Shown piece after piece: positions 1-64,000 of a stretch of 64,000 nucleotides of DNA (position 1 is the first letter of the stretch; each line of letters opens with the position of its first letter). The position numbers were made by a program, and so were the translations under genes. Location: the NCBI GenBank assembly GCA_022564635.1, contig JADFLA010000002.1, forward strand, positions 394-64,393. Reading direction: 5' to 3'. The notes under the pieces were generated by a model. That model saw nothing but the letters and a program-made list of their open reading frames with translations, had not been told where the DNA came from and made no database searches. This DNA is from Nanobdellota archaeon. Lineage in GTDB: Archaea; Nanobdellota; Nanobdellia; Woesearchaeales; GW2011-AR4.

Positions 1-114
1 ACCTTATATAATTTATATACTATAAAAATAAAAACACTCGTTCTTGCCTCTATAAACAAAAAGGTTTATATCCTCTAGAATATAATATATGATAAAACTT
101 AAGCAGTTATAAAA

Positions 115-645
115 ATGCCAGAAAGCGAAGATATTAAGGAATTAAGGAAAGAATTAAAGAAATTAAAACCTAAGGATAGATTAAAAAGGTTAAAAGAATT
201 AGGGGAAAAAAGAAAAACTGAGATAGATGAAATAGAGGAACTCATAAAAGACTCGGAAAAAGATCTAAAGACGGATGAAGTAGCAGAAGAAATAACTCCA
301 GAACAAACAGAAATAAACATTGGAAGGTTATTTGAGGAAGAATCAGGAAAACTGGAAAGTACTGTAAGGAAAGAAGCACCAGATACAGAAAAAGAAGACC
401 AAAAGTATGTATCTTTAAAACAGGCTTATAGCGATTATTCTAGGCTGCAAGATATCACATATGCCAGCATGATGGGTCCTATAACATCTACACAAATGGA
501 TGCTGTTGACAGTATTGGGGAAAGACTTGACAGAAGCAAATACCATTCCCAAAGTGCAGAAGTCGCAGATATTCTGGTTGCAAGCAGGTCTGTTTTATAT
601 AAAATTAAGAAATATGCTGGTTTGGATGAACAAAGATCGTATTGA
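115..645 (+). CDS. hypothetical charged coiled-coil protein (176 aa)
   Basis: Intact ORF; K/E-rich N-terminus (KELRKELKKLKPKDRLKRLKELGEKRK); BRE/TATA-like aaaaaggtttatat at 58-71; no family recognised. Confidence 0.45.
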   Translation: MPESEDIKELRKELKKLKPKDRLKRLKELGEKRKTEIDEIEELIKDSEKDLKTDEVAEEITPEQTEINIGRLFEEESGKLESTVRKEAPDTEKEDQKYVSLKQAYSDYSRLQDITYASMMGPITSTQMDAVDSIGERLDRSKYHSQSAEVADILVASRSVLYKIKKYAGLDEQRSY

Positions 646-689
646 AGCCATATACTACTTTTGATACATATTTATTATTCTACATTGCT

Positions 690-1343
690 TTATGCTATTG
701 CACGGAATAATGCAAGTAATGGTCTATAAATGGACATCATAGTCATCATTCTGTATTTCTCCCATTCCTTGGAATCAACATTGGCTCCCACTGGTGGAAC
801 ATAACCAACATCACCAATCACCTCACCAGCAATAAAATACTTAAAATGTCGCTGTGCTTTTTCTATAACTTTGTTATCTACCAATACACCTGTACTTTTA
901 CTATCATTCTGAGGAAAAAAGCCATCCACAGGATTCTCATACATACTTTGTGACCTAAAAGTACCGATATGTCCCCATATTTTGTCATAGTTTGCATAAT
1001 TTGTATAAGGAGACATTCCAGAGTAGGGTTTTATAGTTCCATAACCCCCATGCGCTACCCTTTCTTTTTTATCTTCTGGTTCTTCTTCTGTTGTCTCTTC
1101 TAAATCTTCTTCATCTGATTTTTCTTCTTTAGCTTGGAATACAGCTTCGTTTATCTTTAGATTTATTAAAATAGAAGAAATAGAAAGTTTAGTACTAGCT
1201 GTAAATCTATTTCTTACTTTAGCTCTTTTGTTGCTCACTTTCTTTTTTTTACTCATCTCAACAAAATTTTTTGTAACTAATTCTATTAACGTGCTTTTTA
1301 TGGTATTCAAAAAACCACCTCTATTGGATATTATATCCAACAC
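690..1343 (-). CDS. hypothetical protein (start uncertain; first ATG gives 1256)
   Basis: 217-aa ORF opening with GTG; TATA-like gtatatataaaag sits immediately upstream, so the internal ATG (MSKKKKVSNK) may be the real start; no family recognised. Confidence 0.4.
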   Translation of the reverse strand: MLDIISNRGGFLNTIKSTLIELVTKNFVEMSKKKKVSNKRAKVRNRFTASTKLSISSILINLKINEAVFQAKEEKSDEEDLEETTEEEPEDKKERVAHGGYGTIKPYSGMSPYTNYANYDKIWGHIGTFRSQSMYENPVDGFFPQNDSKSTGVLVDNKVIEKAQRHFKYFIAGEVIGDVGYVPPVGANVDSKEWEKYRMMTMMSIYRPLLALFRAIA

Positions 1344-1391
1344 AAGCTTTTATATATACTTTTCTATTATCAAAAATAATTATTGTAAAAT

Positions 1392-1967
1392 CTATTTAAT
1401 TTTCTCCATAATATGCCTTAAGTTACTATCAACATGTATTGCAGCTGCTAATGCACCATGTTCAGCAAGTTTGTAAGAATCAGCATAAGCTACTATTACT
1501 AAATCCTTATTGCTTAGATCAAATTTATTTTCTAACTCGCTAAAATCCTGTTCATAATCTGAATCGTAAAGCCTAAGCTTTTCTTCATAGTTAAGGATAA
1601 TTGCACCATCTGCTCCATTTTTGACAGCTTCGTCTCTAAGAATATGAGATTTTTCAATTTCTTTTGGGTTTTTTATATGTACCCCAATCTTTTTTTTATT
1701 TGGAGATATATTAGCTAAGTCAATTTTTTTAATATCAATGCAATCTTTTATCTTCTTGACAATATTGCTACCAGCATTGCTTAAGTTATGGCCTTTTTTG
1801 TTCGACTCCAGAAGATTATTTCCTTTTAGTATATTTAAAATACTTCTTACTGTTCCTTCTCCCAAATCAAGCTCTTTTGAAAGTTGGGATCTGCTTATAG
1901 GTTTCTCTATCTTTAACAAGCACCTTAAGATATCGATTTTCGTAAAATTAGATAAATTCCCAACCAT
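1392..1967 (-). CDS. winged-helix regulator-like protein (resembles archaeal DUF4443 family)
   Basis: N-terminal wHTH-like segment ISRSQLSKELDLGEGTVRSILNILK plus ~120-aa C-terminal domain; family assignment from memory only. Confidence 0.5.
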   Translation of the reverse strand: MVGNLSNFTKIDILRCLLKIEKPISRSQLSKELDLGEGTVRSILNILKGNNLLESNKKGHNLSNAGSNIVKKIKDCIDIKKIDLANISPNKKKIGVHIKNPKEIEKSHILRDEAVKNGADGAIILNYEEKLRLYDSDYEQDFSELENKFDLSNKDLVIVAYADSYKLAEHGALAAAIHVDSNLRHIMEKIK

Positions 1968-2023
1968 TCTGACTACTATATGAAAAAAATATATAAGTTT
2001 TGCTGTTGTAGAAGGGGTAATGA

Positions 2024-2626
2024 TTATTTTCTTCTAAATAATCTACTAAACCAACTTCTTGGCTTTGATCGTTCATTCTCTGCATGTTGAATGTAGATTT
2101 CAGGTGTTAAGAAAATTGTGTTAATATTTCCAGCAAATCTTGGATCATTGAGCTTTCTTTTCTCTTTACCATATACTCTCCATATAATCTTTGCAAAGGT
2201 TTGCGCTAACTTTCTACCTTTTGCTGTTAACATACCTGGCATAGGGTGAAACAATTCAAGCCTGTTGAAGCCTTCTTTTATTAATAATTCTACAAAAACT
2301 TTAGAAATTGCAAAAGCATGGCCAGGATCTCTTTTATCATCTTGTATAAAAGCAGCCTCTACTAGAAAAACTTTCTCGCCTTCAAAAATTAACTCCTGAT
2401 GGAATTTACTAGTACCTAAAATAAACCCGATTATATGGTCTGACAAAAAGCCACCTTCAAAAACCAGAATTATCCATTCTGAAGTATGAAGAAATGCTCC
2501 CATTCCCATGTCAGTACCCCCTATTGAGGATTCGTAGCTCTCGAAAATTTGGCGGAGTTTCCCATCGAATTTTTTATCTAAAGAATTAAATAAGGAGATA
2601 TCGTGTATTTTCAGATGTATTGACAT
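2024..2626 (-). CDS. hypothetical protein (possibly acetyltransferase-like fold)
   Basis: 200-aa intact ORF with non-low-complexity composition; weak GNAT-like feel (FLVEAAFIQDD...GFNRLELF), unsupported by a clear motif. Confidence 0.35.
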   Translation of the reverse strand: MSIHLKIHDISLFNSLDKKFDGKLRQIFESYESSIGGTDMGMGAFLHTSEWIILVFEGGFLSDHIIGFILGTSKFHQELIFEGEKVFLVEAAFIQDDKRDPGHAFAISKVFVELLIKEGFNRLELFHPMPGMLTAKGRKLAQTFAKIIWRVYGKEKRKLNDPRFAGNINTIFLTPEIYIQHAENERSKPRSWFSRLFRRK

Positions 2627-2737
2627 AGTGGTATTATTAAATCTGAAATATAAAAACTTTTCCTTGATTAATGAATAATGGTAAAAATCTCAAAAAACAA
2701 CAAAATATAAAAACCAGTTCTTCATTAATTGATTTTG

Positions 2738-3271
2738 ATGAAACCTCAGGTATTTGGACAGATAAAAAAAGAGTATGATGTTTTTTATAAAGACTTATTG
2801 AGAAACGGCAAGCTTCCATTATGGAGTACTGGAAAAGGCTTCTGGGGAGGTGTAATAGCTGATGAGGTTTATGAAGCCTTCAAAAGAATAAATCTGCATA
2901 AACACAAAACCTTTATTGATTTAGGCAGCGGTGATGGTAAAGTAGTTTTAATAGCAGCCTTGTTTTGTAAAAGAGCTGTAGGAATAGAAATGGATAATGA
3001 GCTGTTCAGGAAAGCGATGGAAATGCAGATAAAGCTCAACATCCCAAATGCATTATTCTACAACAATGATTTTTATGATCATAGCATAAGAGATTTTGAT
3101 GTTGTTTTTACCTATCCAGATACACCTATGCATCGTGGTTTGGAAAAAAAACTATTAAATGAATTAACAGGAAAATTAGTGCATTACGGCCATCATTTCC
3201 ACCCGCAAAACCTTAAGGAAGAAGATAAATTTTTGGTGAATGGAAATTTGTTTACGGTTTATAGTAGATAA
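2738..3271 (+). CDS. class I SAM-dependent methyltransferase
   Basis: Motif I FIDLGSGDGKVV followed by acidic motif II GIEMD; first ATG at 2738 (the track ORF begins at TTG 2729). Confidence 0.7.
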   Translation: MKPQVFGQIKKEYDVFYKDLLRNGKLPLWSTGKGFWGGVIADEVYEAFKRINLHKHKTFIDLGSGDGKVVLIAALFCKRAVGIEMDNELFRKAMEMQIKLNIPNALFYNNDFYDHSIRDFDVVFTYPDTPMHRGLEKKLLNELTGKLVHYGHHFHPQNLKEEDKFLVNGNLFTVYSR

Positions 3272-3288
3272 TACCCTATTCATATAAA

Positions 3289-3996
3289 ATGTTAATATAC
3301 GAATATCAAAGGTTGGGAAGTCGTTTGGGAGGATTGCGCAAGTCAAGAAGATTAAATCGAAGACAAGCGGCTGAATATATTCATTCGAGATTTTCAGGTG
3401 TATCTGTAACTACCTTCGTGGATGACATTAGACAATACGAGAATGGTTTAAAGGATTTAGAGCTTGCACTTTCTGGAGAAGAACCCTATATAACCTCATT
3501 CAGACTATATATAGAAGCTATGAATTTGAGTGAACAAGAGAAACAAGAACTTTCAAGTCTTATTAAAAATCCTGAATTTAGTTATGAGATAAATGAAAAA
3601 TCACTCGCTAGAGGACGAAATATATACAGGAAGAGAGGGAGTACCGAGCTTGGTGAAGCTATAAACACTGTTGAAGCCATAGACACTATAGTGGAAGATT
3701 TACTACCTTATGCACAAAATATTCCCGATGTAGGTTATGATATTAAGCAAATTGAATTAATTGATGACAAACTTAGAATTGCTTTTCAGGAGCCAGATGT
3801 TTTATTGGAAGATGCTGTGCTAGATTTTGAAGAAACTATTAATAAACAAAAATTTCCATATCCTATGCAACTTGATTTTAGTTATGAAGGAAATTTTTTA
3901 GTGATATCACCTTCATTGGAAATATATAGCATAGTTAGAGTAAATTCTATTAGTTTTTTGAAAGCATATAAAACTGTGTTAGAGCAACGAAATTGA
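3289..3996 (+). CDS. hypothetical protein with N-terminal HTH-like segment
   Basis: LGGLRKSRRLNRRQAAEYI resembles an XRE-type HTH; the rest is unrecognised; composition typical of a real gene. Confidence 0.45.
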   Translation: MLIYEYQRLGSRLGGLRKSRRLNRRQAAEYIHSRFSGVSVTTFVDDIRQYENGLKDLELALSGEEPYITSFRLYIEAMNLSEQEKQELSSLIKNPEFSYEINEKSLARGRNIYRKRGSTELGEAINTVEAIDTIVEDLLPYAQNIPDVGYDIKQIELIDDKLRIAFQEPDVLLEDAVLDFEETINKQKFPYPMQLDFSYEGNFLVISPSLEIYSIVRVNSISFLKAYKTVLEQRN

Positions 3997-4003
3997 ACGT
4001 TAT

Positions 4004-4846
4004 TTAATTGAATAACATAAACCCCACATCCTCAATTATTTCATTTTTTAACTTTATTCTATTTTTATCAACAATTTCAAATTTTTTGTTTTCATTCAAT
4101 AATTCTAAAAGATCATTATTTATTGTAGAATTAATTTCATTGAATTCTAATATATTATTATTTAATTTATAGTCTTTAAACATAAAAACGCCATTATTTT
4201 CTGTATAAAGAACAGGGCCCTTAAGCATTGTTTCAAACTTATTTACCAATTCATTAGAGTATTTTTTTATACATTCAAAATTTATTTTTGCTATTTCTAT
4301 TGATTTTTGGCAATTAAAACTATGCGGAAAATGGCTTAACAAAGTAATATCAAAGTACCTTATTGCATAATTAATATAGAACGAAAATTTAAATCCCTCT
4401 GAATTATTTAATGCTAGTAATATAAAATCGTTCTGTATCTTTTGTTGTTTTTCCTTGTTTTCCATAAAAAAATCTACACAACATTGTGGATAGTCTAAAA
4501 GCTCTCCAACTGCTTTATCATCATTTTTATATTCTAATAATTTGAGAAATTTTGCTTTGTTTTTATCTTTAGAAATGTAGATGTGATATAAACCAGAACC
4601 AGGATAATTTATAGGAACTTTTTTTGCAACATTGGCATAACTACCTTTTCCTTTATCCATTATTTTTATAACCTTAAAATCTGATATTTCTAAATGCAAA
4701 TTTTCTTTATTGCAGAAATCTTTTATATTTTTTAATTCAACTTCATTTGCATCTAACCTTACTAATTTTTTAATATCATTCAATAAATATAGAATCTCTA
4801 AAGATCTAGTATAATTACCAAAAATTTTTAATAGTTTGTCTATCAT
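4004..4846 (-). CDS. hypothetical protein (DUF483-like, YPxCC motif)
   Basis: LLDYPQCCVDFF motif recalls archaeal DUF483 proteins; 280-aa intact ORF. Confidence 0.45.
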   Translation of the reverse strand: MIDKLLKIFGNYTRSLEILYLLNDIKKLVRLDANEVELKNIKDFCNKENLHLEISDFKVIKIMDKGKGSYANVAKKVPINYPGSGLYHIYISKDKNKAKFLKLLEYKNDDKAVGELLDYPQCCVDFFMENKEKQQKIQNDFILLALNNSEGFKFSFYINYAIRYFDITLLSHFPHSFNCQKSIEIAKINFECIKKYSNELVNKFETMLKGPVLYTENNGVFMFKDYKLNNNILEFNEINSTINNDLLELLNENKKFEIVDKNRIKLKNEIIEDVGFMLFN

Positions 4847-4888
4847 AAAAATGAATAGAAGTTATCTAAATAAAATGTTTTCTATTTT

Positions 4889-5272
4889 TTAAAGTGTAGT
4901 TAATTTTAAAATTTTTATGTTCTTATAGTGTTTAACATTGTTAGTAATTAATGTAAAGTTGTTAGTGATAGTTACAGCAGCTATCATTATATCAAAATCT
5001 CCAATAATTTTTCCATGCTTTGTGAGATTTGATTTTATCTTGCCAAAGCTGCCACATATATTGAAATCTAGATTTAATATTTTTACTCCTGCCAAAAAAT
5101 CCATCAATTTTGAATAATGCTTATCAATGTTATTTGAATTGTGCACACCAAAGAATAATTCCGCTAAAGATAGTGTGGTAATAAATAGATTATTTAGTTT
5201 TGTTAATTTTTCTATTGCTCTATTATTGCCTCTCAAATAATCAATTGCTATATCCGTATCTAAAACATACAT
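4889..5272 (-). CDS. vapC: PIN-domain ribonuclease toxin VapC
   Basis: N-terminal MYVLDTDIAIDYLRG acidic PIN signature, ~127 aa, immediately downstream of a small partner ORF. Confidence 0.8.
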   Translation of the reverse strand: MYVLDTDIAIDYLRGNNRAIEKLTKLNNLFITTLSLAELFFGVHNSNNIDKHYSKLMDFLAGVKILNLDFNICGSFGKIKSNLTKHGKIIGDFDIMIAAVTITNNFTLITNNVKHYKNIKILKLTTL

Positions 5273-5273
5273 T

Positions 5274-5555
5274 TTAATCTAAGCTAATACCCCACCTTGT
5301 GCCTTTTTTTCTGCCTTCATAAATTTCTTTAACTAAATTTTCATCAATATCTTTCCAACCGCCAGCTGCTGATAAAAATTTTTTTCTTTTTTCCAACATT
5401 TCTAAGTTCTCTTTAGCCTTATTTAGTGCGAAAGAAATTGTAGAGTTTATATTCACTTTTTCTACATAGGGAATAACATGTTTTTTCTCTAATTCTTTTG
5501 AAAGGTTTTTAATCTCTTCATAATTCTTTTCCGAAACTTTTATGCTTTTCAACAT
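5274..5555 (-). CDS. putative VapB-type antitoxin
   Basis: 93-aa ORF ending 1 nt before vapC; first ATG at 5555 (the track starts at GTG 5564); assignment by position only. Confidence 0.55.
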   Translation of the reverse strand: MLKSIKVSEKNYEEIKNLSKELEKKHVIPYVEKVNINSTISFALNKAKENLEMLEKRKKFLSAAGGWKDIDENLVKEIYEGRKKGTRWGISLD

Positions 5556-5600
5556 TTTTACCACATTTATACTACTTATTTACCACTAAAAGTAGAAATA

Positions 5601-5616
5601 ATATTTAAATCTTTTG
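5601..5616 (-). promoter_or_regulatory. BRE/TATA promoter for the vapBC operon
   Basis: Minus-strand caaaagatttaaatat matches the recurrent AAAGATTTAAATA promoter consensus of this window, ~45 nt upstream of ATG 5555. Confidence 0.45.
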
Positions 5617-5715
5617 TTTTAATTAACATTTTTAGTTTTTCCAAAAGTAAATTTTTGTTTATCATTCAAAAATAGTCATAAACATTTATAAATCTTTAAT
5701 AGAATTTTAATTATT

Positions 5716-6516
5716 ATGAAGTTTGATTTGCCTAGAAGAGAGCATCCTAACTTAGAGAAGTATGAGAAGCATGATGTAGATTTATCATATAGGTTCGCAA
5801 ATGAAGTTTACAAGGAAATGGGTGGTATGATAAGGGCTGTTGTCATATTTGGCTCTGCTGCAAGGAAAACAACCACTATTAAAAGCGATATAGATGTTCT
5901 CGTTATTATTGATGACCTTATAATAAGTCTAAGTCCTGAGGTATTAGAGGCTTATCGTGTTATCGTGAACAAATCAATCGTAAAAGTCTCAACCCGTTTA
6001 CACATAACAACCTTAAGGTTTACATCATTTTGGGATTATATAAGGAATGGTGACCCAATTGGTATTAACATCTTAAGAGACGGTGTTGCTCTGATAGATT
6101 CTGGATTCTTTGATCCTTTGCAGATGCTCCTGAAAAAAGGCAAGATAAGGCCTACCTCAGAAAGCATATGGACTTACTATATTAGAGCCCCTAACACATT
6201 GCACAACAGCAAATGGCATTTACTGCAAGCTACCCTAGATTTATATTGGGCAGTTATCGATGCTGCACACGCTGCTTTAATGAGACATGGAGAAATACCC
6301 CCAACTCCGGAGCATGTTGCTGATTTACTTGAACGCAAACTAGTAAAAAAGAAATTGCTTGAACACAAATATGTCACAATTATGAAACATTTCTACAAAC
6401 TCATGAAGATGATAACTCACAGAGAGATAAAGGAAATATCAGGAACAGAATATGATAAATATTACATCGCAGCAGAAGACTTTGTCAAGAGGATGAGGGA
6501 GTTTGTTGAGGAGTGA
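5716..6516 (+). CDS. nucleotidyltransferase-domain protein with helical (HEPN/KNTase_C-like) C-terminus
   Basis: Minimal NTase motif VVIFGSAARKTTTIKSDIDVLVIIDD; helical C-terminal half. Confidence 0.7.
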   Translation: MKFDLPRREHPNLEKYEKHDVDLSYRFANEVYKEMGGMIRAVVIFGSAARKTTTIKSDIDVLVIIDDLIISLSPEVLEAYRVIVNKSIVKVSTRLHITTLRFTSFWDYIRNGDPIGINILRDGVALIDSGFFDPLQMLLKKGKIRPTSESIWTYYIRAPNTLHNSKWHLLQATLDLYWAVIDAAHAALMRHGEIPPTPEHVADLLERKLVKKKLLEHKYVTIMKHFYKLMKMITHREIKEISGTEYDKYYIAAEDFVKRMREFVEE

Positions 6517-6554
6517 GATAAAATAAGAAAAGATATAAAAAATTAAGTAAATTT

Positions 6555-8207
6555 CTAACCTTTTAGATAAGGTTTGTTAATACTATTATCGTGGTATAAA
6601 ATCCTCATTACACCAATTATCTTTTGCTGTAATGCTTCTCTGTTTGCAGTAGCATAGTCAACTACTGCTTTGTTTGTATCCAGTAATTTCGCAATTTCAT
6701 TTTTTTTAAATTTAAGGTCCTCTGCTTCATAAATTTGGGAAGCTAATCTATAGATTAAATCTTTATTACCAAATCTAGCTATATACCGTTTTATTCTGGG
6801 TCTGTTTCCTATTTTTCTAAAAATTCCAGCAACAACATTATTTGGGATTTCAAGGAAATAACCAATATCTGGTACTGTCATTTCTAAACTATATCCTCTA
6901 CGAATCTGTTCTTTCTTTTCTTCAGTAGGTATATTTCTCTGTTTGCTATTATACATTGATTCTACCCCTACAGCGCGGAATATTCTTCCTAAGGTTGTTA
7001 AGTGCATGTTTAAACCATCTGCTATAACTGTCAGCTCTATTTTTTCTCTATAATTTGCCCCTTTTTCTAATCTCTCAAATGCAGTAATTAATGTTCCAAA
7101 TTGTACACCTGATTTTTTGCTTCCTGATTCCATATATTCAAATGCTTTTTGGAAAGCCCAGGATTCTTTCTTAACTAATTCATCAACTCTTGTTTTTAAA
7201 ATGTAAATTATGTTTTCCAAGGATTGTTTTTTACCTTGCTCTGCCTCTTCCTTCTTTTCAACCCATTTCGGATTTTGATCTGAATGGATAATATATTGTC
7301 TAATTCTTTCTCTTGATATTTTAATCGATTTATTAAGTTCGACTCGCATTTCTTGAAGGGACATCCCCCTTTCAATTAAATTATCGATTTCAGGCCTTCT
7401 TTTGGTTCCAGGTCTTACTGGTAATCCAATTCCAGGCAAATCAATTTCTCCTTCCTTAATTAGAGTATAAGTTAAGGATTCTGTTAATCGTACTTCTATA
7501 GCAATAGATTTTATAGATTTATATCCGTCATCTTTTGCTTGTTTAATTGCGTTTATTTTTTCCTCTCTTGTTCTGTAATCTATTCCAGGCAACTTAATGT
7601 CAGCTTCAATAGCATGCTCACGAATAGTTTTTACTTTTAATCCAAGATATTTTGCAACAGCATCTTCTGAATCAGCACCATCTGCAATTGCTTGAAGAAT
7701 AGCTCTCGATCTCTTTTTTTTATGTCTTTCAAGTTTTGAAAATGTAATCCCAGCTTCCGGAGCATATCTATTAACTTTATCTCTTGATAATCCAGTTTTT
7801 TCAATAACATCATCTATAATATCCCCACCCACATATGCTTCACGAATTGCATTAACATATCTATCTCTCATCCTATAATTTCCTCTAGATGTTTTAACGC
7901 CATTTTGCGTTTGATTACCACCATTATCACCATCTACTGTTAGTATTGGAATAGATTCTGGAATATCTATTTGGTAATAGGACATAAACATATCAATAAT
8001 TATTGGGGATATACCTAATTCACTAGCAATTTCTGCTAATCTTTGTTTTCCGGAAGAAATAGAGTTTTGAATACTTCTTTTAGTAGATTCTTCAATATTA
8101 TTTACTGTGGATATATCTAATTTTAATTCTTCGACTATAGCAGAGTCATCATAACTAGACATTCGCATTTCCAAAATCCTAGTTATTCTATCTTCCAAAA
8201 ATGACAT
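6555..8207 (-). CDS. orphan protein built from repeated HTH-like modules (550 aa)
   Basis: At least four ~45-aa units of the form AI(R/L/K)xA..G...(HTH)...I.LPGI, e.g. RSRAILQAIADGADSEDAVAKYLGLKVKTIREHAIEADIKLPGI; TATA ttatatata ~28 nt upstream. Confidence 0.55.
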   Translation of the reverse strand: MSFLEDRITRILEMRMSSYDDSAIVEELKLDISTVNNIEESTKRSIQNSISSGKQRLAEIASELGISPIIIDMFMSYYQIDIPESIPILTVDGDNGGNQTQNGVKTSRGNYRMRDRYVNAIREAYVGGDIIDDVIEKTGLSRDKVNRYAPEAGITFSKLERHKKKRSRAILQAIADGADSEDAVAKYLGLKVKTIREHAIEADIKLPGIDYRTREEKINAIKQAKDDGYKSIKSIAIEVRLTESLTYTLIKEGEIDLPGIGLPVRPGTKRRPEIDNLIERGMSLQEMRVELNKSIKISRERIRQYIIHSDQNPKWVEKKEEAEQGKKQSLENIIYILKTRVDELVKKESWAFQKAFEYMESGSKKSGVQFGTLITAFERLEKGANYREKIELTVIADGLNMHLTTLGRIFRAVGVESMYNSKQRNIPTEEKKEQIRRGYSLEMTVPDIGYFLEIPNNVVAGIFRKIGNRPRIKRYIARFGNKDLIYRLASQIYEAEDLKFKKNEIAKLLDTNKAVVDYATANREALQQKIIGVMRILYHDNSINKPYLKG

Positions 8208-8325
8208 TTTAGGTTAATTATTACGAATTATTATATATAACAAAGATGGAAGCCTATTTAAATTTGTCGTGTATTTTTATGCTTCAATTGCAACATTTTT
8301 AAACAAAACCTGATTCTTTATTCTT

Positions 8326-8907
8326 ATGACATTCAAAAAAGAAAAAAATGATTTTTTAAATAAAAAAGACAAAAGCAGAAAAGGTAACATAGACATTAAA
8401 ATAAAAAAGTTAGTTAATAAAATAAATTCTCTTAATGAATTTTACACAACAAGCAGCTGTTCTGGTAGGGTTTTATTATTAGCAATACCTAAATCAAATA
8501 AGAAAAATGAAGTCAAATATTTATTCTGTTCTCATAAAAAGATAAGATATGATGAAATTAAAAAAATTATTAATAAAAAATTGCCGAAAAATGATATATG
8601 GTTTAAAGTTCAACCAGTTATTATACATATAGCTTGTAAAAATATTAATAATGCTAAAAAAATATTAAATGTTGCAAGAGACATTGGCTTTAGAAGGTCT
8701 GGAATTATTTCTATAAGAAAAAATAAGATTATAATGGAGTTAATAAGTACTGAGAAAATTGAAACTATTATTAGTAAAAATGGAAAATTATTGATTGATG
8801 AAGATTATTTGAAAGTTTTGGTTAAAGAGGGAAATGAAAAATTAGAGAAGACTTGGGAGAAGATTGATAAATTATATGGAGCATTAGGAACTATTTCTAT
8901 TGATTAA
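8326..8907 (+). CDS. taw3: tRNA wybutosine-synthesis methyltransferase Taw3/TYW3-like
   Basis: Hallmark YTTSSCSGRV motif of the TYW3 family; size ~190 aa. Confidence 0.7.
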   Translation: MTFKKEKNDFLNKKDKSRKGNIDIKIKKLVNKINSLNEFYTTSSCSGRVLLLAIPKSNKKNEVKYLFCSHKKIRYDEIKKIINKKLPKNDIWFKVQPVIIHIACKNINNAKKILNVARDIGFRRSGIISIRKNKIIMELISTEKIETIISKNGKLLIDEDYLKVLVKEGNEKLEKTWEKIDKLYGALGTISID

Positions 8908-8947
8908 AAACAAAACATTTAAATACTATAGTATATACGTATATACA

Positions 8948-9724
8948 ATGATAGAAACAAAGATAGTCCAGAAATTTGGTAATAGCAGTCATGTAGTCTT
9001 GCCAAAAGAGTATATAGGCAAAAGAATAAGATTCATAGCAGAACCCAAAACTTTTGAAGATATAAAATCTGAAATATTAGGAATTCTAAAACCTAATTTA
9101 GAGAAGACCATAGGGGTATATTTATACGGTTCCTATGCCAGAAATGAGCAAACTATTAACTCAGATATAGATATATTGACAGTAACAAGCAGCAAATTAA
9201 AAATAATTGATAAAATTGATAACTATACAATTATCTCTACTACTATAGAAGAACTTGAGGATACATTAAGGAGTAATGCTGTTTTAATTTTACCGATAAT
9301 AAAAGAAGCAAAAACCATTATTAATCCAAATTTATTAAATAAATACAAGAATTATAAATTTACAAATAAAAACACTAAATCTTTTATTAACAGTTGTATC
9401 GAGGTATTAAAATTAAACAAAAAAGGTTTAGAATTAGATTTTGAAATAGGAAGCCTTGTTTATTCTTTAATATTAAGAATAAGGGGCTTGTTAATTATAA
9501 AACTTATGTTGAACAATAAGTTATACTCAAAATCATTATTATTTAATCATTTAGAAAATAATAATATATCAAAAAATAAAATTAGAGAATTGTATAAAAT
9601 TTACACTGAAGAAAGAAATAACGATAAAGTAAAAAAAAGTGATATTATAACAAAAACCGATATAGAAAAATTATTAGTCATTGCTCATAAATTATTAAAA
9701 GAGGTAAAAATGTTATTTAAATGA
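8948..9724 (+). CDS. AbrB/SpoVT-like domain fused to a nucleotidyltransferase domain
   Basis: N-terminal KIVQKFGNSSHVVLPKEY (AbrB swapped-hairpin signature), then GVYLYGSYARNEQTINSDIDILTV NTase motif; start moved to ATG 8948. Confidence 0.65.
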   Translation: MIETKIVQKFGNSSHVVLPKEYIGKRIRFIAEPKTFEDIKSEILGILKPNLEKTIGVYLYGSYARNEQTINSDIDILTVTSSKLKIIDKIDNYTIISTTIEELEDTLRSNAVLILPIIKEAKTIINPNLLNKYKNYKFTNKNTKSFINSCIEVLKLNKKGLELDFEIGSLVYSLILRIRGLLIIKLMLNNKLYSKSLLFNHLENNNISKNKIRELYKIYTEERNNDKVKKSDIITKTDIEKLLVIAHKLLKEVKMLFK

Positions 9725-9936
9725 GCAAAAAGAAATATAAAAAGGGTATTGAAAGTCTAAAAAAAGAAATTGGTATACATAGAAATATTAAGCTGCAAAA
9801 GGCTTTGGAAGAAGATAATATTGAATTAGCTGGTTATTATCAAAAAGAGATTAAAAGATTAGAAAGCCAATTAATGGAAAAAGAGGAAAAATTATTGCCT
9901 AGGAGTAAGAGGTTAGAGATTAAAAAGAAGAAATAA
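9721..9936 (+). CDS. small coiled-coil protein coupled to the NTase gene
   Basis: ATGA start/stop overlap with the upstream gene; 71 aa, K/E-rich helix. Confidence 0.4.
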   Translation: MSKKKYKKGIESLKKEIGIHRNIKLQKALEEDNIELAGYYQKEIKRLESQLMEKEEKLLPRSKRLEIKKKK

Positions 9937-9982
9937 AAATATTTTTAAAGTAGTTGATTATTTTAAACTTGTATCACATAAA

Positions 9983-10165
9983 ATGGTATTGGCATTAGAA
10001 AATATAGTAAGAACTGCAAAACTCGAACCATTATTTACTACAATTATGGGTATTATGTCTTTGGAAGTGGGAGCGGTAGTAGGAAAAACGCTATCAGATG
10101 GAATAGCTCCTATTGATGTCCCAATTTTATTAGCTTCTGGTTTCGTTGCAAGTGCTGTTGCATAG
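9983..10165 (+). CDS. hypothetical small hydrophobic protein (possibly truncated)
   Basis: 60-aa ORF ending at TAG; the frame stays open a further 42 codons to TAA at 10293. Confidence 0.3.
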   Translation: MVLALENIVRTAKLEPLFTTIMGIMSLEVGAVVGKTLSDGIAPIDVPILLASGFVASAVA

Positions 10166-10348
10166 GGTATATCTAAAATAAAAGAAGAATATGTAAATAT
10201 TAGAGAGCTTATTGAAGAATATGGTTTTCACAATACATTTATTGATAATAAAACAAATCGTAGGTACGCAAAAGTTTATGCTCAGGAACATTAATTTAAT
10301 GGATGATTATAATTCTGCATTAGAAAGATATGTTGCTTAATTAAAAAA

Positions 10349-13300
10349 TCACTTCCTCAACAAAATAAACCCTGCTCCAATTACAAATATCGCAGTTCCT
10401 ATAAATATAACAATAAATATTGCTAACAAAACATTATATCCTTCTGTTTCTGTAAAAGGAATTGCAGCAGGAGGTACTGGTTTTTTCTCTAATATAATTT
10501 TTGGCTTTATTATTTTTACCTTTGGCTTTTCTTTCTTAACTTCCTCTTTAACCTTCTTGACTAACTCACATTCCTCAACATCTAGGTTAACTGTATCTGT
10601 CTCGCTTAATTTACCATCATAATAGGTATTGATGGTTATAGGATATGTTCCAGGTAAAACATCGGTACTTATGGACTCTGTAAATAGTTTTGTAAACCTA
10701 TTATCATCAGTGCCTTCATCAAGCTCTATTCCTGTTACTAATGAATTTATACTTAAATCACTATTCATAACTTCAAGAGTTACATCATCTTCATCTTCTG
10801 AGCCTGTGTTTATTATTTCTGTATTAATTGAAATTGTTCTTTGGCATTTTATTGTTGATGGTGTTAATGCAGACCTTATTATTCTTATTTCATGGTTTTC
10901 TTTCTCTACTTCAAGCTCCAGATTAAATTCAATCTCATGAGTTGTTCCATTTTCATCTTCGCCTTCTACCTCAATTAAAACATCAAAAGTATCTTCTTCA
11001 ACTTCTAAAGGAATCTCAAACTCTATCTTTTCTCTCTCATCCTTTCCTGCCTTTAAGTCAAATTCTTTTGCATCTTCATCTAAATCATCACCATCATCAA
11101 TATCAAGAATAGTCACAATAATTTCAATATCTTCAATTTCCAAATCTTCATCATCTGTAAATAAGTTCTCTACCTCTATACTAAATATAACTTTAGAGCC
11201 TGGTTTTGCTTCCTTACTTATTTTATCCCCATCTATAAGGTTTTTATCAGTTTTCCCGTCTACTTTTACATCAAGATCACTTATTTGTAATTTTGGGCCT
11301 TTAGTAACTGTTATATTATATGATTGGGTTTCTGTTAAGCTTCCATCGCTTACATTTACGGTTACATTATTTACACCTACTTGAGATAATATTGGTGTCC
11401 ATGAAATAACTCCAGTTGAAGAATCTATGCTCATTCCGCTCGGACTTGTTAATAAGGAGAAAGTTAAAACATCTCCATCAGGATCTGTTGCATCAACATC
11501 ATAAGTATATTTTTGTCTTTCTATAGCTCTTGTTACTGGTGTTGATGTTACCACAGGAGCACCATTTGTTCCATTTATTTGCGTAAAGTATGTGGAAAAG
11601 TGCGGAACATTAAATTTCAAAACTCCATTAACAGTATCATATGTTACATTTGTACATACAGTATCTGGACATACAGTCGCACCTGTAGTGCTTTCAAACC
11701 CCGATGTATTAAATATCAAAGGAGTTTTTGTAAAGTTAAGCCCTTTCATAATTAGCGCTGCAGATCCATTTAATCCAGGGTAAGTTACAGTATCAACAGA
11801 TATGAAACCTTTACTTATGTTAATTGCATCTTCTAAGTTAACCACTCCACTAAAGTTTAATGTTTCATTAGTATAGCCAATGCTTCCAAAAGTGCTTTGA
11901 TTAACAACCACATCAGTTGCATTTTGCCTCTCAGTCTCATTTAGACTTAAAACAGGACTTGTAAGTTCATCTGAAACTATTTCTGTAGTCACTATTAAAA
12001 CCCATTCATTTCTTGCTTCTGCTCCTGCAGTATCATTCACAATAACTGTTATGTTATAAATTCCTCCATCTAAATTAGTAACAGTAACATTTGAAGAATT
12101 AGTTGCAATTTTAGTAGTTGTATTTCTAAACCATGTAGCATTTACATAATCTCCTGCATCAACATCAGTAAATGTAATATCAAATCTTTGGCTTCCAACA
12201 GATGATGCAATAGTCTTATTTTTGGTTGGAGAGAATGACGTTATTGTGGGTGCATCATTAGTATTAGTTACAGTTATTGTTATTGTCTCTGAACCATTCT
12301 TTGTTGAATCTTTTGTTACAAAAGTTATTGTGTTGCTGCCAACCTCATCATTTGTTGGTGTCCATGAAACCGTTGCTAGTGAATTGTTTGCATCTTTTGT
12401 AAATGCAATTGGGTTAGTATTAGATGTAAAATTAGACGTAAAAGTCAAGCTGTTATTATCAGGATCATTAACAGTTATATTAAACTTCAGAGTAGAATCT
12501 TCAGTCGCAGCCTTATTTCCTATAGGGTCTAATACTGGTTCTCTGTTTGTATTTGTAACTGTAACCTGCCATTCCTGCTCTGCTGAATTTGAATTATTAT
12601 CTTGTACTTGCAGTTTTATTACATAATTTCCTGCTGCTGTAAAGTTATTTGTAAGATTAAAAGTAAAGTTCTGTACATTACTCGCATTTACATTGTCTAC
12701 AAACCATGTAAAGTTTATTGGATCATTATCTGGATCTGAAGCATTAATAGTAAACGATAATGTCTTATTTTCAGCAACAGCTGGACTGGTGTCTGTACTG
12801 GAACCGTCTATTGTATTATTCCAAGTCCATTTATTAATTACAGGATCATTATCTCTAATCATTGTAAAATTAAATGTTGCTGATTTTGAGGAATTCAATA
12901 AACTATCATTAGCCAAAACATTCCAGAAATAGGTTGTATTAGAATCAAGATTAGTTAATTGTAAACTTGTTGAGGTTGTTGTTGCATTAAATGTTATATT
13001 ATTGCTATTATCGGAGAAAAATACATGATATGTTATCTGATCATTTTCAGCATCTATTGAATTATCCCATTTCAATGTAGCTTTCCCTGCAGAAGATGTA
13101 ACATTAGAACCACTTTCTGGGCTTATTAAATTTGGTGTGGTAGGAGCGTCATTAACATTAGCAACAATAATTGTTATATTATTGCTTGAACTTGTCTGGT
13201 TGCTTGTATCAATTGCAGTAAATATAATGAAATTTATTCCATTAAAGTTCAAATCAGGAGTAAAATTTGCAATTTGAGTTGCATTATTTATATGCACAGT

Positions 13301-15862
13301 TACATTATCTGGCTGGGTAAAATTATATTTCAAATTATCTCCGTCAATTGATTCGAAGAATAATGATAAATTCAAAGTTGTTGAATCATTGTCTTCTATA
13401 ACATTTATTGTTGGTATATTTGCCCTAAAAATTGGTGGGCTATCAGTATTGTTCACTGTTACGGTTATATTTGAAGTATTGGAATTTCCAGCACTGTCAA
13501 ATGTAATTACCTTTAAAGCATAAATTTCATCTGAATAGCTTCCATTTGTGGTATCCCAATTAAATGTAAAGTTGATTTCTGCTGAATTAAAGACCAAAGA
13601 ATCATTTATGAAATATTCTAATCTGCTCAAATTTAAGTCTGTAGCTGTAACATTAAATTCCACAATTCCCTTAACAAATGAATTATCCGTAGGATTAGTT
13701 ATATTTACATTTGGATTATCATCATCTCTTACTAGACTCATAAATGTAGTGTTTGTTTGAGATGTATTCTCGCTTTTTATGGTAAAAGTGAGATTAAAGC
13801 TGCCAATAGATCCTGGCGCATTTCCGCTCATTTCTTTGTGGAATATTGAAACTGTCGCTGCCTGACCCCTTTCAACATAAATATTCCTTATATTTGAATC
13901 ATTCCATAAATTAGGAAAAGTGAAAAGATTTCCAGTAGGTGGGTAAAAAGTAAAATTATGTCCTACATTTCCAGTGTTGTTTATTGTAAATGTTCCAACA
14001 ATTCCCGAAGCATCTGATCTTCTATGGGTTATAGTCTCATTTGGAGAAGATAGCCAGGAATTATCTGTAGGAACCTCTACTGTTAATAATACACTCTTAT
14101 GGGATATGTCTGAGGCTGTAATGTTGAATGTTCCAGTATAATTACCTGGATTTGTATGTCTAGGGATTGCTACATTTACATCCAATGTTACATTTGAAGC
14201 TGCTGATATTGTATTAAAATTAAAAGAGGTTACATTTAACCATACGCTTTGCACTGTGTCTTGAATAAACGTTATATTCACATCATTAAGAGCAAAGTTT
14301 CCTGTTGAGTTTATATCTAATGATACTGTTGAGTTTTCTGCATGGTTTATTGTTGTGGTTAAGTTTGTAGCTGTAGTCATTTGTGGATTATTAGTAATAG
14401 TGACTATACTTAGAATTACTTGTGCAAACGTAACCTGAGTAAAATCGTTATTAGTCCAGTTTCTATTCCAGAATATGCTATGAGTTCCTGTTGTTCCTCC
14501 AGCAATTGAAATATTAAAGGTTACAGTACAATTTTGGCTGCTGTTTATGTTTAAACTGCAGCTTTGATAGCTACCGGATATAGCTGAAAATTTCGCAGAC
14601 GAAAATGAATCAAGAATAACACCAGTATCATACATCGGATTGCTGCCTGTATTCTTCAAAGTTACATTTACTGAAATGATTTTGTCTGATTGATTTAAAT
14701 CCGAAACAGTTACATCTTGTGGTGTTAATGTTGCAGTTGTTGCATTTTTTGTTGTAAAATTTATTGTTGTTGTGTTTGTATTTCCTGCTTTGTCTATTGC
14801 AGTAAAGGTTATTTCAAAATCATTTTCTGTTGAAGGTGCTGTTAAATTGCATATATGAATATCTCCTTCTACGCTAAAATTACCTACTGTTACACCATTT
14901 AACCCACAAGTCACGTTCAATAAATTTGTGTCTGCTACATCCGCTGTTGCATTAAATACTGCTTCAGGACTAATAAAATTCCTAGAATTTGCCTCTGTTG
15001 TTGGGTTTGAGATGCTTGGATTTGTATTATCAACGGTTATATCTAATACAGTATCTATATTTGAAAAACCCAAGGTATCGTTAAAAAATATTGTTATGTT
15101 GTAAAAAGTTTCAGCATTCAAGCTAGTATTCCAGACAAAGTACCATAAGTCTCCTGTTTTAGTCATCGTAAAATTACTGTTGTTAAAATCTATTAAAGAA
15201 ACATTAACGCTATGTGCAGCATCCGTTATATTTACTGTTACATTAACTAAACCTGCTATAAAAGAATTGTTTGCAAACGGATTAATCCATTTGTTAAATA
15301 CTGGTGAGACATTGTCATTATTATCTCCGGGTGTTTGAACATTTAAATCGATAATATTTGATGAACCATCTGGGTGTCTACCAATAGGAATATTAGCAGT
15401 AGAGCTTGCATAAGTAACACTATCAACCAAATTTCCAGAATTGTTATATAAGAAGATAGTATCGCCGCTGTTAGTCAAAATAAAGTTTGGAACGGCTAAT
15501 CCATATTCAATAATTTTAACTCCACTTGCATTAACATTAGGATAACTATTATTAAAAAAAGAAAAATTAAATGCCAAAACTACAAAACCTTTTGAGGGTA
15601 TTATTGCATTATTTATTGTAAAATTACCTGCTGTGGACGATGTTTCTGAAATATTCCAGTCTGTTAAATCCACTGAAGAAGAACCATTATTAAAAAGTTC
15701 AATCCATTCCCCTTTCTTGTCTGGAGTGGCAGAAGAGTCAGGCAAAAACTCATTAACGAAAATATTAGCACTAACAAACCCAACCATAGAAACAAGTAAT
15801 AAAACTAATAGAATTACAAATAACACACTTCTTTTTCCACTCTTTTTCAAATTATCACCCAA
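10349..15862 (-). CDS. giant membrane-anchored surface protein with LTD-like N-terminal domain and cadherin/Ig-like repeats (1837 aa)
   Basis: Signal/TM VLFVILLVLLLVSMVGFVSA; lamin-tail-like GEWIELFNNGSSSVDLTDWNI; repeated modules joined by NDAPT/NREPV linkers; very many N-x-S/T sequons; C-terminal TM + RK; non-ATG (TTG) start in the track. Confidence 0.85.
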   Translation of the reverse strand: MGDNLKKSGKRSVLFVILLVLLLVSMVGFVSANIFVNEFLPDSSATPDKKGEWIELFNNGSSSVDLTDWNISETSSTAGNFTINNAIIPSKGFVVLAFNFSFFNNSYPNVNASGVKIIEYGLAVPNFILTNSGDTIFLYNNSGNLVDSVTYASSTANIPIGRHPDGSSNIIDLNVQTPGDNNDNVSPVFNKWINPFANNSFIAGLVNVTVNITDAAHSVNVSLIDFNNSNFTMTKTGDLWYFVWNTSLNAETFYNITIFFNDTLGFSNIDTVLDITVDNTNPSISNPTTEANSRNFISPEAVFNATADVADTNLLNVTCGLNGVTVGNFSVEGDIHICNLTAPSTENDFEITFTAIDKAGNTNTTTINFTTKNATTATLTPQDVTVSDLNQSDKIISVNVTLKNTGSNPMYDTGVILDSFSSAKFSAISGSYQSCSLNINSSQNCTVTFNISIAGGTTGTHSIFWNRNWTNNDFTQVTFAQVILSIVTITNNPQMTTATNLTTTINHAENSTVSLDINSTGNFALNDVNITFIQDTVQSVWLNVTSFNFNTISAASNVTLDVNVAIPRHTNPGNYTGTFNITASDISHKSVLLTVEVPTDNSWLSSPNETITHRRSDASGIVGTFTINNTGNVGHNFTFYPPTGNLFTFPNLWNDSNIRNIYVERGQAATVSIFHKEMSGNAPGSIGSFNLTFTIKSENTSQTNTTFMSLVRDDDNPNVNITNPTDNSFVKGIVEFNVTATDLNLSRLEYFINDSLVFNSAEINFTFNWDTTNGSYSDEIYALKVITFDSAGNSNTSNITVTVNNTDSPPIFRANIPTINVIEDNDSTTLNLSLFFESIDGDNLKYNFTQPDNVTVHINNATQIANFTPDLNFNGINFIIFTAIDTSNQTSSSNNITIIVANVNDAPTTPNLISPESGSNVTSSAGKATLKWDNSIDAENDQITYHVFFSDNSNNITFNATTTSTSLQLTNLDSNTTYFWNVLANDSLLNSSKSATFNFTMIRDNDPVINKWTWNNTIDGSSTDTSPAVAENKTLSFTINASDPDNDPINFTWFVDNVNASNVQNFTFNLTNNFTAAGNYVIKLQVQDNNSNSAEQEWQVTVTNTNREPVLDPIGNKAATEDSTLKFNITVNDPDNNSLTFTSNFTSNTNPIAFTKDANNSLATVSWTPTNDEVGSNTITFVTKDSTKNGSETITITVTNTNDAPTITSFSPTKNKTIASSVGSQRFDITFTDVDAGDYVNATWFRNTTTKIATNSSNVTVTNLDGGIYNITVIVNDTAGAEARNEWVLIVTTEIVSDELTSPVLSLNETERQNATDVVVNQSTFGSIGYTNETLNFSGVVNLEDAINISKGFISVDTVTYPGLNGSAALIMKGLNFTKTPLIFNTSGFESTTGATVCPDTVCTNVTYDTVNGVLKFNVPHFSTYFTQINGTNGAPVVTSTPVTRAIERQKYTYDVDATDPDGDVLTFSLLTSPSGMSIDSSTGVISWTPILSQVGVNNVTVNVSDGSLTETQSYNITVTKGPKLQISDLDVKVDGKTDKNLIDGDKISKEAKPGSKVIFSIEVENLFTDDEDLEIEDIEIIVTILDIDDGDDLDEDAKEFDLKAGKDEREKIEFEIPLEVEEDTFDVLIEVEGEDENGTTHEIEFNLELEVEKENHEIRIIRSALTPSTIKCQRTISINTEIINTGSEDEDDVTLEVMNSDLSINSLVTGIELDEGTDDNRFTKLFTESISTDVLPGTYPITINTYYDGKLSETDTVNLDVEECELVKKVKEEVKKEKPKVKIIKPKIILEKKPVPPAAIPFTETEGYNVLLAIFIVIFIGTAIFVIGAGFILLRK

Positions 15863-15972
15863 CGTAAAGAATTAGTTTAAAAAATCTAAATTTATTTATA
15901 AGTATTATTGTGTTGGAGTGGTTATTTTGATTAGTTATTTGTTGGTAATTAATTTTTTATGTTAATTTTTAT

Positions 15973-17790
15973 TTATAGTTGTTTTTTCCTAACTGTCCTA
16001 GCAACTAAGAAAGCAGCACCAGCAATTAAAATTATATTTATTATAACTACTGCAATCCAGAATCCGCGTTTTTTTACTAAAGGAACCTCAGTTGTGGTTG
16101 TAGGCTGCAAAACAGATATTTCCTCGCCTTCTGTTGTTTCTTCTTCTATTTCTGGGGCAGTTTCAACAACTTCTGTCTCCCCTACTATTTCCTCTTCTAC
16201 TACTTCCTCAACAACTTGACCAGCGCAAGCCTCAACTTCCAAATTAGCTGTTCTTGTTTCCCATAAAATCTCTTCTTGAATGTATGCCTTCACCTCTATT
16301 GGATATTTCTTTGCTTCCATACCCCTATCAATATTTATTGTAAGTTTTTTTGTAAATTCATTATCAGTATCAAATGGATCTTCTTCTAGCTTAATATTTC
16401 TCTTTACAAAATTAATGCCTAAATCAGAATTTATAATTTCAATTTTTGCATCTGCTTCTGTTCTTGCACCTATATTTTTTATTGTTGCTGTTAATGTTGA
16501 GCTTCCACTACACTTTATCTTTTCTGGGAAAAGTGATGCTTTACTTACCATAACCTCTCTGCTTTCTTTATCTATTCTCAACTTCAGATTCATCTTTGCA
16601 CTATGAGTATTACGATTTTCATCCTCCCCTTCTAGTTCTATAACAACATCGTATGTGTCCTGGACAACTGATATGGGTATGTTAAAAAATACATCTATGT
16701 CAACATTTCCTCCAGCATCTACATCAAATTCTTTTGATTCCTCTTCTAGATCATCTCCATCATCTAGTTCTTCTATTGTAACCTTGATAGTTATATCATT
16801 TATATCTATATCTTCATCATCCGTAAAAGTATTAACTATATTAAAGCTAAATCTTAACTCCGATCCTGGCCCTGCATCTTCACCACCAAAATTTAGTTTT
16901 TTACCATCAGGAACACCTAAATCATTTCCACTTTCAGATCTGAGAGTTCCATCAGAGCCTCGCTTTATCCTAGTAGTAAGAAAAACATCAAGATCATCAA
17001 TTATTAAGCCACCACTTATCTCGGCTTTTAGATCAAATAAATCAGTGTTAAATTCTGCTGAGGTAAGTCTTACCTTTCCTAAAGTCACATTGCCTGTTGA
17101 GGTATCTTTTGGAATTGTTATGTTAAATCCAATTGGTTTTGTTTCACCAATTGAAAGGGTAAAATTGCTCTTATTAGTTTGCAAACTAAATTTACTATCA
17201 CTAAAACCAAAAATTAAATTTGTTATATCGCCAGTGCCAGTATTGGTTATGTCAAAAGTTCCCTTCTGAGTTGAGTCAAGGCTTGCACTTCCCAAATTTA
17301 ATTCAGAAGAAGGACTTGTACTCACACTAAAAGTAGGAGTTACATTGACATTTATTATTGTTGTATCAGAAATTGTTGCTGGATCTGAAAGGCTTCCATT
17401 TGCAGCTGTCAAAGTTCCAGTATATGTACCAAGAGTTTGTCCACTAGGTATTACAACAGAAAAGCTTGCACTCTGGCTAGCACCTGCAGCTATGGATGGA
17501 TTTGTTATGTTGCTTAAAGAACTGATAGTCAGTTTATTAGTCCCATCAGTATGAGTTAGTATAAAGCCGGTAAAATTTATATCAAGTGCCGTTGTACCTG
17601 TATTATCTATAGTAACACTTGAACTGATAGTATTACTAACTACACTTGATAGATTTACAAAATCATCACTAAATTTAAAATTAGGCACAGCATTTACACT
17701 CATTGCATACAAAAACAGAACAAAAATTGTTATAAATAAAAATTTCCTCATTTTAATCATCAATGATATTATTCTAGAGTAGTTATTCAA
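15973..17790 (-). CDS. membrane-anchored surface protein, paralogous in its C-terminal module to the giant neighbour (605 aa)
   Basis: Signal peptide MRKFLFITIFVLFLYAMSVNA, beta-rich T/S/N-rich ectodomain, acidic DDEDIDINDITIKVTIEELDDGDD module, C-terminal TM + basic tail; true start probably the internal M (MRKF). Confidence 0.8.
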   Translation of the reverse strand: MNNYSRIISLMIKMRKFLFITIFVLFLYAMSVNAVPNFKFSDDFVNLSSVVSNTISSSVTIDNTGTTALDINFTGFILTHTDGTNKLTISSLSNITNPSIAAGASQSASFSVVIPSGQTLGTYTGTLTAANGSLSDPATISDTTIINVNVTPTFSVSTSPSSELNLGSASLDSTQKGTFDITNTGTGDITNLIFGFSDSKFSLQTNKSNFTLSIGETKPIGFNITIPKDTSTGNVTLGKVRLTSAEFNTDLFDLKAEISGGLIIDDLDVFLTTRIKRGSDGTLRSESGNDLGVPDGKKLNFGGEDAGPGSELRFSFNIVNTFTDDEDIDINDITIKVTIEELDDGDDLEEESKEFDVDAGGNVDIDVFFNIPISVVQDTYDVVIELEGEDENRNTHSAKMNLKLRIDKESREVMVSKASLFPEKIKCSGSSTLTATIKNIGARTEADAKIEIINSDLGINFVKRNIKLEEDPFDTDNEFTKKLTINIDRGMEAKKYPIEVKAYIQEEILWETRTANLEVEACAGQVVEEVVEEEIVGETEVVETAPEIEEETTEGEEISVLQPTTTTEVPLVKKRGFWIAVVIINIILIAGAAFLVARTVRKKQL

Positions 17791-17809
17791 TATTTAAATA
17801 TTGTGGTTT

Positions 17810-18589
17810 TTATGAGATGTTTGTTAATTCCTTATAAAAATTATCTTCATCAAGCAACGTTACTCCATGTTCTTTCGCTTCCTTGATTTGCTGTTCATTA
17901 TTATAACCCCATGTTGCAAGATAACACTTTACTCCTAAAGCCATTAACTTCGGAAAATGCTTTACTTGGTCATCAACAAAATAAATTTGATCAAAATCTG
18001 CTTTTAATTTGTTTTTTATGTATTCAAGATGTTCTATTTTATTCGAACTAAGTGTAGAGTCAGTTATTATTTTTGGTTTAATTCCATATTCATCTAAAAA
18101 CACTTGCACAAGTTCTTCCTTATTGTTCGTTGCTATGGTTATAGTATATTTATTTTCCAGTTTTTTAATTTCATCTATTATTTTTCTGAAAGGTGTTTCA
18201 AGCTTAAGCCATTCTCGAAGATGCCCTCTTTGCATATTATATCTTCCATCATGGAAATGTTCAACGCACTTGTCATAATTTCCTGGTATGAGTTTTTCTC
18301 TTATTTTATTGAATTCTTCTTGATTACTTACTGTAATATTTTTATCAATTATATAGAGAACAACATAATAGCAGAATGCATCTACAATATATGGTCTTAG
18401 ACTTTTCCATTTCTCTGTTGTTTCCTTATATTTCTCTTTCAATCCATCAAAATTATCAAATGTAAGTGCTTGGCCACCAAATAGTTTAGTATTTTCGTTA
18501 AACTTAAGATATGTATGCGATACTAAAAATAAACATTCCATCTGGCTATCTGCTATCACACCATCAAAGTCAAGAGTTAGGACCTTCAT
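17810..18589 (-). CDS. HAD-superfamily hydrolase
   Basis: Motif I LDFDGVIADS at the N-terminus and late FVDD motif. Confidence 0.75.
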   Translation of the reverse strand: MKVLTLDFDGVIADSQMECLFLVSHTYLKFNENTKLFGGQALTFDNFDGLKEKYKETTEKWKSLRPYIVDAFCYYVVLYIIDKNITVSNQEEFNKIREKLIPGNYDKCVEHFHDGRYNMQRGHLREWLKLETPFRKIIDEIKKLENKYTITIATNNKEELVQVFLDEYGIKPKIITDSTLSSNKIEHLEYIKNKLKADFDQIYFVDDQVKHFPKLMALGVKCYLATWGYNNEQQIKEAKEHGVTLLDEDNFYKELTNIS

Positions 18590-18652
18590 GATAAAAATAG
18601 AAAAAGTTATTATTTATTAATATTGGGTTTTAAGATCTAAAAGAAAAAGATT

Positions 18653-20086
18653 TTATTCAGATTCTGCTGCAGTTTCTACAGCTTCTGTACCATCTGCATC
18701 AGCATTATCAGATGAATCATTATTTTCAGAATCTTCTGCATAAGTTTCTGCTTCAGCTTTATAGGCCACATCAGATGTTTCTGAATTTTCTGTTTTATCT
18801 GCCAACTCACTCTCGTCACTTACTCCAGATTCTTTTCCAATATATTCTTCTAATTTATTATCAACATAATCTGCTACATCTTTAATACCTGAGGCAACTG
18901 CCTCTACTTCATATTCTTCTGCGAGCTGTTCAAGTTTGCTTAATGATTGGGCTGAACCTAAATTTCCTGTACGGGCAGCTTTTTCATATGCAGCATAGTG
19001 TCTAGCCAGAATACCATCTATCTTCCCTTGTAGAGTTCCTTCTCTTAATTTTGCTTGCTCACCATAATGTCTTGATTGTAGTTTTCCAGCCCTTGTTTCA
19101 GAAGCTGTTTTAGATAAAACATCCGGCTCATTAAAATGATATAGTTCATGCTCTATTACAGAATTGATGTAACTTTCTACAAACTCTTCTGCTTCTCTAC
19201 CACTAAGACCACGTGCTTCTGCACGTCTCCATGCCACACTTTCTAAATTTTCTGCCAATGTGAGAATAGATTTATCAATGGTTGCTCCAAGAGCATTTTC
19301 ATCTGATAAATCAACAACTCCAAACCCTTTTACATCCCTCCCTTCATCAATATCATTTGTCATTAGGTATCTAGCCCAATTCAACGCTCTCTCCCTTAAA
19401 ATTGTATAAGACTCTGTTTCTGGATCATAAGTAGGCCTTTCAGAGAATTGATCAATAAACAAATTTCTCCTTACTCTTAATTCTCCATTAAATGTTTTCG
19501 ACAGATCTCTACCATAATTATTACCCAACATATCACCATACGGAACAGCTTCTTTTACGAATAATTCAACATCTGGCATAGCTGAGTATTTACTATATGC
19601 TCGCTTTTCTTCCGGAAATACAATTAATCCTTGACTTTTTGCAGGTAATTCAACATACTCTACTAATGGTTTTTCAGCAAGAAGTCCATCCATCCTATCC
19701 ATACTTTCTTCTGAATTGGTTACATATCCATATTTATTCAAATCTTCTTCAAGATAAGCATCTTTCCTGCCAGATGATGAGAATATTCTATATCCGTTCC
19801 ATTTAGTATAAGTTATCGAATAGTCCGTTAAACCTTGCCATGTCTGGGCATTTTGATCATTCCTCCAAGCAAAGCTATGATTCTGGACCATTGAAGTACT
19901 TGCATCATGATAAGGACCACCTTCTGGAATAAAGCTTTCTAGTCTAGGTAAATCTAAGATCTCTTGAGGTGTAGGTGTAAGTGCTTCTTTGCTTGGATCA
20001 GGAAGTACTGAAATCCTAATAGATGGTCCAGAGTAATAACTACTTTCAACATGCGTAGTTCCTAAACTATTAGGTAAATTATCCAT
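18653..20086 (-). CDS. orphan protein with HExxH motif and acidic C-terminal tail
   Basis: VIEHELYHF zincin-like motif; last ~70 aa D/E/S-rich; ATG at 20086 preceded by GGTGG (SD-like); the track start is TTG 20098. Confidence 0.6.
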   Translation of the reverse strand: MDNLPNSLGTTHVESSYYSGPSIRISVLPDPSKEALTPTPQEILDLPRLESFIPEGGPYHDASTSMVQNHSFAWRNDQNAQTWQGLTDYSITYTKWNGYRIFSSSGRKDAYLEEDLNKYGYVTNSEESMDRMDGLLAEKPLVEYVELPAKSQGLIVFPEEKRAYSKYSAMPDVELFVKEAVPYGDMLGNNYGRDLSKTFNGELRVRRNLFIDQFSERPTYDPETESYTILRERALNWARYLMTNDIDEGRDVKGFGVVDLSDENALGATIDKSILTLAENLESVAWRRAEARGLSGREAEEFVESYINSVIEHELYHFNEPDVLSKTASETRAGKLQSRHYGEQAKLREGTLQGKIDGILARHYAAYEKAARTGNLGSAQSLSKLEQLAEEYEVEAVASGIKDVADYVDNKLEEYIGKESGVSDESELADKTENSETSDVAYKAEAETYAEDSENNDSSDNADADGTEAVETAAESE

Positions 20087-20123
20087 TTTTCCACCCAATA
20101 TATTGTGACTATTTAACAGTAGT

Positions 20124-20152
20124 AAAACTAGTATATAAACCTTTCGGTTTTT
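20124..20152 (-). promoter_or_regulatory. BRE/TATA promoter (AAAAACCGAAAGGTTTATATA)
   Basis: Minus-strand aaaaaccgaaaggtttatata; 21 nt identical to 22319-22339; ~45 nt upstream of ATG 20086. Confidence 0.5.
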
Positions 20153-20188
20153 GTATTAAGAAAAGCCATAAAATGCAATTAGAAACAG

Positions 20189-21007
20189 CTATATTTTGGC
20201 ATGATCTTTCTTAGTGATAAGCACTAATCTATTACCATCAAGATCAAAAAAATGCTCAGAGTGTACTACATTATAGCTGTATTTATAAGCGAAATTCCTT
20301 AAAATTCCAATCTTATCTGAAACAATGCTCTGTATATTTTTTGTCTTTCTATTTAATTTATTTGTTTTGCTATTTTGTATGTCCTTAACTAATCCAGCTA
20401 TATTGTCAGCTAAATCAACAGTAAAATTATACAATGTTTGAAATACGCTATCTAATTTCTTTAACAAAACTTTATGCAATGTTGCCCTCATTTTTACATT
20501 TATCAATTCTTTATAAATAACTTCAGCCTTTCTCTTATGGTACATCAATGTTTGAAGTGGTTCTCTGGGAAACTTTCTTCCAGCTTTAATGTTTTTAATG
20601 TGTTTCTCGACATAATTAAAATGATTATTTGCTATTTTTAGAAGTTTTTTATATATATCTTTATGAACATTATTTCTTTCTATTTTCGTTTTTATTCGTT
20701 TATTTAACAGCTTCCTATCATTTTTAAGCTCAAAAACAAGCGATTCATTAACTTGCTCATTTAATCTGTACAATTTTATTAATAAAAACATAATTTTACC
20801 TTTATTTTTTTTATTATTTTTTTTAGATAAATTATAAATATGGTCGACAATTAATTTTTCCTTTCCTAGATGGGATATTTCTTGCTCAATCCTACTGTTA
20901 ATTGTTTTATCAAAGTAAATAGTACTCTCACTCTGAAATCTTTTTTCCACGCTTTTTATTAATTTATTAGCACTCTTTGAAATTTTTTTAGCTCTTATTT
21001 TAATCAC
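20189..21007 (-). CDS. hypothetical lysine-rich helical protein
   Basis: 272-aa ORF, GTG start in the track, K/N/I-rich; no motif recognised. Confidence 0.4.
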   Translation of the reverse strand: MIKIRAKKISKSANKLIKSVEKRFQSESTIYFDKTINSRIEQEISHLGKEKLIVDHIYNLSKKNNKKNKGKIMFLLIKLYRLNEQVNESLVFELKNDRKLLNKRIKTKIERNNVHKDIYKKLLKIANNHFNYVEKHIKNIKAGRKFPREPLQTLMYHKRKAEVIYKELINVKMRATLHKVLLKKLDSVFQTLYNFTVDLADNIAGLVKDIQNSKTNKLNRKTKNIQSIVSDKIGILRNFAYKYSYNVVHSEHFFDLDGNRLVLITKKDHAKI

Positions 21008-21021
21008 CTAAATAATGAAGT

Positions 21022-21564
21022 TTATTTGTAACCCTCTGCTATTCCCTTTAGTCGGGCCAAGTTTGTTACAGCTTGTTGAGGATTTTGAACAACACGTAAT
21101 TCGTCAGTTCCTCCCAATTTTTCTACTGTAGTTTGATATATTTTTAATCTATCATTTTTATCCAACGCATTTACTTTAGCTAGTGTCATGCTATCTTTTG
21201 CGCCCTTAATAGTTGCTGTATAAGCATCTTGGAATTTACTAAGCAAAGTTCCTATATCGCCTTCTCGAATAGCATTATTAGCTGCAGTAAGCCCCTCTTG
21301 TCCCAAAGCTTCATTTATCCTCTGCCTCATCATATACCCATATTGTTCAGCACCATGACCTTCTGCTTTAATTCCAACTGCCTCATTGTAAATTTTTGCA
21401 GCATCATTAAAAGCGTCCTCTCTCTTCTCCCCAGTAACTGGTTCTCCTGACACTTTACTGGTAAATTCTTTTGCAGCTGGATTTACTTTTTCTCTAGAAA
21501 GTTCTATTTCAGCATGGGGTTCAGTTCCTTTCTCTATTTCTTCTAATAATTCATCTACAGACAT
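21022..21564 (-). CDS. orphan protein, tandem paralog A (180 aa)
   Basis: Shares REDAFN..KIY...G.......YG.MM and RLK.Y....E.LGG.DEL.V blocks with 21695-22243; first ATG at 21564. Confidence 0.6.
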   Translation of the reverse strand: MSVDELLEEIEKGTEPHAEIELSREKVNPAAKEFTSKVSGEPVTGEKREDAFNDAAKIYNEAVGIKAEGHGAEQYGYMMRQRINEALGQEGLTAANNAIREGDIGTLLSKFQDAYTATIKGAKDSMTLAKVNALDKNDRLKIYQTTVEKLGGTDELRVVQNPQQAVTNLARLKGIAEGYK

Positions 21565-21596
21565 TTTCAATAAACAATATCATTCTTTTAATATTA

Positions 21597-21616
21597 TTAA
21601 TATAAATCTTTCGATT
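21597..21616 (-). promoter_or_regulatory. BRE/TATA promoter for paralog A
   Basis: Minus-strand aatcgaaagatttatattaa ~35 nt upstream of ATG 21564. Confidence 0.45.
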
Positions 21617-21694
21617 CCTATGGTTAACTTTGTATAATCTCAACTAAAACTATCAATGAAAAATCAATGAAAATTAGAATTTGTAAAAACTATT

Positions 21695-22243
21695 TTAACT
21701 AAAATTTTGTCTTATTGTATTATATTGTCTAAGTCCGTTAACTGCTCCTGTAAAATCCTCTGCGACTTTTAGTTCATCAACCCCACCTAGTGCTTCTGCA
21801 ACCTGTTTATACAATTTAAGCCTTTCAGCCTTAGGTAATTCTAATGCGTTTCTGATATTTTGATCATCTATTGCGGCATTGTATGATTGTGTAAAAATTC
21901 CTTGATAGGCTGTAAGTAAATTACCCGCATCTTTATTTTGAATTGCTGTATAGGCTTGATTAGATAATTGAGTTCCCTGAGCTCCAAGACCAGCCATTTT
22001 TTCTTTCATCAATTGTCCATAATGAACATCATCATAACCATCTAACGTTAGCCCTATTTTTTCCAAATAAATCTTAGAAGTCAAATTAAATGCATCATCT
22101 CTATTTTTATCTAATGCATTCTGATCTAAAATTGCTCCGGGAAAGATTCTCGAAGCCCCATTGGCTTTCTCTCTAACATTATCGAATCCTGGTTGATTTT
22201 GAAGACTATTCCAGATTTCCAATGTTGTACCTTCTAATGTCAT
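21695..22243 (-). CDS. orphan protein, tandem paralog B (182 aa)
   Basis: Collinear similarity to 21022-21564 (RDDAFNLTSKIYLEKIG...YGQLMKEKM...RLKLYKQVAEALGGVDELKV). Confidence 0.6.
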   Translation of the reverse strand: MTLEGTTLEIWNSLQNQPGFDNVREKANGASRIFPGAILDQNALDKNRDDAFNLTSKIYLEKIGLTLDGYDDVHYGQLMKEKMAGLGAQGTQLSNQAYTAIQNKDAGNLLTAYQGIFTQSYNAAIDDQNIRNALELPKAERLKLYKQVAEALGGVDELKVAEDFTGAVNGLRQYNTIRQNFS

Positions 22244-22310
22244 TTTTGATATATAATTTTAGTTTTAAATGAATTTTAATAAAATCCTTATGTAACTATT
22301 ACTAAGTAAT

Positions 22311-22339
22311 GAAACTTATATATAAACCTTTCGGTTTTT
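22311..22339 (-). promoter_or_regulatory. BRE/TATA promoter, near-identical copy of 20124-20152
   Basis: tatataaacctttcggttttt is identical over 21 nt to the 20.1-kb copy; ~80 nt upstream of ATG 22243. Confidence 0.45.
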
Positions 22340-22357
22340 ATTTATAAATAACTCTTA

Positions 22358-22870
22358 TTAAGAAAACAACAAAACAATAGCACTATATTTTATAAGAAGC
22401 CCAACAAAACTGTAAATTACAAAATTTCTAAACCTATATCTTAACATTCCTGCAACCAATGAAAGTATGGAAGATGATAAGGGCAAAGTATTAAACACAA
22501 AAACCGCTAAATCACCATACTTATCAATGTATTTTTTTGTATTTTTATATTTTTTCTCTCCTATTACTTTGTTGATAACCTTATTACTCACTAAATACCC
22601 TATCACATAATCAATAATCTGTGCAACCATTGCAGTTGCCAATGCTGCTACAAGTAATATAGGAATGTTAAAATCTTCTATAAGATAGTATATAAAAAGA
22701 AGCTCAACAGGCATCAATAAAAAGAACAAATAGCCAGCAAAATGTATTGTAGAAAATGAAACTATATCCGGTTGCCTGCCTAGAAATATTTGACGCCCTA
22801 TTGTAAAAGAGGAAAGGAGTATGGCTATGACACTAATTACTATTATGGGTATTATTGTTTTTGAACGCAT
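22358..22870 (-). CDS. DedA/VTT-domain membrane protein
   Basis: Multi-TM protein with YGDLAVFVFNTLPLSSSILSLVAGMLR segment typical of SNARE-associated/DedA proteins; start moved to internal M to avoid overlapping lysS. Confidence 0.55.
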   Translation of the reverse strand: MRSKTIIPIIVISVIAILLSSFTIGRQIFLGRQPDIVSFSTIHFAGYLFFLLMPVELLFIYYLIEDFNIPILLVAALATAMVAQIIDYVIGYLVSNKVINKVIGEKKYKNTKKYIDKYGDLAVFVFNTLPLSSSILSLVAGMLRYRFRNFVIYSFVGLLIKYSAIVLLFS

Positions 22871-22871
22871 A

Positions 22872-24503
22872 TTAAACCTTCTCAAAAAGCTCAATAACTC
22901 TTTCCTTGCCCAGAGTGAGAATAAAAGGAGCTAGTTTAGGACCTCTATCCTTATTCAACAAAACATTATAAGCAGCTCTAAAAAAATCAGTATTTTTTAT
23001 TTCAACTTTCTGGCAGATGTTATAAAATTCCTCAAACAATTGTTTTTGTTTCCATTCTTTTTCTTTCAAAGCCTTAACAACCAGTTGCAAAGCCTCTTTT
23101 TCCTTATTGCCTAATTTTAAGCCTTTAGGAACTTCCTCCTGCACTGTAAATTTAACATCCTCTGGAGCATATTTATCCAACCAATTCTTAGCTAATTCTA
23201 ACCTTTTTTCAATCCTCTCCTTATCAAAAGAACTTAAAGTTTTTCTATGAATCCATCCTCTTGTGTGCAATATTCCACTTAATTCTTTTAAGGATTTATC
23301 TGGAAAAGTTTGCACTATAATTGCTGCAATAGAGTAATTTAACTGTACAGGCATCTTATCAGCAATATTATTAACTTGAGAAAATTTGTAAATCTCTACT
23401 AACTGCTTTTCTCTCTTCTCTTTCTTGTCTTTCTTCTCAAAAAAAATTCTTTCAGCCTCCTCATACCTGTCTGCCAAAAGAAAGAATTTATTTGAATGTA
23501 AATCAAAGTTTATAACCGTTTTAGGCTTATAAGAAGCCATCATAAATCTTAATAATTCCGGCTCTGCAAATTCTAACCAGTCTTTTAACGAAATGACATT
23601 TCCTGAAGATCCAGAAAGCTTTGTATCATCAACCATTAAAAATTCAGTAGGAGTTTGGAACGGTTCTTGAGATTTGAAAATTTGTCTGCAAAAAGCATGT
23701 CCAGTTTCAACTGAAGAACCAGCTGCAAAATGGTCTTTACCTGCAGTCTCAAAAGTTGTTCCGTAAATGTGCCAAGTCGCTGGCCAATGTAATCTCCATG
23801 GTAATTTTGCGTGTCCTTTTTCCGGCTTTACTTTCCCTTTGTGTTTGCATCCATCAACATAATCTCTATGCTGATTGCATATATATTCCACTTCTTTCCC
23901 ATCCCAGGAAACTACTTTCGTTGTAGCTGATCTTCCACAATTTTCACAAACAATCATAACCGGAATCCAGCCTTTTGGCTTGCTGGATTTTGTAATATCA
24001 TTCCATATCTTCCTTACTTCTTCTGATTTGTTAAGAACAGTTTTGATTGTCTTATCGTACAAACCCTTTTTATAAGAATCATAAGAAGATAAAATATTTG
24101 GTTTAATTACAAAATCCTCAATAACAGATACAACACCATCTGCAAAATAATCTGCCCAAGATTTAAAATCATCAACAGGACTAGGAACTTCTACTAAAGG
24201 TTTTCCTAGATAAGGTTCAAAGTCTTCTTTTTTTATTTCCAAACCTTGAGGTATTTTATCAAAATCATCAAAATCATCAACTATGAAATTATGCTCTGAT
24301 TTTAAACCATTTATTTTCAAATTCTGATGGACAAAAGCAGGTATTAACAGCTCTGCTCTCGAATTTCCTATATGAAAGAATCCAGAAGGTGTCCACATTC
24401 CATGAACAACATGCTTTTTAGCCTTCCTTCCTTTAAGTTGATCAATTACCTTATCAACCCAGAGATAATATTCTAATTCAGATTCATTTTTGTTTTTATC
24501 CAT
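22872..24503 (-). CDS. lysS: class I lysyl-tRNA synthetase
   Basis: PSGFFHIGN (HIGH-type) and KLSGSSGN (KMSKS-type) motifs, ~540 aa, architecture of archaeal class I LysRS. Confidence 0.9.
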   Translation of the reverse strand: MDKNKNESELEYYLWVDKVIDQLKGRKAKKHVVHGMWTPSGFFHIGNSRAELLIPAFVHQNLKINGLKSEHNFIVDDFDDFDKIPQGLEIKKEDFEPYLGKPLVEVPSPVDDFKSWADYFADGVVSVIEDFVIKPNILSSYDSYKKGLYDKTIKTVLNKSEEVRKIWNDITKSSKPKGWIPVMIVCENCGRSATTKVVSWDGKEVEYICNQHRDYVDGCKHKGKVKPEKGHAKLPWRLHWPATWHIYGTTFETAGKDHFAAGSSVETGHAFCRQIFKSQEPFQTPTEFLMVDDTKLSGSSGNVISLKDWLEFAEPELLRFMMASYKPKTVINFDLHSNKFFLLADRYEEAERIFFEKKDKKEKREKQLVEIYKFSQVNNIADKMPVQLNYSIAAIIVQTFPDKSLKELSGILHTRGWIHRKTLSSFDKERIEKRLELAKNWLDKYAPEDVKFTVQEEVPKGLKLGNKEKEALQLVVKALKEKEWKQKQLFEEFYNICQKVEIKNTDFFRAAYNVLLNKDRGPKLAPFILTLGKERVIELFEKV

Positions 24504-24568
24504 TAATATTTAGAAATAAATTTTGTTTTTATAAATTTTTTTAAAATTCTTAACTATGTTTATCCATT

Positions 24569-25948
24569 CTACATATTTGATTTGGGAAAATACAAATTAT
24601 GAAGTACTTTAACTGCATTTTTAGCGTCTATTGTTTTTAAACCAAAAATAATGCTAATCTCAGAAGCTTGGGAAACAGTTTCAATATTAATACCTTCAGA
24701 AGCAAGTGCAGTTGAAAGTCTTCCTAAAATTCCTGGAGTATGACTCATACCCTCTCCAACTACACACACCACAGACCGGTCATATTCAACACGAATACCA
24801 TTTATATTATCAACCAAACCTTCTCTTACCATTCTGTCATTAATAGATTCTATCTGCTCATTATAACCTTCTGCAAAAGTTAATGATATAGAGTCTACCG
24901 CCGCTGTAAATTGATTTATTGAAACACCATGTTCAGTAAAGATACTCGATAGCCTTTCTATATAACCAACTATTTCGTCCATCCCAGTTTTTTCTACATA
25001 CATAGCCGTAATTCTATCATTATGTGCAATACCTTCAACTACATATCCATTAGCTTCTTTAGTCGCAGTTATATATGTGCCATTCTGATCCGGATCAAAT
25101 GTATTTCTTACACTCAATGGAATATTTTTATCAATAAGAGGTTTGAGCGTATCTGGATGCAATATTTCTGCTCCCAAGTAAGCTAATTCTCTCGCCTCCC
25201 TATAAGTCAACCTCTCAATTGTTTCGGGATTTTCCACAACATCCGGATGAGCTCTTTTTATACCATTTGAGTCTGTCCAATTTTCGTATAAATCAGCATC
25301 AAGTGCATTGGCTAATATTGCTCCGCTTAAATCAGAGCCTCCTCTTTGAAAAGTCATGTATCTGCCATGCTCATCAATGCCATAAAATCCTGGAACTATA
25401 ATTACCCTATTACTTCCTTCTAAAGCAGGATTTAAAGATGCAGCTATTTCTTCATACGATGTTTCCTTAAGTTTTGCATTGCCGAAATTACCATCTGTTC
25501 TCATACCAATATCCTCAGGACGATATACCTGTGCATCTACACCACGCTTTCTTAAAACTCCAGCAATAATTTCTGAAATTATTATTTCACCATAAGGTTT
25601 TATTCCATCCAAATATTCTTCTCTATCAGAGAGGACATTGTTTTTCGCTTCATCTAACGACTCAAAAAGTCCAACTAAAAAAGAACTCTCAATTTCGAAA
25701 TGATCTGTGATATCTATAAATCTTCTATAAATATCTTCCATATATTCCGGTTGACCAAGACCCCTAACAGTTTCTTGGCCCATTTGTATCAACATATCAG
25801 TTACTTTTGTATCTTGTGAGTATCTTTTACCTGGTGCTGACATAACATTTACTCTTCTAGCAGGATTTGAAAGTATTATATCTATTACTTTTTCCAGATT
25901 GCGTCCATTTGCAACCGATGTTCCCCCAAATTTTGTAACAATTACCAT
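24569..25948 (-). CDS. aspartate kinase
   Basis: N-terminal VTKFGGTSV kinase signature, GGSD motif, C-terminal ACT-like repeats (VCVVGEGM). Confidence 0.85.
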   Translation of the reverse strand: MVIVTKFGGTSVANGRNLEKVIDIILSNPARRVNVMSAPGKRYSQDTKVTDMLIQMGQETVRGLGQPEYMEDIYRRFIDITDHFEIESSFLVGLFESLDEAKNNVLSDREEYLDGIKPYGEIIISEIIAGVLRKRGVDAQVYRPEDIGMRTDGNFGNAKLKETSYEEIAASLNPALEGSNRVIIVPGFYGIDEHGRYMTFQRGGSDLSGAILANALDADLYENWTDSNGIKRAHPDVVENPETIERLTYREARELAYLGAEILHPDTLKPLIDKNIPLSVRNTFDPDQNGTYITATKEANGYVVEGIAHNDRITAMYVEKTGMDEIVGYIERLSSIFTEHGVSINQFTAAVDSISLTFAEGYNEQIESINDRMVREGLVDNINGIRVEYDRSVVCVVGEGMSHTPGILGRLSTALASEGINIETVSQASEISIIFGLKTIDAKNAVKVLHNLYFPKSNM

Positions 25949-26185
25949 TTTAAAATCTCATCTTAGAGTAAGTCTATTAATCCTCAAACTCATCCATCAA
26001 ATCGTTAAAACTATAGAAATCGGCGAATGATTCATGATCATCATTTTCAGATTCCAGCAGGTCATATTCCATTGATTTCATTATTTTTCTCCTCATTCTT
26101 TTTACCATTAAAATAACAAGTTTTATATATTTAATATAAAAACATTATGTTACTATAATAACAAATTTAAATATGGGTATTTTTA

Positions 26186-26842
26186 ATGGTAAATATAAGT
26201 CACTTAGTCAAGAAATATGTAAGTGAAAATTCTTTTTTGTTAGAAGCAATGAGCAAGGAATTAATTAGTCATGGAAATTTAGCTGAGCAATTAAGGCCGG
26301 ATATTGAGCTAGAATTGGGAAAAAAGGTAAAAGAGTCTGCAATTGTGATGGCTCTGAGAAGGTATGCTGAAGAATTGCAGGGTTTCGACAAAAAAATAAA
26401 AAAATTCAGTTTTAAAGGTGAAATAATCATGAGGACAAACATTATTGATTTCAATGTCATTAAATCCAATAATTTATTGAATAAAATAAAAAATATTTAT
26501 AATTTAGTCAATTTTGATAAAGGGGATACATTGAATATTATTCTAGGAAGTAATGAAGTTAGTATTGTTACGAATGAAAAATACAAGGATAAGCTCTCTA
26601 ATTTTCTAAAAGGGGAGAAAATCCTCAATAAAGAATTTGATTTAGTTGCTTTAACAATTATTTTTGAAGGTAAAAATTTTCTCATGACTCCCGGAGTTAT
26701 CTTTACAGCAATAAGAAAACTGGCATGGGAACAAATAAATATTTTTGAAATAATATCAACAATGACAGAATTAAGTTTTATTTTAAGCAAAAAAGATTCT
26801 ATGAAGGCTTATAATACACTACAAGAGTTAGTGGGAAAATAG
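26186..26842 (+). CDS. hypothetical protein, possibly ACT-domain-like partner of aspartate kinase
   Basis: Divergent from the aspartate kinase gene; the N-terminus (LLEAMSKELISHGNLAEQLRPDIELELGKKVKESAIVMALRR) recalls an uncharacterised family seen beside aspartate kinase genes (memory only). Confidence 0.4.
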   Translation: MVNISHLVKKYVSENSFLLEAMSKELISHGNLAEQLRPDIELELGKKVKESAIVMALRRYAEELQGFDKKIKKFSFKGEIIMRTNIIDFNVIKSNNLLNKIKNIYNLVNFDKGDTLNIILGSNEVSIVTNEKYKDKLSNFLKGEKILNKEFDLVALTIIFEGKNFLMTPGVIFTAIRKLAWEQINIFEIISTMTELSFILSKKDSMKAYNTLQELVGK

Positions 26843-26863
26843 ACCATAAAGGATCTGACCTCA

Positions 26864-27409
26864 GTGAGACTAACTCCAATAACCTTTAAAAATATCAATC
26901 TTTTACATCAATTTATGGTTGATACTTTAGACAATGTAATTAATGAAGCCCAGAAAAAATATGGATTACCAGTTACTGCAGAAAATAGACAGGAATATGA
27001 TGAATTTTTGCAAAGGGTATCAGTTTTGCATCCAGATTATTTTGAATCTAAAGAACCTACCACAGAAGATAAACAATTTAAGTACCCTCGATATTTTGGT
27101 TTAGCAGTTGATATAGTATTGATATTTGCCCGTATAATTGGGGAAATGGTAGTTAAAAAAGATGGTTTTGATGAAGAAGGGACATTTATAGATAGCCATG
27201 AAAAATTGCCCCTAATTAGATCATACGGACAAATTGATCTTTGGCCAGATGAAGATCTAGGTTTATTATTTTCAAGAAGAGATCTCAATCGTAGAAAAAA
27301 CGAATTACAGGGATATAGTGAGATTATAGATGAGGTCTTAAGTGATCCATATGTAGTCAAAAAGATTGGTAATGGATTAACTTATGAAAAGAATGTCAAT
27401 ATAAAATAA
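26864..27409 (+). CDS. hypothetical protein
   Basis: 181-aa ORF (GTG in the track; first ATG at 26915); balanced composition; no motif recognised. Confidence 0.4.
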   Translation: MRLTPITFKNINLLHQFMVDTLDNVINEAQKKYGLPVTAENRQEYDEFLQRVSVLHPDYFESKEPTTEDKQFKYPRYFGLAVDIVLIFARIIGEMVVKKDGFDEEGTFIDSHEKLPLIRSYGQIDLWPDEDLGLLFSRRDLNRRKNELQGYSEIIDEVLSDPYVVKKIGNGLTYEKNVNIK

Positions 27410-27524
27410 ATTATTTTAAATTTCATTAACAAATTATGGGTCCAAAGGGATTTAAACATTGTATTTCTAGGAAATTTAACCTACACCATATTATTAAATC
27501 TCCATTTTATTTTTTTATCATAAT

Positions 27525-27680
27525 TTATTTTATTTTTTGCTCTAATTCCTCAAGTTTTTCCTCTATCCTGGTCAAACGATTAATTATAACGGCATGTACA
27601 TAAACTGGGTCTATACCAACAGCTGTTGATGGATTTTTAATTTTGTCCATAATGTCCTTAACTTCTTCTTGTGTTTCCAT
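27525..27680 (-). CDS. small hypothetical protein (51 aa) with strong Shine-Dalgarno
   Basis: Not in the ORF track (<60 aa); perfect GGAGGTGA 5 nt upstream of the ATG; METQEEVKDIMDKIKNPSTAVGIDPVYVHAVIINRLTRIEEKLEELEQKIK. Confidence 0.4.
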   Translation of the reverse strand: METQEEVKDIMDKIKNPSTAVGIDPVYVHAVIINRLTRIEEKLEELEQKIK

Positions 27681-27708
27681 TTTCTCACCTCCAAAGTTTT
27701 AATAAGAA

Positions 27709-27816
27709 TGGGCCCATAGGGATTCGAACCCTAGACTTCAAGATTAAGAGTCTCGCACTCTTTTCTGCTTCGCATAAACTTTCGCTACGCGGAGTACCAG
27801 ACTGAGTTATGGGCCC
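27709..27816 (-). tRNA. tRNA-Lys(CTT) with a 34-nt insertion in the D-loop region
   Basis: GGGCCCA/TGGGCCC acceptor, CGAGA-CTCTTAA-TCTTG anticodon arm, TAGGG-TTCGAAT-CCCTA T arm; the D stem ACTC/GAGT forms only if CTCCGCGTAGCGAAAGTTTATGCGAAGCAGAAAA is removed; no encoded CCA. Confidence 0.85.
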
Positions 27817-27855
27817 AATTGAAAATTTAGAACTAATCATTATTTAAAAAACTAA

Positions 27856-28200
27856 CTAAACCATCTTTAAATTTCCAGTTATTTTATCAATCTTTTCTTC
27901 TGAATCAGGGCCAACACCCAAGCATGTAATAGTTCCGGGTTCAACAACTGTATGCCCAGCATCTTTAATCAATGCAACCTTTATTCCCTCATTTTCCAGC
28001 ATACTCATATATTTGATCAATTCTTTTTCATCAACAACTTTAAGGACGACCTTTTTTCCCCCTCGGTCTTTCCATTTTTCTATAATTTTTTTGTCTGACT
28101 TTAAAACACAATCCACAGAAGCATGACTAACTTGTGCTGACATTTTTCCTCGAGGCAATTTTAAATCTTCCCTGACCAAAATAACTTGTTTATATTTCAT
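27856..28200 (-). CDS. pth2: archaeal-type peptidyl-tRNA hydrolase Pth2
   Basis: 114 aa, MKYKQVILVREDLKLPRGKMSAQVSHAS and DAGHT..EPGT.TCLG motifs. Confidence 0.85.
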   Translation of the reverse strand: MKYKQVILVREDLKLPRGKMSAQVSHASVDCVLKSDKKIIEKWKDRGGKKVVLKVVDEKELIKYMSMLENEGIKVALIKDAGHTVVEPGTITCLGVGPDSEEKIDKITGNLKMV

Positions 28201-28336
28201 TTTTAATTTTTAATTTTATTAATTACTATTTTTAAATTATTTTATTTGATTTTATTTTTATTGTTGTTATTTAATTATTGAAATTTTTTCATTGTAAAAT
28301 GTTTATTGATTAAGGATGCAAGAAGAGGAAGAATAA

Positions 28337-29407
28337 TTAAATTTCCATAACCTTCCCATCAAACTCAATCTTAGGATTCTTAAAAACCTGGTCTAAATGT
28401 ATTATAGCATAAATATTTCCGCCAAACCAGTAATTGCTTCCTATGCCAATATGTGCTGTACCTAAAACCTTATCATCAACAATTGTTGCTCCAATAATTT
28501 TTGCTTTAGGATTCAATCCTATACCTAGCTCACAAATTCTCCTAACACTGCCAGGATGTTTTGCCACAGAAGCAGCCCAGTTTAAAGTATTTTCAAGCTC
28601 TTTTGCTTCTTTACCCCCACTTATTTCTATTATATTTCCATCTTCAACTTTAAGGGTTATTGGTTCTTTTGCTAGTATAGTTCCGTTTTGAACCCTAGAA
28701 CTGCCATCAATTACAATCTTGCCTTCTATTCTTTTCCCGTTAGGGGGTGCATAAACCTCTCCAGCTGGTAAGTTACCACCAGATCCTGAGATTGTGTAGT
28801 TACCGTCTGCAGATATCCCATTAATACCTTTTATATTATAATACAAATCAGTTCCAGCTTTTGTTGTTATATGTATCTCATCAGTTTCATCAAAAAGTTG
28901 CCTTAACTTTTCATGGCTTGCCTGGAATGGCTTATAACTAACATCCATTGCTTCTATAATCTGTCCAATTTTGTCTGTATTTAGATCCCCTAAACTCATT
29001 GCAGAAACAAATCTATGGTTTTTTTTCCTTACCCATCTCCTAAAACTCTTTCCAAGCTCTTTTATATTTCCTAACTTATCAGACATATTAAGTATTATTA
29101 CGTTACCCTCCTGCAGCTCAGACAAAGAGCTTACAACATCCTCATCTGCAACATCTCCCCTACTTTTTATTTTTTGAAAAACAAGCTTTGTGTCTAAACT
29201 TAATTGTTGTGCTGCAAGGTAATAAGCTCCGGACATAACTGCAGCTATATTCTTATTTCCTAAACCCGTGTCTCCTACGACAAGAATTTTCTCATCCTTT
29301 ACATTAAGGCAAGGAGCAAATATCTTCTTTATCTGAAAGCTAAGTTTTTCTGACAACTCGTAAAGATTATTTTTCTTCAGCCAACTCAAACATTCAACAG
29401 TCTCCAT
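28337..29407 (-). CDS. M29-family aminopeptidase (AmpS/PepS-like)
   Basis: NLPAGEVYAPP, ELGIGLNPKA and GTAHIGIGSN blocks typical of aminopeptidase T/S. Confidence 0.75.
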   Translation of the reverse strand: METVECLSWLKKNNLYELSEKLSFQIKKIFAPCLNVKDEKILVVGDTGLGNKNIAAVMSGAYYLAAQQLSLDTKLVFQKIKSRGDVADEDVVSSLSELQEGNVIILNMSDKLGNIKELGKSFRRWVRKKNHRFVSAMSLGDLNTDKIGQIIEAMDVSYKPFQASHEKLRQLFDETDEIHITTKAGTDLYYNIKGINGISADGNYTISGSGGNLPAGEVYAPPNGKRIEGKIVIDGSSRVQNGTILAKEPITLKVEDGNIIEISGGKEAKELENTLNWAASVAKHPGSVRRICELGIGLNPKAKIIGATIVDDKVLGTAHIGIGSNYWFGGNIYAIIHLDQVFKNPKIEFDGKVMEI

Positions 29408-29570
29408 TTTAATTATAGATTTATTTGTCTATTTTAAAGGTTTTGGAAATATTTTTAATTTTTATTGATTTTGGTTTTTTGTTTTAATGGGTTGTATCAT
29501 TACATCTACTAAGAAGTTTCACATAGTGTCTCATTCACAATATATTTTTAAATACTTCTCTATTCTTAAA

Positions 29571-30680
29571 ATGCAAATGGATATTGGAGAATTAGTATTA
29601 AATCAAACTGAAGATGGTAGTACGGTAACTTTTGATATAGAAGAATCAAAAATTCAATTAGAACCTTGGGTAAAAGAAATATTAATAACAGCAGCAAATC
29701 CATATTATCAAGAAGAATTTGTTCCCCATGTCATGAATACTTTCAGTATTGATGGATATAAATATGGCAAATTTATAAAACCTATTAGAAGAAAGTTAAA
29801 TGTTTCAGATACAAATCCCATGTTTGCTGCATTATGTATTGCCTTAAAAAATGATCTAGTGTCCACTGAAGAAATTCTAGATGGAAAGAATATGGAAGAG
29901 GAGTTACTCAGGTTTAAAGTACGTATACGAAGATTAACTAGAACAGATAAAGGCATCATGGCTGAAATTTATAATTACGCAATAGAGCATCATGGCGTTG
30001 CATATGGAGAAATTTCAGAAATTTCGCAATATGGCTATGGATTTAGAGGTTCTAAAAACTTAGGCATCAGTAATCATGCACAATTAGCTTTTTTTGCACA
30101 TATTTATACGCATCTTATGCATAATCAAGTTGAGGAACAATTAACTGGACACCAATTAGATGCGCTAGAGGCATTGGTTGTTAAGACTGACAGAAAGGGA
30201 GTTTATAACTTTAACCCAAAAAGAGTATCAGAAAGTGTGACTTACTATCCTTCGAATCTTGTTCGTCGGGATTTTGGTGTCCAAACTTCAATGGACGCAG
30301 TACTTAAAGCTCTTGATTTGGGTTTTTATACCCTACTTTTAGAGGTGGACATTCCGGCTTTTCTTGCTTTGAATCATACTGACATGGATTTTTTAAAAAT
30401 TACTCAGGATGACTCGGTTGCTCTTCGCAGAAATAGTCAGAGAAGACAACGCATTTACAAAGGACTAGGTATACACACCAGAACTCAACTAGCTCCATAT
30501 ATTTTTTTAGTCACAAAATTGGATGAGCATGAGATGGATTCGTTAAGAAGTGCACATGCATCTCCAGATCAAGACCCTATGCAAATAATCTATGAAAAAT
30601 TTAAAATGCCAGAACATTCAGCTTTACTAGCACCTAACAAATATTTTGCTGCAAAACGTGAGATGGCAGCAAAAAATTAG
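29571..30680 (+). CDS. orphan protein (369 aa from internal ATG)
   Basis: TATA-like atatatttttaaata ~25 nt upstream of ATG 29571 (MQMDIGEL); HTH-like snippets (KNLGISNHAQLAFF, GLGIHTRTQLAPYI); no family recognised. Confidence 0.5.
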   Translation: MQMDIGELVLNQTEDGSTVTFDIEESKIQLEPWVKEILITAANPYYQEEFVPHVMNTFSIDGYKYGKFIKPIRRKLNVSDTNPMFAALCIALKNDLVSTEEILDGKNMEEELLRFKVRIRRLTRTDKGIMAEIYNYAIEHHGVAYGEISEISQYGYGFRGSKNLGISNHAQLAFFAHIYTHLMHNQVEEQLTGHQLDALEALVVKTDRKGVYNFNPKRVSESVTYYPSNLVRRDFGVQTSMDAVLKALDLGFYTLLLEVDIPAFLALNHTDMDFLKITQDDSVALRRNSQRRQRIYKGLGIHTRTQLAPYIFLVTKLDEHEMDSLRSAHASPDQDPMQIIYEKFKMPEHSALLAPNKYFAAKREMAAKN

Positions 30681-30755
30681 TATCATTAAGAAACGAGATA
30701 ATATATATTATTCATTTCCCAAATCTTTTTATATCTTTGATATAATAATAACTTA

Positions 30756-31619
30756 ATGGTTGACATAATCCCAAAAAACCTAATTATAATATTTTTAATA
30801 ATTATTGTTTTCATAATAATATTCTCTTTCTTAATTTTCCTAATGTCAATAAAACCAGGAAAATGGCCTATTGAATTTACTCCAGAAAGCTTTAACCTAA
30901 AATATGAGGATGTTGATTTTGAAACTTCTGACGGATTAAAGCTAAAAGGATGGTTTTTACCTAGCGATAAAAGCAACAACACCATAATTGTAATGCATGG
31001 CTACCCAACAAACAAAGCTGATGTTTTACCATTCTCAATGTTCTTATTAAAAAAATTCAATGTTTTTCTGTTTGATTTCAGAAGCTTTGGAGAAAGCGAA
31101 GGAAGCTATACAACTGCTGGTTATAAAGAAGTTAATGATTTAGATGCAGCAGTTAAATATCTAAAAAGCAGAAAAGACGTAAAAAATATAGGTGCTTTAG
31201 GTTTTTCCTTAGGAGGTTCTGTTGCGATAATGAATAAAAATAATGATATTAAAGCAATTGTTACTGACAGTGCTTATTCAAATCTTAACAATATGATAGA
31301 AGTAATGTACAAAAATTTTTATTTTTTAAAATATCCATTTGTTCAACTAACTAGAATTTATAGTAAAATATTTTTTAATGTAGATACTAAAGACGTAAGT
31401 CCAGCAAATTCAATAAAAAATATCAATAAACCTATTTTAATAATACATGGAAAAAAAGACAGCCAAATACCAGTTAATGAAGCGCATATATTGCACAATG
31501 CAAATAAAAATACAAAGCTTTGGATTGTAGAAAACGCAGACCATGGAACAACTTATGCCTTGAATAAAGAAGAATATGAAAATAGAGTTTTGGAGTTTTT
31601 TGAAGAGAATTTAAAATAA
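30756..31619 (+). CDS. membrane-anchored alpha/beta hydrolase
   Basis: N-terminal TM, nucleophile elbow GFSLGGS, late D and H (ENADHG). Confidence 0.75.
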   Translation: MVDIIPKNLIIIFLIIIVFIIIFSFLIFLMSIKPGKWPIEFTPESFNLKYEDVDFETSDGLKLKGWFLPSDKSNNTIIVMHGYPTNKADVLPFSMFLLKKFNVFLFDFRSFGESEGSYTTAGYKEVNDLDAAVKYLKSRKDVKNIGALGFSLGGSVAIMNKNNDIKAIVTDSAYSNLNNMIEVMYKNFYFLKYPFVQLTRIYSKIFFNVDTKDVSPANSIKNINKPILIIHGKKDSQIPVNEAHILHNANKNTKLWIVENADHGTTYALNKEEYENRVLEFFEENLK

Positions 31620-31848
31620 AAACAATAATGAAAAATTCAATTAAGTTCAGAAACAATTAAACAATTATTAGTTAAGATTAAAATTAATTTACAACTAATA
31701 TATAAAACGCAACAAATAATTAAAAATAATAATTTGGTGTTTTGCTTTAACAAAATCTTTATTGCAAAACACAACTTAAAATTGGTTGTGAACAAAAAGA
31801 GATAAGATAAAAATTTCCTTAAAAAATACTTAAAGAAATTTTTCAAAG

Positions 31849-31883
31849 CCAACGAAGTTGGTGCCGAAAATCAAAGATTTTCG
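31849..31883. repeat. pair of short hairpins of the dispersed GRAAATC family
   Basis: CCAAC-gaa-GTTGG followed by CGAAAATC-aaa-GATTTTCG in a 375-bp AT-rich spacer. Confidence 0.5.
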
Positions 31884-31995
31884 AGCATATTAATAATAGT
31901 CTTCATTGTAATAACGATATTAAGCTGAAAATAAAATAATGAGTTAACAAGTAATTGTGTATCCTGGGATATTAAAAAATTAAATTATTGTTGAA

Positions 31996-32268
31996 ATGAC
32001 TAGAAGAGAACAAATAATTGAAATTCTAACAAAAGGAGAAAAATCGGCACAACAGCTTGCAAACGATTTCAAAGTTGAATTATTTGAAATTCTAGAAGAT
32101 TTAAAGCATATTGGGTATTCAATAAAACCAAAAAAACTATTACAAAGACCTGCACAATGCAAAAAATGCAGTTTTAAATTTAAAGAAAGAAGCAAAATCA
32201 AAAAACCAAGCAAATGCCCCAAATGCAGATCAGAGTGGATAATGGCTTCTTTGTTTAGGGTTGAATGA
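31996..32268 (+). CDS. HTH domain fused to a Zn-ribbon (small transcription regulator)
   Basis: N-terminal wHTH-like EKSAQQLANDFKVELFEILEDLKHI, C-terminal CKKC...CPKC. Confidence 0.6.
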   Translation: MTRREQIIEILTKGEKSAQQLANDFKVELFEILEDLKHIGYSIKPKKLLQRPAQCKKCSFKFKERSKIKKPSKCPKCRSEWIMASLFRVE

Positions 32269-32300
32269 TAAGTTCAATACTTTTTGCGAAGCTGAGAAGT

Positions 32301-32317
32301 GATTATGAGGTTTGATA
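32301..32317. repeat. left arm of a 17-bp perfect inverted repeat
   Basis: gattatgaggtttgata; exact reverse complement at 33442-33458. Confidence 0.6.
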
Positions 32318-32343
32318 GTAGAAATTAAGGCATTATGCGTACC

Positions 32344-33258
32344 TTATATTTTAGAAAGTTGCTTATTACTAGGAGTATATTGAAGTGCAGGTAATTGTTC
32401 TAATGAAGTATTAGCAACTGCTAAACATGCTTGTGACTCTTGGTATACATCCGGAAAATTTTTTTCAAAGATATTAAGTAATAAATCTCTTTGTTCTGGA
32501 TTTCCTCCTGCACCTTGTATCATTTGGTCTGCACTTTCTGGTGTATAAAATTGAAACAACATAAATCTACTTTTTGAAGCTCCCTGATTTCTTCCCATAC
32601 TTGGTAAAAATATTCCAACCTCATTGATGTATAGAGGTTCACTAGCTTCGGTGTTCACAATTTCATCTGAATAAGCGGGTACATTTTCAGTATCATATTT
32701 TCTATTTACTCTTGTAATAACCTTCTTTGTCATACGCTTTTTGGTTAACCTTCCAAAAAAATTTCTAACTTCACCAGTATACTGTTGATCTCTTGTAACT
32801 GGTTCAGCAACTCCTGTTTGAATATACCACTGTGCTGGTTGATGAGAATTAACCAATAATACCAAGTCTTTAACTAAATCTAATCCTGATTCACTACGTA
32901 TTTGTCTCAGTAAAGATGGATCCATCCCATCATAGGAGCCTGCAAATACATTTAGTAAACCTTCATGTACGAGTACAGTATGTTTATAAGTTCCAGTGAA
33001 CTTCCTTATTAATTCTGGTGTTGAGGTAATACCCGGCCTTGGTATACTTGTCAATGGAACACCTTCATGAAAAACAAAAGGTCCAGCCTGCCATCCTCCA
33101 AAATACATATCTTGGTTTTTGATTTCATCCCTAATATTGGTCGTTCCATTTGCCCTGTGTCCGCGTCCATAGTTCAATTTTTTATCAAAAATTTCAGTGT
33201 GAAACATAACTCTAGAACCTGTTCCTTTCATTATTTGATCTAAATTTTTAGTTGTCAT
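32344..33258 (-). CDS. orphan protein (304 aa)
   Basis: Intact ORF with balanced composition; leaderless geometry (TATA ~25 nt upstream); no motif recognised. Confidence 0.6.
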   Translation of the reverse strand: MTTKNLDQIMKGTGSRVMFHTEIFDKKLNYGRGHRANGTTNIRDEIKNQDMYFGGWQAGPFVFHEGVPLTSIPRPGITSTPELIRKFTGTYKHTVLVHEGLLNVFAGSYDGMDPSLLRQIRSESGLDLVKDLVLLVNSHQPAQWYIQTGVAEPVTRDQQYTGEVRNFFGRLTKKRMTKKVITRVNRKYDTENVPAYSDEIVNTEASEPLYINEVGIFLPSMGRNQGASKSRFMLFQFYTPESADQMIQGAGGNPEQRDLLLNIFEKNFPDVYQESQACLAVANTSLEQLPALQYTPSNKQLSKI

Positions 33259-33283
33259 AGCTAAATATTATTATTTAGCTACT

Positions 33284-33300
33284 ATTTAAATCTTTCTATT
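33284..33300 (-). promoter_or_regulatory. BRE/TATA promoter (AATAGAAAGATTTAAATA)
   Basis: Minus-strand aatagaaagatttaaata ending ~25 nt before ATG 33258. Confidence 0.55.
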
Positions 33301-33441
33301 TTGTAACTATAATTAAGTGGTGAATAAACCTGAGTTTAAGGGTGTGTGGTGGGGATAATGATGGTGGGGTGGTATTATTATTTTTATTCTAATGAAACAA
33401 AATTTAATGAAAAATTGTAATATTCCGTATTGTAATGGATA

Positions 33442-33458
33442 TATCAAACCTCATAATC
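33442..33458. repeat. right arm of the 17-bp perfect inverted repeat
   Basis: tatcaaacctcataatc is the reverse complement of 32301-32317. Confidence 0.6.
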
Positions 33459-33470
33459 TATCAGTCTATT

Positions 33471-33544
33471 CGTTCTGAAAAGAACGTTCTATTAATAGTG
33501 GTAGGGCAAAACGTCATCTAATGGGAAATTAGACGATTTTTGCC
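33471..33544. repeat. two stable hairpins (GAAA and GGGAA loops)
   Basis: CGTTCT-gaaa-AGAACG; then GGCAAAACGT..CTAAT-gggaa-ATTAG..ACGATTTTTGCC (~16 bp). Confidence 0.5.
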
Positions 33545-33588
33545 ATTATTCAATAAAATATATAAACCCATCAAAACCTCAAATTCTT

Positions 33589-34257
33589 ATGATAAAAGCA
33601 GTTTTATTTGATTTAGACAACACATTAATTGATTTTATGAAAATGAAAAGGCTTAGCTGCGAGGCTGCCATAGATGCTATGATAGGCGCTGGATTACATA
33701 TCGAGCATGATAAAGCCATAAAAGTGCTTTTTGGGCTTTATGACAAATATGGATTAGAAGAGAAAACAATCTTTCAGAAGTTTCTTACTAAAATCACGGG
33801 GAAAGTTGACCACAAAATATTGGCAAATGGCATTGTAGCATACAGGAGAGTTAGAACAGGCTTTTTAGAGCCATATCCTAATATTGATTATGTTTTATTG
33901 AAATTGAAGGACAAGGGAATTAAACTAGGCATTGTGACAGATGCTCCAAAGCTCAAGGCCTGGATAAGGCTTGCTTCCATTAAATTAAGCAATTATTTTG
34001 ATGTTGTTGTTACTTTTGAGGACACCAAACAGCGAAAACCATCTAAATTACCTTTCAAGGCCGCATTAAAGCAATTAAGGCTGAAACCATCAGATTGCCT
34101 AATGGTAGGCGACTGGCCAGAAAGAGACATCAATGGTGCAAAAGCTTTAGGTATGAAAACATGCTTTGCTAGGTATGGCAATCCTAAAATAAAAAAATCT
34201 TATGCTGACTATGAAATTTCTAATATAAAGATGCTTCTTGAAATTGTTGGAAAATAG
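33589..34257 (+). CDS. HAD-superfamily phosphatase
   Basis: Motif I LFDLDNTLIDF, K..KP motif, late GDWPERDI. Confidence 0.75.
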   Translation: MIKAVLFDLDNTLIDFMKMKRLSCEAAIDAMIGAGLHIEHDKAIKVLFGLYDKYGLEEKTIFQKFLTKITGKVDHKILANGIVAYRRVRTGFLEPYPNIDYVLLKLKDKGIKLGIVTDAPKLKAWIRLASIKLSNYFDVVVTFEDTKQRKPSKLPFKAALKQLRLKPSDCLMVGDWPERDINGAKALGMKTCFARYGNPKIKKSYADYEISNIKMLLEIVGK

Positions 34258-34359
34258 AAATAAAGCCGATATAATGAATAAATTTAACCAAACATTTATA
34301 TATAATTATACATATTTCCCATAAATTGCTTATATAAATAACCTTGAGGTGGTTTTAAA

Positions 34360-34521
34360 ATGGTAGAAGCAAAAACGGTAGAAGGAAGATGTATGAAGTG
34401 TAAAAAGCAGGTTAAAATTAAAGACGGTAAAGAAATTGTTATGAAGAACAAGATGAAAGCTATGAAGGGCGAATGTCCTAAATGCGGAACAAAAGTCTTC
34501 AGGATTCTAGGTAAGGCTTAA
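34360..34521 (+). CDS. small Zn-ribbon protein (53 aa)
   Basis: Not in the track; GAGGTGG SD 7 nt upstream; MVEAKTVEGRCMKCKKQVKIKDGKEIVMKNKMKAMKGECPKCGTKVFRILGKA with two CxxC pairs. Confidence 0.6.
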   Translation: MVEAKTVEGRCMKCKKQVKIKDGKEIVMKNKMKAMKGECPKCGTKVFRILGKA

Positions 34522-34528
34522 ATTAATC

Positions 34529-34575
34529 TTTTTTCTTCTTTTTTTTGATTGTTCATAAAGTTTATCTTTATGAAC
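34529..34575 (+). terminator. oligo-T tract plus 10-bp hairpin after the Zn-ribbon gene
   Basis: ttttttcttctttttttt followed by GTTCATAAAG-tttat-CTTTATGAAC. Confidence 0.4.
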
Positions 34576-34791
34576 ATAAGAAATTTTTTCAAAAATTTCT
34601 CGCTTTTTATATAAATTCTTTAAATTTTATATAGGTTAAATATAAATATATAGAAAATACCCCATATCAAATAGTGGGGTTAAACATAATACTCTAAAAC
34701 TGATTTATATATCAAAGCCTAAAGCTAAGATATAAAAACATAAAAATCTCTTTTTATGCTATATGGAATTTGAAAAATCTTCATGACACGC

Positions 34792-34835
34792 GAAAATCGA
34801 AAGATTTTCTGTGCCCTGGAAATCTACGATTTCCA
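34792..34835. repeat. two tandem hairpins of the GRAAATC family
   Basis: GAAAATC-gaaa-GATTTTC, tgtgccc, TGGAAATC-tac-GATTTCCA. Confidence 0.5.
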
Positions 34836-35001
34836 TGGAATCAGAATAAAAGTGTTATAAACCCCGCTATACCTTTTCTTTGCATTATTAATTACATTTT
34901 CATTTATAAATAATAATTCTACCCATATTCATAACTGTATAGATTAGCACTCACTATTCACATTATTCTGCTACTTTATTCACCACTTTATTGTGATAAA
35001 A

Positions 35002-35020
35002 ACCGAAAGATTTAAATATA
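35002..35020 (+). promoter_or_regulatory. BRE/TATA promoter (ACCGAAAGATTTAAATATA)
   Basis: Consensus motif; the first ATG beyond the expected TSS is 35052. Confidence 0.55.
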
Positions 35021-35051
35021 AACTATGCTTCATTGTATAAATATAATTAAA

Positions 35052-35945
35052 ATGGCTATTGACAATTCATTAGGGCGTGAGGATAATAGGGATGTTCCTC
35101 TAAATTCTATCGAAGATTTATTTAGGTTTTATTCTAATAAGGGGGAAGTGCAGAAAATTAGACAGTTGCAACAAGATACTGGTATACAACCACCTGAAGA
35201 TGCTGTACAGCAACTATATGGGTTTCTTTTAGAAAAAGTACAAGCAAACATCTCTCCACACGCAAATACCACTAACTTGGATAATATTGAGAGACTTTTT
35301 GAAGAAACAGGTGTTCAAGCTCACGTAAATGAAGAATCTGTCCAAAGAGCTTACGAAAAAATTATAAGTACATCTTACGGTCCAAATGGCGTTGATACAT
35401 TATTAAGAATAACAGGGGTTAAACCTTCTGAAGAGATGGTCCAGAATGCTTATGTTCATCTTTTGGAAGGTCACCACATAGAAAGATTTGTATCTTTAGC
35501 GAGAGCAACGGGAATTAAATTACCAGAAGATTATGCAAGAGAAATATTTTTAAATCTTATGAACAGTCATTCAGACAAACTTGGCTCCGTTATTGAAGTA
35601 TCTGGAGTTAAACTATCGGAAAATGATGTGTCAGATCAATATTTTCAATATGCAAGCATTGGAAGATTAGACAGTGCTAAAAGATTAAGAGAAGCTACGG
35701 GTATGACACCACCTGAAGATGAATTTAGAAGGAGAGTTAATGATTATTTAACTAGAGCCCGTACAAATAGAAGAAAATTAGAGGATAATTCAGGGAAACT
35801 TGATAACAGAAATATATCTAAGGTACAAATAGGACGACTAGATCAAATTAAAAACTTCCATTCGGAACAATACGTGATTCCATCCCAACATATTCTCACG
35901 GAAGTTCAAAATTATATAAGCCAAAACATTTTTTATCAAAAATAG
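35052..35945 (+). CDS. orphan helical-repeat protein with six ~35-aa PPR-like repeats
   Basis: Repeated ..TG(I/V)xP(P/S)E(D/E)xVQxxY.. units (DTGIQPPEDAVQQLY, ETGVQAHVNEESVQRAY, ITGVKPSEEMVQNAY, ATGIKLPEDYAREIF, VSGVKLSENDVSDQYF, ATGMTPPEDEFRRRV); start moved to ATG 35052. Confidence 0.6.
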   Translation: MAIDNSLGREDNRDVPLNSIEDLFRFYSNKGEVQKIRQLQQDTGIQPPEDAVQQLYGFLLEKVQANISPHANTTNLDNIERLFEETGVQAHVNEESVQRAYEKIISTSYGPNGVDTLLRITGVKPSEEMVQNAYVHLLEGHHIERFVSLARATGIKLPEDYAREIFLNLMNSHSDKLGSVIEVSGVKLSENDVSDQYFQYASIGRLDSAKRLREATGMTPPEDEFRRRVNDYLTRARTNRRKLEDNSGKLDNRNISKVQIGRLDQIKNFHSEQYVIPSQHILTEVQNYISQNIFYQK

Positions 35946-36079
35946 TGATAACCCCGTCATTCTTCTTAAAAAATCAGTTGTAAGAGAAAATAATTTAATC
36001 TAATAGTTCTCATAATGAATTTAAAATTTACAATCAAAACCCTGTCTCTTCTTTGAGCTTTCGCATATATGTATAAACA

Positions 36080-36232
36080 TCATTTCAACCTCGGCACCAC
36101 CTTATAAGCAACAAAAGCTATTACTATCACTATAATCCAAAACCAGAATTGATTTATGATTCCAGAAGCAAGCAGAATCAGATTTAATACCAAAACTATA
36201 ATCAAAATGATTGATATTTGTTTAATATTCAT
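36080..36232 (-). CDS. possible small two-TM membrane protein (50 aa)
   Basis: Not in the track; MNIKQISIILIIVLVLNLILLASGIINQFWFWIIVIVIAFVAYKVVPRLK; hydrophobicity pattern only. Confidence 0.3.
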   Translation of the reverse strand: MNIKQISIILIIVLVLNLILLASGIINQFWFWIIVIVIAFVAYKVVPRLK

Positions 36233-36519
36233 TCTGATATAAGAGTATTCCCTATACTTCTACGGGCCCATATTTTATCAATCTTTTCTTAATTCTCATA
36301 AATAACAAGTTGTTCTTTATCTCAATCTGCTTGTGAGTATAATATTTGTTTGTAAAGGTAACTATGTCAATCTTCTCAGATCTAGAATTAATATTTGCCA
36401 CCCCCACGCTACTATTTTTATGGTATTGCTGGTATATATAGTTATGGATTTTCCGTATATATAATATGTATACTATTATATTAAACCACGACTAAAATTA
36501 TTTAATTTATAAACTAGTT

Positions 36520-36876
36520 TTACTTCTTATGTTTTACTTTCAAATGATGCAAATATTCATAAATAAAAGCAATTATATTGGCAAATATATACACCATTAT
36601 TACAGAAACTATTGCAGTGGAAAGAAGTAAATTTTCTGTTAAAATTAAGAGGTTTTTAATTAATCCTGTATTGCTAAAAATCAATACAATTGCTGTCAAA
36701 AACAAAGACACAAGGTAATATTTATGATTGTCTTTGTCTTTTAAATCTCTACTTATTAAAAAATACAAAGCAATGAGTATTATTAAGTTCAAAATTAATG
36801 AAGTGTAACTTATGAATGTAAATATTACAAATACTGCAAATAGTATCAATATTACCAAAACAAAAATATCTATCAT
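36520..36876 (-). CDS. small multi-TM membrane protein
   Basis: Start moved to ATG 36876 because the track's N-terminal extension overlaps tRNA-Leu; four hydrophobic segments. Confidence 0.5.
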   Translation of the reverse strand: MIDIFVLVILILFAVFVIFTFISYTSLILNLIILIALYFLISRDLKDKDNHKYYLVSLFLTAIVLIFSNTGLIKNLLILTENLLLSTAIVSVIMVYIFANIIAFIYEYLHHLKVKHKK

Positions 36877-36888
36877 TTTTAAAATAAA

Positions 36889-37023
36889 TGCGGGAGACAG
36901 GATTCGAATGCAGACTGTCAAGCAATGCTTAACAATTACCTGCGTAAGCACTAAGCTAACAGGTGTCTCATAATACTCTAATTAGCCTAAGCCTGTCCCG
37001 TTTGGCCACTCCGGCACTCCCGC
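36889..37023 (-). tRNA. tRNA-Leu(TAG), class II, with a canonical 37/38 intron and a second insertion at the T stem/loop junction
   Basis: GCGGGAG/CTCCCGC acceptor; ACAGG-CTTAGG[21 nt]A-CCTGT anticodon arm; GCAGG[30 nt]TTCGAAT-CCTGT T arm; 135 nt total, ~84 nt after removal. Confidence 0.8.
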
Positions 37024-37060
37024 ATAATACAAACAAGAACTAGTTCATTTAAAAATATTC

Positions 37061-37225
37061 TTATTTCTTTTGCCAATTATAGCTTCTTAATCTAGCACTT
37101 TTACCATAACCACAAGAACTGCACTTGTGTTTTCTAATGTGGTATGTGCGAAGTCCGCAGCGACGACAATGTATCATATTCTTCTTTCCAGACTTCTTGC
37201 CCATAGATGCAGTTCCTTTAGACAT
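37061..37225 (-). CDS. rpl37e: ribosomal protein eL37
   Basis: Not in the track; MSKGTASMGKKSGKKNMIHCRRCGLRTYHIRKHKCSSCGYGKSARLRSYNWQKK with the C4 zinc motif; downstream of LSm as in many archaea. Confidence 0.85.
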   Translation of the reverse strand: MSKGTASMGKKSGKKNMIHCRRCGLRTYHIRKHKCSSCGYGKSARLRSYNWQKK

Positions 37226-37248
37226 TTAATAAACACCTAGAAATTAAT

Positions 37249-37476
37249 TTATTCTGGAGAAATAACAGTTATCGTGTCTCCTCTTATAAACACTACTCCT
37301 AGCTTTCTTTTTACCTCATTATCAATATGCTCTTCAGCATCCTCTAGCACTACATTTATATGTATGTCAAATGATTTTAACTTACCAATATATGTCTTAT
37401 TATTCTTGAGTTCAACAATTACCCTTTTGTCTCTTGCTTTATTAAGAGCATCTAAAGGTCTAGAAGGTTCTGCCAT
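37249..37476 (-). CDS. Sm-like (LSm/SmAP) RNA-binding protein
   Basis: PLDALNKARDKRVIVELKNNKTYIGKLKSFDIHINVVLEDAEE...VFIRGDTITVISP: Sm1/Sm2 motifs. Confidence 0.85.
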   Translation of the reverse strand: MAEPSRPLDALNKARDKRVIVELKNNKTYIGKLKSFDIHINVVLEDAEEHIDNEVKRKLGVVFIRGDTITVISPE

Positions 37477-37540
37477 TTAATACACCCCGTACATAATAAC
37501 AGAGTTTTGGTATTTGTATTTAAATGTTTGTGTTATTGTG

Positions 37541-37655
37541 CGTTCCCTCACACCAGTGTATTGGGGTGTGTCTATGACACCCCCCCCCGAGACTACTTGA
37601 GATGATGCAGTCTCGGGGCATCGAAGATGCCCCTATACACTGTTTTACGGGAACG
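37541..37655. ncRNA. GC-rich multi-stem structured RNA candidate of unknown class
   Basis: Nested complementarity: CGTTCCC/GGGAACG, CAGTGTAT/ATACACTG, GGGGTGT/ACACCCC, CCGAGACT/AGTCTCGG, GGGGCATC/GATGCCCC; strand not resolved (the plus reading gives a GAUGAUG K-loop-like apex). Confidence 0.45.
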
Positions 37656-37664
37656 TAAAATTTT

Positions 37665-37678
37665 AGAAATTTATATAA
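37665..37678 (+). promoter_or_regulatory. TATA promoter for rps8e
   Basis: agaaatttatataa ~26 nt before ATG 37702. Confidence 0.5.
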
Positions 37679-37701
37679 ACCAACTCTATATTCTACTAAA
37701 T

Positions 37702-38082
37702 ATGGCAATTTCACAATTAAGGTCCTTAAAAAAACCATCTGGCGGAAAGTATAAGCAGCAAGGAAGGAAGAAAAAAGCATATGAGCTCGGTAGGGAACCA
37801 GCTTTAACAAAGCTTGAAAAAAAAAGGTCCAAATATGTCAGGACAAAAGGAAACCATAGAAAAGTAAGATTATTAAGCACTGACACCGCAAATTTATTTA
37901 ATCCAAAAGATAAAAAGTACGAGCAAGTAAAAATAAAAACAATAGTAGATAATCCAGCTAACAGACATTTTGTAAGAAGAAACATAATGACAAAAGGCAC
38001 AGTAATAGAGACAGAAAAGGGCAAGGCTAGAATAACATCTAGGCCTGGTCAAGATGGGGCTGTTAATGCTGTTTTGATTTAA
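37702..38082 (+). CDS. rps8e: ribosomal protein eS8
   Basis: [18 protein letters not shown]...GREPALTKL...KVRLL; start moved from 37627 to ATG 37702 (eS8 N-terminus, leaderless geometry). Confidence 0.85.
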
Positions 38083-38158
38083 TAATAATTAATCAGAAGT
38101 TTATAAATCAGAGGATGTTTACAAATTTTATAAAAATCTTAAGCAAGGTTCAAGAACA

Positions 38159-38923
38159 ATGCTACTACAACCATACTTAAAAGCAGCTTCGAAATCTCCA
38201 TTGTGGGTAGCTGATCACTATGAGCCAAAACAAGATCCAGTTTCCCTTGTTTGCTCTAACCAGCTAATGTTAGAAATTTTTGTTCCCTTAAGCAGACATA
38301 CAGTCTTTTATCAGCCCACTAAGGATCAACAATTAATAGCAAGTATTAGACAAGATTTATCGGAAAGGGAAGATGTAATTATTGATTATGGAAAATTAGG
38401 AAGAGATAAACTTTCAAATTTAAGCTTTGCCACAGGATCCGTTCTTGAACCTCCATTTGAGCCAGGTACTTTTGACAATGTATACTTTGATTTAGGAGAG
38501 ATGGGAACTAGAAATTCTAGAGGATTTGGTTGGAGAGAACCTTGGCAAAATAGTTTAATTGCTTTAGCAGAATATGTTGAAAAGTTGAAATCTGGTGGAC
38601 ATTTATTTTCTAGAGTACCAATTGCAAGTGCTGCAGCTGCAGATTATGTAACTGATGTAGTTAGTAGACTTGTAGAACAATATGCTGGTTCCGAAGTTGA
38701 ACAAAAGGAAGTTCTAAAAAGTGAATATAAAGGTGATTTTGTTTACGACTTAATGATTAAAGTAAGGAAAAAAACACATATTGATGCAAAGGCTATTAGA
38801 GAACGTACAAAACAAGAAGACTTCGAACTGGATATGCCTGAGTTTCCCATCGGTGTTCCTGATCTTTCTACAAATACTGTTTTAGTAACAACCGACGCAG
38901 ATCTAGAAGCACGTTTAAACTAG
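38159..38923 (+). CDS. orphan protein (254 aa)
   Basis: Intact ORF with balanced composition; TATA-like agaagtttataaatc upstream; no motif recognised. Confidence 0.55.
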   Translation: MLLQPYLKAASKSPLWVADHYEPKQDPVSLVCSNQLMLEIFVPLSRHTVFYQPTKDQQLIASIRQDLSEREDVIIDYGKLGRDKLSNLSFATGSVLEPPFEPGTFDNVYFDLGEMGTRNSRGFGWREPWQNSLIALAEYVEKLKSGGHLFSRVPIASAAAADYVTDVVSRLVEQYAGSEVEQKEVLKSEYKGDFVYDLMIKVRKKTHIDAKAIRERTKQEDFELDMPEFPIGVPDLSTNTVLVTTDADLEARLN

Positions 38924-38960
38924 CTAAGTACTTAATCGAAGCCCAAAATTCTCATCAATC

Positions 38961-39209
38961 TTATTGCTCATCTTTATGATACAAATCCAGGAAAACTATT
39001 TTATTATTGCCTTTTAGATAAGCATAAGAAATCCTGAATGGCCGTATGTGCAATTCCCTCGTACCCTTTCTTGAATACCTCATAGGTTTTCCAATTTCAG
39101 GAAATTCAATAATCTTGGCTATTTGTTTTTTGATTTTTTCCTTTAAAGCATTATTCTTTATCTTCTCAATTTTCTTTAAGAATTCAGGACTATGATTTAT
39201 GTCTAGCAT
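38961..39209 (-). CDS. relE: RelE/ParE-family toxin
   Basis: 82 aa; ...IGKPMRYSRKGTRELHIRPFRISYAYLKGNNKIVFLDLYHKDEQ typical RelE/StbE C-terminus; overlaps the upstream antitoxin by 7 nt. Confidence 0.75.
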   Translation of the reverse strand: MLDINHSPEFLKKIEKIKNNALKEKIKKQIAKIIEFPEIGKPMRYSRKGTRELHIRPFRISYAYLKGNNKIVFLDLYHKDEQ

Positions 39210-39478
39210 TTGGATAATTTTTTAAGGAATTTGTCCATAGGCATTGAAATAAATTCTCCCTTTTCATATCTTTTCCATGCTTCTTCTGTCCTTCTGGCAA
39301 ATTCAAGATCTTCTTCTAAATTTTCACTGAGTTTACTGGCTTTTTTCATAATTAACTTATCATCATCTTGGATTATAAGTAATTTATCCCCTACATGCAA
39401 TCCTTTTCTCATTTCTTTAGGTATAACTACTTGACCTTTCGAACTCATTTTCGTTATAGCAACATCCATATTTATCAC
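39203..39478 (-). CDS. AbrB/MazE-type antitoxin
   Basis: SSKGQVVIPKEMRKGLHVGDKLLI swapped-hairpin signature; promoter aaaacgaaaagtttatata at ~39503-39523. Confidence 0.7.
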   Translation of the reverse strand: MINMDVAITKMSSKGQVVIPKEMRKGLHVGDKLLIIQDDDKLIMKKASKLSENLEEDLEFARRTEEAWKRYEKGEFISMPMDKFLKKLSKC

Positions 39479-39536
39479 AAAGTAAGATTAGTCTTACCTA
39501 ATATATAAACTTTTCGTTTTATGTCAATAAGAATTA

Positions 39537-39941
39537 TTACAAGCCTAAACTCTCATCAATATCTTCTGCCATGCTTCTTAAATCCTCGCAAGTCCTTCTC
39601 AGATCCTTTTCAACCTCGTCTATTAACTCTCTTAAGTTATCAACCCTTAAGATATAGCCTCTAGGCGCTTGTACCACAATACCAGATTCAAGTAATTTAT
39701 GGATATGATGCACAACAGTTCCTCTACTTAAACCTAACCTATAAGCCAACTCATCGCTAGACAAAGGTATTCCTCTTTTTGCTGTCTTAACCAGCTCTAT
39801 AAAAACTCTAAAGCAACTTTTGTCCTTATCCCTTAAATTAAACAATCCTAAAGAACTGCCTAACCATTGCAGTTCCTGATTTACATTCTTTTGCACAGGC
39901 TTTCTGATGTTCATTATTGTTATTCGGTGTATGTATCTCAT
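39537..39941 (-). CDS. ArsR-like winged-helix transcriptional regulator
   Basis: LSSDELAYRLGLSRGTVVHHIHKLLESGIVV HTH segment. Confidence 0.6.
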   Translation of the reverse strand: MRYIHRITIMNIRKPVQKNVNQELQWLGSSLGLFNLRDKDKSCFRVFIELVKTAKRGIPLSSDELAYRLGLSRGTVVHHIHKLLESGIVVQAPRGYILRVDNLRELIDEVEKDLRRTCEDLRSMAEDIDESLGL

Positions 39942-39967
39942 ATTATCTTTATTAAAAAATTATTTAT

Positions 39968-40804
39968 TTAATGAAATTTAAAGTTGTATTTCTTCAAAAC
40001 CTTTGAAACAGTAGTAGCAGTACGTAATGTTCTTCTGGCAGTTTCCGCCTTATTTCCAGTTTCTGCAAAAACTGATAATATTTCACCTTCATCTTGCTCT
40101 ACAGGAAAAATAGGGCCATTAATATGTCCATGCCTTTCCCAACACAAGACATACCTTTCAACAGTTTCAACTCTATGATTCATTCTCGTTGCAATTATAC
40201 GAATTAACCTTCTTTTTTCTTGGAATTCGATTGGTTTTTCATAATTACGAATCAATTGTGAATAATCATCAATTATCCTTTGACTTTCATCATATGAAAG
40301 ATATCCTATATGAGCCTGTCGACTTCCATCAAATCTTAGTCTCGCACCACTACGCGGCAATGGCTCCCGACCATGCTCCCTCAATTTTTGAGTTAAACTA
40401 TGGTGTTGGTAATTCGTTCTTCTCATAACTTCTGAAACATTTCCACCTGCTTCTTCATGAATTGATAATATAGTAGTTAAGTTCCATTCTAAACCCAATC
40501 CATATTTAATTTCACTTGTGGTTAATCTTGGCAAGGATAAATCATCAAAAATATTCCTTAAGGATATTTGAGCAATACCAAGTTCCTTTGCTAATTTGGT
40601 AGTGCCCCTATACCCTAGTTGATTTGATAAAAACAAGTAATCTATTAGTGTAAGTCCTGTATCTTTTACAGATCGATAATACTCTTTATTTTCATCTTTT
40701 GTGTATTTCCTAAGATTTTCTATTACTTTTGTGTGTACTTTACTTTCTAAACAATATATGTCATAACCAAGGAAATTTACAAGCATATCTTCAGCAACTC
40801 TCAT
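39968..40804 (-). CDS. orphan multi-HTH protein (278 aa)
   Basis: Three HTH-like units (TTKLAKELGIAQISLRNIFDDLSLPRL; NVSEVMRRTNYQHHSLTQKLREHG; NKAETARRTLRTATTVSKVLKKY); same style as 6555-8207. Confidence 0.55.
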   Translation of the reverse strand: MRVAEDMLVNFLGYDIYCLESKVHTKVIENLRKYTKDENKEYYRSVKDTGLTLIDYLFLSNQLGYRGTTKLAKELGIAQISLRNIFDDLSLPRLTTSEIKYGLGLEWNLTTILSIHEEAGGNVSEVMRRTNYQHHSLTQKLREHGREPLPRSGARLRFDGSRQAHIGYLSYDESQRIIDDYSQLIRNYEKPIEFQEKRRLIRIIATRMNHRVETVERYVLCWERHGHINGPIFPVEQDEGEILSVFAETGNKAETARRTLRTATTVSKVLKKYNFKFH

Positions 40805-40865
40805 GTTTAACCAAGTTAAAAACCTTGCTTTATTTAAATCTTTTGCTCATTTATATACTAAAACA

Positions 40866-40881
40866 TAGAAAAGTTTATATA
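40866..40881 (+). promoter_or_regulatory. BRE/TATA promoter driving the small hairpin/micro-ORF unit
   Basis: tagaaaagtttatata; back-to-back with the minus-strand promoter gcaaaagatttaaata (40831-40846) of 39968-40804. Confidence 0.45.
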
Positions 40882-40937
40882 CTAGTTGATATTACCATAG
40901 TTTCGTTGATTTAAAGTCAACAGAAAATAATAAAACC

Positions 40938-40973
40938 AGGAGGCAGCGGAAAATCGAGATTTTCTGGCCTCCT
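40938..40973 (+). other. long imperfect hairpin in the leader of the micro-ORF
   Basis: AGGAGGC..CGGAAAATC-ga-GATTTTCTG.GCCTCCT; its 3' arm CCTCC can alternatively pair with the GGAGG SD at 40984-40988. Confidence 0.45.
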
Positions 40974-40995
40974 CGTAAAACTCGGAGGTACTAAA

Positions 40996-41028
40996 ATGAA
41001 AGGCGGAGAAGGTTGTAACATCTGTTAA
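40996..41028 (+). CDS. candidate 10-codon micro-ORF (MKGGEGCNIC) with a strong SD
   Basis: GGAGGT 6 nt upstream of the ATG; a second copy at the window end reads (M)KGGEGCGSC with a synonymous Cys codon change; followed by an oligo-T tract. Confidence 0.25.
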   Translation: MKGGEGCNIC

Positions 41029-41111
41029 TTCAGCTTAATAATTAAAATTTTATTTTTTTATTTTTTAATTATTACATTTATTTAATGGAAATTCATTATC
41101 GAAAATAAAAA

Positions 41112-41633
41112 ATGACAAAAGAAGAAAAAAAACAGAATAAAGAAAAAAAGTCCGAAGAAAAATCAAAGGACAAAAAACCAACAGAAAAGGAGGTTATTGC
41201 AGAACTAACAGAAACTCTACAAAGAACTCAAGCAGAGTTTGAAAACTATAAAAAAAGAGTTGACAAAGAAAAACAAGAGTTTGTAAAATATGCAAAAGCA
41301 GAATTAATACAAAAATTATTGCCAACAATAGATACTTTTGAAATCGCATTAAAATCCACTAAAGACAACGAAAAATTCGTAAAAGGCATGGATATGGTTT
41401 ATGCACAATTAATGTCACTTTTACATACAGAAGGCCTAAAACCGATAGAAGCTTTTGGAAAAAAGTTTGATCCCTATCTTCATGAAGTTATGCTGAAAGA
41501 AAAATCAGATAAAGATGAAGGTATTGTTTTGGAGGAGCTGCAAAAAGGTTACATGCTCAATGATAAAGTTTTGAGGCATAGTAAAGTCAAAGTTAGTGAA
41601 AAGGACAATAAAAAAGAATCCAATAAAAAATAA
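41112..41633 (+). CDS. grpE: nucleotide exchange factor GrpE
   Basis: LQRTQAEFENYKKR and C-terminal FDPYLHEV...GY....VLRHSKV motifs. Confidence 0.9.
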   Translation: MTKEEKKQNKEKKSEEKSKDKKPTEKEVIAELTETLQRTQAEFENYKKRVDKEKQEFVKYAKAELIQKLLPTIDTFEIALKSTKDNEKFVKGMDMVYAQLMSLLHTEGLKPIEAFGKKFDPYLHEVMLKEKSDKDEGIVLEELQKGYMLNDKVLRHSKVKVSEKDNKKESNKK

Positions 41634-41790
41634 ACAATAACAAATGACGCAAAACTGATCAATTATAAAAAATAATTCAATAAACAAATAAAAGGTTATA
41701 ATCATTAAAAAATAATAATTATCAATAATTTAATAATAAAATAAATTAAAATTTTGAATAAAATAATTATTGTACAAAAAAGGTGTTTAA

Positions 41791-42318
41791 TTGGAAAAAA
41801 AGAGATTAGCAAAAAATACTCCAGTAAATGAGGTTTTGAAGCTAACCAATCCATGCAAATGCGAAGCATGCACTGTAGGATGTAGGCATGGTAGTGGTTT
41901 TTTAGTTGAAGAAGACATTCCAAGGATTGCAAAATTCATGAACATTTCAGAGGAAGTTTTGAAAAAAGAGTTTTTGGAAGAAGTTGAGAAATTCAACACA
42001 AAGCGTTTTAGACCAAGAATATTAAGAAAAGACAAACCTTATGGAAAATGCATCTTTTTCGATGAAGAGATTGGATGCAAGGTCCATGAAGTAAAACCAT
42101 TGGAATGCAAAATTTCGATGGGATGTAAAGATTATGGTGAACAATTAAGCTTGTGGTTCATGCTCAATCATTTTGTAAACAAGGATGATGCAGAAAGCAT
42201 AAGGCAATTTGCATCTTACCTAAAAACCGATGGTAAAACACTGGAAGGATCTGAATTAAAAGATTTAGTTCCTGACAAAGAAAAGTTAAAGAAAATATTG
42301 AAATTTGAAATATTATAA
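41791..42318 (+). CDS. YkgJ-type cysteine-cluster (zinc/iron-chelating) protein
   Basis: CKCEACTVGC cluster plus later CIFF..GCKVHEVKPLEC; TTG start preceded by AGGTG. Confidence 0.5.
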   Translation: MEKKRLAKNTPVNEVLKLTNPCKCEACTVGCRHGSGFLVEEDIPRIAKFMNISEEVLKKEFLEEVEKFNTKRFRPRILRKDKPYGKCIFFDEEIGCKVHEVKPLECKISMGCKDYGEQLSLWFMLNHFVNKDDAESIRQFASYLKTDGKTLEGSELKDLVPDKEKLKKILKFEIL

Positions 42319-42434
42319 TTATAAAAATAAATATTAGAAAATAAAAACAACTGATTAAAAAATAATAATATTAAAAATTGAAATTAAAAATTAATGAAAA
42401 ATAAAATATTAAAACTAGTGCGGGTGAACAAAAA

Positions 42435-44339
42435 ATGGCTGAAAAAACAAAAACAAAGAAAGAAAAGATAATTGGAATAGATTTAGGTACAAGTAATAGT
42501 GCTGCTTCTGTACTGCAAGCAGGCAAACCAACAATAATTCCTAGTGCAGAAGGTACAACTGCTTATGGAAAAGCATTTCCAAGTGTAGTTGCATTTACAA
42601 AAGATGGACAAATGTTGGTAGGAGAACCAGCTCGTAGACAAGCTGTCTCAAACCCACAAGGAACAATCCTTGCTGCAAAAAGAAAGATGGGAACAAAATT
42701 TGAGTATCAAATTAATGGAAAAAAATATACTCCACAACAAATCTCAGCATTTATTCTGCAAAAAATAAAGAAGGATGCAGAAGAGTTTATAGGAGAACCA
42801 ATAAAGAAAGCAGTCATAACAGTACCTGCTTATTTTGATGATAATCAAAGGCAAGCAACAAAAGATGCTGGAACTATAGCAGGATTAGAGGTTGTAAGAT
42901 TGGTAAATGAGCCAACAGCTGCTTCCATGGCTTATGGCCTTGATAAAATGGACAGGGAAATAAAAATTCTTGTTTTTGATTTTGGTGGCGGAACTCTAGA
43001 TGTCACAATAATGGATTTATCTGAAGGAGTCTTTGAAGTCAAAGCCACCAGTGGAGATACCCAACTGGGTGGAACAGACATGGATGAAGCCTTGATGAAT
43101 TTTATAATTGAGGATTTCAAGAAAAAAGAAGGCATTGACTTAGGTGAAGATGATACAGCTATGCAGCGTTTAAGGGAAGCTGCAGAAAAGGCTAAGATAG
43201 AGTTGTCTACGACAATGGAAACAGAAATTAATGTACCTTTCATTACTTCTCAAAATGATAGTCCAAAACATTTGACTATGAAGCTGGCTAGATCCAAATT
43301 AGAGCAGCTAGTGGAACCAATTATTCAGAAATGTAAGCATCCAATGGAACAAGCTATGAAAGATTCTAAATTAACAGTTAATGAAATTAACAAAATAATC
43401 CTAGTTGGTGGTCCAACAAGAATGCCTATTGTAAGAAAGTTTGTAGAAGATATTGTTGGAAAGAAAGCAGAGCGTGGAGTAGATCCAATGGAGTGTGTTG
43501 CACAAGGTGCAGCTATACAAGCAGGAGTCTTAGCTGGAGAAGTTAAAGACATCCTATTGCTTGATGTAACCCCATTAACTTTAGGAATAGAAACTCTAGG
43601 TGGTGTTTTCACAAATCTAATAGAAAGAAACACAACTATCCCAAGTAAGAAAAGCCAAATTTTTTCGACAGCCGCAGATAATCAACCAGCTGTTACTATT
43701 AGGGTTGGCCAGGGCGAAAGACCGATGTTTAATGACAACAAAGCTCTTGGTCAATTTGATCTGGTTGGAATACCTCCAACTCCTAGAGGAATTCCACAGA
43801 TAGAGGTTACCTTTGATATAGATGCAAACGGTATACTGCATGTAACTGCAAAGGATTTAGGTACTAAAAAGGAGCAGAGCATTAAGATTACTGCCCCGAA
43901 TAAGTTAAGTGATGAGGAAGTTGAAAAGATGAAAAAAGAAGCAGAGACTCACGCAGAAGAAGACAAGAAAAGAAAAGAAGAAGTTGAGACAATAAATCAA
44001 GCTGATAGTTTAGTTTACTCAACTGAAAAACTTTCCAAAGAGTTTAAAGGAAAAGTTGACAAGAAAGAGTTAGAGACAGTAAAAGGAAAAATCATGGAGT
44101 TAAAAGAATTACTAAAGCCGGAAAAGAAAGATGTAGCAGCAATAAAAACCAAAATGGATGAAGTCAATAAACTAGTCCAGAAAATGTCAACAGAGATGTA
44201 TCAAAAAGTTGCGCAAGAGCAAGCTAAGAAGCAACAGCAAGGTGCACAAGCAGGAGCTAAAGACAAAGGGAAAAAAGATGAAAAAGTAGTTGATGCAGAG
44301 TATAAAGTAGAGGGTGAAGATAAAAAGAAAAAGAAATAA
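42435..44339 (+). CDS. dnaK: molecular chaperone DnaK (Hsp70)
   Basis: [27 protein letters not shown] signatures; GGGTGA SD upstream. Confidence 0.95.
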
Positions 44340-44411
44340 TTTTTTTATTATTAATTTTATTTTTATTATTTTTAATAATTTAATATTTATTTTTATTTAA
44401 TTGAAATGTAA

Positions 44412-44894
44412 ATGACTAATGAAAAAATCCCTTCAAGAGAGGAATGTCTAGACATCTTAAATAAAAATAAAACTCCTTCTAATGTGATTGAGCATAGTAA
44501 AACAGTATGCAATGTTGCTGAAGATGTGGCTGATGGACTAATTAATAAAGGTATTAAAGTTAATAAAAAATTAGTGATAGCAGCAGCTTTATTGCATGAT
44601 ATTGAAAGAGAAAAAGAAAACCATATAGCTGAGGGTACAAAATTATTAAAAAGTATGGGTCTTTCAGAAGTTTCTGAAGTAATCAAAAAACATAGCCTAT
44701 ACGGAATAGAAGATGGAAGGGTACAGCCTAAAACAGTCGAAGAAAAAATAGTTTTTTATTCTGATAAAAGAGTTAAGGGAGATAAAATTGTTAGTTTAGT
44801 AGAAAGATTCAAAGATATTGAAAAAAGATATAAAAAAGATTTTAGCAAAGAATTTGAATTTGCAAAAAAGATTGAAGAAGAATTGCTACAATAA
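44412..44894 (+). CDS. HD-domain (HDIG-type) phosphohydrolase
   Basis: H...AALLHDIERE motif; inserted between dnaK and dnaJ. Confidence 0.7.
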   Translation: MTNEKIPSREECLDILNKNKTPSNVIEHSKTVCNVAEDVADGLINKGIKVNKKLVIAAALLHDIEREKENHIAEGTKLLKSMGLSEVSEVIKKHSLYGIEDGRVQPKTVEEKIVFYSDKRVKGDKIVSLVERFKDIEKRYKKDFSKEFEFAKKIEEELLQ

Positions 44895-44997
44895 TAAAAA
44901 CTCAATTCAAAAATTACATTAAAATAAGTTTTAAAATAAAATAAAAATTGGAAAAATAATTAACAAAAAATATTGAAATAAATTTATTGTATTTAAA

Positions 44998-46104
44998 ATG
45001 GCAAAGGATTATTACAAAACATTAGGGGTAGATAAAAATGCTACAAAAGAAGAAATAAAAAAAGCCTACAAAAAACTAGCTAAAAAATATCATCCTGATT
45101 TGAATAAAAGTGAGGATTCTGATGAAAAATTTAAAGAAATAAATGAAGCTGCTGCTGTTCTTGCAGATGACGAGAAAAGAACCAAGTATGATCAATACGG
45201 AACAACTGCTAATCAATTTAAAGGTTTTGAGGGCTTTGACTTTTCTGATTTTATGTCAGATGTAGGTGGTGCTGGCTTTGATTTCGATAGTATATTCGAA
45301 GGTTTCTTTGGTGGAAGAAACCCTTTTAGAACAAGAAGGGGTCCTAGAAGAGGTGCTGATTTAAGGTATGATTTGGAAATTACTCTTAATGAAGCTGCAG
45401 AAGGTATAGCAAAGCATATTGTTATTCCTAGACTAGAGACCTGCCCAAAGTGCCACGGTTCTGGCGCTGAATCTGAGTCAGATATTGTTAATTGTCCTGA
45501 CTGCAATGGAAGTGGAATGAGGAGAAGAACACAAAGAACCCCATTTGGGATTTTCTCAACTACAACTACATGCGGTAAATGCAATGGCCAAGGAAAATAC
45601 ATAAAAAATGAATGTCAAGTTTGTGATGGTACTGGAATTGTTAAAAAAACAAGAAAGCTTGAGATTAAAGTTCCTGCAGGAGCAGAAGAAGATACAAATT
45701 TAAGAGTTTCTGGAGAAGGAGAAGCAGGTGAAAAAGGAGCAGAAACCGGTGATTTGTATGTCATAATCCATGTAAAAGAGCATGAAGTATTTGAAAGGCA
45801 TGGCGATGATATTTACCTTAAAGTTCAGATACCTTTTACAGTAGCTGCGATTGGCGGTGAAGTTGAAGTTCCCACTCTAACTGAAAAAGCTAAATTAAAA
45901 ATACCTGCTGGCACACAAAACAATACAATTTTCAGGATGAAAGACAAAGGAATTCCTTATCTCCATGGCCAGGGTAAAGGTGATGAAAACGTTGAAGTTG
46001 TTATAGAAGTTCCAGAAAGATTAAGCAAAAAACAAAAAGAAATTCTTAGGGAATATGAAAAAGAAAGCAAGAAGAAAAAAGGGATTTTTAGTAGGATATT
46101 TTGA
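44998..46104 (+). CDS. dnaJ: co-chaperone DnaJ
   Basis: J-domain DYYKTLGV...KKYHPD, G/F region, four CxxCxGxG zinc repeats. Confidence 0.95.
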
Positions 46105-46118
46105 AATTTTTATTTAAA

Positions 46119-46358
46119 CTACCCTTCAATAATCTTAGAAACCTCATCAATCTTTTCAGGATTTAAGCTAACTTGCAATCCATATGAAGTAGGCTTTGAA
46201 AGAATAAATCCTTCTTTAATCAATTCCTTAACTACATTTTTTGCCGCTCCGGCAACATGTTTTGGCAAACCTTTAGTCAAATGTTCAACAGCTGTATGCT
46301 TTCCACCAATAATTCTTCGTCTGTATAACTTTCTTAAGATAATCTTTGCCAAACCCAT
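46119..46358 (-). CDS. small hypothetical protein (79 aa)
   Basis: Intact ORF, basic N-terminus; no motif recognised. Confidence 0.4.
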   Translation of the reverse strand: MGLAKIILRKLYRRRIIGGKHTAVEHLTKGLPKHVAGAAKNVVKELIKEGFILSKPTSYGLQVSLNPEKIDEVSKIIEG

Positions 46359-46460
46359 AGCAACAATTAGAATACACTAACTATTTATACTTTTATTCAC
46401 TATAATGGACATTCAAATATAGAAAAACATATAAACAAGCTAATATAATAATACATTACT

Positions 46461-46790
46461 ATGGAAGAAAAAACCTCTTTTAGAGTAGTATTTGGAGATT
46501 CTCCAATAGTCAAAGTCATAGACTTCTTTTTGGACAATAGAGAATTTGATTATAGCCTAACAGATATTGCAAAAAACGCAGATATTGGATGGAGCACATT
46601 ACATCTGTTTTGGAAAGATTTTGTGATGTTAGGAATGGTAATCAAAACAAGAAGAATCGGAAGGGCAGAACTGTACAAACTAAATATGAAGAGTCCACTA
46701 GTAAAGAAACTTATAGACCTAGATACAACTATCTCTAAAAAATTGATGCAAGAGGAAATCACAAAACAAAAATTAAAAGTTTCTGCATAG
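46461..46790 (+). CDS. winged-helix DNA-binding protein
   Basis: YSLTDIAKNADIGWSTLHLFWKDFVMLGMVIKTRRIGRAELYKLN wHTH pattern. Confidence 0.55.
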   Translation: MEEKTSFRVVFGDSPIVKVIDFFLDNREFDYSLTDIAKNADIGWSTLHLFWKDFVMLGMVIKTRRIGRAELYKLNMKSPLVKKLIDLDTTISKKLMQEEITKQKLKVSA

Positions 46791-46903
46791 TAAACAATTT
46801 CTTTAAGAATTTGAGCAAGCAAGAAAAAAGGTATTTTAGGAAGGATATTTTAAAATTTCTTCTAATAAAAAATTAAAATTATTTATAGTTAGTCTTTTAT
46901 ATA

Positions 46904-47776
46904 TTATCCAAAACCTTCTTCACTAGGCATTTTATCTATCCTTTCTTGAATTTGTAATGCTCTTTGGTCTTGATGAATGGCATGTGTAAGCCAGTGCTTG
47001 AAGTCATTTACATCCTCAAAAGATTCATTAAGAAGGTCAATAGCTTCTTGAATTTTTGGAATAATTTCTGTAAAAATTTTTCTAAGAGACTTAACTATAC
47101 TATTAAGGCTTTCTCCCGGAATACCGCTATAGCCACGTGCTTGCGCATCTTCCCTTAACATTCTAAAAAAGGATCCAGCATCATAGAATCTCTGAAAAAT
47201 TTCTCCAAGAATTCTTCGGATTCGTGAGTTAAACATGATTATCATATGACTTAATACCTTTATTTTTCTCCTAATATTTTTCCTCTCATCTTCTTTTAAA
47301 CCAACTATTTGTCTAATGATTTTTTTACCTTTCTGTGGAAGAAAACGAGAATATCTTATTTCCTTATTTTCAATTCTAGTCATAAGAATTTCTACATCGT
47401 CTGCTCGTTCTACGAGCAAACTGAGCTGTAGAAAAGTTCGGTCAAATTGACGCCTAATATCAAAAAGATATTGTTCTGCTTGAGATAATCTCCAAACAAT
47501 ATCATGACTTTGGTCTCCTGGTTGGCTAATCATAGCACCGATTACACGCTGGTAAAACATATCTTTATCTTCCAAACCAGCAATAGTTCTTGGACGAGAT
47601 GGATCTTCCTCTCTCAAAATTTCAACAAAAACAGCTTTTAAGTTAGTTAGCGTTTCAATTAAATGACGCAAAAGATCTTCTTCTTCAGAAGTAAGAACTG
47701 TCTCAGTCTGCAGTAGATGTATTTCCCGAAATTGTTCTTCGGTTATATCTGTTCCTTCTCGTTTAAATCTTTGCAT
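46904..47776 (-). CDS. orphan protein (290 aa)
   Basis: First ATG at 47776 (the track uses GTG 47791); TATA aaatatttataaag ~32 nt upstream; helical, R/E/Q-rich. Confidence 0.55.
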   Translation of the reverse strand: MQRFKREGTDITEEQFREIHLLQTETVLTSEEEDLLRHLIETLTNLKAVFVEILREEDPSRPRTIAGLEDKDMFYQRVIGAMISQPGDQSHDIVWRLSQAEQYLFDIRRQFDRTFLQLSLLVERADDVEILMTRIENKEIRYSRFLPQKGKKIIRQIVGLKEDERKNIRRKIKVLSHMIIMFNSRIRRILGEIFQRFYDAGSFFRMLREDAQARGYSGIPGESLNSIVKSLRKIFTEIIPKIQEAIDLLNESFEDVNDFKHWLTHAIHQDQRALQIQERIDKMPSEEGFG

Positions 47777-47866
47777 GCAGTTAATATCCACTCATTGCAA
47801 ACTTTATAAATATTTCTTCTATTGATTTCTTTAAATCTAGAACTAATCATGTCATTAAAATGATAT

Positions 47867-49339
47867 TTATAAAAAGTTTTTATAAAGTTTTTTCTTCATG
47901 ATTTCATTTATAAACATAATAGATCCTGCAATGTAGAATAATATATTAATTGTCAAAAAGAGTAAAAAGTAAAATGAGAGAATAAAATGTGAGGTGACGA
48001 ATAATGTTCTTATAATATCAGTATAATAGAAAATAAGACTAGTAAAGAAGAGATAGATATAGTATGCAAAAAATATGACACTAGAAAGAATTATAGCATA
48101 GATCATACCCTTCCTATAGTTATCTGAAAGAAAATATACTGCAAGGAAAAAAATAAATGCAAAAAAGAGTATATAGAAAAAATTATTATAAAGAATATTA
48201 TTAGCAAAACTCGTTTTGATATCAACCCCTAAAATTGAGGGTTGAATTAATCTACTTATATTAAAGACTGGAGCTAAAATAAAAACTAATATTGAAGAAA
48301 AAATTAATCCTATTTTGAATTTGCTAAGGTAAAATTTTTTTCTTGTAAATGCGATATACCAAAAAATAGAAGGCATAATCAGAAAAAAGAGAATTCCTAT
48401 CAAATTTAATAAATAAACAAAGAATAATGAAAATTGTTCAAGAAAAGGCAGATTCTTAATTTGTCCTAGGAAAAGGGTTAAGAGAGCATCATGGCCAGCA
48501 CCAAGCTGCGTAAAATATAATGTATCACGAAAAATAAAAATGTATGGAATTATGAAGCTTATAGCATCAGTAAGAAGATGCAGGACAATCATTCCTGATA
48601 TGCCTAGGAAAATTGTTTTTTTGTAATGAAACAATGATATCAATTTTTCATAAAATTTCTCACCAAATTCTCCAATTCTGTAGATAAGGCTCTCTGCGTT
48701 ATATTTTCGGTAATGCCTAATGACTATAAACAGATAAAAAAGCAAAGCAATCATTATTATTGGAGCATCTATTGCTATTGCTAGCCATTCCATAACAAAG
48801 TTAAACACTACAACAAAAAATGCAATATATACAAGATAAACAGTAATTATTCTAATAAAATACTTATATAGAGTTTTTGGCTTACCTTCCTCGTGTATGA
48901 TATGCATTAAGCTTGGTTTTTTAACATCTATATAAATTGAGGAATATATAGCCAAAATTAATATCAGAATGCTTCCAATAATCAAGGAGTAAAATTCAAG
49001 TATAGGGGAATTATTAAGTATAAACTTTTGGAAATCGTAGAAAACAAAAAATTCATCTATAATACCTGATGAAAAAATAATTATATTTTTAAATATGAGC
49101 ATAAAATATGATATTATCAATAAAATATCAACAGACCTTTTTTGATTATTAAAGAATATTTTTGTCAAACTTGCTTTGTATAATATATAACCCAATGCAG
49201 TCCATGATATTATCTTCTTTGCAAAATCAATATCTGCTGGCAAAATTTCAAAAAAGTCAAGAATGTTAAGTATAATTATTAAAATTAATATAACTTCTTC
49301 TAATCTATGCATAATCCTCTTTTTTTCCATATTTGGCAA
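47867..49339 (-). CDS. polytopic membrane protein (490 aa)
   Basis: More than 10 hydrophobic segments, F/I/L/Y-rich; no family recognised. Confidence 0.6.
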   Translation of the reverse strand: MPNMEKKRIMHRLEEVILILIIILNILDFFEILPADIDFAKKIISWTALGYILYKASLTKIFFNNQKRSVDILLIISYFMLIFKNIIIFSSGIIDEFFVFYDFQKFILNNSPILEFYSLIIGSILILILAIYSSIYIDVKKPSLMHIIHEEGKPKTLYKYFIRIITVYLVYIAFFVVVFNFVMEWLAIAIDAPIIMIALLFYLFIVIRHYRKYNAESLIYRIGEFGEKFYEKLISLFHYKKTIFLGISGMIVLHLLTDAISFIIPYIFIFRDTLYFTQLGAGHDALLTLFLGQIKNLPFLEQFSLFFVYLLNLIGILFFLIMPSIFWYIAFTRKKFYLSKFKIGLIFSSILVFILAPVFNISRLIQPSILGVDIKTSFANNILYNNFFYILFFAFIFFLAVYFLSDNYRKGMIYAIILSSVIFFAYYIYLFFTSLIFYYTDIIRTLFVTSHFILSFYFLLFLTINILFYIAGSIMFINEIMKKKLYKNFL

Positions 49340-49513
49340 TTATTTGCTCATGCATTCTTTAATTTTTCTAAAAAATCAAAGTTGGTGCGAAAGTCGGTGT
49401 TTGTGCGTATTTTGCCAATGCATTTAACTCCGAAGGATTGTGTAATACGACCTGAGCATTACGAAGTTAGTTTCAGTTTTTTCGAGGGCTTAAATTAGAA
49501 GGAGCTTGAAATT

Positions 49514-50392
49514 TTATTGCGGCTTGAAGTACACATTTTCCCTATAAGCATTTGTTACAGAATCATTGCCAGCACGTAAATCATGTAAACTTCTCGCTAT
49601 CACAATATACTTCTTAGATGTTGGAAGATCTCCTAATAGATGAACTATTCCTCCATCATCATAAGAATGTAATCTTCCATCGTTAATACCTAAGAATTGA
49701 CTTCTAACTTTAAATTCTTCTCTGGAATATGGGTTTCTGAGAAAATCATATTCTTTTTCCATTTCATCCAATGCTTTTGTTGACCTTGATTTTGCAACTT
49801 CTGTTCCAATAATAGCTTCAAGTGCATGATTATCAAGTAAAAAAGCTGATACATCTAATCGATTTATTGATCTTATTTCATCTGGATTTATTCCAAGTCT
49901 TTCAGCAACATACACAATAGCTTCATCATATTTTAATCTTCCATCCATTTTTTTTCCATCTTTTACAAAATCATATCCTTGTTGCAATAGTTCATTTAAA
50001 CGTGTATAATCATCAACTAATTGTTCAGAATGAAAATTACCATCATCGCAAAATCTTAAGAAATTTCTAGTTGTTTGAGTAAAAGCATCAGCAGTTCTTT
50101 GAGCTTCTTCATAGTTTCTATCATCTCTGTCCATATTAACATTTGCATCAACATAGAAATTTCCATCAAAGTCAACGGATGGAACAAATTTTGAATGCAT
50201 TGTCCATTTTGAACCGACCCTATGACCATCATAGAATGCTCTTTGGTGTATTTCTTCAAGCAATCTCCCTAGTTCATCAATTATTTCAGGTGATTCGATC
50301 CAAAGCTTAGCCATCATTCCAGAGCCCATCAATCTATCCCAAAAATATGTTACTTGAAATAATACTGGTCTGGTGACTTCTTCTGGTTTCAT
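49514..50392 (-). CDS. orphan protein (292 aa)
   Basis: Leaderless geometry (gaagttttataaaag ~28 nt upstream); balanced composition; no motif recognised. Confidence 0.55.
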   Translation of the reverse strand: MKPEEVTRPVLFQVTYFWDRLMGSGMMAKLWIESPEIIDELGRLLEEIHQRAFYDGHRVGSKWTMHSKFVPSVDFDGNFYVDANVNMDRDDRNYEEAQRTADAFTQTTRNFLRFCDDGNFHSEQLVDDYTRLNELLQQGYDFVKDGKKMDGRLKYDEAIVYVAERLGINPDEIRSINRLDVSAFLLDNHALEAIIGTEVAKSRSTKALDEMEKEYDFLRNPYSREEFKVRSQFLGINDGRLHSYDDGGIVHLLGDLPTSKKYIVIARSLHDLRAGNDSVTNAYRENVYFKPQ

Positions 50393-50493
50393 ACAACCTG
50401 ATAATTAACATACTTTTATAAAACTTCTTTTTTCTAAAAAATAGATTCAGAACCACAAAAAATATATAAACTCATAAAAGAAAAAACAGATTA

Positions 50494-52356
50494 ATGAAAA
50501 AAAGAGGACAAGGTGAAGTTATCAAATACGTTATCATCGCATTGACAATATTAGCAATAACTTTCTTTGGTTATAAGAGCCTTGCAGTAATACAAGATAA
50601 AACATGCAACGCAGAACTTGCAAAGTTTCAGATTGATTTAAAAAATCTTGATAAAACAGTTAAGTTTGGCAATGTAAAAGAATTTACTTATAGAGTACCA
50701 TGTAATTCTAATGAAATACTCTTTTTTGATTTGAACCAAAGAGATAAAATAATATCTTCCTTGACTAATTTAAATCCGTTAATAATAGACAGCATAAAAA
50801 GTAAAGTTGAAAAAAATGTTTTTGTTGTAAGAAACAACAAAATATTGTCTTCTTTTTATGCAGGAAATCTTGATATAGAGTTTCCAAATTACATCTGCTT
50901 CTTGCCTAAATTTGAGAAGATTGATTTTATAGTTGAAGGAAAGGGAACTTCTGTTTCAGTTGTTGGTGGATGCTTGCAACCAGAATGCACATATTTTCCT
51001 GTACAGCTTATAGAGGAGAATGTAGTCGGAATTCTAAATGAGGCAGTAGGATTTGATGAAGAACCTGATTCTGATTGTGGAAAACAAGGTAAAAGTTCCT
51101 GTCCTAGTGATGTTAAAGATGAATTTGTTAAATTTTTAAGAACAAAGGAAAATGTAAATATCTTTAGAAAATATGAATACTGCAAGGAAACAGGAAAAAC
51201 TAATATAGAAATTTTAATTAAACCTGGAAAAGTTTTGAGTAACAAAGAGTTTCGTTTCTATGAATCTATACCAAAGGATTGCATTGATGATTTAAAAAAA
51301 TATCTTTCAACCCAAATAAAAGGAGAAGTGTCAATTAAATATGATCCTCTAATTATATGGAGCTTTGATGATATAAAAGAAGAGAAAAAGCTTAGGTATA
51401 TATTAGATACTTTATTGTCAGATGATTGTAGAGAATCCATAGAAGGCATAGGAATATCAAACTTACTAGAAGAGGATGTTGAAGTAACTTTGCCTAGTGA
51501 TGCTGAAATTGATGATAAAATTAAACAATATACAAACTTAAATTTAGAAATTGAGGATATAACTTTACATGGAGCAAATGCAAAGCATGAAATAAATCTA
51601 CGCTCTAAAACAACTTACAATGGCGATAAAAAACATCTTAAATATAGTATTGTAGGAACTGATGAAAATGATGTTATTAAATGCAATATCAAAAAAGATG
51701 ATAAATTGTTGAGATGCGAATCTGAAGAAAATGAACAAAGCTCTTTAACTATAACTGTACAAGTAACTAATGGTGAGGTTACTGCTCTGGATAGTTTTAA
51801 TGTAAATGTTATATCTATTTGTGCTGATGAATGTTCAAGCCAAGCAAAACAATGTGTTGATCAAACTAATTACCAAGAATGTATTTTAGTAGAAGGTTGC
51901 TTTAAATGGAGTCCTAGCATTAGTTGTGGTGCTAATTTCGAATGTGTTAATGATGGACAATGTAAAGAGATTGTAACTGTAATTATACCACAAGCAGCGA
52001 GTTTGGAATTTAAGGTTACAATTAAAAATAAAGAGCCAAGCACTCTTGATGGAAAACCAGCATTTAAGTATTTTTATGATTTAGAATTAAATGAAGTAAA
52101 CGGAGTTGGTGTTGATTTCAATATGGTTACAAAAACAATAACTGTTGCAGGTACTTTTGAAGAAAGAGGCAAAGGCTGGATTTCCGGAAAATGTGGTAGT
52201 ACATTTTTAGAAGGTGGAAGTAGCTGTTTTATGGAAGATAGATGGTTCCGAGTAACATTTTCAAATGATATTTTTACAGAAACTTGGATAGGAATAGACT
52301 CAAATGGGAATACAATAGCAAAAGGATATACTATATCAGCTAAAGATTTTTCTTAA
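50494..52356 (+). CDS. large pilin-like secreted protein with class III signal peptide and Cys-rich region (620 aa)
   Basis: MKKRGQGEVIKYVIIALTILAITFF: KRGQ cleavage-type motif plus hydrophobic helix; C-rich segment CADECSSQAKQCVDQTNYQECILVEGC. Confidence 0.6.
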   Translation: MKKRGQGEVIKYVIIALTILAITFFGYKSLAVIQDKTCNAELAKFQIDLKNLDKTVKFGNVKEFTYRVPCNSNEILFFDLNQRDKIISSLTNLNPLIIDSIKSKVEKNVFVVRNNKILSSFYAGNLDIEFPNYICFLPKFEKIDFIVEGKGTSVSVVGGCLQPECTYFPVQLIEENVVGILNEAVGFDEEPDSDCGKQGKSSCPSDVKDEFVKFLRTKENVNIFRKYEYCKETGKTNIEILIKPGKVLSNKEFRFYESIPKDCIDDLKKYLSTQIKGEVSIKYDPLIIWSFDDIKEEKKLRYILDTLLSDDCRESIEGIGISNLLEEDVEVTLPSDAEIDDKIKQYTNLNLEIEDITLHGANAKHEINLRSKTTYNGDKKHLKYSIVGTDENDVIKCNIKKDDKLLRCESEENEQSSLTITVQVTNGEVTALDSFNVNVISICADECSSQAKQCVDQTNYQECILVEGCFKWSPSISCGANFECVNDGQCKEIVTVIIPQAASLEFKVTIKNKEPSTLDGKPAFKYFYDLELNEVNGVGVDFNMVTKTITVAGTFEERGKGWISGKCGSTFLEGGSSCFMEDRWFRVTFSNDIFTETWIGIDSNGNTIAKGYTISAKDFS

Positions 52357-52359
52357 TTT

Positions 52360-53265
52360 CTAATCGGAGTCTCCGGATTCTCCCCCATTACCCCCTTCAT
52401 CACCATTATCATCTCCATTATTTGATTTTTTAAAAAAACTAATTATAAATTTCTCATCAATTTTATCCCCTTGTGTGTTCAATCTTGAATATCTAAGAAT
52501 TGCTTCTCTTATTGTATCTGTTGTTTCAAATCTTATTTCAAATGGATCTACACCATTTCCTTTAATTACCCTATCTTCTAAATCCATGCACATTGTTTCT
52601 GTTATGTTACTTACTGGTTTTTCATAGCATAATTGAACATCAAATAATTCAACATCGACACCACCAGATTCTGTAATTGTTCCTTTAAAATAATGAGCGT
52701 ACTGTTGAAATTTTTTGTAGATAGTTTCAACCTTTTCAGTTATAAAACTTATTTTAGCTTCTAAAGGTACTGGAGTTGGCGTAGGTACTGTAGTTGGAGT
52801 TGGTGTAGGTGTTGGAGGAACCGGGGTAGCTGCAGGTAGTGGTTCTGGTGTAGGTGTCGCAGGTTCAGGTGTTGGTGGTTCTAAAGTAGGAGTAGGTGGA
52901 ATATAAGGAGTTGGTGTAGGTGGTTCTGGTGTTGGTGGTTCTAAAGTAGGAGTAGGTGGAATAGTAGGCGTTGGTGATGGTTTTGGTGTATCTGTTGGTA
53001 GTGGATATGTTGGTGATGGTTTTGGTGATGGTTTTAGTGTTTTAGTAGGATAATGAGTTGGTGTTGGTGGTGTTAGAGTATACGTAAGTAAGGGAGTTGG
53101 TGTTCTTTCAGTAACTCTTTCCAATGTTGGGCCGGGGGTAGGAACTGGAGTTTGTGTACCTCCTCCTAATTGGCTTACTACAACTGCTCCAGCTATGGCT
53201 AATCCTATCCCTAATGCTAGTCCCCCATACACAATTTTTTTTGGACTATAACCATCTAATACCAT
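52360..53265 (-). CDS. membrane-anchored protein with long Pro/Thr-rich linker
   Basis: N-terminal [19 protein letters not shown], ~130 aa of PTPxP repeats, globular C-terminal domain, acidic G/D tail. Confidence 0.6.
52861..52980. repeat. 2 x 60-bp tandem repeat inside the PT-rich linker coding region
   Basis: 52861-52920 and 52921-52980 align base-for-base with a few mismatches ([13 protein letters not shown] units). Confidence 0.7.
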
Positions 53266-53434
53266 AAAAACAACAAATAACTTAGCTTATTTAAATCTTA
53301 CTGTTTTGCAACTACTCAATAATGATTATTTCCAAATTTTGCTGGGTTTTTATGCTTTATAACATAAAATGTTTATAATAGCAAATTTTATAAATAAGTA
53401 AAAGCATATAAATAAAAAAGAGGTGTATACACTA

Positions 53435-54028
53435 ATGATTTTAAAAAAAAGGGCTTCTTTAGAATTATCAATAAGGACAATCGTTATAGTAATTCTTGCA
53501 ATGACATTGCTTGGTTTAGGGTTAGGGTTTATAAGAAACATGTTTTCTGATATCGGTGGAATTTCTGGAGATGTTTCAGAGCAAATAAGACAGCAGATTC
53601 AGGATGATTTAATAACTAATGATAAAAAGTTATCTTTTCCAAAAACTGAAGTGAAAATTGACAAAGGAAATTCAGAAATTTTGACAGTAGGTATAAGGAA
53701 TAAAGAGGATGAAATTTTATTATACAAAATAAAATTTACTCCACATTCAGTTCCTGATGATGTCAATTTAAATGATCCTATAAACTGGTTTCAATATCGA
53801 AAAGATATACAGGAATTATCTTCTTCTGAATCAGATATAAGGAAAATAAGATTGAGTGTACCAAAAAATACCAAAACAGGATCTTATCTTCTGACTTTTG
53901 ATATTGATAGGCTTTTAGGTATAGAAAAAGACGAAAATAATAATCCAATTCTAGATGAACAAGGTAATCAAATTGAGATTTATGAACTTTATGCTACAAA
54001 AGATATTTTTATTGTAGTAAGGGGCTAA
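53435..54028 (+). CDS. archaeal type IV pilin-like protein
   Basis: MILKKRASLELSIRTIVIVILAMTLLGLGLGF class III signal; GAGGTG SD 10 nt upstream of ATG 53435. Confidence 0.6.
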   Translation: MILKKRASLELSIRTIVIVILAMTLLGLGLGFIRNMFSDIGGISGDVSEQIRQQIQDDLITNDKKLSFPKTEVKIDKGNSEILTVGIRNKEDEILLYKIKFTPHSVPDDVNLNDPINWFQYRKDIQELSSSESDIRKIRLSVPKNTKTGSYLLTFDIDRLLGIEKDENNNPILDEQGNQIEIYELYATKDIFIVVRG

Positions 54029-54241
54029 ATGAAAAAACGCTTAACAGAACAGCAAGAATTCGAAATTATGAAATTAGTTTTAGATAAATTTCTTTGGATT
54101 GGCTTTATTTTAATGCTCTTTGGAGTTTATCAGATGTTTGCAGCTAGCTTCCTTTTTGGCTCAATATGGTTTATTGCTGGTGTTATATTGCTCATTTTAT
54201 TCATTATACTTATAGTTAGAGAATACGAAGTAATAAAATGA
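54029..54241 (+). CDS. small two-TM membrane protein
   Basis: Starts immediately after the pilin-like gene's stop (TAAATG); hydrophobic WIGFILMLFGVY..IAGVILLILFIILIV. Confidence 0.45.
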   Translation: MKKRLTEQQEFEIMKLVLDKFLWIGFILMLFGVYQMFAASFLFGSIWFIAGVILLILFIILIVREYEVIK

Positions 54242-54338
54242 TTTTTATTCTAAATAGCAATATACTTATAAATAATAATACTACATATTATCATGATAAT
54301 ATAAATCGGTGTAATCAATGAAAAAATTCATAAATCCA

Positions 54339-54489
54339 TAGAAATCCAACGGGATTTCTAGGGTGCCAAAAATGCAAAGGCATTTTTGTGCATATTTAGA
54401 ATAGTGAATTTTTTCAAGCACGAGGAAATCGGAGATTTCCTGTGTCCCAAAAATTGCGTGAAATGCGAGTGAGCTCGTTGCGAACTCGC
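54339..54489. repeat. cluster of four hairpins (GRAAATC family and relatives)
   Basis: TAGAAATCC-aacg-GGATTTCTA; CAAAAATGC-aaag-GCATTTTTG; AGGAAATC-gga-GATTTCCT; GCGAGT...ACTCGC; each followed by a GTGCC/GTGTCCC + A-run. Confidence 0.55.
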
Positions 54490-54543
54490 TCACAAGTCAC
54501 ACAATTTTTTAGGACATAAAAAGAATTTCATACTTTTTATACA

Positions 54544-55068
54544 ATGAAAAAAGGAATTGAGATGTCATTGAATTTTCTGGTTACTGTAATTATAGCTATT
54601 GTTATATTAGTTTTTGGAGTAAGATTTATTTCTGACCTTGTTGTTGAAACAACTAAACTGGAATCTCTAACAACAGATCAGCTTGACAAAAAAATAGAAA
54701 ATTTACTTTGCGAAACTGAAAAAGTATGTATCGGAACAACCAAAAAAACAATCCAAAAAGGTAAATTTGATGTTTTCGGAATAAAAATCATTAATATTAT
54801 TAGTGATGAAGAATTTTCAGATGAATTCAATGTTAATATTAGAGTATCAAAATTAATAAAAGATAATAATGAAATAATTGATCCAAACAAATTAAATAAA
54901 ATTAAATTAAAGTACAGAACCAATAATTTTATTGTCGAAAAAAATAATGAGGAAAGTATAGGTATTGGTGTAGAAGTTGAAAAAGATGCTGTTTCTGGAA
55001 CTTATATTTTAGATGTTGAAATTCCGCAATATGATGAAATATACAAGATTTATGTTGAAGTGCCTTAA
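54544..55068 (+). CDS. archaeal type IV pilin-like protein
   Basis: MKKGIEMSLNFLVTVIIAIVILVFGV class III signal; C-terminal beta-rich domain ending GTYILDVEI, similar in style to 53435-54028 (GSYLLTFDI). Confidence 0.6.
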   Translation: MKKGIEMSLNFLVTVIIAIVILVFGVRFISDLVVETTKLESLTTDQLDKKIENLLCETEKVCIGTTKKTIQKGKFDVFGIKIINIISDEEFSDEFNVNIRVSKLIKDNNEIIDPNKLNKIKLKYRTNNFIVEKNNEESIGIGVEVEKDAVSGTYILDVEIPQYDEIYKIYVEVP

Positions 55069-55071
55069 AAT

Positions 55072-55443
55072 TTATTTTATAAATTCTACATTATCAAAAT
55101 ATTTGAATTCTTTGTCTCCTGTTAGGAATTTAATGCCTAATATTTTTGCTAGAACATATCCAATACAATCTGTCATCGATATATCTCTTTTTTTGTAATT
55201 TATTCTTAATTGGGCAGCTTTTTTTATGACTTCCTTGTTAAAGTCAATCACAAATTGATAATACTTTTCCAAAAACTTTTCTGCTTCTTCCTTGCCAACA
55301 TCCCTTAACAATCCATTATAAACTTCAAAAATATTTAATTTTGTTGTAACTATATACGACAGAATATAAGGTTTATAATTTGGGTTGCCTAAGATTATTT
55401 CAATTAAAGCGTAAGAATCAAAAAAATAGATATTATCAGTCAT
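55072..55443 (-). CDS. vapC: PIN-domain toxin VapC
   Basis: MTDNIYFFDSYALIEI...TDCIGYVLA; start moved to ATG 55443, giving an ATGACTGA overlap with the antitoxin stop. Confidence 0.75.
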   Translation of the reverse strand: MTDNIYFFDSYALIEIILGNPNYKPYILSYIVTTKLNIFEVYNGLLRDVGKEEAEKFLEKYYQFVIDFNKEVIKKAAQLRINYKKRDISMTDCIGYVLAKILGIKFLTGDKEFKYFDNVEFIK

Positions 55444-55657
55444 TGTATAACTCTTTTCTTGCCTGGTCTTTAATTTGCTGTGCAGACTTTTTCCATTTGC
55501 CTTTAACCATACCAAAAGTTTCTTTTAATACATTGCTGTCTCTAATAATTAAAAACTTTAATTTTTCTTTTTCCTTAATATGTTCTTTTTCCACTGTTTC
55601 TTTTGGTATTATTAGGCCTAATGAATTTCCCCATTTCCTTACTTTTGCTTCTATCAT
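55436..55657 (-). CDS. AbrB/SpoVT-type antitoxin
   Basis: KVRKWGNSLGLIIPKETVE signature; promoter accgaaaagtttttatatt at ~55697-55720. Confidence 0.75.
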   Translation of the reverse strand: MIEAKVRKWGNSLGLIIPKETVEKEHIKEKEKLKFLIIRDSNVLKETFGMVKGKWKKSAQQIKDQARKELYND

Positions 55658-55755
55658 TTTAATTAATTATTTCAAATATAATTATACTTAGTATAACTAA
55701 TATAAAAACTTTTCGGTTCGATAAGTAAATACGTTACTACTCCTTTATAATAAAA

Positions 55756-55774
55756 ATAGAAAGATTTAAATATA
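55756..55774 (+). promoter_or_regulatory. BRE/TATA promoter (ATAGAAAGATTTAAATATA)
   Basis: Same motif as 33284-33300 and 35002-35020; ~27 nt before ATG 55801. Confidence 0.55.
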
Positions 55775-55800
55775 AGAAAATAATTCTAATTCAGATTAAA

Positions 55801-56319
55801 ATGCAAGAAAATCAAGATTTAAGACAAAATTTAAGAGAAAGAATTATGCATAGTTATGTAGCATACGTTGGTCAAGTTGTAGGAGAAAATTCTGAATTAG
55901 CTAATGGACTGGCTACCGGTTTAGATGAAATTCTTGCAAGAGAATTGGGACTAATATCTGAAGAGGCTATTACTGCAAAAGGCGACAATTACCCAATATT
56001 AGGTCCCATTGTAGATTATGGAAATAGATACACTACTCAAGAAGTTTTGGAGATGACAGTTAATGAATTTTTAGGAAAGCATCGTGAATCTGCAAGAAGA
56101 GAAACAGGCATCTCAATGATGAGGTATTTTAATGCAATGTTTAGACCTTCTGGCCTCTTCCACGACCAATCACGTGATGAAACAAAAATTAAAGGTATAA
56201 TTGAAGTTACCCCAAATCAAAGTATGGGCCTACACTTTTTGGGATCGAAAACAATCGAGAAAGTTAACCAATATTTCCAAAATAATTATGGTATTTCTTT
56301 AGGAACAAAAGTTGGTTAA
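55801..56319 (+). CDS. orphan protein (172 aa)
   Basis: Leaderless geometry; balanced composition; its 3' end overlaps the tpiA stop region by 4 nt (convergent). Confidence 0.55.
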   Translation: MQENQDLRQNLRERIMHSYVAYVGQVVGENSELANGLATGLDEILARELGLISEEAITAKGDNYPILGPIVDYGNRYTTQEVLEMTVNEFLGKHRESARRETGISMMRYFNAMFRPSGLFHDQSRDETKIKGIIEVTPNQSMGLHFLGSKTIEKVNQYFQNNYGISLGTKVG

Positions 56320-57074
56320 GTAGAATTATTAAACCCACAAATACACGCAAAACTTTTAGGATTTAAAGAAGCCCCACCAACCAAAGCACCATTAATATTC
56401 TTCATCGCCATTAAATCCTTGATATTGCTTTCCTTTATACTACCCCCATAAATAATTCTTACATTACTAGAAATTTTATTATTATAAATATGTGATAATA
56501 ATTCTCTAATAAATTTGTGAACTTCTTCTGCTTGCTGAGGTGTTGCATTTTTCCCTGTTCCTATTGCCCAAATGGGTTCATATGCAATAACAATGTTTTT
56601 TATTTCATTTTCATCAATATTTTTTAAACAGTTTATTAATTGATTTTTTATTATTTTTAGTGTTTTATTATTATTCCTTTGTTCTAATGTTTCCCCAATG
56701 CACAATATTGGCTTTAAATTATTTTTAAATGCTGTTTTTATTTTTTTATTAACCATATCATCAGTTTCATTGAAATACTGCCTTCTTTCAGAATGGCCAA
56801 GAATTACATATTCACAACCAACATCCTTCAGCATTAAAGCAGAAATTTCTCCAGTAAAAGTTCCTTCTTCCTCAAAATGCATGTTTTGCGCACCGAGTTT
56901 AATTTTAGTATTTTTTGTTGATTCATTAATTTTATTTAATAAAGTAAACGAAGGGCAAATAACTATTTCTTTATTTTTTATTTTTTTAATGTATTTTTTA
57001 AAATTATTAATGAAAGAAATAGAACTTTTAATATCCATATTCATCTTCCAGTTTGCAGCTATTAGGGACTTCAT
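56316..57074 (-). CDS. tpiA: triosephosphate isomerase, bacterial/eukaryotic type
   Basis: AANWKMN, GHSERR, EPIWAIGTG, YGGS motifs; 252 aa. Confidence 0.9.
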   Translation of the reverse strand: MKSLIAANWKMNMDIKSSISFINNFKKYIKKIKNKEIVICPSFTLLNKINESTKNTKIKLGAQNMHFEEEGTFTGEISALMLKDVGCEYVILGHSERRQYFNETDDMVNKKIKTAFKNNLKPILCIGETLEQRNNNKTLKIIKNQLINCLKNIDENEIKNIVIAYEPIWAIGTGKNATPQQAEEVHKFIRELLSHIYNNKISSNVRIIYGGSIKESNIKDLMAMKNINGALVGGASLNPKSFACICGFNNST

Positions 57075-57115
57075 TGAAATTTTTATTTTTTTATTTTAAT
57101 TATTGGAATTTATTG

Positions 57116-57238
57116 TTAATCATCATCTGATTCTGGTTTTTCCTGTTTATTTTTCAGCTCAGAAAGATCAGCCTCGCAGTGCCAGCAATACATCTCATCC
57201 GCGGTTACTATTCTATTGCAATAAGGACATTTTACCAT
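57116..57238 (-). CDS. small Zn-ribbon protein (40 aa)
   Basis: Not in the track; MVKCPYCNRIVTADEMYCWHCEADLSELKNKQEKPESDDD. Confidence 0.4.
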   Translation of the reverse strand: MVKCPYCNRIVTADEMYCWHCEADLSELKNKQEKPESDDD

Positions 57239-57421
57239 TTTAAATTATATTTGTTTTAATTATTAATAAATTTATTTGTTTTGATTAGTAGTTAGATATG
57301 TTTAAAATTTTGTTTTTAGAATTTATAAATATTGTTATTTAAAGATTTTTGGAACTAATACATGTATAAGCAGTTCTATATAAAAGTTACAGATAAATAG
57401 ATTTCTCAAAAACAACTTAAT

Positions 57422-57455
57422 TTTAAAAACCCTCCTCTTAAATTAAGGGCTTTCT
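57422..57455. repeat. copy A of a triplicated element
   Basis: tttaaaaaccctcctcttaaattaagggctttct, identical over 34 bp to 57957-57990; overlaps the stop of 57443-57934. Confidence 0.65.
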
Positions 57456-57934
57456 GGAGTTTTTATTATTCCTAAAATTATAAGAGCACTATTACTAAGT
57501 TTTTGGAGATAGTCCATACGTCCAGAGCCCCTCACAAGATATTCGCCATTACCAATAATCCTTTGTAATACACTATCCTGTTTTGGTCCAGCAGCTTTCC
57601 GTATAACTACTTCTAATTCTCCACCTATTCCAATTGCATTCAAAAGAGTTTTAAGCACACTATATGCGACTTGACCATTTATACCTACATAGTTTCCCGC
57701 AAATTCTATATGTTCCTGGCTTTCTTCCATAAACATCTCAATTCCAATTCTGCCTCTAAAAATAGGTGAACTATAACTGCCTATACTCTTTCTATAGGCA
57801 TCATCTGGTTCATAACTTGCTAGGGTACCCTTAATTTTAACTAAAGTGTTGGATTTAATTTCGCGTAAATTACTAACTGGCTCAAGTTCATCGAATCGTC
57901 TGTACTGAGCCACCAAATCGGATAAATCAGCCAT
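57443..57934 (-). CDS. orphan protein (163 aa)
   Basis: Intact ORF with balanced composition; its C-terminal PESP* codons lie inside repeat copy A. Confidence 0.5.
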   Translation of the reverse strand: MADLSDLVAQYRRFDELEPVSNLREIKSNTLVKIKGTLASYEPDDAYRKSIGSYSSPIFRGRIGIEMFMEESQEHIEFAGNYVGINGQVAYSVLKTLLNAIGIGGELEVVIRKAAGPKQDSVLQRIIGNGEYLVRGSGRMDYLQKLSNSALIILGIIKTPESP

Positions 57935-57956
57935 TCATCAAAGAATGATTGAACAA

Positions 57957-58011
57957 TTTAAAAACCCTCCTCTTAAATTAAGGGCTTTCTAAGGGCAATA
58001 AGTTTTTAATA
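57957..58011. repeat. copy B: operator-like element plus TATA box
   Basis: tttaaaaaccctcctcttaaattaagggctttctaagggcaataagtttttaata; contains TAAGGGC twice, 11 bp apart, and the palindrome CTTAAaTTAAG. Confidence 0.65.
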
Positions 58012-58033
58012 CACTAACTCTTACCAATAAAAA

Positions 58034-58303
58034 ATGAATCTAGTTGAAAGAGTAAAAAAAAGTTATGATGCAACTAATGGAGTTTTGAATGGGGTAACTA
58101 GTGCTATGAGTTCTAGAATGACTTATAATCAATATTTTCAAACTTCTGAAGGTATGCAAGCCAGTAGAAATTTACAAGACACTTTTAAGGAAGTAGACTT
58201 TGTTACTTTTTCTTTAGGTTCTACACCAGCAGCAATGAAATATTTAGCAATGCACCCTTACAATGCTGTTAAAATATTAAGAGATGTGGTTACAAAAAAA
58301 TAA
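58034..58303 (+). CDS. small hypothetical protein (89 aa)
   Basis: ATG ~25 nt after the TATA of copy B; first gene of a tight three-gene block. Confidence 0.45.
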   Translation: MNLVERVKKSYDATNGVLNGVTSAMSSRMTYNQYFQTSEGMQASRNLQDTFKEVDFVTFSLGSTPAAMKYLAMHPYNAVKILRDVVTKK

Positions 58304-58310
58304 GGACAAA

Positions 58311-58460
58311 ATGAAACTAACTAAAGAAGAATGGATTGAGGAATTTAAGAAAAGGTGTAATGAAGCTAGAAAGTTGCATCCTGATTGGAACTATGATAAA
58401 GTTAAAATGGTAGTGTCAAGAGATATGCCTAAAATAACAGATGAAGAGGGATGGGAATAG
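58311..58460 (+). CDS. small hypothetical protein (49 aa)
   Basis: Not in the track; MKLTKEEWIEEFKKRCNEARKLHPDWNYDKVKMVVSRDMPKITDEEGWE; 7 nt after the previous stop and 3 nt before the next start. Confidence 0.35.
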   Translation: MKLTKEEWIEEFKKRCNEARKLHPDWNYDKVKMVVSRDMPKITDEEGWE

Positions 58461-58463
58461 AAA

Positions 58464-58649
58464 ATGAAGTTAAAAACAATAACCAAAGCAAGAAATAGAA
58501 AAACAATAATGATTTATTATGCAATAGCTATAATATTCATTTCAATAGGGTTTTATACTAAAAATATTCAATGGCATTTCCTTGCTTTTGTTATATTTGG
58601 AATTGCATTGTTTAGGAAGTATTGGTTGATGAAGCGGTTGAAAGATTGA
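58464..58649 (+). CDS. small two-TM membrane protein (61 aa)
   Basis: IMIYYAIAIIFISIGFY and HFLAFVIFGIALF hydrophobic segments. Confidence 0.4.
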   Translation: MKLKTITKARNRKTIMIYYAIAIIFISIGFYTKNIQWHFLAFVIFGIALFRKYWLMKRLKD

Positions 58650-58715
58650 GCAAAGTTTTTATAGACTAAATCTTAACTTTTCTATTCATTAATATATGTC
58701 TTTTCGAGTTCGAAA

Positions 58716-59057
58716 GTGGCTCAACTGTTTCCAAAGCACTATGTGCAAAAAAACTTTGGAATCACTCGAATGTCTTGGAAAGCTTATGAAATTACTAAGA
58801 TGAAATGTGAAAATTGCAAGAAAGAATCACAATGGCTGGAAATCATTGGTTCTGATTATATATGCCGTAAGTGCATTGGAAAACATAAGATAATGGGTTT
58901 AATATTACGGACACACATGGATACATTCAACTTTTTAGTAAGAAATCTTAAGATAAAGAACTATGAGGAACTTATTAACATTAGACGAGAAGAAATTGAA
59001 AAAGCCGCTGATCTTAAAAAATACGGGATTTCTCTTAAAAAAGAATCCTCCTCTTAA
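58716..59057 (+). CDS. small Zn-finger protein (start uncertain)
   Basis: CENCKK...CRKC pair; GTG start in the track, internal ATGs at 58770 and 58800; the stop lies inside repeat copy C. Confidence 0.4.
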   Translation: MAQLFPKHYVQKNFGITRMSWKAYEITKMKCENCKKESQWLEIIGSDYICRKCIGKHKIMGLILRTHMDTFNFLVRNLKIKNYEELINIRREEIEKAADLKKYGISLKKESSS

Positions 59058-59091
59058 ATCAAGGGCTTTTTTGGGCAATAAGTTTTTATAT
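59047..59091. repeat. copy C: operator-like element plus TATA box
   Basis: cctcctcttaaatcaagggcttttttgggcaataagtttttatat; aligns to copy B 57966-58011 with a few mismatches. Confidence 0.65.
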
Positions 59092-59117
59092 GAAATACAA
59101 ATTCTATACTCCTTGTT

Positions 59118-59573
59118 ATGACACCAGAAACTTATGATCCAAGAAGACTTCAACGGGATTACATTCAGGCATGTATAGATGCAGGTAGCCCTTTAGATCC
59201 CGTTCGGGAAAGTATATTAGAACAAACTGTTACAAATACTATCCAGAGGATGGGAGAACAACATGAAGCATTGGATATTCAATTAATGGATAGAGATGTC
59301 TTAGGTTTGGTATGTGAAGAATTAGGATTTCCACACTCAGGACTAGTTATTAGAGCCGTTCAAAAATATGCAAACCTAGATTTTAGGAAACATCCTACAA
59401 ATGCGCAAGCTCTAAGACTCTATCAAAAAGCAATTGGAATAATTGATACTCCCGATTACCCGAGAAATGTAAATTTTGGTGAAAAGACATTTAGATCACT
59501 CCATTCTTATCTTTATGTAATGAGGTTAGTAGAAGAAAAGAAAGCTCCTCAGCCATTCGATTTATTGAGATAA
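59118..59573 (+). CDS. orphan protein (151 aa)
   Basis: ATG ~30 nt after the TATA of copy C; balanced composition; no motif recognised. Confidence 0.5.
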   Translation: MTPETYDPRRLQRDYIQACIDAGSPLDPVRESILEQTVTNTIQRMGEQHEALDIQLMDRDVLGLVCEELGFPHSGLVIRAVQKYANLDFRKHPTNAQALRLYQKAIGIIDTPDYPRNVNFGEKTFRSLHSYLYVMRLVEEKKAPQPFDLLR

Positions 59574-59670
59574 TACGGATTTTCACAAAAACAATATTCT
59601 AAAAAGAGCTTTATCTATAATATATTATAATAAAAATTAATATATAAGATAACTATTTCTTAAGTTTAAA

Positions 59671-60798
59671 ATGCAAAACAATATTGATATTAAAAAAGAG
59701 AAAGTGGATTCAACTAGTTCAAAAATAACTGAATTAGAAGAACGCATTTCAAAAACAAAGTACAACAAAAAGACACAGCATGCCATAGGTCTGTATAAAG
59801 CACAATTAGCAAGATTAAAGATAAAACAACGAGCAAGATCTAAGGGTAAAAAGGGAATAGGATATGCTGTTAGAAAAACAGGGGATGGAACTGTTGTAAT
59901 ATTAGGATTTCCATCTGTTGGAAAAAGCACCTTGCTTAACGCTTTAACTAACGCAAACTCTCCTGTAGGAAGTTATGCCTTCACAACATTGACTGTTATT
60001 CCTGGAATATTGAACTATAACTACGCTAAAATACAAATATTGGATGTTCCGGGTGTGGTGCGTGGAGCTGCAGCAGGCACTGGCAGGGGCAAGGAAGTAT
60101 TAGCTGTTATAAGGAACGCTGATTTAATCCTTATTTTAATTGATGTTTTTGATCCAGAACACTATAAAGTATTGCAGAAAGAGGTCTATGAAGCTGATGT
60201 AAGGATAAATCAAAAAGTTTCTGATGTTAAGATTGTTAAGACCCCTAGAGGCGGAATTAACATCGGAACCACAGTTAAACTGACAAAATTAGATAATAAA
60301 ACAGTAGAGGACATTCTAAAAGAATTCAAGATAAATAACGCAAATATTGTCATTAGGGAAGATATTAGTGCTGACCAGTTAATAGATATTATTGAGGGCA
60401 ATAAGGTATATCTGCCGGCTATAGTTGTCCTGAACAAGATTGATATGGTGGGAAAAGATGAGCTTGATAAGATTAAAAGTAAGGTAAGGCCTAATCTAGA
60501 TGTCTCGGCGGAGAAAAACATTGGAATAGAGGGATTAAAGGAGTTGATATACAGGAAGCTAAAAATTATAAGGATTTATTTAAAAGAGTATAATAAAAAG
60601 GCAGATATGGAAGAACCGTTGATAATGTGGCAAGATTGCACGTTAAAAGACTTGTGTAGTAAACTGCATAAGGATTTTGTGAATAATTTTAAATATGCCA
60701 AAATATGGGGTTCATCAGCCCGTTTTCCAGGACAAAAATTTCCAAAGTTAGAACATGAACTTTTTGATAAAGATATCGTAGAACTGCGTATGAAATAA
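59671..60798 (+). CDS. DRG/Obg-family GTPase with C-terminal TGS domain
   Basis: N-terminal KTKYNKKTQHAIGLYKAQLARLK, G1 GFPSVGKST, G3 DVPG, G4 NKID; TGS-like C-terminus. Confidence 0.85.
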   Translation: MQNNIDIKKEKVDSTSSKITELEERISKTKYNKKTQHAIGLYKAQLARLKIKQRARSKGKKGIGYAVRKTGDGTVVILGFPSVGKSTLLNALTNANSPVGSYAFTTLTVIPGILNYNYAKIQILDVPGVVRGAAAGTGRGKEVLAVIRNADLILILIDVFDPEHYKVLQKEVYEADVRINQKVSDVKIVKTPRGGINIGTTVKLTKLDNKTVEDILKEFKINNANIVIREDISADQLIDIIEGNKVYLPAIVVLNKIDMVGKDELDKIKSKVRPNLDVSAEKNIGIEGLKELIYRKLKIIRIYLKEYNKKADMEEPLIMWQDCTLKDLCSKLHKDFVNNFKYAKIWGSSARFPGQKFPKLEHELFDKDIVELRMK

Positions 60799-60935
60799 TT
60801 ATTTGTTTTTTTTATTATTTTAGTTTCTTCTTAAATTGAGGTTTGGATCTAGCTTTCTTTTTGCAATGAATTTTTTCTTGCAATCAAAAATTAAATAAAG
60901 ATTTATAAATAAATAATAAAACGTATTCTGTTAAT

Positions 60936-61060
60936 GGGCCAGTAGCTCAGCTTGGAACAGAGCGACATGTTTAATACACGCTAGAGCCTTCTAAGCTGTA
61001 GGTCGAGGGCAGGTTATTAGAATTTCTATGACCTCTCGAATTCGAATCCCTTCTGGCCCG
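60936..61060 (+). tRNA. tRNA-Arg(TCT) with two non-canonical insertions
   Basis: GGGCCAG/CTGGCCC acceptor; ACA[18 nt]GC-CTTCTAA-GCTGT; GAGGG[31 nt]TTCGAAT-CCCTT; 125 nt total, 76 nt after removal. Confidence 0.8.
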
Positions 61061-61143
61061 TTCTTTCTTTCGAGCGTAGCGAGAAAGCTCTTGTCGGAAG
61101 TCTCGGAACCGAAGGTTCTGAGGTGGGAATACCTTCTGGCCCG
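61061..61143 (+). other. structured trailer ending in a second, degenerate copy of the tRNA-Arg T arm and acceptor 3' strand
   Basis: Hairpins CTTTCT.TCG-agcgtag-CGAGAAAG and CTCGGAACC-gaa-GGTTCTGAG, then GAGGT-GGGAAT-ACCTT-CTGGCCCG; followed by cttttttt. Confidence 0.45.
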
Positions 61144-61149
61144 CTTTTT

Positions 61150-61452
61150 TTAAGAAATATCCCTATGCGTCTCGTACATAAATGCAGCATCTTTGTTGTG
61201 TTTTTTCATTGCAGCTATGACTTTCTTAAATATCTCTGATGAATCCACTGTCTTTTTCTTTCTTGCCCATGTTTTGATTTCTTTGCTTACTTTTTCGCAT
61301 ATCTTTTCTGCTTCTGTATGCTCTACATGAGAGCTTAGGCATGCTGCATAACAGCTTGCATAAACTTTCCTATCATCAAATTCCTCTGCATGGCCTTTTC
61401 TTTTTACAATGCAATACTTGCATTTTGCTCCTTCAATAATTTTTTCTTTCAT
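61150..61452 (-). CDS. ATP-cone domain protein
   Basis: IVKRKGHAEEFDDRKVYASCYAACL matches the ATP-cone opening (V.KRdG..e.Fd..Ki); 100 aa. Confidence 0.55.
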   Translation of the reverse strand: MKEKIIEGAKCKYCIVKRKGHAEEFDDRKVYASCYAACLSSHVEHTEAEKICEKVSKEIKTWARKKKTVDSSEIFKKVIAAMKKHNKDAAFMYETHRDIS

Positions 61453-61453
61453 T

Positions 61454-62164
61454 TTATCCTAAATTAATTGTTCCGTTTGCAATCAACATCAACATCCATC
61501 CTAAAGCTATTAATAATAAACCTATTAGTAATCTCATATATGATCTATTTGCTTGCTTCCATTTTTTGATTTCATGCAATTTCATACCGGATGCAACCAA
61601 TATTAAAATAATAATCAATGGCAAGACAAAAATTATATTGTATAAAACAAGTAAAAGGAACGCAGTAAAGTCGAAGTTTTGCGAAAGCAATGTTATTATT
61701 GCTAGGTAAGGTGCTCCTGTGCATGGTAGCTCAACAGCAGATACAAAAGCTCCCAAAAATATGACTCCAAATATTGTTGTTTTTGATGTATAATTGTGAA
61801 TCATCTTTGCAAAAACAGGAGGAATTGATAATGAGAACCATCTACCATACCAGAAATAATCCTTAATTTCTAAAAGCCCAGCTATTATTATCAAAACTCC
61901 TACTGCTATTGAAATGTATTCTGCTAAAACCAACGGCAAAGTAGAGAAATAATACATTAAGCCTAAACCTGCTAAAAGATACACAACAAGAACTGCACTT
62001 ACATAAATTCCACCTAATAGCAACATTCTTTTTGTTGATTGTTTTCCAGCTAACATGACAGAAATCATCAGTATAAGGACACCTATAGCGCAGGGATTAA
62101 TTGAGTCTATGGCTGCTGTTGTGATAACTGTTGCTAGTTTTGGCAAATAGGCTTCAACTGCCAC
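61454..62164 (-). CDS. CcdA/DsbD-family thiol-disulfide transporter
   Basis: Six TM segments with conserved Cys in DSINPCA and ELPCTGAPY. Confidence 0.75.
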   Translation of the reverse strand: MAVEAYLPKLATVITTAAIDSINPCAIGVLILMISVMLAGKQSTKRMLLLGGIYVSAVLVVYLLAGLGLMYYFSTLPLVLAEYISIAVGVLIIIAGLLEIKDYFWYGRWFSLSIPPVFAKMIHNYTSKTTIFGVIFLGAFVSAVELPCTGAPYLAIITLLSQNFDFTAFLLLVLYNIIFVLPLIIILILVASGMKLHEIKKWKQANRSYMRLLIGLLLIALGWMLMLIANGTINLG

Positions 62165-62996
62165 TTAAGTCACCTCTTTCAAAAGCTACTTTATAAGATT
62201 CACAAATATGTTCTGTTGTTTCTTTTTGAACATCAAATTCAATTATAATGCAGTCACCGGGTGGAATTTGAGAATAAGACGATAAAACATAATCTTCAAA
62301 ATCTTCTAACTTTTCCTGCTCAAATATCCAATTTTTAGTGTCTTCTGGATTTTGAATTTTGTATAAAAATACTTGCAGTTTTCCTTGTTTTCCATTGCAT
62401 AAATCTCCATTACCTTTTTCTACAACTTTATCATTTGTAGGAATAGCTAGATAATTATTAGTTAAAGAACCTCCAACAACCTCAAAGAACGTATGCAGGT
62501 CTACATCTTTCTTCTTGACAACAACACCTTCTACATGAATCCTGTCATCTCCATGCTCATGGAAAACTGGTGTGCCTATACGATTAGAAAGACCTTTTGG
62601 ATCTATTAAATCGACTTTTTTTCCACAATTCCATATTTCAAAATCTGCATGCCAATGTACTGGACCTTTTGTCTCAGAAATTAGGTTTAAATAGATAGTT
62701 GAGCCGGCAAGGTAGGCAGTTGCAAGAATTATTGGTATGACTATTCCTAAAAATAAAAACATCTTGGATTCATCTTTTTCTTTATTGTATATAGATAACA
62801 AAACAAGAATTCCTGCAATTACAGCTGCAATCATAACATAATTTTTTGATGAAAAACTAAGAGATTCACCGATATCTTTTCTTTCTTCCTTAATCTCTTC
62901 TTCATGAGAATAAGCTGCAAAAGAAAACAGAATTATAACTACAATTAACAATAAAATTCTCATTCTAGTGTTCAATTTAAATTTTCCAGAAAACAT
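62154..62996 (-). CDS. membrane-anchored His-rich protein of unknown function
   Basis: Signal/TM plus a second TM, then VHWHADFEIWNCGKKVDL and VFHEHGDDRIHVEG motifs; overlaps the ccdA-like start by 11 nt. Confidence 0.5.
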   Translation of the reverse strand: MFSGKFKLNTRMRILLLIVVIILFSFAAYSHEEEIKEERKDIGESLSFSSKNYVMIAAVIAGILVLLSIYNKEKDESKMFLFLGIVIPIILATAYLAGSTIYLNLISETKGPVHWHADFEIWNCGKKVDLIDPKGLSNRIGTPVFHEHGDDRIHVEGVVVKKKDVDLHTFFEVVGGSLTNNYLAIPTNDKVVEKGNGDLCNGKQGKLQVFLYKIQNPEDTKNWIFEQEKLEDFEDYVLSSYSQIPPGDCIIIEFDVQKETTEHICESYKVAFERGDLSGS

Positions 62997-63022
62997 AGAC
63001 CTCTTTTTTCAACAATAGTTTT

Positions 63023-63118
63023 TTAGCAAAACTCGCATACATTTGGTTTTTTTGCTTTTGCTTTGCTAGTTTTTACTTTTTTAACTGCTTTTTTTGTTTT
63101 TTTAGCTTTTTTTGGCAT
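63023..63118 (-). CDS. possible small basic peptide (31 aa)
   Basis: Not in the track; GGTGA 5 nt upstream; MPKKAKKTKKAVKKVKTSKAKAKKPNVCEFC; could be spurious in an A-rich spacer. Confidence 0.25.
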   Translation of the reverse strand: MPKKAKKTKKAVKKVKTSKAKAKKPNVCEFC

Positions 63119-63197
63119 TATCATCACCTTTAAGATACTTTAATATTTCATTTCTAGGACAACAATGTTTTTAAATTTATCGTTATTTTGTCTTTAT

Positions 63198-63920
63198 ATG
63201 GCGAAGATATTAATTAATAAGCATGATAAATTTTTGGTTAAGGACTTAAATAATGATTTTCATACAAAACATGGTTATTTTAAGAAACAAGATTTGAAGA
63301 AAACAAGTTCTAAAATAAAATCAAATACAAAAAAGGAATTTACAGTTTTTGATCCATATTTTATTGATTTATACAGAAAAATAAAGAGAGATGCGCAGAT
63401 AATTCCATTAAAAGATATTGGTTTAATTGTTTCAGAAACTGGAATCAATAAAAATAGTAAAGTTGTTGATGCTGGTTCTGGTTCTGGAGCATTATGTTGT
63501 TTTTTGGCAAATATTGTAAAAGAGGTTATTACATATGAAATAAGGGAAGATTTCATTAAAATTGTAAAAAAGAACATTGATTTTCTAAAATTAAAAAATA
63601 TAAAAATAAAAAATAAGAACGTTTATGATGGTATTTCTGAGAAAAATATTGATTTAATTGTATTAGATGTGCCAGAGCCATGGAAAGCAATAAATGCTGC
63701 TAAAAAAGCATTAAAAATAGGTGGTTTTTTGGTTTCTTACAGCCCAACAATACCACAAACTCAGGATTTCATTAATAAGGTAAATATAAATAAAAATTTT
63801 GTACATGTAAAGACTTCTGAGATTATTGAAAGAGAATGGGAAGTTGATGGAAGGAAAGTAAGACCTAGAAGCCAGGCTATAGGGCATTCTGGATTTATTA
63901 GTTTTGTTAGAAGAATTTAG
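63198..63920 (+). CDS. trmI: tRNA (adenine-N1)-methyltransferase TrmI (Gcd14 family)
   Basis: VVDAGSGSGAL SAM motif, LDVPEPW, GHSGFISFVRR C-terminus; start moved to internal ATG 63198. Confidence 0.8.
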   Translation: MAKILINKHDKFLVKDLNNDFHTKHGYFKKQDLKKTSSKIKSNTKKEFTVFDPYFIDLYRKIKRDAQIIPLKDIGLIVSETGINKNSKVVDAGSGSGALCCFLANIVKEVITYEIREDFIKIVKKNIDFLKLKNIKIKNKNVYDGISEKNIDLIVLDVPEPWKAINAAKKALKIGGFLVSYSPTIPQTQDFINKVNINKNFVHVKTSEIIEREWEVDGRKVRPRSQAIGHSGFISFVRRI

Positions 63921-63960
63921 TTAAAAAAAAGAAAAAAATAAAAATTTTTATTAATTATTT

Positions 63961-64000
63961 AAGCTTAATTAACAGCTTCCGCAACCTTCTCCGCCTTTCA
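63961..64000 (-). repeat. second copy (truncated by the window edge) of the micro-ORF unit at 40997-41036
   Basis: The reverse complement tgaaaggcggagaaggttgcggaagctgttaattaagctt matches 40997 onward except for a 6-nt block and one further position; an oligo-T tract follows on the minus strand. Confidence 0.6.

What the first reader, a model, noticed from the sequence alone, without database searches (positions are those of the whole stretch)
10349..17790. Two adjacent surface proteins share a ~280-aa acidic C-terminal stalk module upstream of the TM anchor
The 1837-aa and 605-aa proteins have unrelated ectodomains. Their last ~280 residues before the TM helix align collinearly. The giant protein reads FTDDEDLEIEDIEIIVTILDIDDGDDLDEDAKEFDLKAG...DTFDVLIEVEGEDENGTTHEIEFNLELEVEKENHEIRI...IKCQRT...NSDLSINS (DNA about 10540-11380). 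The smaller protein reads FTDDEDIDINDITIKVTIEELDDGDDLEEESKEFDVDAG...DTYDVVIELEGEDENRNTHSAKMNLKLRIDKESREVMV...IKCSGS...NSDLGINF (DNA about 16173-17028). This looks like a modular system in which a common cell-proximal stalk and anchor carries exchangeable distal adhesion domains. In a putative episymbiont these are prime candidates for host-contact proteins.
Basis: partly seen in the sequence, partly recalled or inferred. Interest (0 to 1): 0.6.

Follow-up and report, generated by a model that had tools for sequence, protein, structure and literature searches.

The report
Shared membrane-anchor module of Woesearchaeal surface proteins
Two neighbouring surface proteins of a tiny uncultured archaeon (Woesearchaeota) share an ancient, sugar-free, acidic two-domain pedestal with a membrane anchor; thousands of different surface proteins in this group use it, and no domain catalogue lists it.

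Summary
P0001 (1837 aa) and P0002 (605 aa) share about 245 aa at 42% identity (E 3e-45). The alignment scores z=52 against shuffles, and identity is higher (46%) at non-acidic columns, so this is not acidic low complexity. AlphaFold models the shared part with confidence (pLDDT 92) as two beta-sandwich domains. A non-conserved linker, a C-terminal TM helix and a short basic tail follow.

The module is lineage-wide. It occurs in 57/61 sampled families of the order and in 4325 protein clusters. In 425/429 proteins it sits within 110 aa of the C-terminus. It carries lamin-tail/Ig arrays, papain-like and subtilisin-like proteases and beta-helix domains, and it also occurs alone (about 360 aa). The three paralogue lineages in this genome are ancient.

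The module is depleted in N-glycosylation sequons (0.43 against 5.6 per 100 aa in ectodomains) and keeps two invariant cysteines. The genome also encodes a canonical, anchor-less S-layer protein, so the module is probably not the lattice itself.

Best reading: a common membrane-proximal pedestal and anchor with exchangeable cargo, which probably has its own binding role. Host contact is untested. Side finding: a Nup98-type self-cleavage domain (HFS) lies about 100 aa upstream of the module in the giant protein.

The parts
10349..15862 (-). P0001, giant surface protein (1837 aa as listed; the likely start is TTG 15850, giving MKKSGKRS... and a signal peptide)
   Evidence: The deposited form has 1812 aa.
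15407..15772 (-). Lamin-tail domain (P0001 residues 31-152)
   Evidence: PF00932, 59.5 bits against a cut-off of 34.3
11588..11944 (-). Nup98/S59 (ZU5-superfamily)-like autopeptidase domain (residues 1307-1425). The HFS tripeptide is at 1421-1423 (DNA 11594-11602).
   Evidence: PF04096 scores 16.5 bits here, below threshold. Homologues P0182 (33.6 bits) and P0198 (30.2 bits) pass the 28.4 cut-off. H-F-[ST] sits at a fixed distance from the C-terminus in 45/97 homologues.
11303..11560 (-). He_PIG Ig-like domain (residues 1435-1520), directly before the module
   Evidence: PF05345, 61 bits
10565..11302 (-). Shared module, copy in P0001 (residues 1521-1766). Acidic beta-sandwich D1 is about 10901-11293. 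Beta-sandwich D2 is about 10571-10888 and holds the invariant Cys1673 and Cys1765.
10436..10564 (-). Lys-rich basic linker of P0001 (residues 1767-1809), not conserved with P0002
   Evidence: read from the sequence
10352..10435 (-). C-terminal TM helix (residues 1810-1835) plus an RK tail. The stop codon is at 10349-10351, followed by a T6 run at 10343-10348.
15973..17790 (-). P0002, 605 aa as listed (likely start ATG 17760 or 17751; the deposited protein has 592 aa)
17014..17679 (-). Two N-terminal Ig-like beta-sandwich domains of P0002 (residues 38-259), carrying 9 sequons
   Evidence: AF2 model at pLDDT 84; weak CARDB, NPCBM_assoc and choice-of-anchor-D hits
16222..17011 (-). Shared module, copy in P0002 (residues about 260-523; D1 262-406, D2 413-520)
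16069..16221 (-). Acidic E/T-rich disordered linker of P0002
   Evidence: pLDDT below 50; composition
15979..16068 (-). C-terminal TM helix and basic tail of P0002
   Evidence: helix 562-591 of the 592-aa form
15891..15901 (-). TATA-like box (TTATAAATAAA) upstream of P0001. No oligo-T run lies between the P0002 stop and this box.
   Evidence: read from the sequence; inference only
17791..17801 (-). TATA-like box (ATATTTAAATA) upstream of P0002
   Evidence: read from the sequence; inference only

Best explanation
The shared region is an ancient domain module that no catalogue lists. It is specific to Woesearchaeota and related Nanoarchaeota-class archaea. It has two beta-sandwich (Ig-like) domains: a very acidic D1, and a D2 stapled by two invariant cysteines. 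A flexible low-complexity linker, one C-terminal TM helix and a short basic cytoplasmic tail follow.

The module acts as the common membrane-proximal pedestal and anchor for type-I surface proteins of this lineage. After Sec export the TM helix stays in the membrane; this is inferred, because no archaeosortase was found. The pedestal stays free of glycans close to the membrane, and whatever is fused to its N-terminus is held outward. Such cargo includes sequon-dense lamin-tail/Ig arrays as in P0001, two Ig domains as in P0002, proteases and beta-helix domains.

A cargo-less ~360-aa form is conserved at 50-90% identity, and sequons are selectively avoided. The pedestal therefore most likely makes its own specific contacts. 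It may self-associate through bridging cations, or it may dock to the underside of the separate, anchor-less canonical S-layer. This part is inferred.

P0002 and P0001 are two ancient paralogue lineages kept as a small-then-giant gene pair, probably co-expressed.
For: Shown:
- Real homology.
- A confident two-domain fold, pLDDT 92.2 and pTM 0.82. P0002 models as four beta-sandwiches, a disordered linker and a TM helix.
- Four copies in this genome, including a signal+module+linker+TM-only protein on C71.
- The module is present in 57/61 order-level and 138/151 phylum-sample genomes. It is found in 4325 clusters at E<=1e-3.
- The module ends within 110 aa of the C-terminus in 425/429 proteins. 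A C-terminal hydrophobic segment with a short basic tail is present in 65/66, 93/96 and 81/83 members of the three families.
- Cargo includes Peptidase_C1, Peptidase_S8 and NosD/beta-helix. Nine giants have ectodomains with no similarity to P0001's.
- In the tree, the bare clade has 97/88 support, the P0002 clade 100/100 and the lamin-tail giant clade 97/98. The subtilase protein P0155 nests in the giant clade.
- In the closest orthologues the module is more conserved than the ectodomain, for example 91% against 59%.
- Sequon density is 0.43 per 100 aa in the module and 5.63 in ectodomains. Observed over composition-expected is 0.59 and 2.02 respectively. Exactly two Cys occur in 397/429 modules.
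- A small module gene lies directly upstream of the giant in 7 of 12 assessable loci and in L011.
- No archaeosortase was found, while the controls were positive.
- A canonical S-layer protein without a TM anchor is encoded elsewhere in the genome and in 132/151 relatives.
Against:
- Nothing shows an interaction with the S-layer or with itself.
- Module genes are not linked to the S-layer gene. Presence of module and S-layer gene is statistically independent across 151 genomes: 121 have both, 17 the module only, 11 the S-layer gene only and 2 neither.
- Some giants carry divergent internal copies, so the unit is not exclusively membrane-proximal.
- The fold is a generic tandem Ig-like sandwich with no informative structural neighbour, TM-score about 0.35.
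- The genome is 87% complete, so a missing archaeosortase is not proof of absence.
Confidence: 0.65

Rival explanations
1. The module proteins are themselves the S-layer. On this reading the two-domain acidic unit is a lattice-forming tile anchored by its own TM helix, as the NCBIfam name 'putative S-layer protein' implies. The giants would be tiles with extra outward domains.
For: NF033506 matches the module: E 1e-14 to 1e-15 for the window copies and 94.6 bits for the C9 paralogue. The distribution is near-universal. The acidic domains plus linker plus TM resemble the layout of Methanosarcina tile proteins (my own knowledge). P0002 is roughly collinear with the 627-position model.
Against: All scores fall below the family cut-off of 110 bits. 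The genome has a canonical Methanococcales-type S-layer protein: PF05124 at 42.8 bits against a cut-off of 23.9, 858 aa. So do 132/151 relatives. A preprint assigns that type to Nanoarchaeota S-layers (10.1101/2024.05.28.596244). PF07752 (MSTP) is absent. No S-layer structure appears among the top Foldseek hits for the module. Exposed S-layer faces are usually glycosylated, yet the module avoids sequons.
Confidence: 0.12
2. The module is only a passive spacer. Two rigid Ig-like domains would lift cargo off the membrane and make no specific interactions.
For: The fold is a generic tandem Ig-like sandwich. The module lies between TM and cargo. Internal copies in some giants behave like ordinary repeat units.
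Against: A cargo-less form is conserved at 50-90% identity in at least 257 clusters and forms its own clade. The module is better conserved than the cargo. Sequons are depleted below the composition expectation while ectodomains are twofold enriched. There are invariant acidic clusters and an invariant Cys pair. The bare family keeps a conserved Glu in its TM helix and a conserved juxtamembrane motif.
Confidence: 0.2
3. The similarity is compositional (acidic low complexity), or it results from recent duplication or gene conversion between neighbouring genes.
For: D+E is 22-29% in the module, and the genes are adjacent.
Against: The alignment scores z=52 against shuffles, and identity is higher at non-acidic columns. 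BLAST with composition adjustment gives E 3e-45. The fold is confident. Each copy groups with orthologues from other genomes in strongly supported, separate clades, and the two copies share only 42% identity.
Confidence: 0.01

Closest known systems
NCBIfam NF033506 'PACE-CTERM-PROT, putative S-layer protein' (a computationally defined family of about 627 positions)
   Same: Model positions about 226-474 align with the module in all four paralogues of this genome. P0002 and the C9 protein are roughly collinear with the model, including the C-terminal anchor.
   Different: Every score is below the 110-bit cut-off (39.8-94.6 bits). The family describes one protein architecture, not a module on many architectures. 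Its 'S-layer' name is untested, and no paper in the held library uses the term.
Shared anchoring modules of bacterial S-layer-associated proteins (SLH domains; the CWB2 triplet of Clostridioides difficile Cwp proteins). This rests on my own knowledge.
   Same: One conserved cell-proximal module is shared by many surface proteins with exchangeable functional domains, and a minimal form also exists.
   Different: The fold is unrelated. No SLH or CWB2 hit appeared in the Pfam scans. Anchoring here is by a TM helix in the membrane, not by binding a wall polymer. The module is C-terminal and acidic.
Ig-fold surface proteins with a C-terminal TM helix in Nanobdella aerobiophila, proposed as SlaB-like anchors and surface enzymes (preprint 10.1101/2023.10.27.564410)
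   Same: This is also a DPANN archaeon. [quoted passage not shown] The main S-layer candidate there also lacks a TM helix.
   Different: That work describes no shared, sequence-conserved module. Homology to the module here was not tested. Those proteins are described as glycosylated throughout.
Methanosarcina S-layer tile protein (MSTP, DUF1608/PF07752; PDB 3U2G/3U2H from my own knowledge)
   Same: A pair of beta-sandwich domains, a negatively charged surface, then a tether and a C-terminal TM helix.
   Different: PF07752 finds nothing in this genome, while the Methanosarcina control is positive. There is no sequence hit to any PDB chain. These entries are not among the top 50 Foldseek hits.
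ZU5-superfamily autopeptidases (Nup98/96 S59, GPS/GAIN) in large bacterial surface proteins (PMC3482391). This applies only to the side finding in P0001.
   Same: An autoprocessing-type domain ends in H-F-S just upstream of the membrane-proximal stub of a giant adhesin-like protein.
   Different: This would be an archaeal example. The P0001 score is below threshold, and close orthologues have Q/N/Y/G in place of His. Cleavage is untested.

Membership tests
NF033506 PACE-CTERM-PROT (putative S-layer protein) | Whole-protein HMM score of at least 110 bits | tested here: not met
   P0001 51.4, P0002 39.8, C71 protein 55.8 and C9 protein 94.6 bits. These are homologous regions, not family members.
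CARDB (PF07705) | HMM score of at least 22.7 bits | tested here: not met
   The P0001 module scores 18.3 bits (D2 only) and the P0002 module 11.9 bits. The resemblance is at fold level only.
MSTP / DUF1608 S-layer tile (PF07752) | HMM match, or structural match to 3U2G/3U2H | tested here: not met
   No match in the whole genome at E<=1, with a positive Methanosarcina control. The entries are not among the top 50 Foldseek hits. There is no PDB sequence hit.
Methanococcales-type S-layer protein (PF05124 S_layer_C) | HMM score of at least 23.9 bits | tested here: not met
   The module proteins give no hit. A different protein of the genome does: C35, 858 aa, 42.8 bits.
Archaeosortase-processed C-terminal anchors (PGF-CTERM and similar) | An archaeosortase gene in the genome | tested here: not met
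   PF09721 and TIGR04178 find nothing. The TIGR04178 control rings in Haloferax, Methanocaldococcus and Methanosarcina. The genome is only 87% complete.
Archaeosortase-processed C-terminal anchors (PGF-CTERM and similar) | A conserved signature motif (such as PGF) directly before the TM helix | tested here: not met
   No PGF or PEF motif is present. The tails read ...IPFTETEGYN-TM-RK and ...EVPLVKKRGFW-TM-RTVRKKQL. The bare family has its own conserved TEEKSLFQS motif.
Lamin-tail domain (PF00932), P0001 N-terminus | HMM score of at least 34.3 bits | tested here: met
   59.5 bits, residues 31-152
Nup98-96 autopeptidase S59 (PF04096), P0001 residues 1307-1425 | HMM score of at least 28.4 bits | tested here: inconclusive
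   P0001 scores 16.5 bits. Homologues P0182 (33.6) and P0198 (30.2) pass, while P0169 (25.0) and P0177 (25.8) fall just below.
Nup98-96 autopeptidase S59 (PF04096), P0001 residues 1307-1425 | An H-F-S/T tripeptide at the C-terminal end of the domain (the cleavage site) | tested here: met
   HFS lies at 1421-1423, at profile position about 146/148. H-F-[ST] occurs in 45/97 family members at the same distance from the C-terminus.
Nup98-96 autopeptidase S59 (PF04096), P0001 residues 1307-1425 | Actual self-cleavage | not testable with these tools
   This needs expression of the fragment and mass spectrometry.

The most novel reading that the evidence does not exclude
The acidic, glycan-free pedestal could be the missing link between membrane and wall in these archaea. 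On this reading it docks, perhaps through bridging cations, to the underside of the anchor-less Methanococcales-type S-layer. The cargo-less ~360-aa form would be the dedicated anchor, a functional analogue of SlaB. Paralogous pedestals would plug adhesins and proteases into the same lattice. In the giants, a Nup98-type self-cleavage at HF|S would leave the 1400-aa glycosylated ectodomain held non-covalently on the pedestal stub. That would give a host-contact arm that can be released by force.
Probability: 0.15. Interest if true: 0.75.

Novelty: new variant of a known kind. Interest (0 to 1): 0.5.

Why it matters
No S-layer or envelope protein of a DPANN archaeon has been determined experimentally (preprint 10.1101/2023.10.27.564410), and Woesearchaeota remain uncultured. 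A single module that marks the membrane-anchored surface proteome gives three things:
- A simple sequence handle (one HMM) for listing candidate adhesins and surface enzymes in thousands of genomes.
- A defined, well-folding 25-kDa target for structural and binding work.
- A concrete hypothesis for how an anchor-less S-layer and host-contact proteins are tied to the membrane.

The module is also a clear gap in the Pfam copy searched here, at 4325 clusters.

Tried and rejected
- Pfam on the isolated module: nothing above threshold.
- PDB sequence-profile search: nothing relevant.
- Foldseek against the PDB, for the module and for full P0002. It returned only generic tandem Ig-like arrays: transglutaminase C-terminal barrels, RbmA, ciliary ASH-domain proteins and cadherins. 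TM-scores were 0.14-0.38, and no informative neighbour appeared.
- MSTP/DUF1608 hypothesis: rejected.
- Archaeosortase processing: no enzyme was found.
- Phyletic correlation between the module and the canonical S-layer gene: none, because both are near-universal.
- Genomic linkage of module genes to the S-layer gene: not seen in the coordinates.
- Literature: 'PACE-CTERM' gave no paper. 'Lamin tail' with DPANN gave nothing relevant. The Woesearchaeota metatranscriptome paper mentions S-layer genes among the top transcripts but gives no identifiers in its main text.
- Low complexity, or recent duplication or gene conversion: rejected.
Full report
**1. The observation**

The window has about 31% G+C. 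On the minus strand it carries two adjacent ORFs: 10349-15862 (P0001, 1837 aa) and 15973-17790 (P0002, 605 aa).

- BLASTP aligns P0001 1528-1765 with P0002 279-522 at 42% identity over 244 aa, E 3e-45 with composition adjustment. No other segment is significantly similar; the best has E 0.14.
- The Smith-Waterman score is 494, against 50.8 +/- 8.5 for 1000 shuffles (z=52).
- Identity is 46% at columns without D/E and 43% overall.

The similarity is therefore real and is not caused by acidic composition. The homologous part is about 245-260 aa. The linker that follows is basic in P0001 and acidic in P0002. Both proteins end in a TM helix and a short basic tail.

**2. Gene starts and signals**

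- A TATA-like box (17791-17801) abuts the listed TTG of P0002. ATG 17760 or 17751 is therefore the likely start, and the deposited protein has 592 aa.
- P0001 has a TATA-like box at 15891-15901 and an SD-like GGTGAT before a second TTG at 15850. That start gives a textbook signal peptide.
- No oligo-T run follows the P0002 stop, whereas a T6 run follows the P0001 stop. This fits read-through plus an internal promoter, but it is inference only.

**3. The fold**

An alignment of the P0001 module with 67 homologues (A1) gave an AlphaFold2 model with pLDDT 92.2 and pTM 0.82. The model has two all-beta sandwich domains.

- D1 is extremely acidic. Its acidic clusters are nearly invariant, including an I-D-D-x-D hairpin and a P-x-E-V-x-E motif.
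- D2 carries two invariant cysteines at its beginning and end, C1673 and C1765 in P0001. Exactly two Cys occur in 397/429 modules.
- Full-length P0002 models as follows (pLDDT 84.3; numbering of the 592-aa form):
  - a signal helix
  - four beta-sandwiches at 25-118, 128-246, 249-393 and 400-507
  - a disordered linker at 512-553
  - a TM helix at 562-591
- Foldseek finds only generic tandem Ig-like arrays, with TM-scores of 0.14-0.38.
- A profile search of PDB sequences finds nothing.
- Pfam has no significant hit on the module. CARDB reaches 18.3 bits on D2, below the cut-off of 22.7.
- The only named relative is NCBIfam NF033506 'putative S-layer protein', and all scores fall below its cut-off.

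**4. Distribution**

The genome (1.43 Mb, 87% complete) holds four copies:
- The two in the window.
- A 363-aa protein on C71 that is only signal peptide, module, acidic linker and TM helix. It shares 52% identity with the P0001 module.
- A distant 425-aa protein on C9.

Source names identify the lineage as Candidatus Woesearchaeota.
- The module is found in 57 of 61 genomes drawn from across the order and in 138 of 151 genomes of the phylum sample. That sample includes 27 of 34 genomes from other orders of the class. Copy number is 1-8 per genome.
- A profile search of 1.84 billion representatives finds 4325 clusters at E<=1e-3 and 1414 at E<=1e-30. Protein lengths among the 150 best hits listed run from 254 to 2941 aa.
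- In 425 of 429 collected proteins the last module ends within 110 aa of the C-terminus.
- A C-terminal hydrophobic segment with a 3-10 residue basic tail is present in 65/66, 93/96 and 81/83 members of the three families.

**5. Exchangeable cargo and ancient paralogy**

Ninety-seven proteins of 1065-3084 aa (P0001's own record plus 96 others) carry the module. Most of them combine LTD, tandem-95/Big_9, PKD and He_PIG domains as P0001 does.
- Other cargoes are Peptidase_C1 with a beta-helix (P0152), subtilase S8 (P0155), NosD/beta-helix (P0170) and DUF4785 (P0204).
- Nine of them share nothing detectable with the P0001 ectodomain.

A maximum-likelihood tree of 118 modules shows three well-supported clades:

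| Clade | Support |
|---|---|
| Bare, about 360 aa | 97/88 |
| P0002 family, about 575 aa | 100/100 |
| P0001-type giants | 97/98 |

- The subtilase protein nests among the lamin-tail giants, which is a cargo swap on a conserved pedestal.
- Some giants carry extra, divergent internal copies, which form their own clade (100/99).
- P0001 and P0002 are therefore old paralogues, not a recent duplication.
- In the closest orthologues the module is better conserved than the cargo: 91% against 59%, and 77% against 61%.

**6. Gene order**

A smaller module gene lies immediately upstream of the giant on the same strand in L011. The same holds in 7 of 12 loci with enough upstream sequence, and many further pairs are visible in the coordinate tables. 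Bare genes are usually solitary.

**7. Glycosylation contrast**

| Region | Sequons | Per 100 aa |
|---|---|---|
| P0001 ectodomain | 104 | 7.0 |
| P0001 module | 1 | 0.4 |
| P0002 N-terminal domains | 9 | 3.8 |
| P0002 module | 0 | 0 |

Over 429 proteins the density is 0.43 per 100 aa in modules and 5.63 in ectodomains. Observed over composition-expected is 0.59 in modules and 2.02 in ectodomains. The pedestal is thus kept free of glycans while the cargo is coated.

**8. Is the module the S-layer?**

Probably not.
- The genome encodes a canonical Methanococcales-type S-layer protein at C35:1382-3958. It has 858 aa and scores 42.8 bits on PF05124, against a cut-off of 23.9.
- That protein has a signal peptide and no TM helix, and it ends in an E/T-rich tail.
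- The same family is present in 132 of 151 relatives.
- A preprint assigns this tile type to Nanoarchaeota S-layers (10.1101/2024.05.28.596244).
- PF07752 (MSTP) is absent from the genome.
- No archaeosortase was found, while the controls were positive. The TM helix is therefore probably retained.
- Presence of the module and of the S-layer gene is uncorrelated, because both are near-universal. The genes are also not linked.

**9. Mechanism**

The following points are shown:
- The module is conserved and C-terminal.
- A TM helix follows it.
- Its cargo is exchangeable.
- A cargo-less form exists.
- Sequons are depleted in it.
- A Cys pair is invariant.

The following points are inferred:
- The module is the standard membrane-proximal pedestal and anchor of this lineage's surface proteins.
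- It makes its own specific contacts: cation-bridged self-association, or docking under the anchor-less S-layer. The grounds are that the cargo-less form is strongly conserved and that glycans are excluded.

The rivals are a lattice-forming tile (0.12) and a passive spacer (0.20). The host-contact role of P0001 and P0002 is plausible but untested. No expression data could be obtained.

**10. Side finding**

P0001 residues 1307-1425 weakly match the Nup98-96 S59 autopeptidase (16.5 bits), and the match ends in HFS at 1421-1423.
- Homologues P0182 (33.6 bits) and P0198 (30.2 bits) exceed the 28.4-bit cut-off.
- H-F-[ST] sits 414-430 aa from the C-terminus in 45 of 97 family members. Close orthologues have Q, N, Y or G in place of His.
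- ZU5-superfamily autopeptidases are known in large bacterial surface proteins (PMC3482391).
- Cleavage at F1422|S1423 would leave a 415-aa stub of He_PIG domain, pedestal and TM helix. That stub could hold the ectodomain non-covalently.

**11. Comparison and novelty**

Functionally the closest analogues are shared anchoring modules such as SLH or CWB2, but the fold and the mode of anchoring differ. Within DPANN, Ig-fold proteins with C-terminal TM helices have been noted in Nanobdella (10.1101/2023.10.27.564410), though not as a conserved shared module. I rate this a new variant of a known kind and set interest at 0.5. Earlier notes of this scan in other genomes point at the same protein families. 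I treated them as leads only.

Noticed in passing
window 11588-11944 (-), HFS codons 11594-11602: A Nup98/S59 (ZU5-superfamily)-like autopeptidase domain lies in P0001 and ends in H-F-S, about 100 aa upstream of the module. Two homologues pass the Pfam cut-off, and H-F-[ST] is kept in 45/97 family members at a fixed distance from the C-terminus. This suggests self-cleavage of the giant ectodomain from its pedestal stub.
   Followed up: partly
outside the window: G000:C35:1382-3958 (+) (locus L080): A canonical Methanococcales-type S-layer protein: 858 aa, PF05124 at 42.8 bits, with a signal peptide, no TM anchor and an E/T-rich C-terminal tail. The family is present in 132/151 relatives. How it is tied to the membrane is unknown.
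   Followed up: partly
outside the window: G000:C9:9671-10948 (+) and 11076-13250 (+): The fourth, distant module paralogue has 425 aa and no sequons, and it scores 94.6 bits on NF033506. A 724-aa signal-plus-TM protein follows it directly and shares the C-terminal Ig-like part of the same model. A protein class of about 415-470 aa of this type recurs in most genomes of the order.
   Followed up: partly
outside the window: G000:C71:45070-46161 (-), and its homologues P0003-P0122: The cargo-less family keeps a conserved Glu inside the TM helix (..AGEVLLVIIAIL..). It also keeps a conserved juxtamembrane motif, LP(V/A)TEEKSLFQS. This hints at a TM-level partner or a processing signal, and it is absent from P0001 and P0002.
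   Followed up: no
homologues P0145, P0151, P0160, P0170, P0175, P0181, P0184, P0190, P0196, P0205 and P0211: Some giant proteins carry one or two additional, highly divergent internal copies of the two-domain module. These copies form their own clade (100/99).
   Followed up: no
loci L014, L023, L029, L032, L033 and others: Many TPA 'binchicken' MAG records titled 'uncultured Methanosarcinales archaeon' encode this Woesearchaeota-type module at 40-71% identity. The organism labels of those records look wrong.
   Followed up: no
relatives, (for example G116:C11:11527-11817 and G053:C63:5318-5608): A recurrent ORF class of about 310 aa matches only the last part (positions 97-175) of the S_layer_C model in many genomes of the order. 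It may be a short S-layer-related paralogue.
   Followed up: no
window 17751-17801 and 15850-15901 (-): The mechanical ORF starts (TTG 17790 and TTG 15862) are probably too far upstream. A TATA-like box abuts the first, and an SD-like GGTGAT precedes a second TTG at 15850.
   Followed up: partly

Follow-up and report, generated by a model that had tools for sequence, protein, structure and literature searches.

Between the divergent LSm-L37e operon and S8e gene of the window, the whole 64,000-nucleotide stretch of DNA analysed here, a 115-nt insert at 37541-37655 fills nearly the whole gap between two outward-facing promoters, which raises the question of what this insert is (the LSM, L37e and S8e gene identities are Pfam assignments). 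The window itself comes from a metagenome scaffold of Woesearchaeota (DPANN). A first-pass annotation had proposed a single multi-stem RNA of a new class, carrying an apical K-loop of the kind bound by L7Ae, and had called the segment the most GC-rich and most self-complementary in the window. The latter description is borne out by folding. As RNA, the 115 nt reach -54.9 kcal/mol on the plus strand (z -6.4) and -63.1 kcal/mol on the minus strand (z -8.1), with 0 of 200 shuffles equally stable in either case, and as single-stranded DNA they reach -30.7 kcal/mol (z -7.0). In a 120-nt sliding fold over all 64 kb, 37541-37655 is the most stable segment, with a palindrome at 54421-54540 near behind. 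The claim on composition holds only as a tie: the element has 56% G+C compared to 31% window-wide, and shares its place as the richest 100-nt window with 52772-52871.

Two other segments come close to the element in these respects. Positions 52766-53114, with which the G+C maximum is shared, consist of degenerate, GGT/GTT-rich tandem repeats spaced 15-18 nt apart or at multiples of this, and lie inside an ORF (52360-53265, minus strand) for a low-complexity repeat protein. The palindrome belongs to a second, unrelated palindromic family found at 54421-54520 and 34790-34836, composed of CACG, a hairpin GGAAATC-GNA-GATTTCC and TGTG-CCC, with an extra long hairpin at 54440-54520. The minus strand of 54410-54545 folds to -56.9 kcal/mol (z -9.3) despite 39% G+C, directly 5' of the promoter of an ORF at 54544.

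Searches for known RNAs agreed with the earlier impression that the element fits no recognisable class. Rfam returned nothing over the element at gathering or E-value thresholds and only chance-level matches in the region (E ≥0.4), by which 5S, SRP, RNase P, Hgc and other known RNAs were ruled out. Because the window contains intron-bearing tRNAs that the tools overlooked, a tRNA or intron-containing tRNA was weighed seriously and then rejected: ARAGORN called no tRNA at the element, and neither a T-arm nor an anticodon arm could be drawn. One such overlooked gene is a tRNA-Lys(CUU)-like gene at 27709-27816 on the minus strand, whose acceptor stem, anticodon arm and T-arm (GGGTTCGAATCCC) are normal and whose D-loop region carries a ~34-nt insertion that looks like a non-canonical intron; neither ARAGORN nor Rfam reported it. 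Another GC-rich, tRNA-like region lies at 60980-61150 on the plus strand, where a T-arm and 3'-acceptor sequence (...TTCGAATCCCTTCTGGCCCG) is followed ~70 nt on by a second one (...CCTTCTGGCCCGC); no tool detected this region, which may represent a tRNA gene that is rich in introns or unusual in some other way.

The pairings that had been drawn for the element are present in the sequence. The outer closing helix joins CGTTCCC (37541-47) with GGGAACG (37649-55), the inner closing helix joins CAGTGTAT (37554-61) with ATACACTG (37635-42), a hairpin pairs GGGGTGT (37563-69) with ACACCCC (37577-83), and a run of nine C occupies 37580-88. The two remaining hairpins, CCGAGACT (37587-94) with AGTCTCGG (37609-16) around the 14-nt loop ACTTGAGATGATGC, and GGGGCATC-GAA-GATGCCCC (37615-33), can each be found, but they share G37615-16 and cannot both fully form.

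Alignment of 23 copies from other loci and the window yielded a unit consensus and a covariance model (R1), and with these the 115-nt element resolves into two inverted 51-nt repeat units, placed head to head and each with two hairpins. Each unit is built of a GTYTC head, an 8-bp hairpin (hairpin C) with a GNA triloop, a linker YAK-ACRCTG and a terminal hairpin TTKTAC-GGNNNC-GTAMAA; the constant part is the 3' module, ACRCTG followed by the terminal hairpin. The features of the locus are as follows.

37610-37660, plus strand: right unit, the canonical 51 nt (GTCTC head, hairpin C, linker TATACACTG, terminal hairpin), facing S8e; R1 score 77.5 bits, E 3e-24, for a unit that was in the R1 training set.
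37536-37593, minus strand: left unit, inverted, with a variant ("type-2") terminal hairpin, facing LSm; R1 score 33.2 bits, E 2e-9, full model, for a unit that was not in the training set.
37594-37609, no strand: 16-nt spacer between the unit heads, equal to the 14-nt apical loop (37595-37608) plus one base per side.
37615-37633, plus strand: hairpin C, an 8-bp stem GGGGCATC/GATGCCCC with a GAA triloop closed by C:G; covariation over 23 copies.
37643-37660, plus strand: terminal hairpin of type 1, TTTTAC-GGGAAC-GTAAAA, the sole match to the terminal-hairpin motif in the window.
37536-37553, minus strand: terminal hairpin of the left unit, type 2 and weak here, GTGTGA-GGGAAC-GCACAA; covariance-model alignment.
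37563-37584, minus strand: inner hairpin of the left unit, GGGGTGTGTC-ATA-GACACACCCC as read on the minus strand, then a C/G run; sequence, R1 and single-unit fold.
37665-37679, plus strand: S8e promoter (BRE-like AGAAA and TATA TTTATATAAA), 22 nt 5' of the S8e ATG at 37702.
37517-37524, minus strand: TATA of the LSm promoter (TTTAAATA on the minus strand), 11 nt past the left unit, with the LSm ATG at 37476.

Run over the whole window with filters off, R1 found exactly these two units, so copy density is low at one inverted pair in 64 kb. Type-2 ends occur in other copies too, as TGTGC-GGGTAC-GCACA and TGTGCAGGCATGCACA, with the same hairpin design and different stem letters. Folded alone, each unit forms just its own two hairpins; for the right unit as single-stranded DNA these are exactly two, at -13.8 kcal/mol (z -5.4). 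The position of the element between two divergent promoters suggests that the overlapping ORFs of the annotation track are indeed spurious, and since it sits 5' of the S8e BRE/TATA it is, as had been stated, not the S8e 5' UTR.

With the units delimited, the helices that had suggested one large RNA can be read in another way. The 5' arm of the outer closing helix lies in the loop of the left terminal hairpin and its 3' arm in the loop of the right one, and the helix is the pairing of these two loops. Likewise, the inner closing helix is the two ACRCTG linkers pairing, the CCGAGACT hairpin the pairing of the two unit heads, and the proposed K-loop the inter-unit spacer. The striking "multi-stem" fold follows from the symmetry of an inverted pair. 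In eight other loci (L009, L006, L005, L085, L249, L187, L291 and L233), the equivalent spacer is 0-25 nt long and of unrelated sequence.

To compare the locus with its orthologues, we examined 80 S8e loci from species-representative genomes and 5 more obtained via close S8e proteins. Among these loci, a related insert between LSm and S8e is found only in the window, L005, L006, L009, L084 and L085. Equally close relatives (L004, L007, L010, L012, L013, L014 and L086/L087) carry no insert and have a spacer of ~110 nt with both promoters intact, and carriers intermingle with non-carriers on a neighbour-joining tree of S8e. Even the closest relative, L084, whose S8e protein is 95% identical, has a different arrangement consisting of a compact 66-nt module only. 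The terminal hairpin is duplicated in tandem in L005, L006 and L085, and L005 and L085 have extra partial end modules, likewise in tandem.

The same comparison separates the repeat from its surroundings. The AGAAAT..TTATAAA block of the S8e promoter is also present at LSm/S8e sites without the repeat, which makes this promoter part of the gene and not of the repeat, and the LSm TATA is kept at sites both with and without it. A promoter inside the unit was considered and rejected, as there is no BRE/TATA-like sequence at the proper distance and the S8e promoter exists at repeat-free sites. We also considered that the 3' half of the terminal hairpin might be donated by the target, since the empty site of L007 already reads GTAAAATTTAG; however, L009 reads GTACAA there, and the terminal hairpin therefore belongs to the element. 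Two further observations concern this neighbourhood. First, a different insert of ~48 nt (containing GTCTCGGGAAAACTGAATTTTCCC) occurs at the S8e promoter of other Woesearchaeota, in L053 (~2400-2480) and L049, flanked by a 9-nt direct repeat GAAACCTAT, and looks like a MITE with target-site duplication. Second, a ParE-toxin/MazE-antitoxin-like pair at 38961-39478 (minus strand), ~900 nt 3' of S8e past one ORF, is kept in L085.

These orthologous sites bear directly on the proposal of a stand-alone small RNA gene of 115 nt with an L7Ae-bound K-loop, or, as a variant, an H/ACA-like guide on the minus strand. The very stable folds of both strands speak for it, as do the UGAUG and CUUGA in the loop of the window copy and, for the variant, a minus strand that offers a 7-bp lower stem, a 6x6 internal loop and an 8-bp upper stem followed by C-ACA. 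However, the outer helix and internal loop are lost in orthologues such as L009, close relatives lack the element altogether, and its parts are found singly elsewhere; nor does it have a promoter of its own or an Rfam match. As for the K-loop, the GA dinucleotides are out of K-turn register: the loop ACUUGAGAUGAUGC has a 4-nt offset to the first GA, its stem-adjacent end is GC rather than the GA that a K-loop needs there, and its length varies as that of a spacer. The guide geometry, with the ACA 14 nt from the upper stem, fits the window copy only; its lower stem and pocket are unconserved, there is no K-turn there, and the ACA falls in the flank that carries the LSm promoter. Comparison with other genomes has thus largely refuted the whole-element RNA model, which we regard as almost certainly wrong. 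When covariation and conservation were put to the proof, it was the local hairpins that passed, while the helices enclosing the whole element are not conserved in relatives.

The finding of the same units elsewhere was pursued by scanning metagenomes with a 24-nt degenerate pattern of the terminal hairpin and then running R1 over the matching loci. The pattern occurred on at least ~35 low-GC metagenome contigs (29-40% G+C) in unrelated contexts, and R1 gave at least 63 matches, corresponding to at least ~40 sites on ~30 contigs among the matches listed. Since none of the ~40 sites listed is spanned by an ORF of ≥100 aa, all of them were called intergenic. High-GC metagenome matches were human gut contigs with conserved coding sequence and were set aside as unrelated noise. 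In IMG/VR the specific pattern had no match, and because of this the 98 matches to a loose 14-base pattern were taken as chance.

The sites take the form of single units, inverted pairs and complex or nested clusters, and as many as three of them lie within 8.8 kb (L254). Inverted pairs with outward-facing units are present in the window, L006, L009, L085, L187, L211, L233, L249, L254, L284 and L291, and singletons at ~20 sites among the matches listed. One compact module of 66 nt, element A, is near-identical in L084, L005, L192, L218, L243 and L284, and in L218 and L284 it is inserted at the identical point of hairpin C. Scattered, modular and confined to intergenic DNA, the copies form a family of palindromic repeats found in a single Woesearchaeota (DPANN) lineage.

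Occupancy varies at other genes as well. In L307, a unit plus a 61-nt AT-rich stretch lies between purL and purQ, while in two relatives the upstream ORF stops 1 nt before purQ. Among contigs with an identical PurQ protein, five of the eight shown break inside or at the unit, as expected of a multi-copy repeat. A unit stands in front of grpE only in L006. The grpE leader of the window (40867-41111, before grpE-dnaK-dnaJ) has features of its own: a conserved inverted repeat GTTGATTTAAAGTCAAC at 40905-40921 that is also found in L005, L086 and L304, a GC-rich hairpin at 40936-40975, and a mini-ORF of 10 codons at 40996-41028 (MKGGEGCNIC), which has a Shine-Dalgarno sequence GGAGGT. The mini-ORF is shared with L006.

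Several lines of evidence show that two of the element's hairpins are under selection to pair. First, in the 23-copy alignment 99.4% of stem cells are paired (98.9% for hairpin C alone), and sliding the partner columns by 1-3 positions lowers pairing to 34-58%. Second, double-sided changes occur in 5 of the 8 hairpin C pairs and in one terminal-hairpin pair, amounting to 41 cells compared to 13.2 in shuffles, a number reached by 0 of 500 shuffles. Third, position 3 of the terminal-hairpin stem is UA in 13 copies, GC in 8, CG in 1 and GU in 1, and the terminal half-sites as a whole have changed on both sides in 10 cases and never lost pairing through a change on one side only, one copy being G·U. 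The wobble pairs are also asymmetric. Read in forward orientation, 43 distinct copies contain 14 G·U and 3 A·C mismatches, or 13 and 2 once a misaligned row (1 G·U, 1 A·C) is set aside; this asymmetry, which rests on ~15 informative pairs, indicates that the fold matters on one strand.

The loop of hairpin C is GNA in 26 of 35 copies, and its closing pair is C:G in 31 of 35. A GNA loop with C:G closure corresponds to d(cGNAg), which we take to be the classic, very stable DNA mini-hairpin. Such loops lean towards a single-stranded DNA form of the unit and are no proof of it.

The terminal palindrome also invites a different explanation, in which the copies are protein-binding DNA sites, for example activating, operator or insulator sites with a dimeric regulator on TTKTAC-N6-GTAMAA near promoters. 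At many sites this palindrome does lie 3-13 nt 5' of BRE/TATA, and between LSm and S8e it occurs towards the promoters on both sides. A fixed protein specificity, however, is at odds with half-sites that change together within a copy (the 10 double-sided changes and 0 single-sided breaks above), which points to pairing instead; copies abutting start codons or inside operons do not fit the role of an upstream site, and the modules are nested and truncated. We therefore hold regulator sites to be very unlikely, and find this reading, like those of a stand-alone sRNA, K-loop or H/ACA guide, poorly supported.

The units show a strong orientation relative to genes. In our reading of the sites listed, the terminal hairpin of single units faces the adjacent gene start 16 times and away from it 3 times, and pairs tend to be found between divergent genes, where each unit faces the gene on its side. 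The distance from terminal hairpin to ATG falls into two groups, 0-2 nt at 11 sites and otherwise 31-71 nt with BRE/TATA in between. Six of the abutting ATGs are genuine starts, since the Pfam profiles of their products (PurQ, GT2, ferredoxin, GrpE, PdxT and TatD) start no later than residue 7; in the Lhr helicase, EamA and RNase PH genes the position of the profile was uninformative, and a further protein matched no profile. Units that abut an ATG or lie inside an operon must be transcribed in sense. Units 5' of promoters, including the window pair, should not be.

In a rival reading, the units are host cis-acting RNA modules, perhaps co-opted repeats, that as sense 5' leaders or intercistronic spacers would tune stability, processing or translation start of mRNAs lacking a Shine-Dalgarno. 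The sense orientation (16 vs 3) is what such modules would show, and units ending 0-2 nt before start codons (six of them confirmed by Pfam), necessarily co-transcribed units within operons (purL-purQ in L307, and L289 7658-7708), wobble pairs on the sense strand and covarying hairpins all fit as well. About half of the copies, however, the window's among them, lie 5' of BRE/TATA, and no sense transcript is expected from pairs between divergent promoters. The neighbouring genes are functionally unrelated, close relatives differ in whether they carry the element, and C:G-closed GNA triloops presumably suit DNA hairpins better than RNA; moreover, RNA modules would be compatible with a mobile origin. 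As an account of the family this is unlikely, yet a sense-strand RNA leader role is a live secondary reading for the ATG-adjacent copies.

We consider it probable that the copies are a non-autonomous, REP/REPIN/BIME-like repeat family in a DPANN lineage, in kind like MITEs too. The repeats themselves are observed directly; their mode of spread we infer. The units would spread as non-autonomous DNA mobilised in trans by a putative transposase, probably via a single-stranded DNA stage with recognition of the two forward-strand hairpins, much as IS200/IS605 and RAYT systems do. These small genomes have very short intergenic spacers, and an insertion would persist only at points where it is tolerated, namely just 5' of BRE/TATA or exactly between a transcription start or upstream cistron and the ATG. 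A unit that abuts an ATG or lies in an operon could affect mRNA stability or translation. The window pair between the LSm-L37e and S8e promoters is probably neutral or only mildly regulatory.

The search for machinery and traces of such movement gave the following. A crude regular expression for the IS200/IS605 TnpA N-terminal motif had no match in ~0.8 Mb of low-GC genome fragments. Clustering of neighbouring proteins revealed no recurrent protein family beside the elements, and among the loci examined no outward-facing unit pair encloses an ORF as a parent element might. Target-site duplication was not regular among 37 sites (13.6 for matched flanks vs 12.6 for mismatched ones), and occupied and empty LSm/S8e sites show no clear target duplication. 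The exception is L254, where a 30-nt direct duplication (27/30 identical; 8030-8059/8121-8150) flanks a single unit, the sole long flank duplication in the 37 sites; it corresponds to the 3' end of the upstream gene including its stop codon. Origin (ORB) repeats and integron attC sites were considered and rejected, the units being scattered at unrelated intergenic sites with neither orc1/cdc6 nor intI adjoining among the loci examined. The lack of a transposase and of regular target duplications in these searches weighs against our account, as do the low copy density in the window, the absence of the pattern from IMG/VR and the small number of pairs behind the wobble asymmetry. The strong sense orientation and exact start-codon placement could mean a host function and not selfish spread.

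A bolder version, which we offer as a long shot, is that this would be the first REPIN-like system in Archaea (DPANN), with two-hairpin units that move as single-stranded DNA and are targeted to, or kept at, melted transcription starts or start codons, some copies having been co-opted as sense leaders flush with the ATG of leadered, non-Shine-Dalgarno mRNAs. REP surveys in archaea left DPANN uncovered (PMC12306157), a recent paper on complete Nanobdellota genomes (bioRxiv 10.64898/2026.05.13.725050) does not mention such repeats, and in the searchable literature we found no description of this family.

The kind of element is in itself no surprise, REP-, BIME- and MITE-like elements being common in prokaryotes. 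For annotation, the case illustrates that GC-rich, strongly folding islands in AT-rich DPANN genomes lure ncRNA discovery, and this one is a repeat; the lesson holds for the second palindromic family of the window too. Turnover between close relatives is unexpected, as DPANN genomes are small and tightly packed, and this family nests into itself, splits the translationally coupled purL/purQ and sits flush against start codons. The family accounts for breaks in assemblies, could be used to mark strains, and gives access to archaeal single-stranded DNA transposition or leader-RNA effects on translation.

Among known systems, archaeal L7Ae-binding RNAs (C/D, H/ACA) resemble the element in being GC-rich and folded while the surrounding archaeal genome is AT-rich, and in this one copy the loop has UGAUG and GA dinucleotides. 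Unlike them, the element has no conserved boxes, no conserved loop, no guide-like conserved single strands and no Rfam match. MITEs (Correia/NEMIS, ERIC, pneumococcal BOX/RUP, Sulfolobus SM elements and IS200/IS605-derived PATEs) are closer: they too are non-coding, ~100-150 bp long, with long terminal inverted repeats and a long hairpin, and they too insert close to promoters or within operons, where co-transcription is frequent, and cause assemblies to break. In the window, the two units are inverted copies of each other, as the terminal inverted repeats of a MITE are, and BOX elements are similarly modular. The family differs in having no regular target-site duplication and no known parent IS, in that single "half" units are as common as pairs, and in that its internal hairpins covary, which is not required of plain terminal inverted repeats.

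The comparison with REP, REPIN and BIME elements also has two sides. The family departs from them in its archaeal DPANN host and in its 51-nt unit with two hairpins and a conserved linker. Its head is an invariant G-T/G-Y-T-C followed by a hairpin (CGTCTC in several copies) and bears no GTAG tag; no RAYT was found in the genome fragments searched, and its units lie on the 5' side of genes, facing them, whereas REPs are typically at gene 3' ends. The organisation of REPINs is matched, and the family is a candidate member of the RAYT-dependent REPIN class proper. The resemblances are extensive. Short GC-rich hairpin units are scattered in intergenic DNA, they combine into mosaics in which compensating changes keep the stems and the structure belongs to one strand, and their copy number and occupancy vary between close relatives. 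Like the GTAG/CGTC REPs, which are mostly head-to-head dimers and singletons (PMC3733652), the units described here occur mostly as head-to-head inverted pairs and singletons.

Follow-up and report, generated by a model that had tools for sequence, protein, structure and literature searches.

On balance, the 64,000-nucleotide stretch of archaeal DNA analyzed here (the window) appears to carry a real gene that is translated into a Gly/Cys micropeptide of 10 residues. The gene seems to have been inserted in front of grpE, its product would act in trans through two thiols, and the hairpin that precedes it is a generic element. The grounds for this view are sequence conservation, coding-type substitutions, gene neighborhoods and the structure and distribution of the hairpin cassette, from which we infer translation, stress induction and the chemistry of the peptide. 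All of the elements listed by the first-pass annotation (BRE/TATA, hairpin, Shine-Dalgarno or SD sequence, ORF, T-rich tract and second TATA) were found in place. The features that matter are:

40850-40860 and 40874-40884, forward strand: two TTTATATACTA TATA-type boxes, the family-wide promoter region of the grpE operon
40866-40881, forward strand: BRE/TATA element TAGAAAAGTTTATATA, from sequence inspection
40885-40896, forward strand: putative operator GTTGATATTACC, directly 3' of the TATA box
40905-40921, forward strand: putative operator palindrome GTTGATTTAAAGTCAAC, downstream of the TATA box
40939-40983, forward strand: leader cassette, in which an outer stem encloses an AGC/UG internal loop and a variable inner stem-loop, followed by the linker UCGUAAAACUC
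40984-40988, forward strand: SD (GGAGG) of micro-ORF copy 1, 7 nt before the ATG
40996-41028, forward strand: micro-ORF copy 1, 33 nt, encoding MKGGEGCNIC, stop TAA
41029-41066, forward strand: 3' trailer of copy 1, beginning TTCAGCTTAATAATT, common to copy 2 and including the T-rich tract (oligo-T, 41048-41066)
41077-41085, forward strand: TATA-like box TTTATTTAA, 27 nt 5' of the grpE start codon (ATG, 41112)
41112-41633, forward strand: grpE, first in the cluster grpE, CxxCxxCC protein, dnaK
63921-63968, reverse strand: copy 2 trailer with its oligo-T tract, from sequence
63969-64001, reverse strand: micro-ORF copy 2, MKGGEGCGSC plus TAA; the A of its ATG, at 64001, lies one base past the window and was taken from the contig sequence

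Evidence for a real gene comes from relatives. The pattern MKGGEGCxxC has no match in 60 of them beyond the window's own copies, and the family is therefore defined by composition and a Cys pair, not by sequence. When 70 genomes of the same family were searched for an SD-ATG-...-CGC pattern there were 54 matches, against 6 for the reversed control, and approximately 20 of the 54 are frames of 10-15 codons with a stop 0-3 codons past the Cys pair. Adding the CxxC-type frames to these CGC-type frames gives about 24 related micro-ORFs of 10-15 codons, spread over 20 of the 70 genomes and six genera. Each opens with a GGAGG SD and, 5-10 nt beyond it, an ATG; the encoded peptide is Gly-rich and has CxC or CxxC at its C-terminal end, and the stop is followed by oligo-T. 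What is constant in the family is only the Gly-rich body and the C-terminal Cys pair (CxC, usually CGC, or CxxC). Among 139 genomes from other families of the order, two show a CGC-stop micro-ORF pattern, in frame in just one of them. So far as can be judged, these genes are confined to one Woesearchaeota-type family.

How these sequences differ is also informative. Among nine orthologs of the MAKGKGKGCGC type, 2, 3, and 7 of 10 sites vary at codon positions 1, 2, and 3, respectively, and pairwise comparison gives 95 synonymous against 39 non-synonymous codon differences, in a small sample and without a formal dN/dS model. The first-pass annotation had proposed a check for codon-like conservation, and this third-position excess is the outcome. 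In the same nine orthologs the stop alternates between TAA, TAG, and TGA at a fixed position, and the KGKGKG stretch, not just the Cys residues, is under purifying selection. Length differences within the family are whole codons, and across genera the nucleotide sequence diverges with the peptide pattern kept. The reading as a micropeptide gene has therefore held up, because SD, ATG, frame, and Cys pair are kept in every related copy; broken frames or a missing SD or ATG, named beforehand as refuting, were not seen.

How did the micro-ORF come to lie before grpE? Orthologs of grpE are present in 53 of 61 family genomes. In this genome the gene is followed by one whose product is PF03692 in Pfam (41791-42318, the CxxCxxCC protein) and by one whose product is HSP70 in Pfam (42435-44339). 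The TATA block is also conserved ahead of grpE in other genera, whether or not a micro-ORF is present, and the exact 11-mer of TTTATATACTA occurs 17 times in the genome. The elements GTTGATATTACC and GTTGATTTAAAGTCAAC are kept together upstream of grpE in at least 15 family genomes and adjoin a divergent gene for a 134-aa wHTH regulator; the palindrome GTTGATTTAAAGTCAAC occurs just once in this genome. They form a putative operator, to which a regulator would bind. In most relatives the TATA block and operator drive grpE directly, with no micro-ORF between, which suggests that the micro-ORF was placed by insertion behind a family-wide grpE operator and promoter. It also disposes of a private promoter for copy 1. 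The peptide would presumably be made upon derepression of the Hsp70 operon, given its position between the heat-shock operator/promoter and grpE.

Copy 1 has same-site orthologs in three relatives: MKGGEGCGCE in G002, MKNGEGCGCGGC in G011, and MAGKGKGGCGC in G008. On its 3' side the oligo-T tract is likely to be an archaeal termination signal; folding shows only a weak stem plus the oligo-T here. The box TTTATTTAA could be a second, internal promoter of a near-leaderless grpE, and a similar box is present at the same grpE-proximal place in G011.

Copy 2 is real as well. It lies 23 kb from copy 1, keeps the Cys pair and the stop in frame, and differs within the ORF in codons 8-9 and by a synonymous TGT/TGC change. 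An alignment running from SD to terminator has identical letters in 80 of its 101 columns. A 20-mer common to both copies is found at these two sites only in the 1.43-Mb genome, with 0.01 chance occurrences expected in the window. Copy 2 has its own TTTATATACTA box, SD, ORF, and oligo-T, and as a paralog with its own promoter it fits the description of a self-contained unit that the first-pass annotation had applied to copy 1; copy 1 itself uses a promoter that belongs to grpE family-wide. Copy 2 is convergent with a GCD14-type tRNA methyltransferase gene (63165-63920), and relatives have micro-ORFs at the same site: MTGGEGDGCGGC in G009 (with the hairpin cassette), MGGDDDCGCGGCGK in G004 and MGKGKGCGGCGCGQ in G022. 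At these four loci the micro-ORF converges with the methyltransferase gene and no co-directional gene lies downstream.

A further clue is what the relatives adjoin. For ten micro-ORFs the next gene downstream is glutaredoxin-like and YruB-type (TIGR02196, 93.7 bits), and in 8 of these 10 loci a thioredoxin reductase gene is next (TIGR01292, 326.7 bits). Five are before grpE or after hsp20. Others come first in PadR-controlled clusters, followed by a Cys-rich protein, an HExxH-like protein and then a nitroreductase or grpE. The same slot is also taken by 46-51-aa proteins starting ME(E/T)CG(S)CGC, 102-108-aa CC-rich proteins are encoded nearby, and the divergently encoded PadR-like proteins have N-terminal Cys-Cys pairs. 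In this genome no micro-ORF was found in front of its own glutaredoxin-like gene, and the N-terminal 90 residues of a relative's thioredoxin reductase, used as a tblastn query, matched nothing in the 87%-complete assembly. Since relatives adjoin thiol-redox and chaperone genes, a ribosome-made mini-thiol peptide is probable.

The hairpin tells a different story from the one first proposed. It had been seen as a possible dedicated riboregulator of the unit or of Hsp70, whereas it is a generic 5'-leader cassette of highly expressed genes that is not specific to the micro-ORF. Reading 5' to 3', the cassette consists of a decoy SD/anti-SD stem (GGAGGC at 40939-40944 pairing with GCCUCC at 40967-40972), a covarying inner stem (GGAAAAUC/GAUUUUC at this site), an A-rich linker and the true SD. 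The hairpin is the minimum-free-energy fold, and the 171-nt leader has a fold energy of -37.1 kcal/mol (z = -2.75 vs. shuffles). A covariance model (R1) defined as GGAGGY, internal loop, variable stem-loop, RCCUCC, A-rich linker, GGAGG and start codon matches the window cassette at full length with 64.9 bits. There are eight copies in this genome, 55 of 70 family genomes have the cassette, and it precedes DnaK, EF-1alpha, L7Ae, ATPase c and further genes. All 30 aligned copies have the same fold, with an outer helix that is 98.9% paired and shows compensatory changes, and with 23 distinct inner arms; the covariation score was reached by 0 of 500 shuffles. Because MAFFT misaligned the inner stems, only the outer helix was modeled and inner stems were judged per sequence. 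The cassette is always sense-oriented, directly 5' of the true SD and flanked by a GGAGG direct repeat. It is missing at the orthologous site in G011, and its 3' half was found in none of 393 genomes from other families of the order. The label "repeat element" in the first-pass annotation suits the hairpin but not the remainder of the unit.

What might the cassette do? The decoy SD would lock up the anti-SD just ahead of the true SD, and a role in mRNA stability or translation efficiency is likely. Possibly it also offers a fail-safe state in which the SD is masked. The alternative pairing of CCUCC with the SD, suggested earlier, can form but is predicted to be a minor state at 15-65°C: folding at five temperatures leaves the SD of copy 1 about 80% unpaired (0.80-0.85). 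An RNA thermometer of the ROSE or fourU type was rejected on these values and on those of four other copies (0.63-0.92). A tie to the palindromic repeat at 37541-37655 was also dismissed, the sequences being unrelated. STAB-SD of the Bacillus cryIIIA mRNA and the 5' stem-loops of ompA are known 5' stabilizer elements, and the cassette likewise places both a stable stem and an additional SD-like sequence 5' of the true ribosome-binding site. Like REP/MITE-type palindromes, it is dispersed and multi-copy. It differs from all of these in its decoy SD paired to an internal anti-SD, its constant sense orientation and its covarying inner stem. Neither this cassette nor peptides of this kind were found described in literature searches, and in the cassette highly expressed archaeal genes would have a structured, family-wide 5' UTR element not described before.

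What if the micro-ORF acts in cis? This is the main rival to a trans-acting dithiol peptide, and a rather doubtful one. Translation of a leader peptide (uORF) would control read-through of the oligo-T/hairpin terminator into grpE-dnaK or grx-trxB, with the peptide a by-product and perhaps with stalling at Gly/Cys codons. Many members do lie at the 5' end of an operon, 35-200 nt ahead of the next gene, and the glutaredoxin-linked loci leave scant space for a separate promoter. In the latter group the last two sense codons, GGC UGC, double as the 5' arm of a hairpin that resembles a terminator (GGCUGC-UAAUU-GCAGCC-U tract), an arm that a terminating ribosome could cover. Therefore, part of the "GC" conservation may be at the RNA level and a cis role is possible. 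However, the four convergent loci have no downstream gene to regulate and most relatives have no micro-ORF between that same operator and grpE, which favors action in trans. Nor does a cis role sit well with purifying selection on residues other than Cys, and no antiterminator alternative was seen. A tiny gene, a leaky terminator and then enzymes would equally fit a product needed in excess of the enzymes. The trpL and hisL attenuator leaders, and precursors of RiPPs with leaky terminators, are likewise tiny SD-led ORFs that head an operon and have a terminator-like hairpin at or after their end, but the archaeal family differs from attenuator leaders in its stand-alone copies and in conservation of the whole peptide beyond "regulatory" codons. 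To our knowledge, attenuation by leader peptides is not established in archaea.

Two rivals deny the micro-ORF a role as an ordinary peptide gene. A non-coding small RNA or selfish repeat, with the open frame incidental, might be suspected from a short, duplicated unit with a repeat-type hairpin and a conserved 3' trailer. This is very improbable given the codon-patterned substitutions, three stop codons that interchange in place, an SD-ATG spacing maintained everywhere and a peptide pattern that outlasts nucleotide divergence across genera; moreover, the hairpin is dispensable, being wholly absent from copy 2 as well as from G011. Rfam gave no gathering-score match in the whole window and none at E ≤ 10 in 40700-41200, and ARAGORN found no tRNA. 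A RiPP precursor is harder still to credit. The microcin C precursor is a heptapeptide and methanobactin precursors are Cys-rich, so a very small gene with a Cys-rich core and a leaky-terminator-like signal after it is reminiscent of both. However, no maturation enzymes were seen beside any copy (by Pfam/NCBIfam the neighbors are chaperone, glutaredoxin/thioredoxin reductase, PadR, nitroreductase and tRNA methyltransferase), and the peptide has no leader region for enzyme recognition.

Returning to a trans-acting peptide, its two thiols could serve in either of two ways. It may be a small redox-active dithiol that depends for recycling on the two proteins encoded beside its relatives, the glutaredoxin-like protein and thioredoxin reductase, or it may bind metals or Fe-S clusters through its thiols in proteotoxic or thiol stress. 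Metal buffering as the sole role, without catalytic redox chemistry (metallothionein- or phytochelatin-like, for Zn, Cu, Cd, or Fe-S), is a distinctly unlikely variant of the preferred explanation. It draws on Cys-cluster neighbors (the PF03692 protein between grpE and dnaK and the CC-rich proteins), on the Cys-Cys pairs of the PadR-like proteins and on a micro-ORF with a CPxCG-type four-Cys pattern, MDGETCPSCGKDKCEC, in the same genome. Set against these, the genes linked most tightly and with the best conservation are those for the glutaredoxin-like protein and thioredoxin reductase, not metal transporters, and with two Cys per peptide oligomers would be required to complete a metal site.

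A more specific proposal, which can be put forward only tentatively, is that the peptide is a ribosomally encoded low-molecular-weight dithiol, made in excess from the first cistron. The YruB-type glutaredoxin-like protein, together with thioredoxin reductase, would keep it reduced, and in heat or thiol stress it would stand in for glutathione and work as a minimal PDI-like thiol-disulfide catalyst. One caveat is that both window peptides are neutral to acidic and end in CxxC, whereas the best-conserved group is basic and ends in CGC; it is thus an assumption that all members share one biochemical function. Glutathione, gamma-Glu-Cys of haloarchaea, phytochelatins, and bacillithiol/mycothiol are also small thiols of the Glu/Gly/Cys type. 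They are recycled by glutaredoxin-type proteins and flavoprotein disulfide reductases, which resemble the micro-ORF neighbors. Every low-molecular-weight thiol that we know of is made by enzymes and none by ribosomes, and literature searches found no such system described for DPANN archaea. The peptides, if made and active, would be the first natural gene-encoded mini-thiol partnered with a glutaredoxin/thioredoxin-reductase pair and would rank with the smallest functional products of archaeal genes known so far. This bears on how genome-reduced DPANN archaea handle redox and proteotoxic stress and on whether short peptides perform enzyme-like thiol chemistry in vivo.

If the dithiol proposal is correct, these peptides would be the natural counterpart of designed CXC peptide catalysts. 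H-Cys-Gly-Cys-NH2, with a reduction potential of -0.167 V, is a PDI mimic, and yeast with a pdi1 deletion is rescued by CXC peptides that are genetically encoded (Raines laboratory; bioRxiv 10.64898/2026.01.27.701630). Those peptides are also short and unfolded, with the CXC dithiol as sole functional element, and CGC is the commonest ending in the archaeal family. However, they are artificial and directed to the ER of yeast, whereas the archaeal genes are natural and cytoplasmic, with CxxC in the window copies.

A close archaeal parallel in kind is the C(P)XCG zinc-finger micro-proteins of haloarchaea (for example Brz, PMC2253796; the Haloferax small proteome, PMC10117724), which are also defined by Cys pairs, often encoded near target genes and missed by gene callers. 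They are approximately 40-70 aa long and form a zinc finger from two to four CPXCG motifs (four Cys), whereas the DPANN peptides have 10-15 aa, one Cys pair and no Pro. Membership of that class was rejected for MKGGEGCNIC and MKGGEGCGSC, each with a single CxxC, no Pro and 10 aa. If they are made and active, the DPANN peptides also bear on the coding capacity lost to the length cut-offs of gene callers. Only the four-Cys micro-ORF of this genome mentioned above (C45), which is unrelated to copies 1 and 2, approaches the haloarchaeal pattern.

The sequence of the window bears out the elements that the first-pass annotation described at 40866-41075, namely promoter, hairpin, Shine-Dalgarno (SD) motif, CxxC micro-ORF and oligo-T tract upstream of grpE. 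A second micro-ORF (copy 2) lies at the right end of the window.

Features of the copy 1 and copy 2 loci, read from the window sequence
40866-40881 (+): BRE/TATA-type box TAGAAAAGTTTATATA
40939-40944 with 40967-40972 (+): outer stem of a two-tier hairpin, GGAGGC with GCCUCC
within 40939-40972 (+): inner stem of that hairpin, GGAAAAUC/GAUUUUC
40984-40988 (+): SD GGAGG of copy 1, 7 nt before the ATG
40996-41028 (+): copy 1 ORF, ATG AAA GGC GGA GAA GGT TGT AAC ATC TGT TAA (MKGGEGCNIC)
41048-41066 (+): oligo-T tract 3' of copy 1
41077-41085 (+): further TATA-like TTTATTTAA, 27 nt before the grpE ATG (41112)
63969-64001 (-): copy 2 micro-ORF, where the window ends, and read partly from the contig sequence beyond it

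RNA folding of the copy 1 leader gives this hairpin as its minimum-free-energy structure. Rfam and ARAGORN gave no match at either unit, and ARAGORN reported no tRNA in window 1-64000. Copy 2 has a TTTATATACTA box, GGAGG and a frame from ATG to TGC GGA AGC TGT TAA (MKGGEGCGSC). The trailer and T tract of copy 1 recur 3' of it and the hairpin is absent. Within the 1.43-Mb, 31.7% G+C assembly the shared sequence is confined to these two copies. The gene that converges on copy 2 encodes a GCD14-type tRNA methyltransferase (PF08704). At this site micro-ORFs also occur in genomes G009, G004 and, from a different genus, G022; these loci have no co-directional downstream gene.

The exact peptides of copies 1 and 2 were not found in 60 relatives, whereas composition-type patterns were. 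Two congeners have an SD-led frame with a CxxC-TAA end, and in 70 genomes of the family the pattern SD-ATG-N(6-30)-TGY GGN TGY matches 54 times, against 6 for a reversed control. Extended to the next stop, the matches form a coherent set of 10-15-codon frames in three groups. The basic type is MAKGKGKGCGC in five genomes, with the variants MTKAKGKGCGC, MAEGKGKGCGC, MARGKGKGCGC, MAKGRGKGCGC, MSGKSKAKGGGCGCG, MEPKGKGNCGC and MEQGKGNCGC. Genus g11 has MGEGCGCGSCK and MGKGKGCGGCGCGQ, and the window's own genus has MKGGEGCGCE, MKNGEGCGCGGC, MTGGEGDGCGGC, MAGKGKGGCGC, MEGRGKGGCGCGG, MGGDDDCGCGGCGK and MTIGDGCGCG. The last of these (genome G001) lies beside gatA, as does MTDGDHCETC, a further micro-ORF of the window's genome on another contig. 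All family members keep GGAGG 5-10 nt 5' of the ATG and have T runs after the frame. The genomes compared are metagenome-assembled, that of the window being 87% complete.

Are these frames translated? In a small sample of nine orthologues upstream of a glutaredoxin-like gene, variable sites fall at codon positions 1, 2 and 3 in 2/10, 3/10 and 7/10 cases, and pairwise codon differences are synonymous in 95 cases vs non-synonymous in 39. The stop is TAA, TAG or TGA at an unchanged position. Such a pattern is expected for a translated frame under purifying selection. Comparison of micro-ORF copies, a check raised in the first-pass annotation, thus favours coding: SD and ATG are kept, and the nine orthologues change in a codon-patterned way. 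Of 139 genomes of the order outside the family, only 2 contain the CGC-stop pattern, just one of the two in frame. The micro-ORFs form a conserved, codon-constrained gene family of 10-15 codons with a C-terminal Cys pair.

The position of copy 1 was compared with grpE loci from 30 family genomes. Across genera a conserved block precedes grpE, consisting of TTTATATACTA, GTTGATATTACC, about 9 nt and the palindrome GTTGAyTTaAaGTCAAC (window 40850-40921), and this promoter/operator block adjoins a divergent gene for a 134-aa winged-helix regulator (HTH_20/ArsR-type). For most genomes, the distance from the palindrome to the grpE start is 10-30 nt. Only five genomes have a micro-ORF, complete with T tract, in between: G000, G002, G008 and G011 carry it behind the operator, G007 in the hsp20-grpE interval. 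The box at 40866-40881 is thus the promoter of the heat-shock operon, behind which the micro-ORF is a lineage-specific insertion. For the Hsp70 operon, the 134-aa protein is a candidate archaeal repressor and the palindrome block its putative binding site. In the window, a 278-aa gene without Pfam match (39968-40804, -) lies between the regulator gene (39537-39941) and the grpE promoter. Since the regulator gene directly abuts this promoter in relatives, the 278-aa gene looks like an insertion and not a local regulator.

Other micro-ORFs sit beside thiol-redox genes. Ten micro-ORFs, every one of basic type, precede by 35-200 nt a YruB-type glutaredoxin-like gene (PF00462; TIGR02196, 93.7 bits, cut-off 88.55), directly followed in 8 of the 10 loci by a thioredoxin reductase gene, whose best match, TIGR01292 at 326.7 bits, is below the cut-off of 343. 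In G001 a micro-ORF comes after a thioredoxin reductase gene. The order in the PadR-controlled clusters of genus g12 is a divergent Cys-bearing PadR gene (PF03551), micro-ORF, leader hairpin cassette, 102-108-aa CC-rich protein, 165-aa HExxH-like protein and nitroreductase; the HExxH-like gene abuts grpE in several g12 genomes. In other g12 members the post-PadR slot is filled by a 46-51-aa protein starting ME(E/T)CG(S)CGC, followed by a helix, one example having weak, sub-threshold DUF5320 similarity. In two genera, micro-ORFs adjoin a gene for a 212-aa HFX_2341_N/wHTH protein. The recurring theme among the neighbours is thiol-redox and proteotoxic-stress genes.

The 46-51-aa proteins form a family (loci L042-L045, L052, L057 and L063; g12 and g5) and read ME(E/T)CG(S)CGC...SFFTKEEKxEMLKEYKESLEKEAKGVAERIKQLEKE, a Cys/Gly N-terminus plus helix. 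They occupy the slot after the PadR gene in four examined loci, and in two of the four they lie 5' of HExxH-like and nitroreductase genes. The genes for the 102-108-aa proteins (L049 of G029, L070 of G083) separate the micro-ORF from the 165-aa HExxH-like gene. These proteins have a CC-rich N-terminus that is metallothionein-like (MGECCEESKCCSGKESCCESSCSDSCC...), a helical C-terminus and no Pfam match.

The hairpin of copy 1 represents a generic leader cassette. The orthologous site in G011 lacks it, as does copy 2, and the copy 2 orthologue in G009 has one upstream; a GGAGG direct repeat bounds each presence/absence difference (G011, copy 2, G009). Eight copies with differing inner stems, spread over seven genomes, match the pattern GGAGGCAGC-N-GCCTCC. 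With a covariance model, R1, built on the outer helix and linker, the element is detected in 55 of the 70 family genomes, spanning all 12 genera. Many of the full-length matches have E-values of 1e-7 to 1e-20; the window's genome has eight matches, six of them full-length. The 3' half of the cassette was absent from 393 genomes of other families. Thirty aligned copies share one two-tier hairpin fold, then UCGUAAAAACUC-type linkers and GGAGG. The outer helix, in which a decoy SD pairs with an anti-SD, is 98.9% paired, two pairs vary on both sides (e.g., C-G 15 vs U-A 13), and its covariation score was reached by 0 of 500 shuffles. Of 29 copies, 28 have an inner helix of at least 5 bp; its 5' arm comes in 23 versions, and the mean z vs shuffled cores is -2.26. 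Two copies, each from a different genus, show concerted change of all three elements, with UGAGG as the true SD, UGAGGC as the decoy arm and an anti-SD arm ending ...CUCA.

What might the cassette do? The genes 3' of it encode DnaK, ATP synthase c/K, ribosomal stalk protein P1, L7Ae, RpoN, RpoD, EF-1alpha, TatA, small membrane peptides with an MVGGC end and zinc-ribbon proteins, mostly abundant housekeeping products. In two species the cassette precedes the micro-ORF, which shows the micro-ORF to be equipped like the abundantly expressed protein genes of these genomes. Thermodynamic folding predicts a closed decoy-SD/anti-SD stem and a true SD that is 63-92% unpaired from 15 to 65 C. In these predictions the element does not act as an RNA thermometer. 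The alternative anti-SD/SD pairing proposed in the first-pass annotation is possible as a minor state, but it is not the dominant fold over this range, and it is the predicted minimum-free-energy fold only in tandem copies of G025. The cassette would seem to be a stability or translation leader. Perhaps loss of the 5' arm also brings about a fail-safe state with a masked SD.

At L081 (G025, contig C8), before a 70-aa membrane peptide, the SD of the first of two tandem cassettes is the decoy arm of the second. Before TatA in the window's genome (contig C14, 5940-6034) stands a cassette whose loop holds a further palindromic element. Outside the window, contig C24 of this genome (12448-12477, -) has a partial copy of the inner hairpin (GGCAGCGGAAAATCAAGATTTTCCAGCC) without the GGAGG/CCUCC stem, flanked by CCTTCAGG direct repeats and with no start codon after it. 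Recurrent 65-70-aa proteins (L088, L102, L104, L111 and matches to the SD-ATG-CGC pattern) consist of MNRNVIIV..., a hydrophobic helix, a Ser/Gly-rich stretch and a C-terminal ...LPxMVGGC; they often have a cassette 5' and have no Pfam match.

The micro-ORFs are placed behind stress promoters and beside glutaredoxin and thioredoxin reductase genes, and there are stand-alone copies. From this genomic context, on which we base its function entirely, the peptide would be made, would be induced together with Hsp70 in the window's genome and would act in trans via its dithiol. The main rival is a cis-acting leader in which translation is coupled to terminator read-through. In its favour, the last codons overlap a terminator-like stem in the glutaredoxin group. 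However, a leader acting only in cis is hard to reconcile with the existence of stand-alone loci, or with grpE control that dispenses with the micro-ORF in most relatives. The arrangement of tiny first cistron, leaky terminator-like hairpin and enzymes suits a peptide acting in trans, as a product required in larger amounts than the enzymes that recycle it.

CxxC peptides are redox-active and also bind metals; the role here may be either. The acidic CxxC peptides of the window may differ in action from the basic CGC peptides. CGC is the best-studied minimal mimic of protein-disulfide-isomerase, with a reduction potential of -0.167 V, and genetically encoded CXC peptides can replace that enzyme in yeast (bioRxiv 10.64898/2026.01.27.701630). 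Neither natural Gly/Cys micropeptide genes nor the leader cassette were found described in the literature, the nearest matches being haloarchaeal zinc-finger micro-proteins (PMC2253796, PMC10117724) and the designed CXC peptides (bioRxiv 10.64898/2026.01.27.701630).

Contig C45 of the window's genome, outside the window, bears a different SD-led micro-ORF (~6983-7050, +), the 16-codon MDGETCPSCGKDKCEC, CPxCG-type with four Cys. It directly follows a 379-aa gene with a CPLC motif, a paralogue of which is 1.2 kb from the MTDGDHCETC micro-ORF on contig C13. Two genes of the thioredoxin fold, with CINC and WCPPC motifs, lie ~1.5 kb upstream of the C45 micro-ORF. At 9689-12366 of C45, the two genes before the glutaredoxin-like gene of the window's genome resemble, by eye, ergothioneine-synthesis genes (an EgtD-like methyltransferase and an EgtB-like gene).
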